IMG/VR virus record: IMGVR_UViG_3300037515_000929
Span: 1 to 42,454 of that record
Source of the DNA: a virus
Taxonomy: Duplodnaviria > Caudoviricetes
Strand: one strand, 5' to 3'
DNA length: 42,454 nt
In this document: one piece after another, positions 1-42,454 of the stretch
How positions within the stretch are numbered: the stretch's first letter is position 1
How the letters are laid out: every line of letters starts with the position of its first letter
Program-made: the position numbers and the translations under genes
The notes under the pieces: generated by a model
The model's input: the letters and a program-made list of their open reading frames with translations, nothing else
What the model was told of the DNA's origin: nothing
The model's database searches: none

Positions 1-139
1 AAGGATGACCTCTTCACGCCTGGGAAGACGTACCAGGTCGACTTCACCGAGGTCTCTTGACGCCGCAGGCGCTGCTGATCGCGCTGCTGCTGGGCGCGCA
101 AGCCGCCGTCGGGGCGGCCACTACAGTTACACCCGAGAG
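1..139. repeat. Terminal direct repeat, left copy (circular assembly overlap)
   Basis: 1-139 equals 42316-42454 except T127 vs A42442; the ORF at 42148-42375 continues through 1-60. Confidence 0.95.
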
Positions 140-827
140 AGGGGGCTCGGAGGTAGTGCCCGCCGCGGAGGCACCCGCGACGACCTCCGGGCCCCCGCTC
201 GTAGAGCTCCACGGCGGCTTCTACCAGGTGTTCACCGCCCGGGGCTCGGAGGAGTACTCCTCGAGCCGCGCCTGGCACGCGCAGCTCACGCTGAGGACGC
301 CGGCCTGGCGCCGCTGGAGGATCTTCGGCGCGCTCGAGACCGCCCCCCAGGCCGGCGCCGCCCAGGAGGACCTGCAGGCGCTGGGCCCCTGGCTCGGCGG
401 CGAGGCTAACCTCGGCATCTCCTGGGAAGGCCTCCGTGCCGGCCCCTGGAGCCTCTCCCCGGCGATCGCCGGCGGCCTGACCGCGGCCCTGGGCGCCGAC
501 CGAGAGCGGATCGAGGTGGAGCCCCTGCAGGCGCTCGCCGGCGTGCGCCTCGGCGCGGGTGAGCCGGGCGACGACTGGCGCCTCAGGGCCTACGTGGGCT
601 ACGGGATCCGCGAGCAGATCGAGGAGCTCCCCCCCGAGGGCTGCGCCGACTGCGACCCGGCAACAGAGGCCGACCGTCGCTGGGCGTGGGTGGCCGACGT
701 CCTGGTGAGCGTGCCGGGGCTGCCCGCCGGCGCCGCCCTGCGAGTCAAGCTCGTCTCGACCCAGGCCCGGGTAGAGGCTCCAGGTGGGACGCAGTGGCTC
801 GTAGGGTTCGTGGCGGGGGTGCCCTGA
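57..827 (+). CDS. Exported protein, predicted outer-membrane beta-barrel
   Basis: TTG start overlaps upstream TGA; signal peptide ALLIALLLGAQAA; about ten amphipathic strands (WHAQLTLRTP, WRLRAYVGYG, WAWVADVLVSV, TQWLVGFVAG). Confidence 0.6.
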   Translation: MTPQALLIALLLGAQAAVGAATTVTPERGGSEVVPAAEAPATTSGPPLVELHGGFYQVFTARGSEEYSSSRAWHAQLTLRTPAWRRWRIFGALETAPQAGAAQEDLQALGPWLGGEANLGISWEGLRAGPWSLSPAIAGGLTAALGADRERIEVEPLQALAGVRLGAGEPGDDWRLRAYVGYGIREQIEELPPEGCADCDPATEADRRWAWVADVLVSVPGLPAGAALRVKLVSTQARVEAPGGTQWLVGFVAGVP

Positions 828-1195
828 TGGAAGCCCTACTGATCCTCGCAGCCTGCGGGCTCGCCCTGATCATCGTCGACTGGATCGCGGCGAGCCGGCG
901 AGCATCCGAGGACCCCTACTGGATCCGTGTCCGCGCGAGAGCCCGGGAGCTGGGCTCAGACGGGTGCACGATGGGCGGCGCTCTCTTCCGCGACTGCTGC
1001 CTCGAGCACGATATACACGAGCGCACCCACCGCACGCCCGACGGACAACCGATCACCGAAGACGCATCAGATCGGCGTTTCCTCCACTGCATGCAGCGGC
1101 GCTCCTTCGTCGGCTGGTGGACGCCGATCGGGTGGAGCCGGTACGCCGCCGTCCGCATCTGGCGGCGCTGGCGCGCGTGGCGGGCGGGGAGCTGA
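827..1195 (+). CDS. Membrane-anchored phospholipase A2-like protein
   Basis: TGATG coupling at 825-829; N-terminal TM helix; DGCT...CCLEHD...SDRRFLHCM...YAAVR pattern resembling prokaryotic/phage PLA2-fold proteins. Confidence 0.6.
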   Translation: MEALLILAACGLALIIVDWIAASRRASEDPYWIRVRARARELGSDGCTMGGALFRDCCLEHDIHERTHRTPDGQPITEDASDRRFLHCMQRRSFVGWWTPIGWSRYAAVRIWRRWRAWRAGS

Positions 1196-1199
1196 GGGT

Positions 1200-1670
1200 G
1201 TGGACGAGATCGGACAGGGGCTCAAAGCCATTGCAGCGCTCGACCCCCTTGGGATGGCGCTCGTCATCATCCTCGTCCTGGCGATCGGTGCCGTTTGCGC
1301 TCTTGCAATCGCTTGGAAGCGTGGCTACTTCCGCTCGCACACAGACCTCGCGCGGCGCTCCGCGGAACTCGCTCGGGACATCGCGACCGTGCAGCGTGAC
1401 GTGCATCAGCTCCAGTCGGACTGGCGCACCCTCGAGGGGAGGCTGGATGTGCTCGCGATAGATCAGGCGCGGTGGCAGCCGACGCTCGAAGAGGGGCGAC
1501 GTGTAGCGGATGAGATCCAGCGCACGCTACGACGCCTGACGTCCGAGGTGGCCCGGCTCGGCGGAGTCTCTGCGGCGCTGTTGACAATGGTCCAGCCGTC
1601 GACGCCGCCCGGCGGGAATCAGCCGTTGGGGGTACTGGAGGAGACCCCGGACCCGGAGCGCAGGAAGTGA
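1200..1670 (+). CDS. Single-TM coiled-coil protein (holin- or i-spanin-like)
   Basis: GTG start; hydrophobic LGMALVIILVLAIGAVCALAIAW followed by heptad-like helix; last membrane gene of the lysis cassette. Confidence 0.55.
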   Translation: MDEIGQGLKAIAALDPLGMALVIILVLAIGAVCALAIAWKRGYFRSHTDLARRSAELARDIATVQRDVHQLQSDWRTLEGRLDVLAIDQARWQPTLEEGRRVADEIQRTLRRLTSEVARLGGVSAALLTMVQPSTPPGGNQPLGVLEETPDPERRK

Positions 1671-1843
1671 TCGGGACGCACACCTACGCGGTGCTCGAGG
1701 TGAGCCCCGCGGCGTACGAGGAGATCCGCTCCCTGCTCGAGGCCGCGGGCTACGGCCACGTCCGCGTCACCGACGGCGGTCGGGTACTGCTCGACATGCA
1801 CGGCATCGCCCTGGCCCCGCGCCCGGTGGGCAACGAGGGGTGA
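1667..1843 (+). CDS. Small phage hypothetical protein (58 aa, absent from ORF track)
   Basis: GTGA overlap; MIGTHTYAVLEVSPAAYEEIRSLLEAAGYGHVRVTDGGRVLLDMHGIALAPRPVGNEG; strong GC3 bias. Confidence 0.75.
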   Translation: MIGTHTYAVLEVSPAAYEEIRSLLEAAGYGHVRVTDGGRVLLDMHGIALAPRPVGNEG

Positions 1844-2191
1844 GCCCTGCAGCTCCTGCGACCGTGCGCTCACCCGGGTTGCCCCGAGGTGGTGCCGCGT
1901 GGTCGGTGCCCGGAGCACGCGCGGCAGCGGCGCACCAGGTACGAGGCCGGGAGGCCGAGCGCAGCCAAGCGGCAGTACGGCCGCCGCTGGCAGAAGCTCC
2001 GGGCGGTCGTCCTCCGGGAGCGCCCCCTGTGCGAGGCATGCCAGAGGCTGGGCCGCATCACCGCCTCGCGCGAAGTCGACCACAAGGTGCCTCGGCGTCG
2101 CGGGGGTACGGATGCGCGCGGCAACCTCCAGGCGCTGTGCACTCCGTGCCACTCTCGCAAGACCGCCACCGAGGACGGCCGGTGGGGGTAG
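1840..2191 (+). CDS. Terminase-associated HNH endonuclease (HK97 gp74-like); 5' end out of frame
   Basis: RPCAHPGC...CPEH, CEAC, EVDHKVP, NLQALCTPCHSRKT; directly upstream of terS. The coupled GTG at 1840 is one base out of frame with the body. Confidence 0.85.
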
Positions 2192-2356
2192 CGTCGGTCG
2201 CCACCACCCAGGGGGGCGTCGCGGTCGGTCGCCACCACCCAGGGGGGGGTCGTTTCCCGCCGCTCTCGTCCTGTAGACCGGCGGGCAAAGTCCGCGCGCG
2301 CGTGCATGGGTTTTTTATGGGGGGGCCCCCCGGGGGTTTTTCCCTGCGATCTCTCG
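2192..2356. other. Probable cos / packaging-initiation region
   Basis: Non-coding gap between HNH and terS with G runs, CGCGCGCGCG, T runs and a GGGGGGCCCCCC dyad; this is where cos lies in HK97-type phages. Confidence 0.5.
2193..2247 (+). repeat. 24-bp direct repeat GTCGGTCGCCACCACCCAGGGGGG x2
   Basis: Copies at 2193-2216 and 2224-2247. Confidence 0.9.
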
Positions 2357-2860
2357 ATGGGTCGTAGTGGCCCCCCGCGCAAGTCGGAGCAGCGCCGTGC
2401 GATCCAGACCGACAGGAAGCGGAGGCGGCGGAAAGGCGCGGAGTCCCCGCAGCCAAAGGGCGCGGCGTGGCTCAAGTGCCCGCGCGAGTTCAGGGGAGGC
2501 GCGCGCGAGGCATGGAACAGGCTCGCCGCCGAGCTCGCCCACCAGGGCCTACTCGGGATACTCGACCTCTCGCAGTTCCGAGCGTACTGCGCGGCGATCG
2601 GGCGCTACGAGGAATACGAGAAGCTGTGCGCGAAGCACGGCGCCGAGGCCGCCATCAAGCTCGGGTATCGCCGGGCCGCGGACAGCGCGCTGCAGGCGAT
2701 GCTGAAGCTCTCCGCCAGGTTCGGCCTGGACCCCGCGAGCCGCGAGAACGTCACGGCAAACCCGCCCAAGTCCGACAAGGACCAGACGGCCGACCCACGG
2801 CGCGCGCGGTTCTTCGGGATGCGCTCGGGCCTGAAGGGGATCGACGGTGGCAAGAAGTAG
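2357..2860 (+). CDS. terS: Terminase small subunit, P27-like
   Basis: MGRSGPPRK start, AREAWNRLA, YCAA, FGLDPASR motif; upstream of terL. Confidence 0.9.
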   Translation: MGRSGPPRKSEQRRAIQTDRKRRRRKGAESPQPKGAAWLKCPREFRGGAREAWNRLAAELAHQGLLGILDLSQFRAYCAAIGRYEEYEKLCAKHGAEAAIKLGYRRAADSALQAMLKLSARFGLDPASRENVTANPPKSDKDQTADPRRARFFGMRSGLKGIDGGKK

Positions 2861-4586
2861 GCCCTCGGGCGAGACCCTCGAGGCGATCCGCGCCTCGAAG
2901 CGCGCCATGAAGCGGTGGCCCGGTGTCTCGATCGCCCTCGACGACTGCGGCGGCCGCTACTACTTCGACAAGGAGGAGGCGGACCGCGCGAGCGAGTTCT
3001 TCCCTGAGTACTTGATCCACGTGAAACAGGCCGAGTTCTACGGCAAGCCCTTCGAGCTGCTGCCCTATCAGAGCGAGCTCGTCATCCGGCCGCTGTTCGG
3101 GTGGCGCCGCGTCGACGACGGCCGCCGTCGCTTCCGGAAGATCTACGTCGAGGTCCCCAAGAAGAACGGGAAGAGCCCGCTGGGCGCGGGCATCGGCCTC
3201 TACGGGCTCTTCTGTGATCGGGAGCCGGGTGCCGAGATCTACAGCGCTGCGGCCGATCGCGAGCAGGCCGGAGTCGTGTTCGACGTGGCGCGGAAGATGG
3301 TGGAGTCCTCCCCCGACCTCCAGGCGATGAGTCAGGTGTACAAGCGCTCGATCTCCGTCCCGGCGACCAACTCGTTCTACAAGGTGTTGAGCGCCGACGT
3401 CCGGACGAAGCACGGCCCGAACATCCACATCCTGGTCTTCGACGAGCTCCACGCCCAGCGGGACAGGATGCTCCACGACACGCTCGCCCGCGGCATCGCG
3501 GCCAGGCGGCAGCCGATCATCGCCTACTTCACCACCGCCGGCGACGACGAGGAGTCGATCTGCCGGGAGCAGCACGACTACGCAATCGGAGTGATCGTGG
3601 GTCGGATCGAGGATGAGTCCTTCCTGCCCGTGATCTTCGCGGCGAAGCCGGAGGACGACTGGCGTGACCCGCAGGTCTGGGAGCGCTCGAACCCCGGCCT
3701 CGGGGTGACGATCAAGCGAGAGTACCTCGAGGCCGAGGCCCGGGAAGCGATCCAGGAGCCGCGCAAGCAGAACAGCTTCAAGCGCCTGCACCTGAACATC
3801 TGGACCCAGCAGGCTGAGGCGTGGCTCGACCTGGTGGAGTGGGACCGCTGCCAGGGGGAGCTCCTCGAGGACGGTTGGATCGCGGCCGCCGCGGGGATCG
3901 ACCTGAGCTCGAAGATCGACCTGACCAGCCTCGTCGTCCTGCTGATGTACAGGGACCGGGGCCGGAAGGCGGATCAGGTCGTGCTCACCGGGACCGACGT
4001 GGACACCGGGGAGCGGATCGAGCGCCGGATGGCGATCGACTTCTCCGTCGAGGTCTTCCCCTACTTCTGGATGCCCGAGGAGACGCTGCACCAGCGCGTG
4101 CGAGACGACGCGGTCCCCTATGACGTCTGGCACCGGGAGGGACTCCTGCGAATGACCGACGGCCCGGTGGTCGACTACGACCAGATCCTCGAGGAGATCG
4201 TCGACGAGATCGCCCCGCGCTTCCGGCTCCGCGACTGGCCGATCGGCTTTGATCCCCACAACGCCACGCAGTTCATGCTGCAGCTGGGCAAGAAGGGCTT
4301 CACGGTGGTCGAGGTGCCGCAGACAGTGAAGGAGCTGTCGGAGCCGGCGAAGCTCTTCGAGGCCCTGATCCGTAGTCGACGGATCCGCCACGACGGCCAC
4401 CGTGTCCTGCGGTGGAACGTCGAGAACGTGGCGGCGAAGGAAGACAAGAAGGAGAACATCTTCCCGTTCAAGCCCAGCAAGAAGAAGCGGATCGACGGAG
4501 TCTCGGCGTCCGTGACGGCTCTGAACCGGCTGATCCACGCACCGCCGCCTCGGCAGCGACCGACGGTCATGATGGTGACCGCATGA
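2847..4586 (+). CDS. terL: Terminase large subunit
   Basis: Walker A VPKKNGKS, Walker B VFDELH, TTAG, nuclease GIDLSSKIDLT, FDPHNA, KRIDG. Confidence 0.97.
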   Translation: MARSRPSGETLEAIRASKRAMKRWPGVSIALDDCGGRYYFDKEEADRASEFFPEYLIHVKQAEFYGKPFELLPYQSELVIRPLFGWRRVDDGRRRFRKIYVEVPKKNGKSPLGAGIGLYGLFCDREPGAEIYSAAADREQAGVVFDVARKMVESSPDLQAMSQVYKRSISVPATNSFYKVLSADVRTKHGPNIHILVFDELHAQRDRMLHDTLARGIAARRQPIIAYFTTAGDDEESICREQHDYAIGVIVGRIEDESFLPVIFAAKPEDDWRDPQVWERSNPGLGVTIKREYLEAEAREAIQEPRKQNSFKRLHLNIWTQQAEAWLDLVEWDRCQGELLEDGWIAAAAGIDLSSKIDLTSLVVLLMYRDRGRKADQVVLTGTDVDTGERIERRMAIDFSVEVFPYFWMPEETLHQRVRDDAVPYDVWHREGLLRMTDGPVVDYDQILEEIVDEIAPRFRLRDWPIGFDPHNATQFMLQLGKKGFTVVEVPQTVKELSEPAKLFEALIRSRRIRHDGHRVLRWNVENVAAKEDKKENIFPFKPSKKKRIDGVSASVTALNRLIHAPPPRQRPTVMMVTA

Positions 4587-4780
4587 GGAAGCTCCTCGCG
4601 GCGCCGCGCGCGCTCGCAGCCTCGCTCCGAACCGACCGGCCTTACTGGCTGCTCCTCGCCGGCGGCGCCGCGTGTACACGCGGAATCGCCATGATGCACG
4701 AGCCCGCCGCCTGGATCGTCGCCGGCGCCGGGCTCGTGGCCATGGGCCTCCTGATGGCGACGACGAGGCGGGGGCGCTGA
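4583..4780 (+). CDS. Small two-TM membrane protein between terL and portal
   Basis: ATGA overlap; YWLLLAGGAA and PAAWIVAGAGLVAMGLLM; usual position in HK97-like phages. Confidence 0.7.
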   Translation: MRKLLAAPRALAASLRTDRPYWLLLAGGAACTRGIAMMHEPAAWIVAGAGLVAMGLLMATTRRGR

Positions 4781-6543
4781 TGGGCTTCCTGGCTGCCGTG
4801 TTCGACAACGTGCTCGAGCGACGGAACCTCGCGGGCGTGCCGCTCGGGAGCCCCGAGTCCTCGGGCATCTTCGGCGTCCGCGCCACCCGCTCCGGAATCG
4901 AGGTCACCGGGGAAGCGGCGCTCACCTTCGCCGCCTTCTGGGACGCCGTCTCGCAGATCTCCGGCACGTCGGCCTCGCTGCCCCTCCAGCTCTTCCGCCG
5001 CCTGCGTCCGCGCGGCAGTGAGCGGGTACCTGGGGATCCTCGCTACGACATCGTCCACGCCGAGCCCAACCCCGAGACCACGGCGGTTTCGGCCCGCCAG
5101 ACGATCATGAAAGACGCCCTGGTGTACGGGAACGGCTTCGCCGAGCTGACCCGGAACAACCGCACCGGAAAGGTCAAGGCGCTCTGGCAGCTCCCGGCAG
5201 CCGAGGTCCGTGTCGAGCGAGACACCAGGACGGAGCGGCTCATGTACCGGCTCCCGGGGACCAACGTCCGAGCGCCTGCGCGGGAGATGGTCCACGTCGC
5301 GGGGATGAGCTACGACGGCGTCGTCGGCTACTCCGTGGTCGGCGCCGCCCGGGAGTCGATCGGGCGAGGTCTCGCATCGGACGCCTTCGCCGCCAGCTTC
5401 TACGGCAACGGCGCCTGGCCTGGGATCACCATCGTGCACCCCGGCGACCTCGGCCCCGAAGGGCGGAAGGATCTCACCCTGGCGATCCAGGAAGCGCACG
5501 GCGGCTCGGAGAAGGCCTTCCGCGCCCTGGTGCTCGACCAGGCCATGACGGTGAGCGCCCTCGGGATGCCCCTGAAGGACGCCGAGTTCCTCGCCGGGCA
5601 GCGCTTCAGCGTCGAAGAGATGGCGCGCTGGTTCAACCTCAAGCCCCACCGGCTGAAGGTCCAGGACTCGGCTCGCGTGAGCAACCACGAGGCCGACAAC
5701 ATCGAGTTCTACTCGGAGTGCTTGCGGCTCTGGCTCGTGCGATTCGAGCAGGAGCTGAATCGCAAGCTCCTCACTCGCGAAGAGCGCCAGCTACTCTACT
5801 TCGAGCACAACGCCGCCGGCCTCCTCCGTGGGGACGCCAAGACCAGGCACGAGACTTACAGCCGAGGCCGCCAGTGGGGCTACATGAGCGCCAACGACGT
5901 CCTGGAGCTGGAGGGACGGAACCCGCTCCCCGGCGGCCAGGGGGACCTGTACCTGGTCCCCGAGAACATGACCTCGGCGGAGTCGATGTACCACCGCCTG
6001 ACGCAGGAGCGGGAGCGGGTGGCGGCCGGGGAGCCGCTCGACCCGCCCCCGCCGCCGAACCCTGCCGGGGTCTCCGGTGACCCCGACAGCCGGCCTGGGC
6101 CCGCCGTCGATCCGGTCCGGGCCCGGCGCATCCGCGCAGCTCACCGCCGCGTCGCACTCGAGGCTGCGGAGCGGGCTGTGCGCCATACGACGAACGCGGT
6201 GCGCCGCGCCGCCGGCCGCGGCGTCGCCGGGTTCCGCGCGTGGATCGCCGACGGAGGCCTCCAGCGGGAGCAGGACCTGGTCGCGAGGATGCTCTTGCCC
6301 GCGATCACCGCCTGCCTCAGTCTCGACGTCGACGACGAGCCCGGCCGCGCCGCGGCCCGGGCCCTCGAGGTGGCGGATGCCTACGGCACCCGGATCCGGG
6401 CGGAGCTGGCCGCCCCGGACAACGCCGTGGCAGCCGGCGAGGACCTCGCGGTACGCGTCGAGATCGTCGTGTCGCGCTGGGAGAAGGAATGGCCGAGTCT
6501 GGTGCTCGAGCAGGTACAGGGAGGACCCCATGAAGAAGCCTGA
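4780..6543 (+). CDS. Portal protein, HK97 family, with C-terminal extension
   Basis: LVYGNGFA, YDGVVGYS, FYGNGAWP, DAEFL, EQELNRKL, LLRGD, MSANDV, GGQGD; Pro-rich linker then an extra helical region. Confidence 0.95.
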   Translation: MGFLAAVFDNVLERRNLAGVPLGSPESSGIFGVRATRSGIEVTGEAALTFAAFWDAVSQISGTSASLPLQLFRRLRPRGSERVPGDPRYDIVHAEPNPETTAVSARQTIMKDALVYGNGFAELTRNNRTGKVKALWQLPAAEVRVERDTRTERLMYRLPGTNVRAPAREMVHVAGMSYDGVVGYSVVGAARESIGRGLASDAFAASFYGNGAWPGITIVHPGDLGPEGRKDLTLAIQEAHGGSEKAFRALVLDQAMTVSALGMPLKDAEFLAGQRFSVEEMARWFNLKPHRLKVQDSARVSNHEADNIEFYSECLRLWLVRFEQELNRKLLTREERQLLYFEHNAAGLLRGDAKTRHETYSRGRQWGYMSANDVLELEGRNPLPGGQGDLYLVPENMTSAESMYHRLTQERERVAAGEPLDPPPPPNPAGVSGDPDSRPGPAVDPVRARRIRAAHRRVALEAAERAVRHTTNAVRRAAGRGVAGFRAWIADGGLQREQDLVARMLLPAITACLSLDVDDEPGRAAARALEVADAYGTRIRAELAAPDNAVAAGEDLAVRVEIVVSRWEKEWPSLVLEQVQGGPHEEA

Positions 6544-7132
6544 GGGTGTGGAGACGCGAGGCTTCCGGCTCACGCCCGAGGTTCGGGCGGGGGAGGGCGA
6601 TCGGCCGGCTCGCATCGTCGGCTATGCCATGGTCTGGGACTCCTGGTCGGAGGGGCTCCCGTGGAGAGAGCGCTTCCGCCCGGGCGCCTTCGACGAGTTC
6701 CTGAAGACCGGCGGCGACGTCCGGGCATACGTGGAGCACGACGACCGTCAACTGCCGCTCGGCCGGACCAAGTACAAGACGATGGCCCTCCGGTCCGACA
6801 GCCGCGGCCTCGAGGTGGACATCGTGCCCCCGGACTCCGGAGTCGGGCGCGACGCGGTCGAGGCTGTGCGCCGGGGCGACCTGGACGGCATGTCCGTCGT
6901 CTTCACCGTCCCGCTCGGCGGCGACGCCTGGCGGATCGACGACGAGGGCGAGATGGTGCGCGACGTCCTGCAGGCGTCCCTCCGCGAGGTGTCGCTCACG
7001 GCCGACCCGATCTTCCCCCAGACCGAAGCCGCGGTGCGATCGCGCGAGGCATTCCTGGCGACCGTCGGCGCCGAGGCCGACGAGCTGCGCCGCCGGCGGC
7101 TGGAGCTGCTGGAGCTCGATCTGGAGATTTAG
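6530..7132 (+). CDS. Prohead maturation protease, HK97 family
   Basis: IVGYA, ERFRPGAF, EHD, LGRT, RGDLDGMS, LREVSLTADP. Confidence 0.95.
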   Translation: MKKPEGVETRGFRLTPEVRAGEGDRPARIVGYAMVWDSWSEGLPWRERFRPGAFDEFLKTGGDVRAYVEHDDRQLPLGRTKYKTMALRSDSRGLEVDIVPPDSGVGRDAVEAVRRGDLDGMSVVFTVPLGGDAWRIDDEGEMVRDVLQASLREVSLTADPIFPQTEAAVRSREAFLATVGAEADELRRRRLELLELDLEI

Positions 7133-7143
7133 CGGGGAACCCC

Positions 7144-7173
7144 TTGACAGATCCGCGATCTCCGCCGTACCCT
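7144..7173 (+). promoter_or_regulatory. Sigma70-type promoter for capsid operon
   Basis: TTGACA (7144-7149) N18 TACCCT (7168-7173); same -10 as the lysis promoter. Confidence 0.6.
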
Positions 7174-7179
7174 GTGGAG

Positions 7180-7385
7180 CAGTAGATCGCCGCAGCGGGA
7201 ACCGGGCTGGAGCGCCATCGCATCAGCCCCCCGCTGACGGGTGTGATCGCCGCACGCCGACGCGGGCGCCGGCACACCTCGCGAGACATACCAGCGCTGG
7301 AGCGGGTTGCTCCAGCAGGGATGTTTCCGCTGGGTGTGAGGCGCCCGTTGGTCTTTCGGGGACCTTGGCCCAGCAGGAGGGGTGC
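7180..7385 (+). ncRNA. Putative structured 5' leader of the major capsid gene
   Basis: Hairpin 7193-7236 and nested stem 7263-7347 (CGGGCGCC/GGCGCCCG, CACACC/GGTGTG, GCTGGAGC/GCTCCAGC). Confidence 0.5.
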
Positions 7386-8744
7386 ATGGACCCGAAGGAA
7401 CTCAGGCGCCAGGCCGGCCAACTCGTCACCGAGGCGCGCGCTCTCGCGAAGGCAGCGGCCGACGCGAAGCGCGCCATGTCCAAGGAGGAGACGGAGAAGT
7501 TCGACCGTCTCCACGACGAGGCCGAGGGCAAGCTCACCGAGGCCCGGCGCCTCGAGCGCAGCGAGCTGCTCGCGCACGACATCGAGGACGAGCCGGAGCC
7601 GCCGGAAGCGCGAGGCGGGGGAGACCCCGAGGATCCCGCCGACGATCCGGCCGAGGGCCGCCGGAGCCGCCCCCCCCAGCCGGGCACGCCGCCGGAGCAG
7701 CGTCGCCGGGGTGAGCCCACCGGCGCCGTCATGATCGGCGGTGTCGACTACCGGTCCCACGCCCGCGCCGCGGAGGGGTACGGCGCGGCCTTCCGCCACC
7801 GCCTCGCGGGCCGGCAGATGGACGCCAACCTCCTCTCCGGGTACCCGGAGGAGGTCCGGGCGACGATCCAGAGCGACCTGTTCACCGGAGCCGGTGCTCT
7901 CTCGCCGCCGATGCAGTTCGTCCGCGACCTGATCAAGTTCGTCGACGACGCCGTGTTCATCCGCGGCCTGGCGACCCGGCACACCGTCACCGAGGCACAG
8001 AGCCTCGGCGTGCCCACGTTCGACGCCGATCCGACCGATCCGGAGTGGACCTCGGAGCTCGAGACGGGCGACGAGGGGGAGATCACGGTCGGTCGCCGGG
8101 AGCTCTACCCGCACCCGCTCGCGAAGCGGGTCAAGGTGTCCCGGAAGACGCGGCGGATGGTCTCCATGATCGACCGCGTCGTCCGCGAGCGCCTCGGATA
8201 CAAGTTCGAGGTCGCGCTCGAGAAGGCCTACCTGACGGGCTCGGGCGCCCAGCAGCCGCTCGGGGTCTTCGAGCCCTCGGACGACGGCATCCCGACCAGC
8301 CGGGACGTGGAGTGCGGCACGTCGAGCGACATCACGGTCGACAAGATGATCGACGTGAAGCACACGCTCAAGCCGCAGTACTGGATGAGGCCCGGGACGC
8401 GCTGGGTCTTCTCCCGCGAGCTGCTGAAGCGCGCCCGCAAGCTGAAGGACGGCGACGGCCGCTACCTGTGGGCGGCGACCCTCGAGGGAGGGATGCCGAA
8501 CACCTTCCTCGACGTCCCCTACGTGGTCTCGGAGTTCGCTCCGTCCACGTTCACGGGCGACGCCTACGTCGCGGTCATCGGGGACTTCGGCTTCTACTGG
8601 ATCGCCGACGCCCTCGGTCTCGAGATCGACGTCGTCGACCAGCTCTACGCGGAGACCAACCAGGTCGGGTTCATCGGCCGCTTCGAGAGCGACGGGCAGC
8701 CCGTGCTGGCGGAGGCCTTCGTCCGGGCGCAGCTGGCCTCGTAG
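7386..8744 (+). CDS. Major capsid protein, HK97 fold
   Basis: RBS GGAGGGG; N-terminal coiled-coil delta domain; AYLTGSGAQQPLGV, LKDGDGRYLW, GDF, YAETNQVGF. Confidence 0.97.
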   Translation: MDPKELRRQAGQLVTEARALAKAAADAKRAMSKEETEKFDRLHDEAEGKLTEARRLERSELLAHDIEDEPEPPEARGGGDPEDPADDPAEGRRSRPPQPGTPPEQRRRGEPTGAVMIGGVDYRSHARAAEGYGAAFRHRLAGRQMDANLLSGYPEEVRATIQSDLFTGAGALSPPMQFVRDLIKFVDDAVFIRGLATRHTVTEAQSLGVPTFDADPTDPEWTSELETGDEGEITVGRRELYPHPLAKRVKVSRKTRRMVSMIDRVVRERLGYKFEVALEKAYLTGSGAQQPLGVFEPSDDGIPTSRDVECGTSSDITVDKMIDVKHTLKPQYWMRPGTRWVFSRELLKRARKLKDGDGRYLWAATLEGGMPNTFLDVPYVVSEFAPSTFTGDAYVAVIGDFGFYWIADALGLEIDVVDQLYAETNQVGFIGRFESDGQPVLAEAFVRAQLAS

Positions 8745-8753
8745 GAGAACCTG

Positions 8754-8774
8754 GGCGGGGGGGAGCCCCCCGCC
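8754..8774 (+). promoter_or_regulatory. GC hairpin after capsid stop, no U-tract
   Basis: GGCGGGGGG-GAG-CCCCCCGCC; possible mRNA stabiliser or attenuator. Confidence 0.45.
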
Positions 8775-8792
8775 TCCTGAAGGGAGACGGGA

Positions 8793-9245
8793 ATGCAGCA
8801 ACTCGCGCAGCAGGCCGGTTTCGTCGAGATCGGCGACGTCGTCGGTGCCGGCTCGTCGATCGACGACGAGTCCGACGTCGTCGACACCCAGGGCTACGAG
8901 GGGGTCATCTTCCTGACGAAGATCACCGACTCGGCGGCTACCGGCGTGGCGAAGCTGATCGCGGAGCAGGCCGCCACGGACTCCGCGGGCGCCATGGCCG
9001 CCCTCGCTGGCGCTACGGCCACCCGGACGTGCGTCATCAACGACGACCTCAACGGGCTCCTGCTCATCGTCGACGTCTTCCGGCCCCGTGAGCGCTACGT
9101 CATGGCGCGCCGCACGTCGGCGACGGCGAACATCGCCTTCGGCGACGTCGTCGCGATCCTGTACGGCAAGAAGGGCAAGCTCCCGGTCACCGACCACGCG
9201 AGCGTCGGCCACAAGGTCGCGGTGGCGTCGCCGGCCGAGGCGTAG
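8793..9245 (+). CDS. Putative capsid decoration protein
   Basis: Directly after MCP; VDTQGYEGVIF and RPRERYV, beta-rich. Confidence 0.7.
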   Translation: MQQLAQQAGFVEIGDVVGAGSSIDDESDVVDTQGYEGVIFLTKITDSAATGVAKLIAEQAATDSAGAMAALAGATATRTCVINDDLNGLLLIVDVFRPRERYVMARRTSATANIAFGDVVAILYGKKGKLPVTDHASVGHKVAVASPAEA

Positions 9246-9269
9246 GGCCAGCGCGCCCAGGAGGAGCTC

Positions 9270-9680
9270 ATGGGAGACGGCCACAACACCGAGAACTACC
9301 AGGCCCAGGGCGGCGCGCTCTGGGTCGTGGGCCCGTCCGGGGCGCTGCGCGTCGAGGGCGAGCTCCAGGACGCGGCCGGGCTCGCTCAGAACGTGGTGCA
9401 CGGTACCGTCGCGGGCCTCGCGGTGGCCGTGGGCTCCGTGCTCGCGAGCCCGGCCGAGGCCGCCGTCGTCACGGGGCTCTCCGCCGTGACGGCCTTCTTC
9501 CCGACGCCCCGCGCCGGCGACGCCACCGAAGCCGCCATCCTCGCCCGGGGTCAGGAGCAGGCAAGCACCCCCGGCACGGTCGACGTCACGCGCTGGGAGC
9601 CGGCCGGAGCCAGCACCCCCGGCGTCGTGCCTGCAACCGTGGGCGGCGTGGTTGACTGGGTGGCCTTCGGGGACCGCTGA
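9270..9680 (+). CDS. Putative head fibre protein
   Basis: NTENYQAQGG...VVG N-terminus like head-fibre proteins; two ASTPG motifs; RBS AGGAG. Confidence 0.6.
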   Translation: MGDGHNTENYQAQGGALWVVGPSGALRVEGELQDAAGLAQNVVHGTVAGLAVAVGSVLASPAEAAVVTGLSAVTAFFPTPRAGDATEAAILARGQEQASTPGTVDVTRWEPAGASTPGVVPATVGGVVDWVAFGDR

Positions 9681-10703
9681 GTGCGCGTCCTTTTCATCTC
9701 GGACCACGGCTGCATCCGGGTCTTCAAGGAGGCCCAGGCGCTGCAGCTGCAAGGCGTCCGCGTCGACCTCGCCGCGCGTGTCCAGCCCTTCGGGGCGAAC
9801 ATCTTCGAGACTTTCAGCCTCCACCGGGACGCCGAGACGCTGAAGCGCGTGGTCGAGTCGACGCGCGCCGACGTCGTCCACGTCCACAACGAGCCCGACT
9901 GGATGGTCGGCGCAGCCCGCGAAGCGACTTCGAAGCCGATCGTCTTCGACGTCCACGACCTCACCTCGCTCCGTCACTCGAGCCAGCCCGACGAGCACGA
10001 GACCCGGGCCTTCGCGGAGGCGAACGGGATTATCCACGTCAGCGAGCCCTGCCGCGCGGCCGCGGAACGCCTCCACGGCAACGGCAAGCCCACGGGCGTG
10101 CTGCCGTGCCTGGTGAATCAGCGGTTCCTGGACGAGCCGCTCCCGAGGGAACCCTGCTGGGACGCCGTGGTCTACGAGGGCGGGCTCGACCCGACGCTCG
10201 AGCGCACCGACGGTGACGGTCGGCGCGTCGTGAGCGCGCGGGCGATCCATGCGGTGGTCCAGGCTTTCGCTCGCGAGGGCTTCCAGCCCTACCTCTACCC
10301 CGCTCAAGAGCGGTGGATCGATCCCACCTACATCTACGAGCGCCTGGGCGCGGTCGTCGCTCCTGGGAGGCTGGACTACCAGAGCCTCCTCCGAGCGCTC
10401 CGGGCCTACGGCTACGGCTTCGTCGGATCCCCGCACGACAGCCCTCTGATGCAGGCGGCGATGCCGAACAAGCTGTTCGAGTACATCTCCCAGGGCGTCG
10501 TGCCCGTGGTCCTCAACGCGGCCCGCGCGGCCGAGTTCGTGCGTGAGCACGGGCTCGGGATCGTGCTCGAGGGGCTGGAGAACCTGCGCGAGCAGCTGGA
10601 GCCGGGCCCGGAGGTGCGGCGCCGGATCCTCGAGCGCCGGCACGAGTGGACCATGGAGCGGCACATCGAGGCCGTCACCCGGGTCTACGAGGAGGTCGCA
10701 TGA
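9681..10703 (+). CDS. Glycosyltransferase, GT-B / GT4-like
   Basis: MRVLFIS, DVVHVHNEPDW, PIVFDVHDL, AMPNKLFEYISQGVVPVV. Confidence 0.9.
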   Translation: MRVLFISDHGCIRVFKEAQALQLQGVRVDLAARVQPFGANIFETFSLHRDAETLKRVVESTRADVVHVHNEPDWMVGAAREATSKPIVFDVHDLTSLRHSSQPDEHETRAFAEANGIIHVSEPCRAAAERLHGNGKPTGVLPCLVNQRFLDEPLPREPCWDAVVYEGGLDPTLERTDGDGRRVVSARAIHAVVQAFAREGFQPYLYPAQERWIDPTYIYERLGAVVAPGRLDYQSLLRALRAYGYGFVGSPHDSPLMQAAMPNKLFEYISQGVVPVVLNAARAAEFVREHGLGIVLEGLENLREQLEPGPEVRRRILERRHEWTMERHIEAVTRVYEEVA

Positions 10704-11116
10704 GGCAGCCGCAGGCGCCGTCGTCTCTCCGAGTCCGGCTGCGGCGGGCGCTGGCGCATCCGCTCGGCACCGGCGGCGAAGGCCGGGTGATCGAGGTCCC
10801 CGAAGCCTTCGGGCACCGGTTGATCGCCGAGGGTAACGCTGACCTGGCGCCGCCCAGGCGTCCGCCAGCGGCCGTCACGGCGGCCGCCGCGCCTGCGCCG
10901 GCCAGCAACGCGGCCCCCGCGGCGGCCGTCGCCGACATCGTCGCCCTCAAGGCCCGCGAGGCCGTCGCCCTGGTCGCAGCGGCGAAGTCGATCGAGCAGC
11001 TCGACGCCCTCCAGGCGGCCGAGGAGGGGAACGCCAAGCACGATGGCGGGCGCGTGAGCGTCCTCCACGCCCTGGACGCCCGCCGGGCCGAGATCTCGGG
11101 CGAGGCGGGCGAGTGA
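10700..11116 (+). CDS. Head-module accessory protein, two small domains with Ala/Pro linker
   Basis: ATGA overlap, RBS GGAGG; GRVIEVPEAFGHRLIAEGNA and LQAAEEG...GRVSVLHALDAR. Confidence 0.7.
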   Translation: MRQPQAPSSLRVRLRRALAHPLGTGGEGRVIEVPEAFGHRLIAEGNADLAPPRRPPAAVTAAAAPAPASNAAPAAAVADIVALKAREAVALVAAAKSIEQLDALQAAEEGNAKHDGGRVSVLHALDARRAEISGEAGE

Positions 11117-11421
11117 AGGTCCGGATCACCCGCGGCCGCCGGAAGGGCGCCGTGACGGAGATGTGCACCGCCGCGGCCAAGGCCGCCATCGCGCGCGGCG
11201 CCGCGACGCCCGTCGTCGCCGCTGAGCGCCGGCGCCCGCCCCGGCAAGGCGCCGGTCAGCGGTCCGCCCCGCCGAAGGCCGAGGGCGCTGCTGTCCGGCC
11301 ACCGCCGGCGCCGCCCACCATCACCCCCACGGACCCGCCGGCGCGGGGCCTGCGGGGTTTCGCCGAGTCGCTGCTCGGCGCCGACAAGCCCGAGCCCGCC
11401 CCGGGTGGCGGAGAGGAGTAG
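11113..11421 (+). CDS. Hypothetical basic, Pro-rich protein
   Basis: GTGA overlap; fills the gap; N-terminus resembles that of the preceding gene. Confidence 0.55.
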   Translation: MKVRITRGRRKGAVTEMCTAAAKAAIARGAATPVVAAERRRPPRQGAGQRSAPPKAEGAAVRPPPAPPTITPTDPPARGLRGFAESLLGADKPEPAPGGGEE

Positions 11422-11424
11422 GAC

Positions 11425-11907
11425 ATGACCCTGCAGTCCCAGCTGTCGATCGGCGTGATCGCGAACCTCGTGGCCGCGCTCGACCTGGTCGAGGCCAAGG
11501 CCGAGCACAACGTCCAGAAGCGGGTGAACCTCGCCAACGGCGACGGCCTCAACGAGGCCGACGCGGTCTACAGCGACACGCGGACGCTGAACGGCTCCGC
11601 GAGCGAGGACCTCGACCTGTCGAACCTCACCGACCCCCTGGGCAATGCGCTCGCGCTCGGGCACATCAAGGGCCTGTACGTGGCGCCGGCTGGCGGAGCC
11701 GTCGAGGTGGGCGGGCACGCGTCGAGCCCGGCGATCTTCGCGGACGCGTCCGACGCCGTCGTCGTGCGAGACGGCGGGGCACTGATGCTGATCGCGCCGG
11801 ACGCCACCGGCTACGCCGTCACCTCCGGCACCGGGGACCTGCTGTCGGTGGGCAACGCCACCGGCGCGACGATCACCTACGACATCGTCATCGTCGGAGC
11901 GGAGTAG
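11425..11907 (+). CDS. Putative virion structural protein
   Basis: NGDGLNEADAVYSDTRTL, EDLDL, TDPLG, YDIVIVG; beta-rich; head-neck position. Confidence 0.7.
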   Translation: MTLQSQLSIGVIANLVAALDLVEAKAEHNVQKRVNLANGDGLNEADAVYSDTRTLNGSASEDLDLSNLTDPLGNALALGHIKGLYVAPAGGAVEVGGHASSPAIFADASDAVVVRDGGALMLIAPDATGYAVTSGTGDLLSVGNATGATITYDIVIVGAE

Positions 11908-11920
11908 CTCAGCCCCGGCG

Positions 11921-12475
11921 ATGCTCTCCCTCGTCACCCCGCCGACGGCCGAACCGGTCAGCCTCGACGCTGCGAAGGCGCACCTCCGCGTCGAGCACGC
12001 CCTCGAGGACGACGGGATCTCGGCCTGGCTCGCAGCGGCGCGCCAGCACGCCGAGGCCGTGACGGGGCGGCAGCTGCCGCCGGCCACCTGGGCTCTGACC
12101 CTCGACGCGTTCCCCGACGCGGGCTGCGCCATCCTGGTGCCCCGGCCGCCCCTGAAGTCGGTCACCTCGATCGCGTACATCGACACCGCCGGGGCCACGC
12201 AGACCTGGCCTGCGGCCGCCTACGACGTCGAGATCCCCGTCGGACCCCTCGCCCTGCACGGCCGGATCAGACCTGCCTTCGGGGAGGTCTACCCGGCGAC
12301 CAGGGCGGTGTCCGAGGCGGTGACGATCACCTTCATCGCCGGGTACGACAGCGTGCCCTACCCCCTCCACGCCGCGCTGCTGCTGGGCGTGGGCGAGCTG
12401 TACGTCCGGCGGGAGCAGCCCGACCTCGACAAGGCGATGACCCGGCTCCTGGACCCCTTCAAGGTGTGGCACTGA
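11921..12475 (+). CDS. Head-tail connector (HK97 gp6-like)
   Basis: TPPTAEPVSLDAAKAHLRV, AVTITFIAGY, LYVRRE. Confidence 0.92.
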   Translation: MLSLVTPPTAEPVSLDAAKAHLRVEHALEDDGISAWLAAARQHAEAVTGRQLPPATWALTLDAFPDAGCAILVPRPPLKSVTSIAYIDTAGATQTWPAAAYDVEIPVGPLALHGRIRPAFGEVYPATRAVSEAVTITFIAGYDSVPYPLHAALLLGVGELYVRREQPDLDKAMTRLLDPFKVWH

Positions 12476-12807
12476 TGCAGCTCGAGGCCGGAGAGCTGGA
12501 TCGGCGCGTCGGGATCGAGAGCGCCATGCTCGTCCAGGACGACTCCGGCGCCGAGGTCGAGACCCCGACGCTCCTGGCGGAGGTCTGGGCGAAGGCCCAG
12601 CCCGTCGGCGGCATCAGCCGCGTCGAGCGCTTCGAAGGGCGCGAGATCTCCGCCGAGCTCGACTACCGCTTCGTGATCCGCTACCGGGGCGACCTGACGA
12701 CCAGGATGCGGCTCCGGTTCGACGGCCGGGTCTACGACATCCAGCGGATCGACGAGATGGGGCGCCGCGACGCCCTCGAGATCCTGGCGCGGGCGAGGGG
12801 GGAGTAG
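12475..12807 (+). CDS. Head closure protein (SPP1 gp16-like)
   Basis: AGELDRRV, EVWAK, FVIRYR, MRLRFDGRVYDI. Confidence 0.9.
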   Translation: MQLEAGELDRRVGIESAMLVQDDSGAEVETPTLLAEVWAKAQPVGGISRVERFEGREISAELDYRFVIRYRGDLTTRMRLRFDGRVYDIQRIDEMGRRDALEILARARGE

Positions 12808-13242
12808 GTGGCCAGGGTCCCTGCGCCGAAGTTCAAGCTCGAAATCAAGGGCGCCCGCGAGCTGGAGCTGAACCTGCGCAGCCTGGCGTCCGCCACGGGC
12901 AAGCGCTTCATGCGCCAGGCGCTCATCGAGGCGGCCGAGCCGGTCGAGAAGGCCATGCAGACCGGGGCGCTCCGCCTCACCGGTAGGACCGCCGAGAGCA
13001 TCGGGACCCAGGCGCTACCCGGCGTCGGCGCGATGGGAGTCACCGTCGCCGTCGGGCCGTCGAAGGCCCACAGCTTCAAGGCCGTGTTCGGCGAGTTCGG
13101 CACGAGCCGGCAGCCGGCGCGGCCGCGGTACCGGGCCGCCTGGGAGGGGAGCAAGCTCCAGGCCCTCGCCGTCCTGACGGCCGCGCTGCGCAAGCGCCTC
13201 GCCGCGGCCAACCGCCGCCGCGTCCGGAGCGGGAACCTGTGA
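12808..13242 (+). CDS. HK97 gp10-family neck protein
   Basis: IKGARELE, TGRTAESI, EFGTSRQPARP. Confidence 0.88.
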   Translation: MARVPAPKFKLEIKGARELELNLRSLASATGKRFMRQALIEAAEPVEKAMQTGALRLTGRTAESIGTQALPGVGAMGVTVAVGPSKAHSFKAVFGEFGTSRQPARPRYRAAWEGSKLQALAVLTAALRKRLAAANRRRVRSGNL

Positions 13243-13652
13243 CCGAGGTCGAGATCGCCCTGCGCGCGGCGCTGCTCGAGCGCCCCCAGGTGGCCGCGCT
13301 CGTCGGGACCCGCATCTACCCGATGGTGCTGCCGCAGGAGGTCCAGCTCCCGGCGCTGACGTACCAGCGCATCACGTCGCGGCGCTCGAGCGGGCACGAC
13401 GGCGCGAGCGACCTGGAGCAGCCAAGGATCCAGATCGACGCGTGGGGACGGACCTGGACGGAAGCACGCCAGCTCGAGCGCGCGGTGGGCGACTTCCTGC
13501 ACGGGTTCCGCGGGCTCGCCGGCGGCCGGGTGATCCAGGCGATCCACGCCATGCCCGGGCCCGACATCGCGGAGATGGACGTCCGCAACGTGGACGGGAC
13601 CCGCGGCCGGTACGGTGTTTCGACGGACTACCGCGTCGCGCACGCGGTCTGA
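13239..13652 (+). CDS. Tail completion protein (DUF3168-like)
   Basis: LVGTRIYP, LPALTYQRIT, RIQIDAW. Confidence 0.88.
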   Translation: MTEVEIALRAALLERPQVAALVGTRIYPMVLPQEVQLPALTYQRITSRRSSGHDGASDLEQPRIQIDAWGRTWTEARQLERAVGDFLHGFRGLAGGRVIQAIHAMPGPDIAEMDVRNVDGTRGRYGVSTDYRVAHAV

Positions 13653-13661
13653 GGAGGCGAC

Positions 13662-14090
13662 ATGACGACCGCTATCAGCTCTTACGGGACCCTGTTCCGG
13701 CGGGATTCGGGGGCGGGCTTCGCGGCGGTGGGCGAGGTCACGAACATGGGGATCCCGGGGCTGGGGCACCCCTGGATCCAGTCCACGCACCACGAGAGCC
13801 CCGGGGGGTTCCGGGAGTTCATCGCCTCCAAGATCAGGGAGGTGAAGCAGTTCACCATCACGGTGAGCTACGTGCCCTCCGCCGCGGGCCTGAACGCCAC
13901 GACGGGGATCATCAAGGCCTGGAACGACGGCACGGTGGACGACTACAAGGTGATCTTCCCGGACACCTCGGAGTGGGCCTTCGAGGCCGGCGTCAGCGAC
14001 TTCGACCCCGAGGACGCTCCCGGCGAGGGCGAGGAGAAGCTCAGCGCCGTGATCACGTTCCGTCCGACGGGCCAGCCGACGCTCGTCTAA
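13662..14090 (+). CDS. Tail tube protein
   Basis: VGEVT, THHESPGGFREFI, YKVIFPD, ITFRPTGQP. Confidence 0.9.
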   Translation: MTTAISSYGTLFRRDSGAGFAAVGEVTNMGIPGLGHPWIQSTHHESPGGFREFIASKIREVKQFTITVSYVPSAAGLNATTGIIKAWNDGTVDDYKVIFPDTSEWAFEAGVSDFDPEDAPGEGEEKLSAVITFRPTGQPTLV

Positions 14091-14106
14091 CCAACAGGGA
14101 GAACCT

Positions 14107-14535
14107 ATGGCCAACCCCCACCGCGGTGAGGTCGTCCTCAAGCCGGCGTTCCCGGTCGAGGAGGGCAAGCCCGACGCACCCGCCCCCGAGGAGTACACCT
14201 TCGTGCTCCGCACCTCCGAGGTGATGGCGCTCGAAGACCTCTTCGACTGCAAGTTCGCCAAGCTCGCCCACATGCTCGAGAACGACCTCGGGTTCAGCGA
14301 CATGGTCGAGGTCCTGCGGGTGGGGCTCGAGCGCCACCACGGGGCCAAGACGAAGGCGATGCTCGCCGACCTGGTCGACGCGTGTGGGCCCAAGACGGTG
14401 ATCGAGGCCATCGGCAAGTCGATCGCCGGGAGCTTCCCCGACCTGGTGGAGGCGGGAGCCCAGGCGCAGGCGGCGGGAAAAGCTCGGGCTTCGATTGGCC
14501 GGCGCTCCGGCGCCGCGCAATTGAAGCGGGCCTGA
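14107..14535 (+). CDS. Tail assembly chaperone (gpG-like)
   Basis: MANPHRGEV start; between tail tube and TMP; contains slippery site. Confidence 0.85.
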   Translation: MANPHRGEVVLKPAFPVEEGKPDAPAPEEYTFVLRTSEVMALEDLFDCKFAKLAHMLENDLGFSDMVEVLRVGLERHHGAKTKAMLADLVDACGPKTVIEAIGKSIAGSFPDLVEAGAQAQAAGKARASIGRRSGAAQLKRA

Positions 14536-14822
14536 GCCTCACCGAGTTCTACTCCGCGACGCCGCGGGAGCTACTCGACGTCGTCGAGACGGCGGCGAGC
14601 CGGAGGCGTGAGGTCCAGCAGCTCGCACGGTCGCTCGCCTGGGATATCGGGTACATGACGCGGGTGAAGACGCCACCGACCCGGAGCCGCTTCGTCGGCG
14701 GTGACTCACCGGCCAAGGCCGCCTCCGCGCCGCAGAGCTGGCAGCACCAGAAGCAGCTCGCCGCGATGCTGACTGTCGCTCTCGGGGGCGTGGTGTCGCC
14801 GGCCCCGGATAGGGACCAGTGA
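14107..14822 (+). CDS. Tail assembly chaperone, frameshifted long form (gpGT-like)
   Basis: -1 frame encodes GLSLTEFYSATPREL and LAWDIG; its stop overlaps the TMP start. Confidence 0.85.
14475..14481 (+). promoter_or_regulatory. -1 programmed ribosomal frameshift site G GGA AAA
   Basis: X XXY YYZ heptamer in the correct phase; the -1 frame is open to 14822. Confidence 0.9.
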
Positions 14823-17800
14823 GCAACATCCTCGTCGGCGCCATGCGCGCCGAGCTCTCCGGAGCCAGCGCCTCGTTCGAGGCGGCGCTGTCGAGGTCCG
14901 CCGCCACCGTCGATCGCACCGCGAAGCGCATCGAGAGGTCCGGCCGCCGGCTCAACGCTCTCGGCCAGGGGATCCAGGCCGTGGGCATGTCGCTCACCCT
15001 CGGCCTGACCGTGCCGCTCACGGCGATGGGCGTCCACGCCGCCAAGACCTTCGGCGACTTCGAGCAGGGGATGAATCGCGTCCGGGCCCTCTCCGGGGCG
15101 ACCGGCGACAGCTTCGCGGCGCTCGAGAACCAGGCGAAGGAACTCGGCCGCACGACGCAATTCACCGCCACCCAGGCCGCCGACGGCATGGGCTTTCTCG
15201 CCATGGCGGGGTTCAAGGCGAACGAGATCCTTAGGACCATGCCCGGGGTTTTGCAGCTCGCGGCTTCGGCCCAGCTGGACGTCGCCCGAGCGGCGGACAT
15301 CACGAGCAACGTCCTCAGCGGCTACGGCATGGCCGTCGAGGAGGTCGGGAGGTCGAACGACGTCCTGACCAAGGCGTTCACCTCCGCCAACACCGACCTG
15401 GAGCAGCTCGGCCAGGCGTTCAAGTTCGCGGGCCCCGTCGCGAAGGCCGCCGGCGTCGAGTTCGAGGAGACCGCAGCCGTCCTCGCGCTCATGGGTAAAG
15501 CCGGCATCCAGGCCTCCATGGCGGGTACGTCCCTCCGGAACGCGATCTCCAGGCTCCTCAACCCGACGAAGCAGGTCCAGGAGGAGCTGGACCGCCTGGG
15601 GGTCACGGCCAAGGACTCCCACGGGCGACTGCTCCCGCTCGATCAGATCATCCAGCAGCTCGAACCGCACGCCGCCGACGCCGGCGCGATGATGAAGATC
15701 TTCGGCCAGCGCGCCGGCCCGGCGCTGGTCCGCCTCGTGGCCGAGGGCTCGGCCGCGGTCAGCGACCTGACGCAGAAGCTTCGGGACTCGGGGGGCACCG
15801 CCGAGACGGTCGCTGCGATTCAGATGGAGGGCCTGAAGGGGTCCTTCATCGCGATGAGCTCCGCGGCCGAAGGCATGGCTGTCGAGGTCGGCGCCGTGCT
15901 CGCCCCAGCCCTGACGCTCGTGGCGAACGGGTTCCGGACCGCGGCGAAGTTCGCCGCCGAGGACCTGGTCCCCGCATTCCGGGAGCTGCCGCAGGCCGGC
16001 CAGATCGCCGCCGGCGGGCTCCTAGCCGTCGCGGCCGCCGCCGGCCCCCTCGCCGTCGCCACCGGCATGGTGATCAGCGGCGTCGGCCAGACCGTCGTCG
16101 TCCTCGGCCAGCTCGGGGTGATCTCGCGCGTCACGTCGGCCTGGACCGCAGCGTCGGCGGCGATGTTCGCGGCCGGGAACACCAGCGCAGCCCTGTCACT
16201 GCGCCTGGCGTTCCTCGCGGGACAGACCGCGGCCGCAGCGGTGGGCACGAAGCTCTACACAGCGGCGACGGGGCTGCTGGTCGTGGCGAAGGGTGCCCTC
16301 GTCGGAGCGCTGACAGCCGTGAGCGCCCGCCTCGGCGTCACCACCGTCGCCACCGCAACAGCGGCAGCCGGCACGAAGGTCCTCACGGTTGCGGTAGGAG
16401 GCCTCACCGTCGCAGCCCGCGGTCTGGCGGTGACGATGGGCTTCCTCGGGAAGGCCGTCGCCGTAGTCGCGGTGGCGTACGGCAGCTGGAAGATCGGGCG
16501 CTGGATCGGGGAGGTCACCGGCCTAGAGGACGCCCTGTCCGGCCTGATTGCCCGGATGATGGGCGCCTCCGAGGAGGCGATCGCCTTCGAGCGTGAGCAC
16601 AACCGCGCGAAGCGCGCAGCCGAGAACGCCGGGGAGGCGGTCGACCAGGAAGCCGCGGCGCTCGCGGCGCTGAAGGAGCAGCTCGGGAACGCGTCCGCCT
16701 CCGTCGAGCAGCTCGACCAGGCCATGGAGGAGCTCGCGGCCGCCGGCGAGCTCGACGCGGTCGCGATGCGCCGCGTCGGGCAGCAGGCGAAAGTGCTCGC
16801 CGACGAGGGCGTCCAGCTCACCGCCGGGTTGCAGAACGTCGTCGACTGGTACGAGCGCACCCAGGCCGCCGGGGACGAGCTCGGCGGCTCCACCGACGAG
16901 CTCGGCAAGAAGGTCCAGACCCTCGCGGAGCGCTTCAAGAGCCTCGTCTCGCAGTCGAATACGGCGCAGCTCCGGGCGGAGTGGGAGCGGACCACTCTCG
17001 CGATGCGGGAGTTCGACGAGGCCCGGGACGAGCTAGACAGCGGCCACGCCGGGCTCTTCGGCCCGGAGGCGGTGCCGCAGATCGAGGCGATCGGCGCCGG
17101 CCTCCGGACCAGCCAGCTCGAGCTGGCGGAGTGGGGCCACCGCGCCCTCGAGGGCGGCGCCGCGCTCGAGCCGGTCCTCGAGCAGCTCAAGGCGATGGGC
17201 GCCGACCAGGAGCTGCTGAATTTCCTCACCGAAAAGTACGGCGGCGTCGCCGGCGAGGCGGCCCAGCAGACCGAGAGCTGGTCCCAGATCGTCCAGGACC
17301 TGGCGAACACGGTGGGAGCCATGGGCGGCCGCTGGGGCAACCTCCTGGGGACGATCACCGGAGGAATCGCGGGTATCGGCTCCGCGGTCGACCGGATCAA
17401 CCTCGGCGCGGACAGGGGAGGCGGCCTCGGGGGCATCCTCGGAGGCTTCTTCGGCGGCGGGGGAGGCGGGCTCTCGGGCATCCTCAAGAACCTGAACGCG
17501 GGGATGCAGATCGCCTCTGTCGCCTTCGGCGTCGGGAAGGCGCTCCACGGGCTCTTCACGTCGTCCCCCGTGGAGCGTGCGGCGGAGGACGCCGGGAAGG
17601 CCCTGGGAGTCACCGTCAGCGACGCCCTGGCGGAGCAGATCGCCGAGGACGCCGAGCGTCTCGGAGACGGCGTCGCGGCCGCCCTCGTGAACCTCCCCGA
17701 CGCGATCGAGGAGGCCGGCGGGGTCGCCGAGTTCGGGTTCGACCAGGCCGTCTCCTCCGCCCGTGACCTGTTCTCCCAGATCGAGACGGGCAAGCTCTCC

Positions 17801-19021
17801 GTCCGCGAGGCGGGCGAGGCGTTCGACGAGGTCTTCGGGATGCTGCTGCCGGAGGCGCTCGACGACGCCACCGGCCTGGCGAGCGCGTCGTTCCTCGAGC
17901 TGATCGAGCTGAACGAGCGCTTCGGCACGGAGTCCGCCGCCGTCGCCGACTTCGTCAAGGGCCAGCTCCAGAACACCCTCGGTGGGCTCAAGGCGTTCCT
18001 GGACAACGCCATCGTCTCCACCGAGGCGGGCGCCGCAGGTCTCTCGGGCGCGATCGTCGCCGCATTCGACGAGTTGCTCGCCCAGGGCGTCCCCGCCGCC
18101 GAGGCGGTCGAGCGCATCGGCCCCCTGGTCGACCAGCTCCGCCAGCAGCTCATCGACGCGGGCCTCGAGGGCTCCGCGGCGTTCGCCGCGCTCGAGGCCC
18201 AGGTCGCCGTCTACAGCCACGAGATCCAGGGCCCGGCGATCGAGGCTGTCCTCGGCCTCGGCCGGGCGATGGTCGGCCTGCACAACATGGGGCTGCTGAA
18301 CCAGGAGACGTTCGCCGGTCTGGCGGCCGAGGCCGGCGCCACGTTCGCCGCCCTCCAGGAGCAGGGCCTGGCGACCCCGGAGGCGCTCGGAGCGATGCAG
18401 CCGACGCTGCAGCAGATCTGGCAGCTCCAGCGGGACTTCGGGTACGAGGTGGACGAGTCGACCCAGGCGCTCCTCGACGAGGCCGAGGCCGCCGGGCTCG
18501 TCGGCGACGCGCAGCGCGACGCGCAGGACCGCGCCGCCGAAGCGATGGAGAGGACCGCCGAGATCCTCGAGGCGCTCGCCGTGCACATGGGCGTCACCCT
18601 CCCCGACAGTGCCCGCCGCGGCGCTCGCGGGATCGAGGACGCCTTCCGCGGGATCCATCTCGAGCCGATCGACGTGCGCTACAACGACCCGGGCCCCCGG
18701 GGCGGCGGCGGGGGCCACGGGAACCCCGACGTCGAGGGCCGCAACTTCGCGATCGGCGGCGCCGACGACTTCGGCGCGGGCCAGGCGCATACGCTACACG
18801 GCCCGGAGGTGATCGCCCCCGCCGACCGCGAGAGCGCGATCGTGGACCAGCTCGCGGCCCGCATCAGCTCCAAGATGGGTGACGCCGGCGCCGGCGCCGG
18901 GAGCGAGCACCGCTTCGAGGTCGGCCTGCCCATGCTGAACGCCTTCTTCGAGGTCCTCTTCTCCGCCTCCCAGACCGGCCAGCTCCGGATCCACCGGGCC
19001 GCGGTGGTCGAGGGGAGCTGA
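14819..19021 (+). CDS. Tape measure protein, TP901-type N-terminus (1400 aa)
   Basis: AKELGRTTQFTATQAADGMGFLAMAG, GIQASMAGTSLR; Ala/Gly-rich with hydrophobic central segments. Confidence 0.96.
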   Translation: MSNILVGAMRAELSGASASFEAALSRSAATVDRTAKRIERSGRRLNALGQGIQAVGMSLTLGLTVPLTAMGVHAAKTFGDFEQGMNRVRALSGATGDSFAALENQAKELGRTTQFTATQAADGMGFLAMAGFKANEILRTMPGVLQLAASAQLDVARAADITSNVLSGYGMAVEEVGRSNDVLTKAFTSANTDLEQLGQAFKFAGPVAKAAGVEFEETAAVLALMGKAGIQASMAGTSLRNAISRLLNPTKQVQEELDRLGVTAKDSHGRLLPLDQIIQQLEPHAADAGAMMKIFGQRAGPALVRLVAEGSAAVSDLTQKLRDSGGTAETVAAIQMEGLKGSFIAMSSAAEGMAVEVGAVLAPALTLVANGFRTAAKFAAEDLVPAFRELPQAGQIAAGGLLAVAAAAGPLAVATGMVISGVGQTVVVLGQLGVISRVTSAWTAASAAMFAAGNTSAALSLRLAFLAGQTAAAAVGTKLYTAATGLLVVAKGALVGALTAVSARLGVTTVATATAAAGTKVLTVAVGGLTVAARGLAVTMGFLGKAVAVVAVAYGSWKIGRWIGEVTGLEDALSGLIARMMGASEEAIAFEREHNRAKRAAENAGEAVDQEAAALAALKEQLGNASASVEQLDQAMEELAAAGELDAVAMRRVGQQAKVLADEGVQLTAGLQNVVDWYERTQAAGDELGGSTDELGKKVQTLAERFKSLVSQSNTAQLRAEWERTTLAMREFDEARDELDSGHAGLFGPEAVPQIEAIGAGLRTSQLELAEWGHRALEGGAALEPVLEQLKAMGADQELLNFLTEKYGGVAGEAAQQTESWSQIVQDLANTVGAMGGRWGNLLGTITGGIAGIGSAVDRINLGADRGGGLGGILGGFFGGGGGGLSGILKNLNAGMQIASVAFGVGKALHGLFTSSPVERAAEDAGKALGVTVSDALAEQIAEDAERLGDGVAAALVNLPDAIEEAGGVAEFGFDQAVSSARDLFSQIETGKLSVREAGEAFDEVFGMLLPEALDDATGLASASFLELIELNERFGTESAAVADFVKGQLQNTLGGLKAFLDNAIVSTEAGAAGLSGAIVAAFDELLAQGVPAAEAVERIGPLVDQLRQQLIDAGLEGSAAFAALEAQVAVYSHEIQGPAIEAVLGLGRAMVGLHNMGLLNQETFAGLAAEAGATFAALQEQGLATPEALGAMQPTLQQIWQLQRDFGYEVDESTQALLDEAEAAGLVGDAQRDAQDRAAEAMERTAEILEALAVHMGVTLPDSARRGARGIEDAFRGIHLEPIDVRYNDPGPRGGGGGHGNPDVEGRNFAIGGADDFGAGQAHTLHGPEVIAPADRESAIVDQLAARISSKMGDAGAGAGSEHRFEVGLPMLNAFFEVLFSASQTGQLRIHRAAVVEGS

Positions 19022-20103
19022 TGGGCCGCTACGCCTACCAGAACGTCCTCGACGCCTCGGGCGTGATCGCCACCCCCTCCGCCGTGCAAGCGGGCTTCCC
19101 GCTCCGCCGGCTCCTCGACTCCATGCCCTCGCTGGAGTGGCGGACCCCGGTGGGGTGGACGATCGGGCGCTTCAACGACCGTCTCGACTTCGAGCGGGCG
19201 AGCGTCCCCTACGCCGCCGTGCTCACCCACGGCACGTACGCCACCCCGGCGGAGATCGCGGACCACGTCGAGGCCCGGATGAACGCCGAGGACGCCAACA
19301 GCTACAACATCGTTCCGAACACCTCCTCGGGGCAGAGCCGGTTCCCGATCGTCGGGTCCGCCGCCTTCGAGCTCCGCTTCGCCACGGGCGCCAACAAAGC
19401 GCGCTCGATCGCCCTCGACCTGGGCCACTCCGAGGTCGACAAGACCGGAGCCAACAACTACGCGTCGAACACCGACGCCTACCACTCGCGGGCCTGGGTC
19501 GTCTTCGACCTCCTCTCCGCAGTGTCGCTCGCCTCGGCCTTCCTCGCCGCGCACAACCTCTCCGCCGGCGGGGTCGTGCGCCTCCAGGGGAACGCCACCG
19601 ACGCCTGGACCGCTCCGACCCTCGACCAGGTCCTGGCCGTCGCCGGCGACAAGCGTCTGGCCTACTTCGCGGCCGTCGCTCACCGCTACCTCCGCCTGGT
19701 CGTCGACGACCGCGCGAACGCCGACGCATTCACGTCCGTCGGGATCCTCCGCGCCGGGCCCTACCTGGAGCCCGCCCGCGCCCAGAGCTACGGCGAGCCG
19801 CAGGGCCGGATCGGGCCGACCGAGCTGGTCCGGGCCGTGCAGGGCGCGGGGTACCAGGTGCGGCGCCAGCAGGGCGGGCGCTGGTCGATCCTCCAGGAGA
19901 CCCTGGACGAGGCCGAGCGGGACGCCTTCGAGGCGCTGGGCGACGCGGTCCGTCTCGGGGGCGTCCTCATGTGGACCCGGACGCTAGCGGACCTTGCCGA
20001 CACCCACTACGTGCGGCTCCTCAACCACGTGATGCCGGAGCGCCGCCCGGATGCGCCGGACCTCTGGCGCGTCGCGCTCGAGCTCGAGGAGGTCCTCGGG
20101 TGA
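19021..20103 (+). CDS. Tail tip protein (distal-tail position)
   Basis: TGATG coupling after TMP; LQGNATDAW, RYLRLVV. Confidence 0.7.
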   Translation: MGRYAYQNVLDASGVIATPSAVQAGFPLRRLLDSMPSLEWRTPVGWTIGRFNDRLDFERASVPYAAVLTHGTYATPAEIADHVEARMNAEDANSYNIVPNTSSGQSRFPIVGSAAFELRFATGANKARSIALDLGHSEVDKTGANNYASNTDAYHSRAWVVFDLLSAVSLASAFLAAHNLSAGGVVRLQGNATDAWTAPTLDQVLAVAGDKRLAYFAAVAHRYLRLVVDDRANADAFTSVGILRAGPYLEPARAQSYGEPQGRIGPTELVRAVQGAGYQVRRQQGGRWSILQETLDEAERDAFEALGDAVRLGGVLMWTRTLADLADTHYVRLLNHVMPERRPDAPDLWRVALELEEVLG

Positions 20104-23100
20104 CGTCGCCGCTCGTGATCCCCGGCCGGCCCGGCATGGTCTCAGGCCTGCGGCCGCTGACGGAGCTGCGCGAGGAGACCGACGCCGCGATCGAGAGGCT
20201 CGTCGAGCTGCGGCTGGGCCGGCTGGTCACCGGGCGGTGGTCGCAGCACTCGGGCCCGGTGTGGACCGCGCCGTTCGCGGAGTACTTCGAGGGGGAGGAG
20301 CTCCACCCGGTGGCGGTGCGGACCCTGCGTGACGCCGGTCTCGAGCGTGTGGAGTCGCTGGCGGAGTGCAGCGCCGAACCGGGCACGTTCTTCCTGTCCA
20401 ACGTCCCCGACGCCGGCCACCGCTGGGGGGATGGCGTTACGCGTTGGGGCTCGCACTACCTCGGGCTGCCGACGGCGCTCCACGAGTTCGAGGGGAACGG
20501 CCTGGACGCCACCGGCGTCCACCACCTGACCCCGTCGGGTAGCCCGGCCTTCGTCACGGGGCTGCAAGGTCAGGCGGTGCACCTCGACCGCGGTCCCTAC
20601 TACTCGCTCCCCGCGGCCGCGGCGACGGCGTTCAACCCCGGCTCGGGCGACTGGACGGTCGCCGTCAAGACCCAGCTCCTGGAGGTCGGTTTCGGCGTGA
20701 TCGCCTCGCACGGAGGCCTTGCCTCCCCGGCCCTGCCGGGCTGGCAGCTCCGGTTCGTCAATACTAGCGGCGGGAATCACCGCGTAGCCCTGACCATCGT
20801 CAAGCCGGACCTCTCGCAGATCGAGCTGACGTCCTTCAGTGCCTTGATTACGGTCGACGGCGAATGGCACGACATCGTCTTCGTCGCCGACAAGCTGGGA
20901 GCGGACACGGGCTACCTCTGGATCGACGGCGTCGTGAGAGATACGAAGGACCTCTCGAGCTACTCGACGATCGTCGCGGACACGGACTTCTACGTGGGTC
21001 GCAACGAGAACGGCGGCTTCTGGGCCGGGTACATCGACCAGCTCGGATGGTGGAAGGAGCAGGCGTGGACCGAGGACCAGGTAGTCCGCTACCGCTTCGC
21101 CCCCGTGGGCTCGCCTCCGGTCGGGCTCGTCATCGACGCGACCGGCACGCGGCCCCGCTGGGGCGCCTTCCCCCGCCTCTACGTCCACCTCGCCGACGCG
21201 ACCTCGCCTGCACGGACCTCGGTGCTCGCCCAGGTCTCCGTCTGGCTCGGAGAGCGCGGCCAGGCGGTGCCGCAGCTTGGCCGCGAGAAGCTCACCGACG
21301 GCGGCTTCGATGAGTGGGACAGCAGCTCCGAGCTCACGCACTGGCCCGAGACCATGCCGTCGGGGTTCGCGCTCAGCCAGGAGACGGAGCTCGTCCGCAG
21401 CGGCTCCTTCGCCGCGAGGATCGACTGGGACGGCACCGTCGGCGTCAGCCTGATCGCCCAGGTGCAGACCGCCGTGATCGGAGCGTGGTACCGCGTCTCG
21501 GGAGAGTACCTGACAGGCCCGGAGAACGCCGCGGCCGACCCGATCCGGATCGGGGTTGGCAACGGCACGGACGGCTGGCTCCTCGCCGCCGGGCGATCGC
21601 CCGGCGGCGAAGGGGTCGACCTCCAGCGCACGGGGGGAGAGTGGCGCCGGTTCTACTTCGACGTCCTCGCCCACACCGCGGCGCCGCTCGTGCGGATCCT
21701 CGCGCGCTGCGCCTCGGGGGCGCCCGGGTTCCTCATCGTCGACCGGGTCTCCTTCCGCCCGATCTACTCCTGGCGCCAGGCGCAGGGGCGGCTGCAGGCC
21801 GGCTCTGCCCCCAGCGCCGAGGTCGGCACGAACGACTCGATCTTCGGCTCCGACCGCTCGGGCCGGGGGGAGATCGTGGCCGCAAACGGCGACGGCTGGC
21901 TGCAGCGGCTCCTCGGCTCGTTCCACGCGTCGGGGCAGCCCGCCACCTTCTACGAGGGCGGCCGCTTCCGGAACGGGCAGCCGGTCCCGGCGGACGACTG
22001 GCGCCCCATCTTCACCGGCCGCACCGAGAAGCCCGTCGTCACCGACACCGCGGTCCGGATCGCGCTCAGGGACATCCGCGGCGAGCTGCACCGGCTCATC
22101 CCCCCGCGCGTTTACACGCGCCTCGACCATCCCAGGCTCGTGGACTCGGCGGACGGGGCGCGTCGCCCGATCTTCTTCGGGCCCGCAACCGGAATCAGCC
22201 CCGTCCGCATCGACCACACGGACGACGGGCTCGGGATCTACGAGATCGCCGACACCGGGTGGGACCTGCAGGCGCCGATCGCCCCTGCCGGGCTCAAGGC
22301 CGTCGACGCCGTCTACGCCTACACCTCGACCGACGCCGCGGACCGCCACGACGCGACCCAGCGCGCGACCCTCGCCGCCGGCGTCGACTACTCCGTGGAC
22401 CTGGCCAAGGGCACCCTCACCGTGCTGAGCCACGTGAGCCCTGTGATCTTCCCCGACGACCGCTTCCTGGACTTCGACGTCGGCGGGTCGATGCTCAGCG
22501 CCGTCGTCGCCGCCGGCACCTACGCCTCGGCCGAGGCGCTCGCCGCGGCGCTCCAGGCGGCGATCCGCACGGCGATCGGAGGCGGGGACGTGACCGGCCT
22601 GGCCGAGTTCGACCTCGAACTCGGCGCCTACCGCGTGGGGCGGTCGTCAGGCACGTTCAACCTCCGCTCCGAGTCCGGGCCCAACCGCGACCTCGGGCTC
22701 TACGAGACGATCGGGATCGCCGCCTCCGCGGACCAGACCGGCATGTCGTCGTATCTCGGGAGCCAGGTCCTGGTGGACGTCGACGACGTGCACGTGATCC
22801 GCGTCGACGCCCAGGGCTACCAGGACGACGCGAGTGGCACCTACACCGGAAGCGCCTCCGGCCTCGTGACCCTCGGAGCCGACGTCGTCCGGCTGCTCTG
22901 GCATCGTCTCCTGCAGCGGCCGCTGTCGTCGATCGACGAGCCCTCGTTCGCCGCGGCCCGGACCCTGCGGCCGGCGCCGCGCGGCCGCTACCAGCGCACC
23001 GCGATCTCCACCGGCGACGTCTTCCAGCGCCTGCGGCTGTCGACCCTCTCCGACCTGGTCATCGACGGCGCCGGCGTGATCCACTACGTCCCCTACACCT

Positions 23101-23564
23101 CGACGGTGCCGAGCGGCGCCGAGGTCCTGGAGGACCGCGACTACCTCTCCTGGTCGATGGCGCGGCCGCTGCGGGACGTCTTTTCCGAGATCGTCATCGA
23201 GTTCGGCGAGGACCCGGCCACGGGTGCGGTGGCCACCCGACGGTGGCTGTCCCCGGAGGTGGCCCTCACGGCAGGCCGACCGGACGGACACGCCGAGCGG
23301 GTCTACCTGACGGTCGGCAACGACGCGCAGGCGCTCGCGCGGGACCTGGCGATGATCTCGGCCGCGCAGCCCCGCGAGGTCGTGTGCTCGCTGAAGGCCC
23401 GACTCCGCGATGCCCGGCCTGGTGACATCGTCCGCCTGACCCGGCTCGAGGGCGCCCTCGACGCGACCGGACAGCTCGTCCTGGTGCCGTTCAGGATCGC
23501 GTCGGTCGTGGCTGCGGAGCGGGTCCAGCTTCGCCTGGTGGAGCTGGTAGAGATCGGGAGCTGA
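20100..23564 (+). CDS. Large tail hub / host-specificity protein with LamG-like and CBM-like inserts
   Basis: GTGA overlap; LHEFEGNGLDATG, GDWTVAV, DGEWHDIV, LWIDG, GYIDQL (LamG-like); KLTDGGFDEW (CBM-like); PGDIVRL near C-terminus. Confidence 0.8.
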   Translation: MTSPLVIPGRPGMVSGLRPLTELREETDAAIERLVELRLGRLVTGRWSQHSGPVWTAPFAEYFEGEELHPVAVRTLRDAGLERVESLAECSAEPGTFFLSNVPDAGHRWGDGVTRWGSHYLGLPTALHEFEGNGLDATGVHHLTPSGSPAFVTGLQGQAVHLDRGPYYSLPAAAATAFNPGSGDWTVAVKTQLLEVGFGVIASHGGLASPALPGWQLRFVNTSGGNHRVALTIVKPDLSQIELTSFSALITVDGEWHDIVFVADKLGADTGYLWIDGVVRDTKDLSSYSTIVADTDFYVGRNENGGFWAGYIDQLGWWKEQAWTEDQVVRYRFAPVGSPPVGLVIDATGTRPRWGAFPRLYVHLADATSPARTSVLAQVSVWLGERGQAVPQLGREKLTDGGFDEWDSSSELTHWPETMPSGFALSQETELVRSGSFAARIDWDGTVGVSLIAQVQTAVIGAWYRVSGEYLTGPENAAADPIRIGVGNGTDGWLLAAGRSPGGEGVDLQRTGGEWRRFYFDVLAHTAAPLVRILARCASGAPGFLIVDRVSFRPIYSWRQAQGRLQAGSAPSAEVGTNDSIFGSDRSGRGEIVAANGDGWLQRLLGSFHASGQPATFYEGGRFRNGQPVPADDWRPIFTGRTEKPVVTDTAVRIALRDIRGELHRLIPPRVYTRLDHPRLVDSADGARRPIFFGPATGISPVRIDHTDDGLGIYEIADTGWDLQAPIAPAGLKAVDAVYAYTSTDAADRHDATQRATLAAGVDYSVDLAKGTLTVLSHVSPVIFPDDRFLDFDVGGSMLSAVVAAGTYASAEALAAALQAAIRTAIGGGDVTGLAEFDLELGAYRVGRSSGTFNLRSESGPNRDLGLYETIGIAASADQTGMSSYLGSQVLVDVDDVHVIRVDAQGYQDDASGTYTGSASGLVTLGADVVRLLWHRLLQRPLSSIDEPSFAAARTLRPAPRGRYQRTAISTGDVFQRLRLSTLSDLVIDGAGVIHYVPYTSTVPSGAEVLEDRDYLSWSMARPLRDVFSEIVIEFGEDPATGAVATRRWLSPEVALTAGRPDGHAERVYLTVGNDAQALARDLAMISAAQPREVVCSLKARLRDARPGDIVRLTRLEGALDATGQLVLVPFRIASVVAAERVQLRLVELVEIGS

Positions 23565-23566
23565 GC

Positions 23567-24607
23567 ATGGTCACGAGGAAGAGCAGCGTCTGGACGGAGG
23601 GCTACCCGCCGACCACGAGCCCGGCGGAGCCGCTCGACGAGGGCCCGATCAGGGACATCCACGACTCCATCCCGATCTCGCTCCTGGGCCAGAACTGGCT
23701 CCCGCCCCCGCACTTGTGGAGCGACGGCGCCTCGGCGGCGCCGGACTACTACCTCCCGCTCGGCACCGGCGTGGCGATCGCGCGCGAGACCACGATCGTG
23801 AAGATGCCCGGTTTCGGCGGGATCCAGTCGAGCGCGAAGGTCACGGCGGGCGGCGGTGACAACGGCTCGCTGCGGCACCGCTTCATCCAGCCGGGGAGCT
23901 TCGGCCGCTTCCACTTCCTGCGGGGCATGGACTTCAGCGTCGCCGTGTGGGTGAAGACGAGCGAGGTGGGGACCGTCCTGCTCATCGTCGACGACGGGGA
24001 CGTCCTCACGACCAGCACGGCCCACACGGGCTCTGGCACCGGCGGAGTCGACGGGGACGGCTGGGAGCTGCTACAGGTGACGCATCCGATCAGCGCAGCC
24101 GCCGATCGGCTCGAGTGCCGCGTCCGTGGCCCGGCCAGCTCGGTCTTCTACGTCGACGCCGGGATGGCCTGTCCCGGGCCGATCCGCCCCGCCGCCTGGC
24201 AGCCCTGCCCGACGATCGTCGCCCGTCTCCCCTGGGTCTACGCTGGAGGCCTGGCGGCCGGGAACGGCGCGCTCGACGTCCAGCACACCCTCGACCGTCC
24301 CGGACTCGCGGTGGCCTGGTACCTGCGGGCGAAGACGGGGCCCTCGGGTGCCGACTTCGAGGCGCAGTTCCGCAAGGGTGGCGCCACGGACCTCTTCAGC
24401 ACGGCCCCCACGATCGCGGACGGCCAGACGGTGGGGGAGGCGGGCGGGGTCTCCGGGGACTACCTGGCCCGCTGCCTCGGACGTCGCCAGTACGTCGAGC
24501 TCGACGTCGACACCGTCTCCGGCGTGGAAGGCCTGAACGCGCAGCTCGTCGTGATCCACCCCTGGCGTCCGCACGAGCACCTCCTCGACTTCGACGAGAT
24601 CGACTGA
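23567..24607 (+). CDS. Tail-associated protein, CBM-like
   Basis: FSVAVWVKT, HTGSG...WELLQVT, FYVD; tail module. Confidence 0.65.
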   Translation: MVTRKSSVWTEGYPPTTSPAEPLDEGPIRDIHDSIPISLLGQNWLPPPHLWSDGASAAPDYYLPLGTGVAIARETTIVKMPGFGGIQSSAKVTAGGGDNGSLRHRFIQPGSFGRFHFLRGMDFSVAVWVKTSEVGTVLLIVDDGDVLTTSTAHTGSGTGGVDGDGWELLQVTHPISAAADRLECRVRGPASSVFYVDAGMACPGPIRPAAWQPCPTIVARLPWVYAGGLAAGNGALDVQHTLDRPGLAVAWYLRAKTGPSGADFEAQFRKGGATDLFSTAPTIADGQTVGEAGGVSGDYLARCLGRRQYVELDVDTVSGVEGLNAQLVVIHPWRPHEHLLDFDEID

Positions 24608-25398
24608 TGCCCTTCGTCGCGACCCTCTTCCCGAACGCGAACAAGGACGACGGCACCGGCGGAGGGAACTGGGGTACCCAGGGCTCGTCGATCGGCGGCG
24701 GCGCCGCCTGGGAGCAGGTGAAGAGCGTCGACGGGGGCTACTGGGCGCGCGACGACGCCGGGAGCGAGTCGAGCTTCGCGACAGCCACTTTCTACCTCGA
24801 CGCCCTACCGGTGTTCGCGCGCCGCATCACGGGCGACCCTGCGGCGCCGCCGGTGAAGGTGCGCGGGTGGTGGCTCGAGACGTCGCCGGCGACGGATGTC
24901 GAGGCCACGCACGGGATCGGCTACAGCGCCGCGACCACCATACAGACGCCTTTTGCCGTGCCGGGCACGCCGGCCTCGGAGTTCTCCGCGTTTTCGGTCG
25001 CGGAGAACCCCGACGGCCCGCGGCCCTGGGTCGTGGAGGACTTCAAGGGGACCAGCTCGGACGCCTACGCGATCATCGAGGCCGAGCGTCCGGCGTCCGA
25101 CTACATCGGCTGCGACCGCGTGACGGTCGAGGTCCGCTTCGAGCGCGACCCCCAGGCGGGTATCTACGACCTGGTCGGGCCCTACCTTCCCCTGCCCCTC
25201 GCCGCGCTCCTCGGCGGCCTGGCCCACGCCCGCGTCGACCTGCGCGCCCTCGCCGGCGCCGTCTACCGGCTCTCGGGGCGTCGGCTCTGGTGGGACGTCG
25301 CCGAGGACCTGGAGCTCGAGCGGGAGCTGCGGTCGCTCCGGTGGCCCAGGGTGGTCGACCTCGGGTCGCGGCCGCGGCCGCGGCCGCTCCGCGCCTAG
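24607..25398 (+). CDS. Tail-associated hypothetical protein
   Basis: TGATG coupling; beta-rich N-terminal part; last late gene. Confidence 0.65.
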   Translation: MPFVATLFPNANKDDGTGGGNWGTQGSSIGGGAAWEQVKSVDGGYWARDDAGSESSFATATFYLDALPVFARRITGDPAAPPVKVRGWWLETSPATDVEATHGIGYSAATTIQTPFAVPGTPASEFSAFSVAENPDGPRPWVVEDFKGTSSDAYAIIEAERPASDYIGCDRVTVEVRFERDPQAGIYDLVGPYLPLPLAALLGGLAHARVDLRALAGAVYRLSGRRLWWDVAEDLELERELRSLRWPRVVDLGSRPRPRPLRA

Positions 25399-25838
25399 CG
25401 CGACAGCCTGAGCGCGTTGTTCGTCGCGTCCGCGACGGCGAGGACCGCGACAGCGACGGCGAGGATCCGCCCCCAGCGCCTGGTGCCGGCGTCGTCGCTC
25501 TTGATCATGCTGTCGAGCCCCCAGAGGGCGGCGCCGTAGAGCGCGGGCTTGGCCGCCCAGCGCGCGGCGCGGGAGCGCATCAGGGGGTTGCCCTCGGCGA
25601 GGCCCGGCCTGGCGAGAGCGACCTCCGTCAGGACGCTCGCCGTCGCGCCGCCGGCGATGGTCACGCCCCGGGTCCAGGAGGCGAAGGCCTGCGCCTCGTC
25701 GAGCTGGTCCGCCGTGATGATGCGGGCGATCGCCACGTCGGCGCGATCGGGCGGAGCAGGTGGCCCGGCCAGCTCGAGCGGAGCGGCCGGAGGGGAGAGA
25801 ACGGCCAGGACGACGGCCACGGCAGCGAGCTCGACCAC
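25395..25838 (-). CDS. Membrane protein with EGNPL motif (DUF5658-like)
   Basis: GTG start with GGAGG RBS; hydrophobic N-terminus; GLAEGNPLM; further TM helices. Confidence 0.7.
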   Translation of the reverse strand: MVELAAVAVVLAVLSPPAAPLELAGPPAPPDRADVAIARIITADQLDEAQAFASWTRGVTIAGGATASVLTEVALARPGLAEGNPLMRSRAARWAAKPALYGAALWGLDSMIKSDDAGTRRWGRILAVAVAVLAVADATNNALRLSR

Positions 25839-25860
25839 GGGTGCCTCCCGTGGTCGCTGA

Positions 25861-26085
25861 ACCGTCCCAGAGACCGTCCCGGAGCAACGTAAGCGACTGA
25901 GCCAGCTCTAAACGTCCCGGATTTTGAGTCCGGCGCGTCTGCCAGTTCCGCCACTCCGGCTGAGTGGTTTCAGCGACCTACAGCGATTTGGCCTCGGGCT
26001 AAACGCCCTAAACCAGGGTTATCCGTCTGAGAACCGTCCCAAGAACCGTCCCAAAGCACCGCTCGGGACCGCCCAGGACCGCCCA
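25861..26085. mobile_element. attP site
   Basis: Arm-type repeats ACCGTCCC at 25861, 25873, 26033, 26045; tandem GGACCGCCCA at 26066-26085; tRNA-derived core between them; next to the integrase 3' end. Confidence 0.85.
25917..25960 (-). tRNA. 5' half of tRNA-Leu(CAA), att core, not a full tRNA
   Basis: Minus strand GCCGGAG TG GCGGAACTGGCAGACGC G CCGGA CTCAAAA TCCGG: acceptor 5' strand, D arm and anticodon arm; no T arm follows. Confidence 0.9.
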
Positions 26086-26163
26086 CCAACCTACTACGGC
26101 TCGCCCGGACCGATGCCCAGGCCGGGGCCCGATCGTCGCTCCTGCGCCCCCTGATGCGGTCGG

Positions 26164-27312
26164 TCACTTCAGCTTCGCCCGCTTCCGGGCGGCCTCCCGG
26201 AGCGTCGCCTCGTCGACGATCGCGTAGCGCCGGTAGATCGCCTCGGTCGCGTGCCCGACCATCGCCATCGCCGCGGCGCGCGGCACCCCCGACCGCTCGA
26301 GGTTCCGGACCGCGGTGCGTCGGAAGTCGTGGAGGAGCTTCCCGGGCACCCCCGCCGCCCTGCAGGCGGCCCGCCAGGCGCCGTACATGCTCCGGATCTG
26401 CCGCCCGGAGCGGTGGAACACCCAGGGGCAGATCCGGGCCTCGCGCTGCTCGAGCACGTCCGTCCGCCGGCGCTGCTCGAGCAGGACCTGGCGCAGCTCG
26501 GGGAAGTCGCGGAACGGGAAGAGCCGGCCGCGGTGGTGGACGTCCTTCGTCTCGCCCGGATCGAGCCGGAGCCAGCCCTCCCGCAGGTCGACGTGCTTCC
26601 ACTGGCGGCTCAGCACCTCGCTCCGCCGCCAGCCGGTGAGGTAGTAGGTCAGGATCACGGGCCGGAGGTCCTCGTCCAGGTGGGGGAGGACGGCGTCGAG
26701 CTGGGGGCGCTCGAAGAAGCCCGCCCGCCCCGGCGGCTCCTGCAGCAGCTCCACGGGGGGGACGTAGCCGACCAGCCGCATCTTGTACCCGAGCCGGAAG
26801 GCGCGGCGGAGCGCCGCGAGCTCGCGGTTGACCGTGGCGTTCGCGGCGCCCTCGGCCAGGCGCGCCGTGACGTACCCCTGGATCCGCTCCGGGCCGATGG
26901 TGGCCGCTGGCTGCGTGCCGAAGGCCACCGTCAGGCGCTTCAGGCACCGGGTGACGTCGGCGATCGACCGGCGCCGGTTGGCGGCGTAGTCGCGCTCGAC
27001 GAGCTGCGCCAGGTCGGCCCAGGTCGTGCGCCGGAGCTCGGGGGAGACGAAGGCGCCGCGGTCGGCCGCCACCAGGCGCTTCCGCAGCAGCTCCTCGGCC
27101 TTCCGCACCTGGTGGCGCGGCAGGCCCGTGTTCTCCCGCACCACCCGCCCGCCGACGTAGTACTGGATCCGGATCGTCGGCCGGTCCTCGTCGAGGACGG
27201 TGCCGGTGCCGCGGCGGCCGCCCTTCTTCTCCGCCGGGAGGTCGCGGCCGCAGTGCCGGCACACGACCGCCGCCGCCTGGATCTCCTCGGCGCAGAACGG
27301 GCAGCGCTTCAT
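26164..27312 (-). CDS. int: Tyrosine integrase with N-terminal zinc ribbon
   Basis: TGWRRSE (R), GETK (K), HDFRR, VGH, IYRRY; ATVNRELAALRRAF; N-terminal CPFC...CRHC; RBS GAGGT. Confidence 0.95.
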   Translation of the reverse strand: MKRCPFCAEEIQAAAVVCRHCGRDLPAEKKGGRRGTGTVLDEDRPTIRIQYYVGGRVVRENTGLPRHQVRKAEELLRKRLVAADRGAFVSPELRRTTWADLAQLVERDYAANRRRSIADVTRCLKRLTVAFGTQPAATIGPERIQGYVTARLAEGAANATVNRELAALRRAFRLGYKMRLVGYVPPVELLQEPPGRAGFFERPQLDAVLPHLDEDLRPVILTYYLTGWRRSEVLSRQWKHVDLREGWLRLDPGETKDVHHRGRLFPFRDFPELRQVLLEQRRRTDVLEQREARICPWVFHRSGRQIRSMYGAWRAACRAAGVPGKLLHDFRRTAVRNLERSGVPRAAAMAMVGHATEAIYRRYAIVDEATLREAARKRAKLK

Positions 27313-27389
27313 GGGACCTCTTCACTGGAGACTAACGCACGAGGGTCGCAGCTCGAACAGAACGGCGGCCCAGGGCGGAGCCTGCGGGA

Positions 27390-27412
27390 ACCCTGACGGA
27401 ATATGTCAGGGT
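27390..27412. promoter_or_regulatory. Inverted repeat ACCCTGAC-N7-GTCAGGGT between RHH gene and int
   Basis: Perfect 8-bp arms; operator or RNA hairpin. Confidence 0.45.
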
Positions 27413-27447
27413 GCGCCGCACACCCTGCCCGCCCCTCATGCGTCGAC

Positions 27448-27618
27448 CTAAGCTCCCTTGCGCTTCAGGTAGTCGGCCAGGGCCTCATTCACGGTCGCCT
27501 GCAACGTCGTGTCGTGCTCCACGGCGTAGCGGCGCGCCCGCTTGTGCAGGTCCGGCTCTAGCCGTATCGACGTCGGCTGCAACAACCCTTCTTTCGCTCT
27601 CGGTCTTGCCTTCGCCAT
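27448..27618 (-). CDS. Ribbon-helix-helix DNA-binding protein, candidate repressor
   Basis: TSIRL-EPDLHKRARRYAVEHDTTLQATVNEALADYL; G-rich RBS; codirectional with int. Confidence 0.85.
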   Translation of the reverse strand: MAKARPRAKEGLLQPTSIRLEPDLHKRARRYAVEHDTTLQATVNEALADYLKRKGA

Positions 27619-27636
27619 CGACGATGGCCCCCCCTT

Positions 27637-27716
27637 GTGGCGCACCCAATATAGAACGTGAGCGTGGTATAGCGCAAGTCCTATTGCTTGACGTGGCGCA
27701 ATAGCGCACGTAGTAT
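27637..27716. promoter_or_regulatory. Divergent promoters with RTRGCGCA boxes
   Basis: Rightward TTGACG (27688) N17 TAGTAT (27711); leftward TTGCGC N18 TATATT (27677 to 27648); boxes at 27637, 27669, 27693, 27701. Confidence 0.7.
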
Positions 27717-27741
27717 GTAGTGCGAGGCAAGAGTAAGGAAG

Positions 27742-28251
27742 ATGGCTGCGCCGAAGCGTGTCACCGACAACGAGGTAGTCCAGGCCATCAGGTGTTGGCG
27801 CGGCAACGTCGCCGCGGCGGCGGATGTCCTCGGGATGCAGCCTCGAAACCTCCGGAAACGCTTGGACTCGCTACAGGTCGACCTCGAGCGGATCCGCGAG
27901 GAGAGCCTAAAGGACCCGGTCCTATCGAAGGGACCCGGTCCTATCGGCCCCAAGGCGGCCACCGAGGCTCGATCTGTAGTCGAGTCCTTTCCACGGCGCA
28001 TCGCAGTCACTAGCTTGGCTCACGTGAACGACGCGGCTACCGCCGAGCTCCCGATCAAGGCGATTCGTCCGAGGCGGACGCCGCTGCGGCTGCTCCCAGA
28101 GCACCAGGACCAGCTCCGGGACGCCAAGCTGGACTTCGGCGCCCGCTTCCGGCTGGAGACTGACGAGAACGCGATCCTCAACCAGTTCTTCGAGGAGGAG
28201 TTCGAGGCATGGCGGACGAAGAAGCTCGACAGGACCGAGGGTGGCGAGTGA
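27742..28251 (+). CDS. Fis-type HTH regulator, possible C-terminal RHH
   Basis: AIRCWRGNVAAAADVLGMQPRNLRKRL; first gene of the early operon. Confidence 0.8.
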   Translation: MAAPKRVTDNEVVQAIRCWRGNVAAAADVLGMQPRNLRKRLDSLQVDLERIREESLKDPVLSKGPGPIGPKAATEARSVVESFPRRIAVTSLAHVNDAATAELPIKAIRPRRTPLRLLPEHQDQLRDAKLDFGARFRLETDENAILNQFFEEEFEAWRTKKLDRTEGGE

Positions 28252-28284
28252 CGAGCCTCCAGGCGCTGCGGGCCGAGGCCCTCG
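28247..28284 (+). repeat. 38-bp direct repeat, copy 1
   Basis: AGTGACGAGCCTCCAGGCGCTGCGGGCCGAGGCCCTCG, identical at 29121-29158. Confidence 0.95.
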
Positions 28285-28300
28285 CGGAGGGTCAGGCCCC

Positions 28301-29125
28301 ATGAAGCCCGCCCTCCGCGTCACGAAGGATTACGACATCTTCGACCTGCACGTGCACAACCGCGAGATCCGGACGAAGGCCCATCTGTTCAGGTCGATGA
28401 AGCAGCACGGGTTCATGCCGTCGTCGCCAGTCCAATGCGTACAGGAAGGGTCCGGAAGGCTCCAGGTCATCCGAGGACACCACCGCATCTTGTTCGCGCG
28501 GCAGCTCGGGTTGCCCGTCTGGTACGTCGTCGACGACTCAAACACGGACATCTACGACCTGGAGGCCGACAGCAGCAACAGCTGGAAGCTTCGCGACTTC
28601 GTGGTGAGCTATGCGAGTGCCGGTCTACCCGCATACGCGAAGATCCTGGATTTCCAGCGGGAGCACGGCATCACCCAGCAGATCGCGATCAATCTGCTTG
28701 GCGGGCAAGGGGCTCGCAGTAACAACAGATTGGAGCAGGTGAAGAGGGGAACTTTCGCGATTGCTGAAGATCTCTCCCACGCGCACGCGGTTGTCGATGT
28801 CGTGGGCCACCTCCGATCCGGCGGCGTCGCCTTCGCCTCACAGTCCAACTTCGTCGCTGCGCTATCAAGTGCTCTTCGCGTCCCCGAGTTCGACGCGAAG
28901 TTGCTCAAGCACCGCTTCACGCAGGCCCCGGGACTCCTCCAGCCGAGGACGTCCATGGAGGGGTACCTGGACGAGGTGGAGGCTCTCTACAACCACGGAG
29001 CCAAGGGGAGGCGCGTGCCGCTTAAGTTCCGGGCCCGCGAGGTCGCGCGAGAGCGCCAGGCTACCTTCGGCGGGAGGATCACTCGAGCCCGCAGCAAGAA
29101 GGGCGAGGACGAGGCCGGCCAGTGA
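28301..29125 (+). CDS. ParB N-terminal-domain protein (lower-GC insert)
   Basis: TKDYDIF...NR, SMKQHG, VIRGHHR, QLGLPV, WKLRDF; visibly more A/T-ending codons. Confidence 0.8.
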   Translation: MKPALRVTKDYDIFDLHVHNREIRTKAHLFRSMKQHGFMPSSPVQCVQEGSGRLQVIRGHHRILFARQLGLPVWYVVDDSNTDIYDLEADSSNSWKLRDFVVSYASAGLPAYAKILDFQREHGITQQIAINLLGGQGARSNNRLEQVKRGTFAIAEDLSHAHAVVDVVGHLRSGGVAFASQSNFVAALSSALRVPEFDAKLLKHRFTQAPGLLQPRTSMEGYLDEVEALYNHGAKGRRVPLKFRAREVARERQATFGGRITRARSKKGEDEAGQ

Positions 29126-29158
29126 CGAGCCTCCAGGCGCTGCGGGCCGAGGCCCTCG
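29121..29158 (+). repeat. 38-bp direct repeat, copy 2
   Basis: Identical to 28247-28284; holds the start of the Xis-like gene. Confidence 0.95.
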
Positions 29159-29424
29159 AGCTGATCGCGAGCGGGCACAAGAAGATCGCTGAGGGGAACG
29201 TGATCCTCGCGCGGCTGGAGATGTCGACGCCGTCGCCGGCGTCGAACGGGCGCGGGCTCCCCGACCTGATCAGCCTCGAGGCCGCGCTGGAGCTGATCCC
29301 GACGCCGATGCGGCGCGAGACGCTGATGCGCCAGGTCGGCGGCATGTCGTGGGTCCGACGGCCGAGCAAGCGGAAGGTCGTCTTCGAGCGCGTCGGGTTC
29401 ACGCGCTGGCTGGCGTCCCGGTGA
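29122..29424 (+). CDS. Excisionase-like winged-HTH protein
   Basis: LISLEAALELI...RETLMR...WVRRPSKRKVVFERVGFTRWL. Confidence 0.6.
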   Translation: MTSLQALRAEALELIASGHKKIAEGNVILARLEMSTPSPASNGRGLPDLISLEAALELIPTPMRRETLMRQVGGMSWVRRPSKRKVVFERVGFTRWLASR

Positions 29425-29672
29425 GCCCCCTCGAGGACCTGCTCCGCGCGCAGCAGCCCACGCCACTCCAGAAGGCGATCGGCGAGGCGGCGACGACGCT
29501 CAGCGTCCTGGGGCCCCTGACGGGGGCCGTGTACCACTCCACGCCGGCGCTCCAGCTGCGGATCCTCGACGAGATCCAGGACGCGCTGGTGAAGGCCGCT
29601 GGGCAGATCGCCGAGGCGCGGTGCGTCGTCGAGGCGGGGATCGAGCGCGAGCTCGCGGGGCCGTCCCGGTGA
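29421..29672 (+). CDS. Hypothetical protein
   Basis: GTGA overlaps at both ends; GC3 bias. Confidence 0.7.
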   Translation: MSPLEDLLRAQQPTPLQKAIGEAATTLSVLGPLTGAVYHSTPALQLRILDEIQDALVKAAGQIAEARCVVEAGIERELAGPSR

Positions 29673-30067
29673 AGGCCTGGCTCCGGGGGCTCGCACGTCG
29701 AGCGCTCCACGTGGGCCTGCCGCGGCGCCCGATGACGCACGGGGTGCCTCCGCTGCCGAAGCCCCTGCCCTCCCCGCCGCCGGCGCCGCCGCGCCCGGAG
29801 CCCACCGGCCCGCTCGCGCGGAGCTGGTGGCGTTGGTGGCAGCCGCTCGAGCGGCTGGCCACGTCGATCGCCGGCCAGGCCCCGCGGTACTACGACGCCG
29901 AGGTGTTGGCGCGGCGCGCCTTCTACGCCGGCGCCCGGGCGGCGCTGTCGATCATCGACGGCAAGGCCGAGGACCTCCCCGTCGACGCCGAGCCGACCGA
30001 GGACCAGGTCGGCGCCGCCGAGGAGCGCTTCGTCCGCATGCTCGAGGAGCTCGAGGTGTACCGGTGA
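29669..30067 (+). CDS. Hypothetical protein with RAFYAGA motif
   Basis: GTGA overlaps; motif shared with 30926-31435. Confidence 0.7.
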   Translation: MKAWLRGLARRALHVGLPRRPMTHGVPPLPKPLPSPPPAPPRPEPTGPLARSWWRWWQPLERLATSIAGQAPRYYDAEVLARRAFYAGARAALSIIDGKAEDLPVDAEPTEDQVGAAEERFVRMLEELEVYR

Positions 30068-30663
30068 GGCGCGGGAGCCGCCGGGTACCGTGGAAGCCCG
30101 AGGACGAACTCTTGCTCCTCGCGCGCTACCCGCACGAGCCGACGAGCCGCGTCGCTCGCGACCTGCGGCGCAGCGCGGCTGCCGTCTCGAGCCGCGCGTT
30201 GCAGCTCGGCCTGGCCAAGAGTCCAGAGTACCTGGCGAGTCCGGAGGCGTGCCGCCCGCCGGGTTGGGCGCCGGGGCGCATGGCGGAGACGCAGTTCAAG
30301 CCGGGGGAGCGCCGGGGCGTCGCTGTCCGCCTGTACAAGCCGATCGGCCATGAGCGGTTGAGCAAAGAGGGCTACCTCCAGCGGAAGATCCACGACGGGC
30401 TCCCCCGGCAGAGTCGCTGGCGCGCGGTCCACCTGCTCGTCTGGGAGGCGGCGAACGGCCCCTTGCCGCAGGGACACGTCGTCGCGTTCCGCAACGGCGA
30501 CAAGCGGGACATCCGCCTCGAGAACCTGGAGTGCATCCCGCGCCGCGAGCTGATGCGGCGGAACACGATTCACCGGCTGCCGCAGCCGCTGGCCGAGACG
30601 ATCCAGCTGCTGGGCGCGCTCAACCGCCAGATCCGGCAGCGCCAGAAGAGGTGCGCAGCGTGA
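30064..30663 (+). CDS. HNH endonuclease-family protein
   Basis: TQFKPG, WRAVHLLVWEAANGPLPQGHVVAFRNGDKRDIRLENLECI. Confidence 0.88.
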   Translation: MRRGSRRVPWKPEDELLLLARYPHEPTSRVARDLRRSAAAVSSRALQLGLAKSPEYLASPEACRPPGWAPGRMAETQFKPGERRGVAVRLYKPIGHERLSKEGYLQRKIHDGLPRQSRWRAVHLLVWEAANGPLPQGHVVAFRNGDKRDIRLENLECIPRRELMRRNTIHRLPQPLAETIQLLGALNRQIRQRQKRCAA

Positions 30664-30929
30664 GGAATAAGATCACCGACCTGAGGAACCACCTCTTCGA
30701 GACGCTCGAGCTGCTGAAGGACAAGGACGAGCCGATGGAGCTGGACCGGGCCCGGGCCGTCGCCGACGTCTCGCGCGTCATCGTCGACACGGCGAAGGTC
30801 GAGGTCGAGTTCCTGAAGGTCACGGGGGCGATCCGCAGCACGGAGTTCCTCCCCGACGGACTCGAAGCCGGCCAGGAGAAGCCGACGCCGCTGCTCCGGG
30901 TCGGCGGCCAGAAGCCGAGGCGCGCGTGA
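30660..30929 (+). CDS. Phage hypothetical protein coupled to the HNH gene
   Basis: NKITDLRNHLFETLE...RARAV...IVDTAKVEV; GTGA overlap. Confidence 0.8.
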   Translation: MRNKITDLRNHLFETLELLKDKDEPMELDRARAVADVSRVIVDTAKVEVEFLKVTGAIRSTEFLPDGLEAGQEKPTPLLRVGGQKPRRA

Positions 30930-31435
30930 AGATCCGCCTGCGCTCGACCGACCGCCTCGACCACGGGTCGCCGCCTTCGCGCGTCTGGAAGGGCCGGACG
31001 GAGGACGGGGTCCCTGTCGTCGCGTTGGTGCTGCTCCTCGCGTCGCCCCGCGACGACGAGGAGCCCGAGGTCCTCGAGCGGACGCGGGCCGCGCTCCAGA
31101 CCCGGATCGAGTCCTCGGCCGTGATCACGATCCCGATCGCCCAGGCCGCCGCGGCGGCGCCGGGCCCGGACGGGCCGATCGCGGGCGAGTGGCGCAGCTA
31201 CCGCGAGGGAGTCCTGCCCGCCGAGGCGCCCGACGTCCAGGTCCTCGAGACCAAGCGCGCGTTCTACGCGGGCGCGTGGGCGCTGCTGCAGCTGATGCTC
31301 AACCTCGACGAGGGCACCCTGGACGCGACCGATCAGGACCTCCGGGTGATGGACGTCATCCACCAGGAGCTCCAGTCCTTCGGCGCCGGTGGAGGCCTCG
31401 ATCTCGACGTAACCGGAGGTGGCCCCGGGCAGTAG
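30926..31435 (+). CDS. Hypothetical two-domain protein with RAFYAGA motif
   Basis: GTGA overlap; RVWKGRTEDGVPV and ETKRAFYAGA. Confidence 0.75.
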   Translation: MKIRLRSTDRLDHGSPPSRVWKGRTEDGVPVVALVLLLASPRDDEEPEVLERTRAALQTRIESSAVITIPIAQAAAAAPGPDGPIAGEWRSYREGVLPAEAPDVQVLETKRAFYAGAWALLQLMLNLDEGTLDATDQDLRVMDVIHQELQSFGAGGGLDLDVTGGGPGQ

Positions 31436-31473
31436 ACCGGCCCGCCGACTTCGAACCCCGTAGGAGGAACAGG

Positions 31474-31641
31474 ATGCCTGCGCCAACCGAACAGCGAAGC
31501 TCTGCCCCGGACCGGATCCGGACTGTCTGCTGCGTCTGCAAGGAGCTGATCCAGGACGGGGCGACGCCCCACGGGCTCGTGTCGCACGGGGTCCACCCGG
31601 GCGAGTGCGCGCGCCGGCTGCGCGACGGCGAGGCCGCGTGA
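31474..31641 (+). CDS. Small putative zinc-finger protein
   Basis: RBS AGGAGG; CCVC...SHGVHPGEC. Confidence 0.65.
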   Translation: MPAPTEQRSSAPDRIRTVCCVCKELIQDGATPHGLVSHGVHPGECARRLRDGEAA

Positions 31642-32336
31642 CGGCCGGGGAGCAGCTCGAGAAAGAGTATCCGGCGCAACACCGACTCCAGCAGCTCGAG
31701 GACGCCTGGCGCCAGTGCCCGCCGGGGAGCCACGAGCAGCGCGCCCTGGCCCTGCTGCGCGCGGCCGCCGCGCAGAACCGGCACTACATCGAGCTCCAGC
31801 AGCGGGCGCACGCGGACCGGCGCCTGCTGGAGAAGTGCCGGCACGTCCTCAACGGCGTCGCGTCTCAGATCGTGAGTCACGACCGCGTCTATCGGCCCCT
31901 GGTCGACGAGATCGACAACAGGTTCGGGGCCGGCCGGGGCCGGTGGAGCGGGTGCGGGCCGGGTGGCGGCCGCGCCGGCCGTTCGGGCGCCCATGAGCGC
32001 CCGGTGACGCCACTCGCCGAGACCGGCGGGCGCCGGCGCTGCCGCTACTGCGGCCGGCCGATCCGCTTCGCTCTGCTCCCGGACGGGCGCCAGGTGCCGT
32101 ACGACCCCGAGCCCAACCCGGCGGGCAGCCTGGTCTTCGAGCGAGCGCGGACGGAGTCCGGCGACGAGCTGGCGCTCCGCCGGGCCGTGTTCGCCGCGCT
32201 CGGCGAGCGGCCGGGTGAGGCGCGCTACCTGCCGCACCGGAGCAGCTGCCCGGCTCGTGCCGCCCGCCGGCGGCGCCGCGGCGGGCGGCACTCGCCCGGC
32301 CGCCGCCAGCGCCATCTCTTCGGGGGGACACCTTGA
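31638..32336 (+). CDS. Hypothetical protein with C-terminal CxxC...HxxxC domain (possibly two genes)
   Basis: GTGA overlap; CRYCGRPIRF...YDPEP...PHRSSCP; internal in-frame GTG at 32004. Confidence 0.6.
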   Translation: MTAGEQLEKEYPAQHRLQQLEDAWRQCPPGSHEQRALALLRAAAAQNRHYIELQQRAHADRRLLEKCRHVLNGVASQIVSHDRVYRPLVDEIDNRFGAGRGRWSGCGPGGGRAGRSGAHERPVTPLAETGGRRRCRYCGRPIRFALLPDGRQVPYDPEPNPAGSLVFERARTESGDELALRRAVFAALGERPGEARYLPHRSSCPARAARRRRRGGRHSPGRRQRHLFGGTP

Positions 32337-32497
32337 GCGCCCGCCTGCTCCGCTTCCCGCCCGGCTCGGCTCCGCGCCTGCTCGTCGTGCCCGGTCGCGT
32401 CGGTCGCCTCCGTCGCTTCGCGTTCGCCCGGATGCGCCTCGAGGTCTGGCTCCGGGTGCGGCTGTACCGGTACCGCCGGTGGAGGAGGCGCCTGTGA
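32333..32497 (+). CDS. Small Arg-rich protein (54 aa, absent from ORF track)
   Basis: TTGA and GTGA overlaps; MSARLLRFPPG...RLYRYRRWRRRL. Confidence 0.5.
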   Translation: MSARLLRFPPGSAPRLLVVPGRVGRLRRFAFARMRLEVWLRVRLYRYRRWRRRL

Positions 32498-32715
32498 TCG
32501 GCGAGATCTTCGATGCCGTCGCCGCGAGACTGATCTGGGGGATGTGGGGGGTGTCGCTGATCGCCGGCGCCGCCGGCGGTGCGGTCCTCCTCGGCGCCGG
32601 CTGGGTCTGGGGATACCTCTCGCGCTGCCGGGACGAGCGCGAGGCGCAGCTGAGCGACGAGTGGCGTGCGGAGCGCGCGCGCCAGGAGCAAGTGGCCGAG
32701 GAGGACTCCGCATGA
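32494..32715 (+). CDS. Small membrane protein
   Basis: RBS GGAGG; LIWGMWGVSLIAGAAGGAVLLGAGWVWGYL. Confidence 0.65.
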   Translation: MIGEIFDAVAARLIWGMWGVSLIAGAAGGAVLLGAGWVWGYLSRCRDEREAQLSDEWRAERARQEQVAEEDSA

Positions 32716-33251
32716 GCGCCGTCCGCGTGTGCCGGGTCAGAGCCCATCAGCAGGCCCCGCTGCACGTCCGTGGCGACGACGTCGTCTGCCGGTGGTGCGG
32801 GCCGGTCCGTCGCTGGCTCGTGGTCGACGGGCTCGGCGCGCCGCTGGAGGCGTTCCGCGACGACCGCGAGCGCCCCGAGGTGAGGCGCCGGATGTCGGAG
32901 GCCCGCAAGCGGGCGTTGGCCGACCCCGAGGTGAGGCGCCGGATGTCGGAGGCCAGCAAGCGGGCGTTGGCCGACCCCGAGGTGAGGCGCCGGATGTCGG
33001 AGGCCAGCAAGCGGGCGTGGGCCGACCCCGAGGTGAGGCGCCGGATGTCGGAGGCCAGCAAGCGGGCGTTGGCCGACCCCGAGGTGCGGCGCCGGATGTC
33101 GGAGGCCCGCAAGCGGGCGTGGGCCGACCCCGAGGTGCGGCGCCGGATGTCGGAGGCCAGCAAGCGGGCGTTGGCCGACCCCGAGGTGAGGCGCCGGATG
33201 AGCGAGGCCCAGCAGCGACGCCGCAATCGCGAGCGTCAGAGGAGGCACTGA
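32712..33251 (+). CDS. 17-aa tandem repeat protein (NUMOD3-like) with Cys/His N-terminus
   Basis: ATGA overlap; PEVRRRMSEA(S/R)KRA(L/W)AD x6 plus partial. Confidence 0.75.
   Translation: MSAVRVCRVRAHQQAPLHVRGDDVVCRWCGPVRRWLVVDGLGAPLEAFRDDRERPEVRRRMSEARKRALADPEVRRRMSEASKRALADPEVRRRMSEASKRAWADPEVRRRMSEASKRALADPEVRRRMSEARKRAWADPEVRRRMSEASKRALADPEVRRRMSEAQQRRRNRERQRRH
32874..33209 (+). repeat. 51-bp in-frame tandem repeat, 6 full copies plus 30 bp
   Basis: Unit CCCGAGGTG(A/C)GGCGCCGGATGTCGGAGGCC(A/C)GCAAGCGGGCGT(T/G)GGCCGAC. Confidence 0.95.
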
Positions 33252-34757
33252 GTGGAGACGACGACGGCCGCACCCTCGATCGAGATGATCGAGCTCCGGA
33301 GCCTCTCGGAGCACCCGCAGAACCCGCGGAAGACGTTCGACGCCGAACGCCTGGCCGAGCTCGTCGAGAGCGTGCGGCAGCAGGGGATCCTCAACCCCCT
33401 GCTGGTCCGACCGCTGGACCCGGCCGCCCCCGACGGCGGGTACCAGATCCTGGCCGGCGCCCGGCGCTTCCGCGCGGCCGCGAAGGCCGGCCTCCCCCAG
33501 GTCCCGGCGATCGTCCGGGACCTCGACGACACCGCCGCCTTCGAGGTGGTGGTCATCGACAACCTGCAGCGCGCGGACCTCCACCCGCTCGAGGAGGCCT
33601 ACGGCTACCACCAGCTGATGCGGCCGAGCGTGGGCTACAGCGTGGGTCGCGTGGCGGACCGGGTCGGCCGGTCCATCTCCTACGTCTACGACCGGCTGAA
33701 GCTGTTGAGCCTGACGAAGGAGGCTCAGCAGCTCTTCCGCGAGGGGGCGATCACCACCGCTCACGCGGTCATCCTCGCGCGCCTGACGCCGGCGGACCAG
33801 AAGCGTGCGATCGGCAAGCCCGGTGAAGGCCCGCTCCTCGAGCGCGAGCGAACTCTCTTCGACCCGACGGACAAGTCTTCGCGCGACTCCGTCAAGCCCA
33901 TCAGCGTCCGTGAGCTCCAGGCCTGGGTCGACAAGCACGTCCGCTTCGACGCCACGGCCGCCGATCCGATGCTGTTCCCGGACACTGTCGAGGCCGTCCA
34001 GGAGGCGAAGGAGGAGGAGCTCAAGATCGTCCCGATCACGCACGACCACAACGTGATCCCCTCGGCGAAGGACGGCTCGAGGACCTACGGGCCGCAGTCG
34101 TGGCGCCGCGCCGGCGGAGCCGGCTCGAAGAAGTGCGACCGCGCCGTGCAGGGCGTGATCGTCGTCGGGCCCGGACGCGGGCAGGCGTTCCCCGTCTGCA
34201 TCGACAAGAAGAAGTGCGCCGTGCACTGGGGCAAGGAGCAGCGCGCGGCGAAGAAGCGGGCCGGCCAGGCGGCGAAGGGAGGCACGACCGGCGAGGACCG
34301 CTGGCGGATCGAGCAGCGCAAGCGCGAGGAAGAGCGCAAGCGCGAAGAGGCGGAGAGCGCCCGCTGGAGAAGGGCCGTGCCGACCATCCTCGAGGCGATC
34401 GCGACCTCGGTCAAGAAGGCTCCGGTGCGCGCCAGGGGCCAGCTCGCCGACCTGATCCTGAGGGACGTGCGGTACACGAGCTACGGCGCCCTCCCGCTCG
34501 AGACGGTGGCGGATCTGGTCCCGCTCGGCCAGACCGCCGAGGACCTGGTGCGCCACGTCGGCTTCGTCATCCTCGCTAATTCGGCGCAGGAGTACGTCGC
34601 GCACCGGTCCTTCCCGAGGGTGGCGAAGGCCTTCGGCGTCGACGCGCGGAAGATCCTCGACGAGGTCGCGCCGGAGCCGAAGGAGCCGGCCGCCGCCGCG
34701 GCGCCGGCGAAGAAGACCAGGAAGGCGGCGAAGAAGGCGCGCGGCCGCCGTGGGTGA
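33252..34757 (+). CDS. parB: ParB/Spo0J-family protein, long form
   Basis: NPRKTFD, LVESVRQQGILNPLLVRP, AGARRFRAA, NLQRADLHPLEEA, HTH; C-terminal Cys cluster. Confidence 0.92.
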   Translation: METTTAAPSIEMIELRSLSEHPQNPRKTFDAERLAELVESVRQQGILNPLLVRPLDPAAPDGGYQILAGARRFRAAAKAGLPQVPAIVRDLDDTAAFEVVVIDNLQRADLHPLEEAYGYHQLMRPSVGYSVGRVADRVGRSISYVYDRLKLLSLTKEAQQLFREGAITTAHAVILARLTPADQKRAIGKPGEGPLLERERTLFDPTDKSSRDSVKPISVRELQAWVDKHVRFDATAADPMLFPDTVEAVQEAKEEELKIVPITHDHNVIPSAKDGSRTYGPQSWRRAGGAGSKKCDRAVQGVIVVGPGRGQAFPVCIDKKKCAVHWGKEQRAAKKRAGQAAKGGTTGEDRWRIEQRKREEERKREEAESARWRRAVPTILEAIATSVKKAPVRARGQLADLILRDVRYTSYGALPLETVADLVPLGQTAEDLVRHVGFVILANSAQEYVAHRSFPRVAKAFGVDARKILDEVAPEPKEPAAAAAPAKKTRKAAKKARGRRG

Positions 34758-35298
34758 GGACCGGCTGCAGCTGCGCGCCCTGAGCCTCACTCAGCCCTGG
34801 GCCTCGCTGGTCGCCCTCGGCGTCAAGCGTCTCGAGACGCGCTCGTGGCAAACCGCCCACCGGGGCCCTCTCGCGATCCACGCGTCGTGGGGCTTCCCCC
34901 CGTCCGCCCGGCGCCTGTGCGAGGAGGAGCCTTTCCTCCGTCTCCTCGACGGGGCAGGCCTCGACGAGGACACACTCCCTCGCCGGGCCGTGCTCGGCGT
35001 CTGTCGGCTGCTGGGCTGCCATCTCATCACCGAGCTCGAGGCGCAGCGCATTGCCCACCTCGGGGCCGGTGAAGAGCTCCACCTGGGCGTCCGCTTCGGC
35101 GCCGCCGTCGTCACCCGCGTCGAGGCCGCGCTCGGCGACTTCAGCGCACGCCGCTACGCCTGGACGCTGAGCGAGCCGCGGCTCTTCAGCCGGCCGTCAC
35201 CGGCTTCCGGCCGTCTGGGCGTCTGGCGGTGGGAGACGCCGGTCAACTTCCGCGACCTCGAGCCTGAGATCGCGGCCCTACTCCAGGAGGGTCGGTGA
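34750..35298 (+). CDS. ASCH domain protein
   Basis: ALSLTQPWASLVALGVKRLETRSW, RGPLAIHAS, GRLGVW. Confidence 0.92.
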   Translation: MGEDRLQLRALSLTQPWASLVALGVKRLETRSWQTAHRGPLAIHASWGFPPSARRLCEEEPFLRLLDGAGLDEDTLPRRAVLGVCRLLGCHLITELEAQRIAHLGAGEELHLGVRFGAAVVTRVEAALGDFSARRYAWTLSEPRLFSRPSPASGRLGVWRWETPVNFRDLEPEIAALLQEGR

Positions 35299-35570
35299 GC
35301 GAGAGCGAGACGCCGCAGCAGCGGGCACTCCGGATCGTCCGGCTCGAGGTGGAGCGGAGCGGGGGCACCCCCGGGGAGGTGACGCTCTCGACGCCCCTGC
35401 GGGACCTGGGGTTCGACTCTCTCGACCTGCTCGAGCTCCAGGTCTCCCTCGAGGACGAGTTCGATGTCGAGATCCCTGCCCCCGTCGTCCAGCCCGACTG
35501 GATCGTTGCCGGTACTACGGTCGGGGAGCTGATCCTCCAGGTCGTGGGGCGAGAGCAGGGCAGCGCATGA
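35295..35570 (+). CDS. Acyl carrier protein
   Basis: LRDLGFDSLDLLELQVSLEDEFDVEIP...TVGEL; phosphopantetheine Ser codon at 35418-35420. Confidence 0.9.
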   Translation: MSESETPQQRALRIVRLEVERSGGTPGEVTLSTPLRDLGFDSLDLLELQVSLEDEFDVEIPAPVVQPDWIVAGTTVGELILQVVGREQGSA

Positions 35571-36169
35571 GGAACCCGCGCGAGCGCCTGGTGCGCCACG
35601 TCCAGGAGCTGGAGCGCCTCGAGGAGGCGAAGCGCGAGGCCGCGGATCGGCTGCGCGACGCCTACAAGGCGGCCGGCGACAACGGCTTCGACGTCGGGAC
35701 GATCAAGGTGGTGCTCCGGCTCCGGCGCATGACGCCGGCGCAGCGCCAGGAGAAGCGGGCCCTCGAGGCGATCTACATGGCAGCCCTCGGGATGCTCGAG
35801 GGCGAGCCGCTTCCGGACGAGGCCCGCCGCCGCCTGGACGACCGGCCGCCGCCGGCCGAGGAGGCGCCTGGGCGGACCTCCACCGACGCCAGGCCAGCGC
35901 CTCCCCCTGACCCGGCGCCCGGTCAGATCCCGATGGAGCTGAAGGACCCGGCCGAGGCGCGCGCCGAGGGCAGCGCCGCGGCCGAGGAAGGGAAGCGCAT
36001 CTACGACAACCCCTATCCCGCAGGCGACCCCTGCCGCGCCGCCTGGGACGAGGGCTGGTGCGCGAAGAAGAAGTCTCACGGCATGGAGACCCCGGCGGCG
36101 TACCAGCGACGGACGGCGAAGAAGCCGGACGCCGAGGAGGACGCCGGCGAGAAGAAGGGAGCGTCCTGA
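35567..36169 (+). CDS. GapR (DUF2312)-like protein fused to an Rmf-like domain
   Basis: LERLEEAK...AYKAAGDNGFDVGTIKVVLRLRR...YMAALGM; then EG..AA..GK...NPY...RAAWDEGW. Confidence 0.8.
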   Translation: MRNPRERLVRHVQELERLEEAKREAADRLRDAYKAAGDNGFDVGTIKVVLRLRRMTPAQRQEKRALEAIYMAALGMLEGEPLPDEARRRLDDRPPPAEEAPGRTSTDARPAPPPDPAPGQIPMELKDPAEARAEGSAAAEEGKRIYDNPYPAGDPCRAAWDEGWCAKKKSHGMETPAAYQRRTAKKPDAEEDAGEKKGAS

Positions 36170-37083
36170 TGCACCAGCCGCGGCGCACGCTCGAGCGCGA
36201 CTCCGTCGCCGGCGCCCTCGAGCAGCTCCAGGAGTTCGCCGACATCCGCCGCCCCGAGGACGTCGACGAGCCGATCCTCGCGCCTCGCGTGGCGAACGCC
36301 GTCCACGAGTGGATGGTCGAGATCAGCAACGCCGACGAGCTCACGGCCGTCGGCTGCGAGCCGAGGCGCCTGGCGCTGCTGTACGGGCCACCCGGGACCG
36401 GCAAGACCACCCTCGCGCACCACGTCGCGTCCCGCTTCGGCCTGCCGCTCGTCGCAGTCCAGTCGGAGCGGATCATCGAGGGCTACCTCGGCAGCACGGG
36501 TCGCAACCTGGGGACCCTCTTCGACGGGCTGCGCGCGGTGGAGCGCGACTGCGTCCTGCTCCTCGACGAGTTCGACGCCCTGGCGATGCAGCGGTCCTCG
36601 GGGAAGATGCAGGGCGCCCAGCAGGAGCGGAACCAGTTCCTCACCGTCCTGCTCCGTCGGATCGAGGACTTCCGCGGCGTCGGTCTCGCGGCCACGAACA
36701 CGAAGGACGTCATCGACCCCGCCATGTGGCGCCGCTTCGGGTTGCAGATCTCGGTCGACCTCCCCGGAGAGGAAGAGCGGTTTGCGATCCTGCGCAAGTA
36801 CGCCCTCCCCTACGACCTGGAGGACTCCGCGATCGACGTCCTCGTGCGCGTCACCCGCGGCTGCAGCCCGAGCCTCCTCCGCCAGCTCATGGAGGGGATG
36901 AAACGGACGCTGGTCCTGGCCCCTCGGCTCCAGCTGGACGTGAGCGCCCCGGAGCGCGTCTTCGCGCACGTCCGGTCCTCGATCGCCCCGCCCCCCGAGC
37001 TGGAGCAGCCGCCGCTCTGGTCGGACGCCCGCGCGATCGAGGAGGTCAGGGGCATCGCCTGGCCGCCCAGGAAGGCCAACTGA
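36169..37083 (+). CDS. AAA+ ATPase, classical clade
   Basis: GPPGTGKT, pore loop YLG, LLDEFD, AATN, DPAMWRRF. Confidence 0.93.
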   Translation: MHQPRRTLERDSVAGALEQLQEFADIRRPEDVDEPILAPRVANAVHEWMVEISNADELTAVGCEPRRLALLYGPPGTGKTTLAHHVASRFGLPLVAVQSERIIEGYLGSTGRNLGTLFDGLRAVERDCVLLLDEFDALAMQRSSGKMQGAQQERNQFLTVLLRRIEDFRGVGLAATNTKDVIDPAMWRRFGLQISVDLPGEEERFAILRKYALPYDLEDSAIDVLVRVTRGCSPSLLRQLMEGMKRTLVLAPRLQLDVSAPERVFAHVRSSIAPPPELEQPPLWSDARAIEEVRGIAWPPRKAN

Positions 37084-37084
37084 C

Positions 37085-37966
37085 GTGAGTGACGATCCGA
37101 AGCTGCGCGCAGAGTGGTTCTGGGTAGACCGCTGGGACGGCTCAAACGGGAAGCTCCTACCCCTCGCCCCTCGTGGGCTCTACCGCGAGATGCTCACGCA
37201 GGCGTGGCGGCGGGGTGCGCGGCTCCCGAACGACCCGGAGGCGATCCGGCGCGCCTGCGGCGTCACTGCGCGCGAGTGGCGCGCCTGCTGGCCCAAGGTG
37301 GCCCCCTTCTGGCGGGTCGAGGGCGACGTCCTGGTCAACAACACGCAGCTCGAGGTCTACGCCGAGGCGGTCGCCCAGGTCGAGAAGAACCGGACCCGAG
37401 CGAAGCGGGCGGCCAACGCGCGCTGGGGAAGCTCGAGCAATGCTCGAGGATATCCTCAAGCACATGCTCAAGCATTGCCCGAGGAGATGCTTGAGCAATG
37501 CCCTCCGTCTCCGTCTCCGTCTCCGGTATCACCCTCGCTACGCTCGGGTGACACTCCCGCCGCGGCGCTGGCTGGCTGGCGGTCCTTTACCACGGTACAA
37601 CGGCCGCCAGCCCGCCAGCGCCCCGCGAGGGAGGGCTCGCCGCCGCCTGGGAACGGCCACGCCGGCGCCCTGGAGTTCGACCCCAGCAACGACCTGGAGG
37701 CGACGCTCGCGGCCTACTGCGAGCAGCTCGCGGACCTCGAAGCGACACGAGACGGACGCGAGACAGAGCCTGACGACGCGTCGCAAATGCTCGCTGTCGT
37801 GAGCACGACAGCGAAGGGTAAACGCCTCGACGGCCTGGCCGGGGCGCCGGCGGCCTGGCTCGCCGTCAGTATCCGCCAGGCGGAGCGCTTCGCCCTCGAC
37901 GAGTACGGCGTGGACCTGTCTGAGATGGTCTTGCGCCGATCAAGCCCCCCCGGAGGAGGTGAGTGA
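37085..37966 (+). CDS. Replication initiator, DUF1376/YdaU-like
   Basis: RGLYREML..AW, LPND, AANARW, SPSPSP linker; internal iterons. Confidence 0.8.
   Translation: MSDDPKLRAEWFWVDRWDGSNGKLLPLAPRGLYREMLTQAWRRGARLPNDPEAIRRACGVTAREWRACWPKVAPFWRVEGDVLVNNTQLEVYAEAVAQVEKNRTRAKRAANARWGSSSNARGYPQAHAQALPEEMLEQCPPSPSPSPVSPSLRSGDTPAAALAGWRSFTTVQRPPARQRPAREGSPPPGNGHAGALEFDPSNDLEATLAAYCEQLADLEATRDGRETEPDDASQMLAVVSTTAKGKRLDGLAGAPAAWLAVSIRQAERFALDEYGVDLSEMVLRRSSPPGGGE
37430..37497. repeat. Six imperfect TGCTCGAGCA palindromes, putative origin iterons
   Basis: Copies start at 37430, 37441, 37453, 37465, 37476, 37488. Confidence 0.8.
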
Positions 37967-39687
37967 GCGTGATGCTGAAGGTGGGCGCCGGGTTCCAGCT
38001 CGCGATCGAGCACGTCGAGGACGTGGTCGCGATCATCGGCCGCCGCGGCCGCGGGAAGACGTCGACCGCTACCGTGCTCGTCGAGGAGCTCCACCGCGCG
38101 CGGCACCGGTTCTGCGTCGCGGATCCCGTCGGCGTCTGGCACGGGCTCAAGTCCTCGAGTGACGGGAAGTCCCCGGGTCTCCCGGCGATCGTGATGGGCG
38201 GCGATCACGGGGACGTCCCCCTCGAGGCGACGGCGGGGCGCGTGATCGCCGACTTCGTCGCGACCTCGGACAGCTCCGTCGTCCTCGACTTCCTGCACTT
38301 CCGCAAGGCCCACATGAGCCGCTTCATGACCGACTTCCTCGAGGAGCTCTACACGAAGAACCGGCGGGCGCTCCACCTGGTGCTCGACGAGGCCGACAAG
38401 TTCATCCCGCAGCGCGTCGACGGCAGCAACGCGCAGCTGGTCGGCGCCGCCGAGGACGTCGTGAAGATGGGCCGGGCCCGGGGGCTGCTGCCCATCCTCA
38501 TCACGCAGCGGCCAGCCTCGCTCAACAAGAACGCGCTCTCGCAGGCGGGTCTGCTGATCGCGCACGGCCTGACCTCGCCGCACGACCGCAAGGCCGTCGA
38601 CCTCTGGGTGAGGGAGAACGCCACCGAGGAGCAGCGCAAGGCCTTCCACGCCTCGCTCGCCGGGCTCGACCGGGGCGTCGCGTGGTTCTGGCAGCCGGAG
38701 GCCGAGATCTTCCGCCAGGTGTCCGTGCGGGCGCGCACCACGTTCGACTCGTCGTCGACGCCGAAGGCCGGGGGCCATCGCGCCGCGCCGAAGGTCGTCG
38801 CGCAGGTCGACCTGGAGCAGCTCGAGCAGCGGATCCGGTCGACCATCGAGGAGCGGAAGGCGAACGACCCGAAGGAGCTGCGGCGCCGTATCGGCGAGCT
38901 CGAGCGCCAGCTGGCGAAGCCGACCACGCCGGCGCCGGCGACGGTGGAGCGGGTCGAGGTCCCCATCCTGGAGGCGCCCACGGTGAAGCGCCTCGAGGCC
39001 GCGCTCGTGAAGGTGGACCGCCAAGGCGCGCGCCTTTCCGGCGACGTCCTCCGCCTGGTCGAGCTGCACGATGACATCAGAGCCCGCCTGGCGGATGTCC
39101 GGTCAGCTCTGGCCGGGCCTTTCGAGCGCGCCCGCCCGCCGGCGGCGCCGCCGCGCGCATCGACGACGCCAGCGCCGCCTCGTGCTGCCCCTCGGTCGGC
39201 GCAGGGATCCGGCAAGGCCGTCGGGGGAGGCATGCAGCGGATCCTCGTCGCTCTCGCCCAGCGGCCGCAGGGGCTGACGATCAAGCAGGTCGCGCTACGC
39301 GCGGGGCTGTCCAGCCGGAGCGGCACCTTCTCGACGTACGTCAGCCGCTGCCGCCAGCAGGGCTGGATCGCGGGCGGCAGCAAGGAGGTCCTCCGGATCA
39401 CGGATGAGGGGCTCGAGGCGCTGGGGCCCTTCGAGCCCCTGCCCACGGGTGCCGGGCTCCTCGCCTACTGGTCGAGCCAGCTCGGAGGTGGCGCCTCGAG
39501 GCTCCTCGAGGCGGTCGCTGCCGCCTACCCTGCCGAGCTGAGCAACGACGAGGCCTCGGCAGCCGCGGGCCTCTCTGGGCGCAGCGGCACCTTCTCGACG
39601 TACGTGAGCCGCCTGCGAGGGCTGCAGCTGATCGAGGGCGCCCGCGGGAGCGGCCGCCTGCGCGCGTCCGCTGAGCTCTTCGAGTGA
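37963..39687 (+). CDS. HerA/FtsK-like ATPase with coiled coil and two wHTH repeats
   Basis: GRRGRGKT, LDEAD, GRARG, TQRPA; GLS(S/G)RSGTFSTYVSR twice. Confidence 0.88.
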   Translation: MSVMLKVGAGFQLAIEHVEDVVAIIGRRGRGKTSTATVLVEELHRARHRFCVADPVGVWHGLKSSSDGKSPGLPAIVMGGDHGDVPLEATAGRVIADFVATSDSSVVLDFLHFRKAHMSRFMTDFLEELYTKNRRALHLVLDEADKFIPQRVDGSNAQLVGAAEDVVKMGRARGLLPILITQRPASLNKNALSQAGLLIAHGLTSPHDRKAVDLWVRENATEEQRKAFHASLAGLDRGVAWFWQPEAEIFRQVSVRARTTFDSSSTPKAGGHRAAPKVVAQVDLEQLEQRIRSTIEERKANDPKELRRRIGELERQLAKPTTPAPATVERVEVPILEAPTVKRLEAALVKVDRQGARLSGDVLRLVELHDDIRARLADVRSALAGPFERARPPAAPPRASTTPAPPRAAPRSAQGSGKAVGGGMQRILVALAQRPQGLTIKQVALRAGLSSRSGTFSTYVSRCRQQGWIAGGSKEVLRITDEGLEALGPFEPLPTGAGLLAYWSSQLGGGASRLLEAVAAAYPAELSNDEASAAAGLSGRSGTFSTYVSRLRGLQLIEGARGSGRLRASAELFE

Positions 39688-40076
39688 GCGAGCCCTGTAC
39701 GATCACGATCCCGGGTCTCCCGGTCGGAAAGCCCAGGCAGACCCAGCGCGACCGCTGGGCCAGGCGGCCGGCGGTGCTCCGGTACCGGGCCTGGGCCGAC
39801 ACCGCCCGAGACGCGGTGCTCCAGGCCTACGGCGCGCACGCCCTCGACCACGTCCCGCTTGAGGTGCACGTCCTCGCGTGGTTCCCGCTGCCCAAGCGCT
39901 GGCGCCCGGGCGTCAGGCCTGGCTGGCCGTATCGGCAGAAGCCCGACGCCGACAACGTCTGCAAGGCGGTCTGTGACGCCCTCTGGGAGCGCGACGAGCT
40001 CATCGCGGGATCCTCGTGCTGGTGCTCCTGGGACGACGGCCGCGGCCCTCGACTGGAGGTCTGGTGGAGGGACTGA
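39684..40076 (+). CDS. rusA: RusA-family Holliday junction resolvase
   Basis: PVGKPR, KPDADNVCKAVCDAL. Confidence 0.9.
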   Translation: MSEPCTITIPGLPVGKPRQTQRDRWARRPAVLRYRAWADTARDAVLQAYGAHALDHVPLEVHVLAWFPLPKRWRPGVRPGWPYRQKPDADNVCKAVCDALWERDELIAGSSCWCSWDDGRGPRLEVWWRD

Positions 40077-40270
40077 CGCCGGAGCAGCAGGAGATAGTGG
40101 AGCGGCTGCCGCCGGCGGTCGTCAAACTGCTCGTCGAGGAGTTCCGTGCCCTGGGCCCGTCCAGGTCGGGCGAGATCCGCCTGGTCCTCGCGGTCGTGCG
40201 AGGCGCCGTCAGGGCGGAGCGCTCGTACATCGAGCCGCCGCGCCGGTGGGCACGCCACCCGCGCGACTGA
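40064..40270 (+). CDS. Small hypothetical protein, last early gene
   Basis: GTG start inside the rusA end; SGEIRLVLAVVRGAVR. Confidence 0.5.
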   Translation: MEGLTPEQQEIVERLPPAVVKLLVEEFRALGPSRSGEIRLVLAVVRGAVRAERSYIEPPRRWARHPRD

Positions 40271-40288
40271 CCCGGACGCCGGAATGGC

Positions 40289-40317
40289 TTGACCGCGCGG
40301 CTGTCAGCCCGTACCCT
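40289..40317 (+). promoter_or_regulatory. Sigma70-type promoter for lysis/late operon
   Basis: TTGACC N17 TACCCT. Confidence 0.6.
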
Positions 40318-40437
40318 CTGAGCTGAGCCGCGTGGCTCCGGCGAGGTAGCCCGCGACGCAAGCGGGCCCGCCGGGAGGGATTGCCCGGTGCCGAGGGCCC
40401 TCCGACATGCCTCCTCACGAGGCGAGTCGGAGGATCC

Positions 40438-41052
40438 TTGCCGGCAGACGCAGACCAGGCCCCCGAGCCGCCCCCCCTCTCGACATTCGATCGGGCCTTC
40501 AGCCGCATCGTCCTCGCTGAGGGCGGCGCCGCCTTCAGTGACCACCCCCACGACCCCGGCGGGCCCACGAAATGGGGCGTCTCCTGGCGCGCGGTCCGCC
40601 TGCGCGACGCGGACCGCGACGGCCGCTTCGATTTCGACCTCGACTTCGACGGCGACGTCGACGCCGACGACATCCGGCTGATCGAGCGCCACCACGCCGA
40701 GCAGCTCTTCGCCGAGGACTACTGGGGCCCCGCCGGCTGCGAGCGGTGGCCGGCGCCGGTGGCGATCGCCGTCGCCGACGCCGCCTACAACCAGGGGCCG
40801 CGGACCGCCGTCGCCCTCCTCCAGCGCGCGATCGGGGCCGCGTCGGGGCGGCCTGACGGGATCCCGGGGCCGCGCACCCGCGCCGCCGTCGAGGCGCTCG
40901 GGGCCGCGGGACGGGTCCCCGAGCTCCTCACCCGCTTCGCAGCCCTACGAGCGGACCGCTACCGGCTGCACCCGCGCGTCGACACCTTCTTCCGCGGCTG
41001 GATCGCGCGGCTCATCGAGCTCGACAGGGCTCTGGCTGGAGGTCCCCAGTGA
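40438..41052 (+). CDS. Endolysin, GH108 with C-terminal peptidoglycan-binding domain
   Basis: EGG...DHPHDPGGPTKWGVS, YNQG, DGIPGPRT, FFRGWIARL; TTG at 40438 follows GGAGG (TTG 40381 is an alternative start). Confidence 0.92.
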   Translation: MPADADQAPEPPPLSTFDRAFSRIVLAEGGAAFSDHPHDPGGPTKWGVSWRAVRLRDADRDGRFDFDLDFDGDVDADDIRLIERHHAEQLFAEDYWGPAGCERWPAPVAIAVADAAYNQGPRTAVALLQRAIGAASGRPDGIPGPRTRAAVEALGAAGRVPELLTRFAALRADRYRLHPRVDTFFRGWIARLIELDRALAGGPQ

Positions 41053-42128
41053 AGCGACGCTGGACGGGTCTGTGCGTGGTGCTCGTGGCGATGGTACCCG
41101 GGCTGGTCATGGCCCACGGCTGCGCGAGCTTCCCGGAGATCAAGCCGGAGCGCGAGCCCTGGCCGATCCGAGACGACGGGACCCCGTACGCGCGCTGCCA
41201 GCTCGGCGCCAACGTGCCGGAGGACATGCCGCGGGTGTCGTGCGACTGCGCGACCGAGGGCCCGGTGGTCGACTTCGTCGGGACCTGGGAGATCCGCGAG
41301 TGTCCCGCGCCGCCACCTCCACCGCCTCCACCGCCGGAGCCCGACCCCGAGCCCGATCCTGACCCGACGCCTCCTCCGCCCCCTCCGCCGGCAGGCACGT
41401 GTCCGCCCATCACGGCCTTCCGTTGCTTCGACGGCGACTCAACGGCGCTCGCCGGCGTCGAGGTCTCGGCTGCCGAGCGCCGCGTCATCGCCTCGAGGCC
41501 GGGCTACCTGGTCGAGGTGCACGAGCGAGGGCAGCACCTCCGGGCCAAGATCCGGACCCCGGACCCCGGCGCCGAGCCCGACCTGCGCCGCTGGACGGAG
41601 GACGTAGCCGCCGAGCTGCGTCGCGCCGGCTACTGCGCCTACAGCGGCGATCCAGGCGGCAGCTCGCCCGACGAGATCCTGATCGTCGTGGACGACCCGG
41701 AGGGCCTCGCCGAGCAATGGGACCTCGCGAAGTGCGGCGCGGTCGACCCCGACAAGCGCTATTGCGTTGGGAGCGATCTCGAGCACCAGCCGTTCGACTG
41801 CGTGCTCCGGGACTCGGGTCCCGACCTGGGATCCGGTGGCCCGGGCGACCCCGGGCCCGAAGACGAGCCGGAGGGCTACTGCACCGTCAGGGGGCACGGC
41901 AACGCGGACGGGCCGCTGCGGTTCCCGACCATGCTCGCCGCGTGCCAGTTCTCGCTCGATTGGGCGAGCGACGCCGGGCACACGACGCGCCACACGAGCG
42001 GCGGCGAGACTTGGTTCTACGACGAGGGCCGGGGCTGGTACCGCCGCGCGACGTGCGAGAGCTACGACTCGCCGGGTGGGCGGCTGCTCAATGGACCGGA
42101 CTGGTTTGGCGTCGAGTGCTTCCCGTGA
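41049..42128 (+). CDS. Cys-rich, Pro-rich putative lipoprotein
   Basis: MKRR plus hydrophobic stretch and AHG-C lipobox-like site; polyproline/PEPD linker; many Cys. Confidence 0.7.
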   Translation: MKRRWTGLCVVLVAMVPGLVMAHGCASFPEIKPEREPWPIRDDGTPYARCQLGANVPEDMPRVSCDCATEGPVVDFVGTWEIRECPAPPPPPPPPPEPDPEPDPDPTPPPPPPPAGTCPPITAFRCFDGDSTALAGVEVSAAERRVIASRPGYLVEVHERGQHLRAKIRTPDPGAEPDLRRWTEDVAAELRRAGYCAYSGDPGGSSPDEILIVVDDPEGLAEQWDLAKCGAVDPDKRYCVGSDLEHQPFDCVLRDSGPDLGSGGPGDPGPEDEPEGYCTVRGHGNADGPLRFPTMLAACQFSLDWASDAGHTTRHTSGGETWFYDEGRGWYRRATCESYDSPGGRLLNGPDWFGVECFP

Positions 42129-42147
42129 GGGGGCAAAGGAGGCCGTG

Positions 42148-42375
42148 ATGGTGCGAGCGCGTTTCGTCTGTCAGTCGGTCCGGAAGTTCTGCCACTGGTC
42201 GAAGCCCGGCGTGTTCCTCCACGAGGCCGAGCTCACGCCCGTCGTGGGTGACGACGAGGAAAACGCCAAGTTCTTCGAGGCGACCCCGAGCGGAACGATC
42301 AAGCTCGCGACCCTGAAGGATGACCTCTTCACGCCTGGGAAGACGTACCAGGTCGACTTCACCGAGGTCTCTTGA
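42148..42375 (+). CDS. Small phage protein, VRARF...TPSG...YQVDF type
   Basis: RBS AAGGAGG; ENAKFFEATPSGTIKL, FTPGKTYQVDFT. Confidence 0.8.
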   Translation: MVRARFVCQSVRKFCHWSKPGVFLHEAELTPVVGDDEENAKFFEATPSGTIKLATLKDDLFTPGKTYQVDFTEVS

Positions 42376-42454
42376 CGCCGCAGGCGCTGCTGATCGCGCT
42401 GCTGCTGGGCGCGCAAGCCGCCGTCGGGGCGGCCACTACAGATACACCCGAGAG
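42316..42454. repeat. Terminal direct repeat, right copy
   Basis: Matches 1-139 with one mismatch. Confidence 0.95.

Follow-up and report, generated by a model that had tools for sequence, protein, structure and literature searches.

A gene run of a temperate, long-tailed phage (40381–1670, read across the circular junction), best explained as its late lysis operon, combines a GH108 endolysin with a likely holin-like protein and a putative phospholipase A2 (PLA2), and relatives of this PLA2 occur repeatedly beside endolysins of seven families in other phages. From this recurrence of a 100–120-aa phospholipase we infer that the enzyme likely contributes to the dissolution of host membranes during lysis; on sequence evidence, the chance that it serves as an accessory lysis phospholipase appears to us about even. 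In a survey of phages of Gram-negative hosts, approximately 13% lacked an identifiable spanin (PMC6139136). The PLA2 offers a concrete candidate for how such phages get through the outer membrane, and one suited to a lambda Rz/Rz1 complementation assay. Our literature search found no tested case of such a phage lysis PLA2, and the available portion of PMC10057898 contains nothing on phospholipases in lysis.

The window, by which we mean the whole 42,454-nt stretch analysed, is a circular genome: its 139-nt terminal repeat has one mismatch, at position 127 (A in sequence run X1), and closes the circle, so the gene run over the junction is real. The initial annotation had described this run as a late promoter followed by a GH108 gene, a lipoprotein gene, a small gene and three coupled envelope genes. 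Gene order and coupling were confirmed by the repeat and by the start overlaps, with the barrel gene starting in a TTGA overlap, the PLA2 gene in a TGATG overlap and the third gene after a 4-nt gap; fold models, profiles and hydropathy likewise supported the descriptions of the three products as a barrel, a PLA2-like protein and a transmembrane (TM) coiled-coil protein. The promoter was borne out in part: a sigma-70-like match lies 5′ of the endolysin gene (Table 1), but it falls below the threshold of the scanner, which reported none. The tyrosine integrase indicates that the phage is temperate. The cassette region is modular, the barrel alleles being 43–95% identical, the TM gene replaced or deleted and a cassette inserted in the related genomes L001 and L002; in both, a leftward cassette stands in place of the 75-aa gene, which has no counterpart in either. 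Passenger genes, moreover, are prone to gather where the late operon ends.

Table 1 Features of the junction-spanning operon and its surroundings in the window.
Feature	Position	Strand	Evidence and remarks
Terminal repeat	1..139 (= 42316-42454)	.	Closes the circle and joins both operon halves; 1 mismatch over 139 nt
Signal peptide, linker and predicted 10-stranded outer-membrane beta-barrel	57..827	+	AF2, VIA, Foldseek, Atlas neighbours
Group XIV-type PLA2 homologue (putative), lineage-specific N-terminal TM anchor	827..1195	+	Profile hits, AF2 model, residue conservation
Holin-like candidate of 156 aa with one TM and a C-terminal coiled coil; topology predicted as N-out/C-in	1200..1670	+	Hydropathy, charge pattern
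58-aa ORF and HNH endonuclease; downstream cassette edge, leading to terminase genes	1667..2191	+	HNH PF01844 E 6.2e-13; terS and terL PHROGs
Tyrosine integrase	26164..27312	-	PF00589 E 1.3e-13, over cut-off
Weak sigma-70-like promoter candidate, 5′ of endolysin	40289..40317	+	8/12 consensus positions, 17-nt spacer, read from sequence; identical in L001
GH108 and PG_binding_3 endolysin, start codon uncertain	40381..41052	+	PF05838 E 2.2e-18; PF09374 E 5.2e-7; phrog_315 endolysin E 3.6e-34
359-aa Pro/Cys-rich predicted outer-membrane lipoprotein	41049..42128	+	Hydropathy; atypical lipobox AHG-C; no C-terminal TM
75-aa soluble protein	42148..42375	+	Weak phrog_6978 match, E 3.5e-4

The middle gene of the coupled trio encodes a group XIV-type PLA2 homologue, a putative enzyme. 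A profile of 128 family sequences (A1), searched against the sequences of solved structures (PDB), returned four matches at E ≤ 1, all of them prokaryotic or fungal PLA2s (7ygk, 1.5e-7; 8k1w, 1.4e-6; 1faz, 3.5e-6; 4aup, 2e-4). In VIA, the AF2 model (pLDDT 90.7) ranked the Tuber PLA2 4aup first among 48,161 chains (Z 7.2, rmsd 3.5, 83 aligned), at a Z value within the range of common arrangements, and Foldseek, run with the same model, found no PLA2 at a significant level (best E 0.75). A helical core is common to this protein and the secreted group XIV enzymes of Streptomyces violaceoruber (1faz/1lwb) and Tuber borchii (4aup; PF09056), and D43, C45, C61, H64, D65 and D85 of 1faz align to its D45, C47, C58, H61, D62 and D82, with the catalytic His/Asp intact. 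H61, D62, C47 and C58 are invariant in all 128 family members, D82 is present in 104/128, and D45, H61, D62 and D82 occur jointly in 99/128. Position 65 is Glu here, whereas it is Tyr in group XIV and in 96/128 members. The first cysteine pair (C47/C58) aligns with that of group XIV, and the second (C57/C88) is placed differently; its disulfide is suggested by co-occurrence, both cysteines being found in 79/128 members, neither in 47 and one without the other in two. The family further differs from group XIV in being phage-encoded and mostly without a signal peptide: a hydrophobic, export-like N-terminus is found in only 6 of 125 members, which argues against cleaved secretion or a pro-sequence, and the hydrophobic N-terminal segment of the present protein, followed by six K/R, resembles an uncleaved anchor. 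Retention of the paired cysteines, together with the rarity of an export-like N-terminus, suggests that activation of the family may be gated by the holin.

The protein itself has no Pfam match at E ≤ 0.1, PF09056 and PF07087 (DUF1353) included; at E ≤ 0.01, 14 and 10 of the 128 family members match these two entries, respectively. Relatives also match the unannotated phrog_6098, to which a lysis role of the PLA2, if true, would give a function. The family comprises 186 clusters at 50% identity. No relative was detected by tblastn among 50,697 records of cultured phages, and matches in genome bins (Pseudomonas, Thermoanaerobaculia, Bacteroidales) were short phage-like contigs. One locus, L087, showed a weak RHS-like match and was left out of the counts.

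Gene neighbourhoods supported the idea of an enzymatic breach of the membranes. From 58 pattern loci, 11 were dropped (ten unrelated proteins and one at a contig end). Of 31 viral lineages, 10 place an endolysin ≤1.1 kb from the PLA2, where about 2–3 would be expected. Of the 12 endolysins within the fetched flanks, 10 fall within this distance (2.7 expected, P 1.6e-5), and the expectation in a 40-kb genome is 2.1/31 (P 2e-5); these P values are optimistic, because the 1.1-kb cut-off was picked after viewing the data and L043 and L046 are sisters. The seven Pfam endolysin families, counted with non-representative members, are scattered over the PLA2 tree, and within one PLA2 clade the adjoining endolysin alternates between GH19 and M15. 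In 25/29 cases, the PLA2 gene starts ≤20 nt from the preceding gene on the same strand. Endolysins lie 10–15 kb away in two of the 31 lineages and were not located in 17, with 23 of the 31 records less than 90% complete; several PLA2 copies lie among terminase or head genes, and the distance in the present genome is 2.1 kb. Searching five further records with six endolysin families yielded only two GH108. Neighbourhood conservation, proposed as a check by the initial annotation, held for the PLA2–endolysin link and failed for the trio: the PLA2 is the recurring part of the cassette, but the three genes are not a conserved module that travels as one.

These neighbourhoods also bear on an alternative that we consider unlikely, namely that a hot spot in the late operon has taken up the PLA2 and the barrel as passengers or conversion genes, with roles in lysogen envelope remodelling, in superinfection exclusion or in harming adjacent cells following release. 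Such roles would suit a temperate phage with a modular cassette region, and in Staphylococcus phage phi575 a conversion gene, pla2, lies downstream of the lytic module; however, that PLA2 has a signal peptide (PMC5390265), which the present family mostly lacks. The translational coupling of the genes, a scan of 1–2500 in which no promoter was detected, and the recurrence of the PLA2–endolysin link over seven endolysin families all count against this alternative.

As an accessory lysis enzyme, the PLA2 would join the GH108 endolysin and the likely single-TM holin-like protein. It would stay latent in the reducing, low-calcium cytoplasm, tethered in this phage to the inner membrane by its locally acquired anchor, until holin lesions and wall degradation brought it into contact with the periplasm, which is oxidising and contains calcium. 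There its products, lysophospholipids and fatty acids, may weaken not only the inner membrane but also the outer membrane's inner leaflet. The PLA2 would assist spanins rather than strictly replace them. That it is instead the outer-membrane disruptor taking the place of spanins in these phages seems improbable. The outer leaflet of the outer membrane is lipopolysaccharide, which is not a PLA2 substrate and counts against replacement. In favour of replacement, a scan of all plus frames between −2.5 and +1.5 kb relative to the PLA2 found no lipoprotein-like ORF in any of the ten lineages with a close endolysin, although spanins could sit outside this stretch; the present genome has no spanin-type lipoprotein, and PMC6139136 counts 91 of 677 diderm phage genomes in which no spanin could be identified. 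In contrast, an o-spanin-like lipoprotein gene lies beside the PLA2 in L031, L066 and L086, nested inside an i-spanin-like gene in the first and last of these, and an i-spanin-like gene lies beside it in L075; PHROG Rz-like matches among the spanin-like genes of these four loci have E values of 0.007–0.009, and a GH19 endolysin also adjoins the PLA2 in all but L066. Since one clade combines the PLA2 with a canonical embedded spanin pair, the PLA2 is not a strict spanin substitute. A broader proposal casts small PLA2s of group XIV type that lack a signal peptide as a fourth lysis component, widespread among diderm phages, which disrupts the outer membrane enzymatically once the holin has given it access to an oxidising and calcium-rich periplasm, and which suffices for release where spanins are missing, as in this phage; the proposal is tentative and rather doubtful.

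TtaP, encoded beside the muramidase TtsA in the Salmonella typhoid-toxin islet, is a signal-less, active PLA2 that, according to its authors, may perturb the outer membrane; its deletion is reported to have left both the integrity of the envelope and the secretion of the toxin unchanged (PMC11525133). TtaP (DUF1353) resembles the phage family in being small, signal-less, group XIV-related and encoded with a wall-cutting enzyme (PMC11525133), and differs in having no Cys pairs and in lying in a toxin islet; a lysis role of the phage PLA2, if true, would suggest an origin for it. The putative lytic cassette of phage WO likewise places a phospholipase, a putative patatin PLA2, beside a single-TM, C-terminal coiled-coil holin-like gene (PMC9203015); the patatin has a different fold and stands in place of an endolysin, whereas the PLA2 here accompanies GH108. 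The phiKT gp28 disruptin is described as a cationic peptide, unlike the PLA2, and mycobacteriophage LysB, described as a mycolyl esterase, is likewise an enzymatic solution to an outer layer. With canonical holin–endolysin–spanin cassettes, the present one shares a late operon, an endolysin and membrane proteins, but it has no Rz/Rz1 or u-spanin.

The claim that no nested Rz/Rz1 pair is present was upheld in every plus frame of the cassette. The companion claim, that there is no classic multi-TM holin, also stood for the cassette, except that the TM coiled-coil protein could plausibly be a holin-like protein of the single-TM kind. Its TM segment (residues 17–35) is preceded by one K/R and three D/E and followed by five K/R and one D/E; this charge bias predicts a cytoplasmic C-terminus, not the N-in/C-out topology and periplasmic coiled coil of an i-spanin. 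No lipoprotein-like ORF lies within or after the gene, and the only one ends ~1.4 kb upstream. The N-terminal TM, the C-terminal coiled coil and the location in a lysis cassette agree with single-TM holin-like proteins of the phage WO and LysF1b types as described in PMC9203015 and PMC13056207, although at 156 aa the protein slightly exceeds the 150-aa limit of the phage WO type. It is likely a single-TM holin-like protein rather than an i-spanin; a natural variant without its start and TM weakens the holin assignment.

The initial annotation had named, among the outcomes that would refute it, an ordinary spanin pair formed by the lipoprotein and the TM protein, with the other genes dispensable; as a rival reading, the two would be a separated o-/i-spanin pair. 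The findings make this very unlikely. Spanin genes usually run i- then o-spanin; here the lipoprotein comes first, and it has 16 Cys in 359 aa. The Pro-rich lipoprotein does lie directly behind the endolysin, and the TM protein has six weak Rz-like PHROG hits that cover its TM segment and its coiled coil (E 6e-4 to 0.045, best 6.3e-4), but its predicted cytoplasmic coiled coil is opposite in orientation to that of a type II i-spanin, and the ~1.4 kb between the two genes compares with a maximum of ~1 kb in PMC6139136. The pair is not co-conserved: L002 retains the lipoprotein with an unrelated TM/coiled-coil protein in the same slot.

The predicted lipoprotein fits neither an o-spanin nor a u-spanin; its single hydrophobic peak is N-terminal, with no C-terminal TM. 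It is the sole lipoprotein-like ORF of the genome in a scan of both strands with a relaxed lipobox pattern, a strict pattern having missed known cases. Identity is 96% in L001 and 58% over residues 1–269 in L002, and Pfam, Atlas and a search for shorter homologues gave no match. A likeness of its middle part to 200–230-aa neighbours of other PLA2s was not convincing (18–20% to L026, no phmmer match). Relatives of the endolysin are distant (31–32% identical in the best rows) and come from Gram-negative genera.

The first coupled gene probably encodes a lineage-specific passenger. Its low-confidence AF2 model (pLDDT 60.7) has ten long strands, forming an even-stranded closed barrel behind an N-terminal hydrophobic peak predicted to be a signal peptide, and seven of the ten strands alternate by at least 2 hydropathy units. 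VIA placed OpcA first (Z 15.2, rmsd 3.6, 188 aligned) and TM barrels in the top four rows, with soluble nitrobindin next at Z 12.1; Foldseek rows were nearly all outer-membrane proteins (best E 1.7e-3), and Atlas neighbours include Tsx, Phage_OMP and BcsS clusters, PF24653 having a 16% share of one cluster. Outer-membrane barrels follow a C-terminal aromatic beta-signal rule; the C-terminus is Gly-Val-Pro in this genome and L002, and Trp in L001. As part of a conserved module the barrel was rejected, its profile matching one of 31 PLA2-bearing records (this lineage) and one of the eight near-complete ones. In viral scans L001 and L002 alone were matched, a metagenome scan gave three close relatives, and a search of 251 genomes from the class to which G032 belongs, run without a positive control, found none.

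The idea that membranes are breached through the barrel is not supported by this distribution, and we regard it as highly improbable that the barrel itself breaches the outer membrane or anchors a spanin-like bridge there. Ten-stranded barrels have narrow lumens, and no periplasmic partner was identified. For such a role speak its coupling into the lysis operon, a similar cassette in L025 with an unrelated secreted beta-rich protein, and the speculation in PMC6139136 that an outer-membrane protein may act as an o-spanin. It is also under purifying selection (57 synonymous versus 48 non-synonymous codon changes against L002), and its frame remains open across insertions of 1.4–1.6 kb in L001 and L002. 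The barrel contributes little unless tied to lysis by experiment. Lambda Lom and Lc/NmpC are phage-encoded outer-membrane proteins that we take to be comparable. With these and PF24653 Phage_OMP it shares the setting of a beta-barrel gene near late or lysis genes in a temperate phage; it has no Pfam or PHROG match and is set apart by its ten predicted strands and an OpcA/OmpT-like closest fold.

The virus record is 98% complete and carries an integrase gene, which marks a temperate phage, together with terminase, portal, protease, capsid and tape-measure genes, which mark a long-tailed one. The record has a 139-nt terminal repeat, so the lysis operon continues across the junction; within it, the barrel, phospholipase A2 (PLA2) and holin-like genes are coupled, each overlapping its neighbour or separated from it by 4 nt. 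The late promoter in the initial annotation matches the consensus at 8/12 positions; it is weak, and the promoter scanner did not report it. The barrel, lipoprotein and endolysin relatives make a diderm host likely. Scanning both strands from every start codon under relaxed criteria found a single lipoprotein-like ORF in the genome, lacking a C-terminal TM segment; the lysis operon is real and has no spanin-type lipoprotein.

Coordinates of features in the window and in compared viral loci (operon genes first, in order)
Sequence	Feature	Position	Size or strand
Window	GH108 endolysin	40381-41052	
Window	Lipoprotein-like ORF	41049-42128	359 aa
Window	Small ORF		75 aa
Window	Putative barrel	57-827	
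Window	PLA2	827-1195	
Window	Holin-like gene	1200-1670	
Window	HNH		
Window	Terminase		
Window	Short TM-coding segment before PLA2	827-890	
Window	Deletion in variants	1194-1544	351 nt
Window	Candidate packaging-site region	2190-2335	
Window	Terminator-like hairpin	2318-2332	
Window	Small membrane protein	4583-4780	+, 65 aa
Window	Small membrane protein	25395-25580	-, 61 aa
Window	Integrase	26164-27312	
Window	ParB-like gene	28241-29125	
Window	ParB-like gene	33252-34757	
L001	Leftward cassette in barrel frame	4097-6001	
L002	Leftward cassette in barrel frame	3705-5906	
L007	Short TM-coding segment before barrel signal peptide	551-700	
L025	Unrelated coupled cassette	3100-5608	
L026	PLA2-adjoining protein	5102-5797	
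L041	PLA2-adjoining protein	4312-4941	
L062	PLA2-adjoining protein	5111-5707	
L060	PLA2-adjoining protein	5647-6270	

Pfam and PHROG gave no match for the PLA2 protein, and phmmer against 1.84 billion representatives returned 186 relatives at E ≤ 0.001. We aligned 128 sequences (the query, three of the four matches of a first search and 124 of the best 150 of the 186 relatives), omitting long, short and split ones. The resulting profile matched four sequences of solved structure, each a prokaryotic or fungal PLA2 (E 1.5e-7 to 2e-4), and individual members matched PF09056 (14/128) or DUF1353 (10/128) at E ≤ 0.01. With an AlphaFold model (pLDDT 90.7), VIA ranked Tuber PLA2 first among 48,161 chains (Z 7.2, rmsd 3.5, 83 aligned), as did Foldseek, non-significantly (E 0.75). 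Residues D43, C45, C61, H64, D65 and D85 of the Streptomyces enzyme (1faz) align with D45, C47, C58, H61, D62 and D82 of the window protein, which has Glu at residue 65, a position held by Tyr in 96/128 members. C57 and C88 occur together in 79 members, are both missing from 47 and are discordant in two (kinship uncorrected), a co-occurrence that suggests a second disulfide. A hydrophobic N-terminus is present in just 6/125 family members and 1/50 viral loci. On sequence comparison, this anchor is a local addition, because the orthologue in the related locus L002 lacks it and L007 has the same short start. Similar short TM-coding segments precede PLA2 in the window and the barrel signal peptide in L007.

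A motif scan of IMG/VR yielded 58 loci: 47 family members, 10 unrelated and one at a contig end. The 47, with three further loci, formed 31 clusters at 65% identity, and all 257 proteins of 85-450 aa called by an in-house script around one representative per cluster were scanned. Ten endolysins were found in these flanks at E ≤ 1e-4. Eight lie upstream of PLA2 on the same strand within 1.1 kb (GH108, SLT, two M15_3, two M15_4, Hydrolase_2 and phage lysozyme), and two at ~3.7 and 4.4 kb. Whole-record searches revealed GH108 directly downstream of PLA2 in L081 and M15_3 ~1 kb away in L046, the latter scoring below the cut-off. An endolysin within 1.1 kb was found in 10/31 clusters, against a chance expectation of 2.7 of the 12 endolysins found in flanks (P 1.6e-5) or, alternatively, 2.1/31 for a 40-kb genome (P 2e-5), with the cut-off set after the data were seen and L043 and L046 being sisters. 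The distance is 2.1 kb in the window and ~15 kb in L068; L033 has a weak match ~10 kb away. No endolysin was located in 17/31; of the 31 records, 23 are <90% complete, and beyond the flanks the search covered M15_3 in every record and six families in five of them. Terminase or head genes adjoin several PLA2 copies. Among non-representative members, GH19 lies directly upstream in L031, L039, L086 and, below the cut-off, L075, and M15_3 does so in L064. PLA2 is the recurring and unusual element of this spanin-less lysis operon.

Uncharacterised, Pro-containing proteins of 200-230 aa directly adjoin PLA2 in four endolysin cassettes. Those of L026 and L041 share 38% identity, Pfam and PHROG gave no match, and a further lysis component is possible. 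L025 has an unrelated, fully coupled cassette of a secreted beta-rich 162-aa protein, a 118-aa protein resembling M15 peptidases by eye (Pfam without match), PLA2 and a small lipoprotein.

In the ten lineages with a close endolysin, no lipoprotein-like ORF occurred from -2.5 to +1.5 kb in any + frame. In L031 and L086, the GH19-PLA2 pair is immediately preceded by a TM/coiled-coil gene in which a Pro-rich lipoprotein is embedded; the same lipoprotein occurs in L066 and the TM/coiled-coil gene in L075. Rz-like PHROG matches of these genes were weak. Since these four loci carry spanin-like genes, PLA2 is not merely a spanin substitute. PMC6139136 lists 91 of 677 genomes without spanins, gives about 1 kb as the largest spanin gene separation and speculates that an OMP could act as o-spanin. 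According to 10.1101/2024.01.23.576932, the nested LambdaSo spanins were overlooked at first, a risk that our all-frame scan addressed by pattern alone.

The holin-like protein has one TM segment followed by a coiled coil, with weak Rz-like PHROG matches. Flanking charges (1 K/R and 3 D/E before the TM, 5 K/R and 1 D/E after) predict a C-in topology, opposite to that of an i-spanin. The same architecture is described in PMC9203015 for the phage WO holin-like protein and in PMC13056207 for N-out/C-in LysF1b. L002 retains the lipoprotein, barrel and PLA2, but its endolysin is of the SLT family and its TM/coiled-coil protein is unrelated, with the same charge bias; small genes of like kind flank many other PLA2-endolysin pairs. 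In L006 and one run X2 contig (record 14), possibly from one sample, the holin-like gene has lost its start and TM through a deletion between short repeats, and this variant may be defective. Two small membrane proteins outside the cassette are candidate alternative holins or superinfection-exclusion proteins.

The low-confidence barrel model (three sequences, pLDDT 60.7) comprises a signal peptide, a linker and ten long strands, seven with strong alternation. VIA ranked OpcA first (Z 15.2, rmsd 3.6, 188 aligned), then OmpT, a designed 10-stranded TM barrel and a Legionella porin; soluble nitrobindin scored Z 12.1. Foldseek rows were almost all OMPs, none at E ≤ 0.001, and Atlas neighbours included Tsx, Phage_OMP and BcsS clusters. 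The gene is under purifying selection. Its range is narrow (1/31 PLA2 records, elsewhere this lineage only), and the three-gene module proposed initially proved lineage-specific. In the relatives L001 and L002, a leftward cassette, made up of 3-4 small genes, a sigma-70-like promoter of their own and a palindromic operator, lies inside the barrel frame, which starts coupled to the lipoprotein stop and has a signal-like stretch ahead of the cassette. Across it the frame has 0 stops over 461 (L001) and 528 (L002) codons, against 8-13 in other + frames, and the cassette is joined in register at its junctions (2 of 26 in the window). The arrangement resembles an antisense insertion that preserves the frame, which would amount to dual coding; it may instead be a chance open frame in GC-rich DNA.

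The direct observations are the operon structure, homologies, endolysin enrichment and lack of a spanin-type lipoprotein. From these, we propose that the holin-like protein would set lysis timing and the GH108 endolysin would remove the cell wall. Secreted PLA2s need calcium, and the periplasm is oxidising; PLA2 might stay latent without disulfides and calcium, become active once the inner membrane fails, and produce lysophospholipids that would weaken both membranes. We consider the chances evenly balanced that PLA2, with its putative activity, is an accessory lysis enzyme, and think it unlikely to be the outer-membrane disruptor. In the open-access literature searched, we found no phage group XIV PLA2 whose part in lysis had been tested. 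PMC11525133 describes TtaP as a signal-less, Cys-less, active PLA2 that shares an islet with the muramidase TtsA and has prophage DUF1353 relatives; ttaP deletion gave no envelope phenotype, and its authors favoured outer-membrane perturbation as a guess. In PMC5390265, a pla2 gene that encodes a signal peptide lies downstream of a lytic module.

Elsewhere in the window, the terminal-repeat copies disagree at position 127, where run X1 and protein P0005 back A; the first copy likely carries a minor variant or an error. The stretch that separates HNH from terS has a direct repeat containing G-runs, as well as a hairpin, and is a candidate packaging-site region; contigs from runs X2 and X3 skip 51 nt of it. 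The genome combines its integrase with two ParB-like genes.

Follow-up and report, generated by a model that had tools for sequence, protein, structure and literature searches.

Genomic islands bearing a fragment from the 5' end of their target tRNA gene were catalogued in Islander, in which 5' tDNA fragments occur in 159 of 3,919 islands (Hudson, Lau, Williams 2015, PMC4383910); the available part of that text says nothing on promoters. In the archaeal pTN3, the 5' half of tRNA-Leu(CAA) is used over 41 bp of identity, and the accessible portion of the report describes the tRNA as "separated from its original promoter" (Cossu 2017, PMC5495485). According to excerpts of a later review, pTN3-like integrases bring the recombinant tRNA under their own promoter, int(C) could in turn be driven by the promoter of tRNA-Leu, and use of the 5' half is seldom met in bacteria (Badel 2021, PMC8371274). 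The dusA and prfC islands (IMEVchUSA3, SXT) take the place of a host gene's 5' end and provide a new promoter, which at dusA was measured and found weaker than the native one (excerpts of PMC8409611). Promoter exchange on 5'-half tRNA integration is already described, uncommon and not new.

Here we describe a bacterial siphovirus whose attachment site carries the 5' half of tRNA-Leu(CAA), and we place it in a soil and sediment integrase family in which 5'-half tRNA integration is frequent, has arisen repeatedly and sometimes yields tandem arrays.

A temperate siphovirus with a 5'-half tRNA attachment site

The window, by which we mean the whole 42,454-nt stretch of viral DNA analysed, has ends joined by a terminal overlap of 139 nt with 1 mismatch and encodes, besides an integrase, a terminase, portal, protease, capsid (HK97-type head), tape measure and endolysin; from this overlap and these structural, packaging and lysis genes it is a whole temperate siphovirus, circular and in the excised attP form. 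A glycosyltransferase gene lies amid the head genes (9681-10703), a GapR-like DNA-binding protein is encoded at 35295-35570, and the ORF at 35567-36169 has, by eye, the look of an acyl-carrier protein. A tRNA-Leu(GAG) called by ARAGORN at 38674-38763 was rejected, as it sits within an ORF and lacks Rfam support.

The order given in the original prediction for the minus strand, namely integrase, arm repeats, tRNA piece, arm repeats and then the gene that we call EGNPL, was confirmed, with all elements codirectional (Table 1). The extent stated there for the core, nt 1-44 of tRNA-Leu(CAA) up to the end of the anticodon stem, proved exact: when the full 89-nt tRNA-Leu(CAA) of an Acidobacteriota genome (G233) was aligned with the window, nt 1-44 matched at 100% (E 1.7e-18), and because no alignment elsewhere in the window was better than E 1.4, the 3' half of the tRNA is absent and the core is single-copy. 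The core lies 203 nt downstream of the int stop codon, leaving int intact. Judged by its sequence, with a tyrosine integrase encoded beside the site and a terminal 5' piece identical to a host gene unaccompanied by a 3' half, this attP is a member of the 5'-fragment tRNA class.

Table 1. Positions of the features discussed, in the window unless another contig is named
Feature	Position	Strand	Remarks
EGNPL protein, 147 aa, hydrophobic	25395..25838	-	stop overlaps the stop of a convergent late gene
Perfect 10-bp hairpin	25832..25856	-	spans the EGNPL GTG start and some of its Shine-Dalgarno; no U tract
Distal (P') arm, tandem putative arm-type repeats	25859..25889	-	doubled motif 25880/25868
Weak promoter-like pair in P'	25886..25912	-	4/6 + 3/6 matches, 15-nt spacer; by eye, not called by scan
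attP identity block, tRNA-Leu(CAA) nt 1-44	25917..25960	-	44 nt; begins at 25960, int stop at 26164
Predicted 7-nt overlap (anticodon loop)	25928-25922	-	inside the identity block
Degenerate YAAnnnnTTGA-like motif copy	25970..25980	-	motif known from P arms of relatives
Int-proximal (P) arm, tandem putative arm-type repeats	26031..26061	-	doubled motif 26052/26040
Tyrosine integrase, 382 aa	26164..27312	-	Phage_integrase E 2.9e-11; PHROG 1 integrase E 1.6e-41
Candidate promoter upstream of int	27329..27357	-	spacing and TAnnnT retained in L165
Ribbon-helix-helix repressor-like gene	27448..27645	-	codirectional with int
Divergent promoter-like pair	27648..27716		leftward 27677-27648 (repressor-int), rightward 27688-27716 (early genes)
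Apparent tandem array, Arg-CCT	G306:C9 95038-129057
Apparent tandem array, Arg-TCT	G309:C17 105281-115811
Apparent tandem array, Leu-TAA	G001:C10 522489-535504

By analogy with lambda-type att anatomy, the repeats on either side of the core would serve as arm-type sites; their 8-mer has just 6 occurrences genome-wide, 4 of them in the two arms. A further motif, YAAnnnnTTGA, which we take to be IHF-like, is found with at most one mismatch in 15/23 arms of the 5' class versus 42/85 arms of the 3' class; an IHF consensus scan at the att motifs gave 3 mismatches for the window copy, not beyond chance, and a scan of viral sequences for a Leu 5' half linked to the upstream motif returned 0 matches.

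The first 25 residues of the integrase (27312-27238, minus strand) form a zinc ribbon resembling UPF0547. A sister phage, L165, encodes a separate zinc-ribbon membrane cargo gene within the corresponding operon, and this shared operon position suggests that the int module may have been swapped in and fused to the start of a cargo gene. The promoters proposed upstream of int and of the repressor are weak consensus guesses: the leftward site matches the consensus at 3/6 and 5/6 positions, and the int leader is about 80% conserved overall with L165, so that the promoter spacing retained there counts as weak support. The leader itself (27448-27313; 6490-6640 in L165), lying between the ribbon-helix-helix repressor and the next gene, is structured and keeps a 7-bp hairpin while the loop varies, possibly a regulatory RNA or operator.

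Candidate hosts and nearest relatives

Searching for the host with the 44-nt core, as originally proposed, yielded exact tRNA matches in Acidobacteriota but did not fix a single host. Of 301 Acidobacteriota genomes sampled, one (G233) has the exact core, a slightly relaxed pattern matched 53 of the 201 genomes of the same order, and 10 of 30 loci fetched from these 201 genomes again had the exact core. Each of the ten exact-core genomes has one copy of the tRNA, whose identity with the phage stops at nt 44, and a TATACT -10 element lies 10-45 nt upstream of it; GC around the G233 locus is 72%, similar to the phage. The host is left unassigned because the exact core also occurs in a viral contig (L004) behind an unrelated integrase, because no match to the phage capsid at E<=1e-60 turned up among the 201 genomes, and because none of the contigs of 4 DNA runs over positions 24500-28000 spans the 44-nt core or contains an attL or attR junction. 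A look-up of RNA data sets listed none with this region.

Among relatives with a readable attachment site the nearest is L192, whose integrase (67% identical) is sister to that of the window with 100% tree support. It has the same layout of integrase, arm, tRNA-Leu 5' half and arm, and the tRNA 5' half is 100% identical over 44 nt in both; the gene downstream differs from EGNPL. In L191, encoding a 91%-identical integrase, no tRNA core was found in the 1.5 kb downstream, so the integrase is not tied to the tRNA site. The region 870-1400 of L191, with neither core nor arms, holds two near-consensus sigma-70 promoters with a shared palindromic spacer, and small genes. The near-identical integrase of L191 and the lack of a junction among the contigs would both fit a 44-nt block that is a relic or a chance capture in a phage integrating elsewhere or nowhere; arms on both sides of the core, host identity ending at nt 44, the attP of L192 and the many integrated relatives described below argue against this reading, which we regard as highly improbable.

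The sister phage L165 shares 79% nucleotide identity with the window across the tail region. Its EGNPL protein is 85% identical in amino acids; the gene adjoins an unrelated, oppositely oriented integrase and sits among accessory genes on the strand of the repressor, pointing away from attP. At 9630-9900, L165 has an attP-like region in which arm repeats flank both sides of a core, and a strong Shine-Dalgarno with an ATG within the region opens a frame through the arm into EGNPL (P0124). This might be a site at which a protein gene of the host has its 5' end replaced, or it may be chance. Comparison of this core with Rfam gave chance-level matches only, with no tRNA core found. No close viral relative of the L165 integrase was found, and its relatives at 31-37% identity sit at tRNA 3' halves, without any sequence match.

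Integrated relatives and repeated changes of core orientation

Of 521 genome loci found with the integrase alignment, we examined the best 80. The usual 3' class, in which an intact tRNA or tmRNA converges on int, accounts for 44 of these 80; a codirectional intact tRNA stands behind int in 11, an inverted 5' fragment lies beside int in 2, other tRNA pieces occur in 5 and no piece in 18. The 5' class thereby makes up 13/80 of the best genome loci and 13/62 of those with a tRNA piece. When 8 of the 11 genomes with a codirectional tRNA were searched for the displaced piece, a 5' fragment was found in 6, one case being ambiguous at a contig end and one yielding none. The fragment lies upstream on the same contig at 11.6 kb (G003), 13.0 kb (G001) or 29 kb (G306), and on a different contig, with arm repeats matching by eye, in G004, G307 and G308; further cases of the 5' class are G309 and a viral contig (L357/L358).

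In 4 of the 10 pairs compared, identity between fragment and tRNA stops precisely at the 3' end of the anticodon loop, and in the others it runs on for 1-3 nt; this points to a crossover in the loop, as the original prediction had it. The integrated relatives also display the two consequences that had been proposed, an intact tRNA rebuilt downstream of int and a host promoter left before a 5' fragment, and for this phage we predict from its sequence that integration would likewise rebuild the tRNA behind the integrase.

Several loci depart from this simple arrangement. Elements of the 5' class appear to be stacked in tandem upstream of a single tRNA in G001, G306 and G309 (Table 1). A fourth geometry is seen in L008 and L083, where the 5' fragment at int is inverted and the host promoter would oppose the 3' end of the integrase. 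In L174 (G003:C21 near 62478), an ORF, presumably resembling trigger factor, directly follows the rebuilt tRNA-Leu(TAG), and a 5'-class element could alter its transcription. In two low-GC proviruses (L313, L360), the promoter before a Leu(TAA) 5' fragment looks native and codirectional ORFs come after the fragment; in L313 these include an integrase, so that the host tRNA promoter may point into int.

The orientation of the core was mapped on a FastTree phylogeny of 105 distinct integrases, 16 of whose rows are of the 5' class; the tree left out sequences with <33% identity, no tRNA piece, an internal match, <200 aa or duplicates, as well as those with the piece >330 nt away (L009 was kept). 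These 16 rows require 13 changes, of which starred branches force at least 9, compared with a mean of 15.2 changes for shuffled labels, 21 of 500 shuffles being as low as the observed 13. Core orientation has thus switched many times across the family and is not the mark of a single clade. In a scan of viral sequences for Leu(YAA) 5' halves, 76 loci were recovered. The integrase is upstream and codirectional at 6 of them and convergent at 10, with one locus counted in both groups, and 3 of the Leu(YAA) loci were judged by eye to be true 5' fragments. What is new here is the high frequency (13/80 loci) and the repeated origin of the 5' class in this integrase family, along with two patterns of insulation among the relatives, taken up in the Discussion.

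Transcription of the rebuilt tRNA

A tRNA rebuilt behind int is likely to come under phage transcription, as motif scans would have it. Among 27 presumed native tRNA genes, 19 have a -10-like hexamer (score >=4) in the 60 nt upstream, and such a hexamer lies within the same distance in 11/23 P arms of the 5' class versus 10/85 arms of the 3' class (Fisher p 4e-4), a comparison in which the rows are related and the windows lie at differing distances from the crossover. In the 60 nt before the core, neither a TAnnnT nor a -10-like hexamer is present in the window or in L192; the closest TAnnnT to the window core is 127 nt away and without a -35. A terminator scan of 25200-27900, an interval that takes in the stretch from int to the core, found none. 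Given a P arm that lacks a -10-like hexamer within 60 nt, and with no terminator found to separate int from the core, we infer that the rebuilt tRNA would be transcribed through read-through of the leftward repressor-int transcript. Read-through would not be a rule of the family, since 11 of the 23 5'-class arms possess a -10-like hexamer of their own.

The window could also simply have no working promoter for the rebuilt tRNA. Integration would then lower or silence a tRNA-Leu(CAA) left largely orphaned, which would be tolerated as tRNA-Leu(UAA) reads UUG. tRNA-Leu(UAA) decodes UUG via wobble, and E. coli with leuX disrupted stays viable. The missing TAnnnT upstream of the core in the window and L192 would agree with this reading, as would the presence of tRNA-Leu(UAA) in 4 of 5 candidate-host genomes; disrupting leuX in E. 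coli is reported to alter the translation of FimB (excerpt of PMC11316696). The 100% identity over 44 nt in the window and L192, in contrast, exceeds what recombination over loop and stem needs, which argues that a working tRNA is selected, and no terminator was found that would block read-through from int. An orphaned tRNA is unlikely in our judgement, if the least so of the alternatives. The dependence of UUG decoding on the rebuilt tRNA, which had been part of the original prediction, holds to the extent that candidate hosts have a single tRNA-Leu(CAA), but is softened because the tRNA-Leu(UAA) of 4/5 genomes also reads UUG.

A more elaborate possibility is a lysogeny loop, in which the only host tRNA-Leu(CAA) would end a repressor-int transcript whose repressor gene is UUG-rich, tuning both the repressor and UUG decoding, and the freed host promoter would feed a hairpin-gated EGNPL. 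UUG accounts for 3 of the 7 Leu codons in the repressor gene against 20/699 across 20 phage genes; however, the genes neighbouring the repressor have 2/17 and 4/25, and with so few codons to count and a raised local background we hold such a loop to be improbable. If it were true, together with the repeated flips, promoter takeover at tRNA genes would be a common bacterial strategy and not a rarity. Our best guess for the rebuilt tRNA is transcription by repressor-int read-through.

The gene beyond the attachment site

EGNPL belongs to a real family, with homologues at 90% and 85% identity and 8 representatives, and has hydrophobic stretches at the N- and C-terminus. The window protein matches DUF5658 (PF18902) at E 0.12 and 13.6 bits, under the cut-off of 25.2 for membership; among the aligned members, 5/8 match DUF5658 at E<=1 (best 2.5e-6), in a common region around the E-x-N-P motif. 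EGNPL was not found in 251 Acidobacteriota genomes, and the ESM Atlas offered only leads under 0.8.

The original prediction held that integration gives EGNPL the host tRNA promoter and makes it lysogen-specific. As a selected switch, this would produce a lysogen-specific membrane protein (for example for superinfection exclusion), with the hairpin gating its translation. The geometry permits it: the host tRNA has a TATACT -10, EGNPL starts 79 nt past the core, and since no U-tract terminator was found in the window between the core and EGNPL, read-through from the host is physically possible; EGNPL also points away from attP in L165. An evolved switch was nevertheless not borne out by the relatives, in which the cargo gene is not linked to the type of attachment site: L165 has EGNPL next to an unrelated integrase with no tRNA core found, and in L192 a tRNA-type attP precedes another gene. 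Read-through is moreover cut off in some of them, as a U-tract terminator follows the displaced fragment in 3 clear cases and 1 doubtful case among 9 relatives, against 1 of 93 background windows. In the window, the hairpin (-20.3 kcal/mol, 1 of 5 such hairpins genome-wide) occludes the EGNPL start, the predicted unpaired probability of the start codon being ~0 in long and short transcripts alike, and the weak pair in P' is a possible phage promoter for EGNPL. A selected, lysogen-specific EGNPL switch is possible but unsupported, and we rate it as decidedly unlikely. In the partial collection of literature consulted, there is no study of a cargo gene capturing a host promoter at a 5'-half tRNA attL of a bacterial phage.

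Discussion

The account that we favour, and consider probable as a whole, combines a 5'-half attP, crossover in the loop, a tRNA transcribed by repressor-int read-through and EGNPL as an accessory gene. The phage attP holds the 5' half of tRNA-Leu(CAA), and the tyrosine integrase would cross over in the anticodon loop; a complete tRNA would then be restored immediately behind int, and the 5' fragment would be all that follows the host promoter at the original tRNA start. The exchange of promoters may then be a by-product of repeatedly flipping the orientation of the core. EGNPL would be an accessory gene on the lysogenic strand, older than this att module, and the hairpin at its start probably damps read-through from the host and is not a switch.

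Each element of the 5' class must supply transcription for the tRNA and handle a strong, inward-pointing host promoter. Two apparent solutions are seen among the relatives, one being a -10 element within the P arm and the other a terminator behind the fragment, and the integrase family offers a testable model both for changes in target orientation and for takeover of tRNA expression by prophages.

As far as the available parts of the published descriptions go, the 5'-fragment islands of Islander are like the window in having a tyrosine integrase, a tRNA target, a displaced upstream 5' fragment and a restored gene, and their 159 of 3,919 may be set against the 13 of 80 loci in the integrase family of the window, the two denominators being different. 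The dusA and prfC islands resemble the window in the replacement of a 5' end; in the sections at hand their targets are protein genes, whereas ours is a tRNA gene, for which a new promoter is predicted. The pTN3/TKV4 type, in the portions of the literature consulted, shares with the window the 5' half of tRNA-Leu(CAA) and has an exchange of promoters like the one predicted here. The attP of pTN3, however, lies within int, which is split on integration, whereas that of the window lies outside an intact int, between lambda-like arms, in a bacterial siphovirus; because its attP is outside the int ORF, the window does not encode a suicidal integrase of the pTN3/SSV type.
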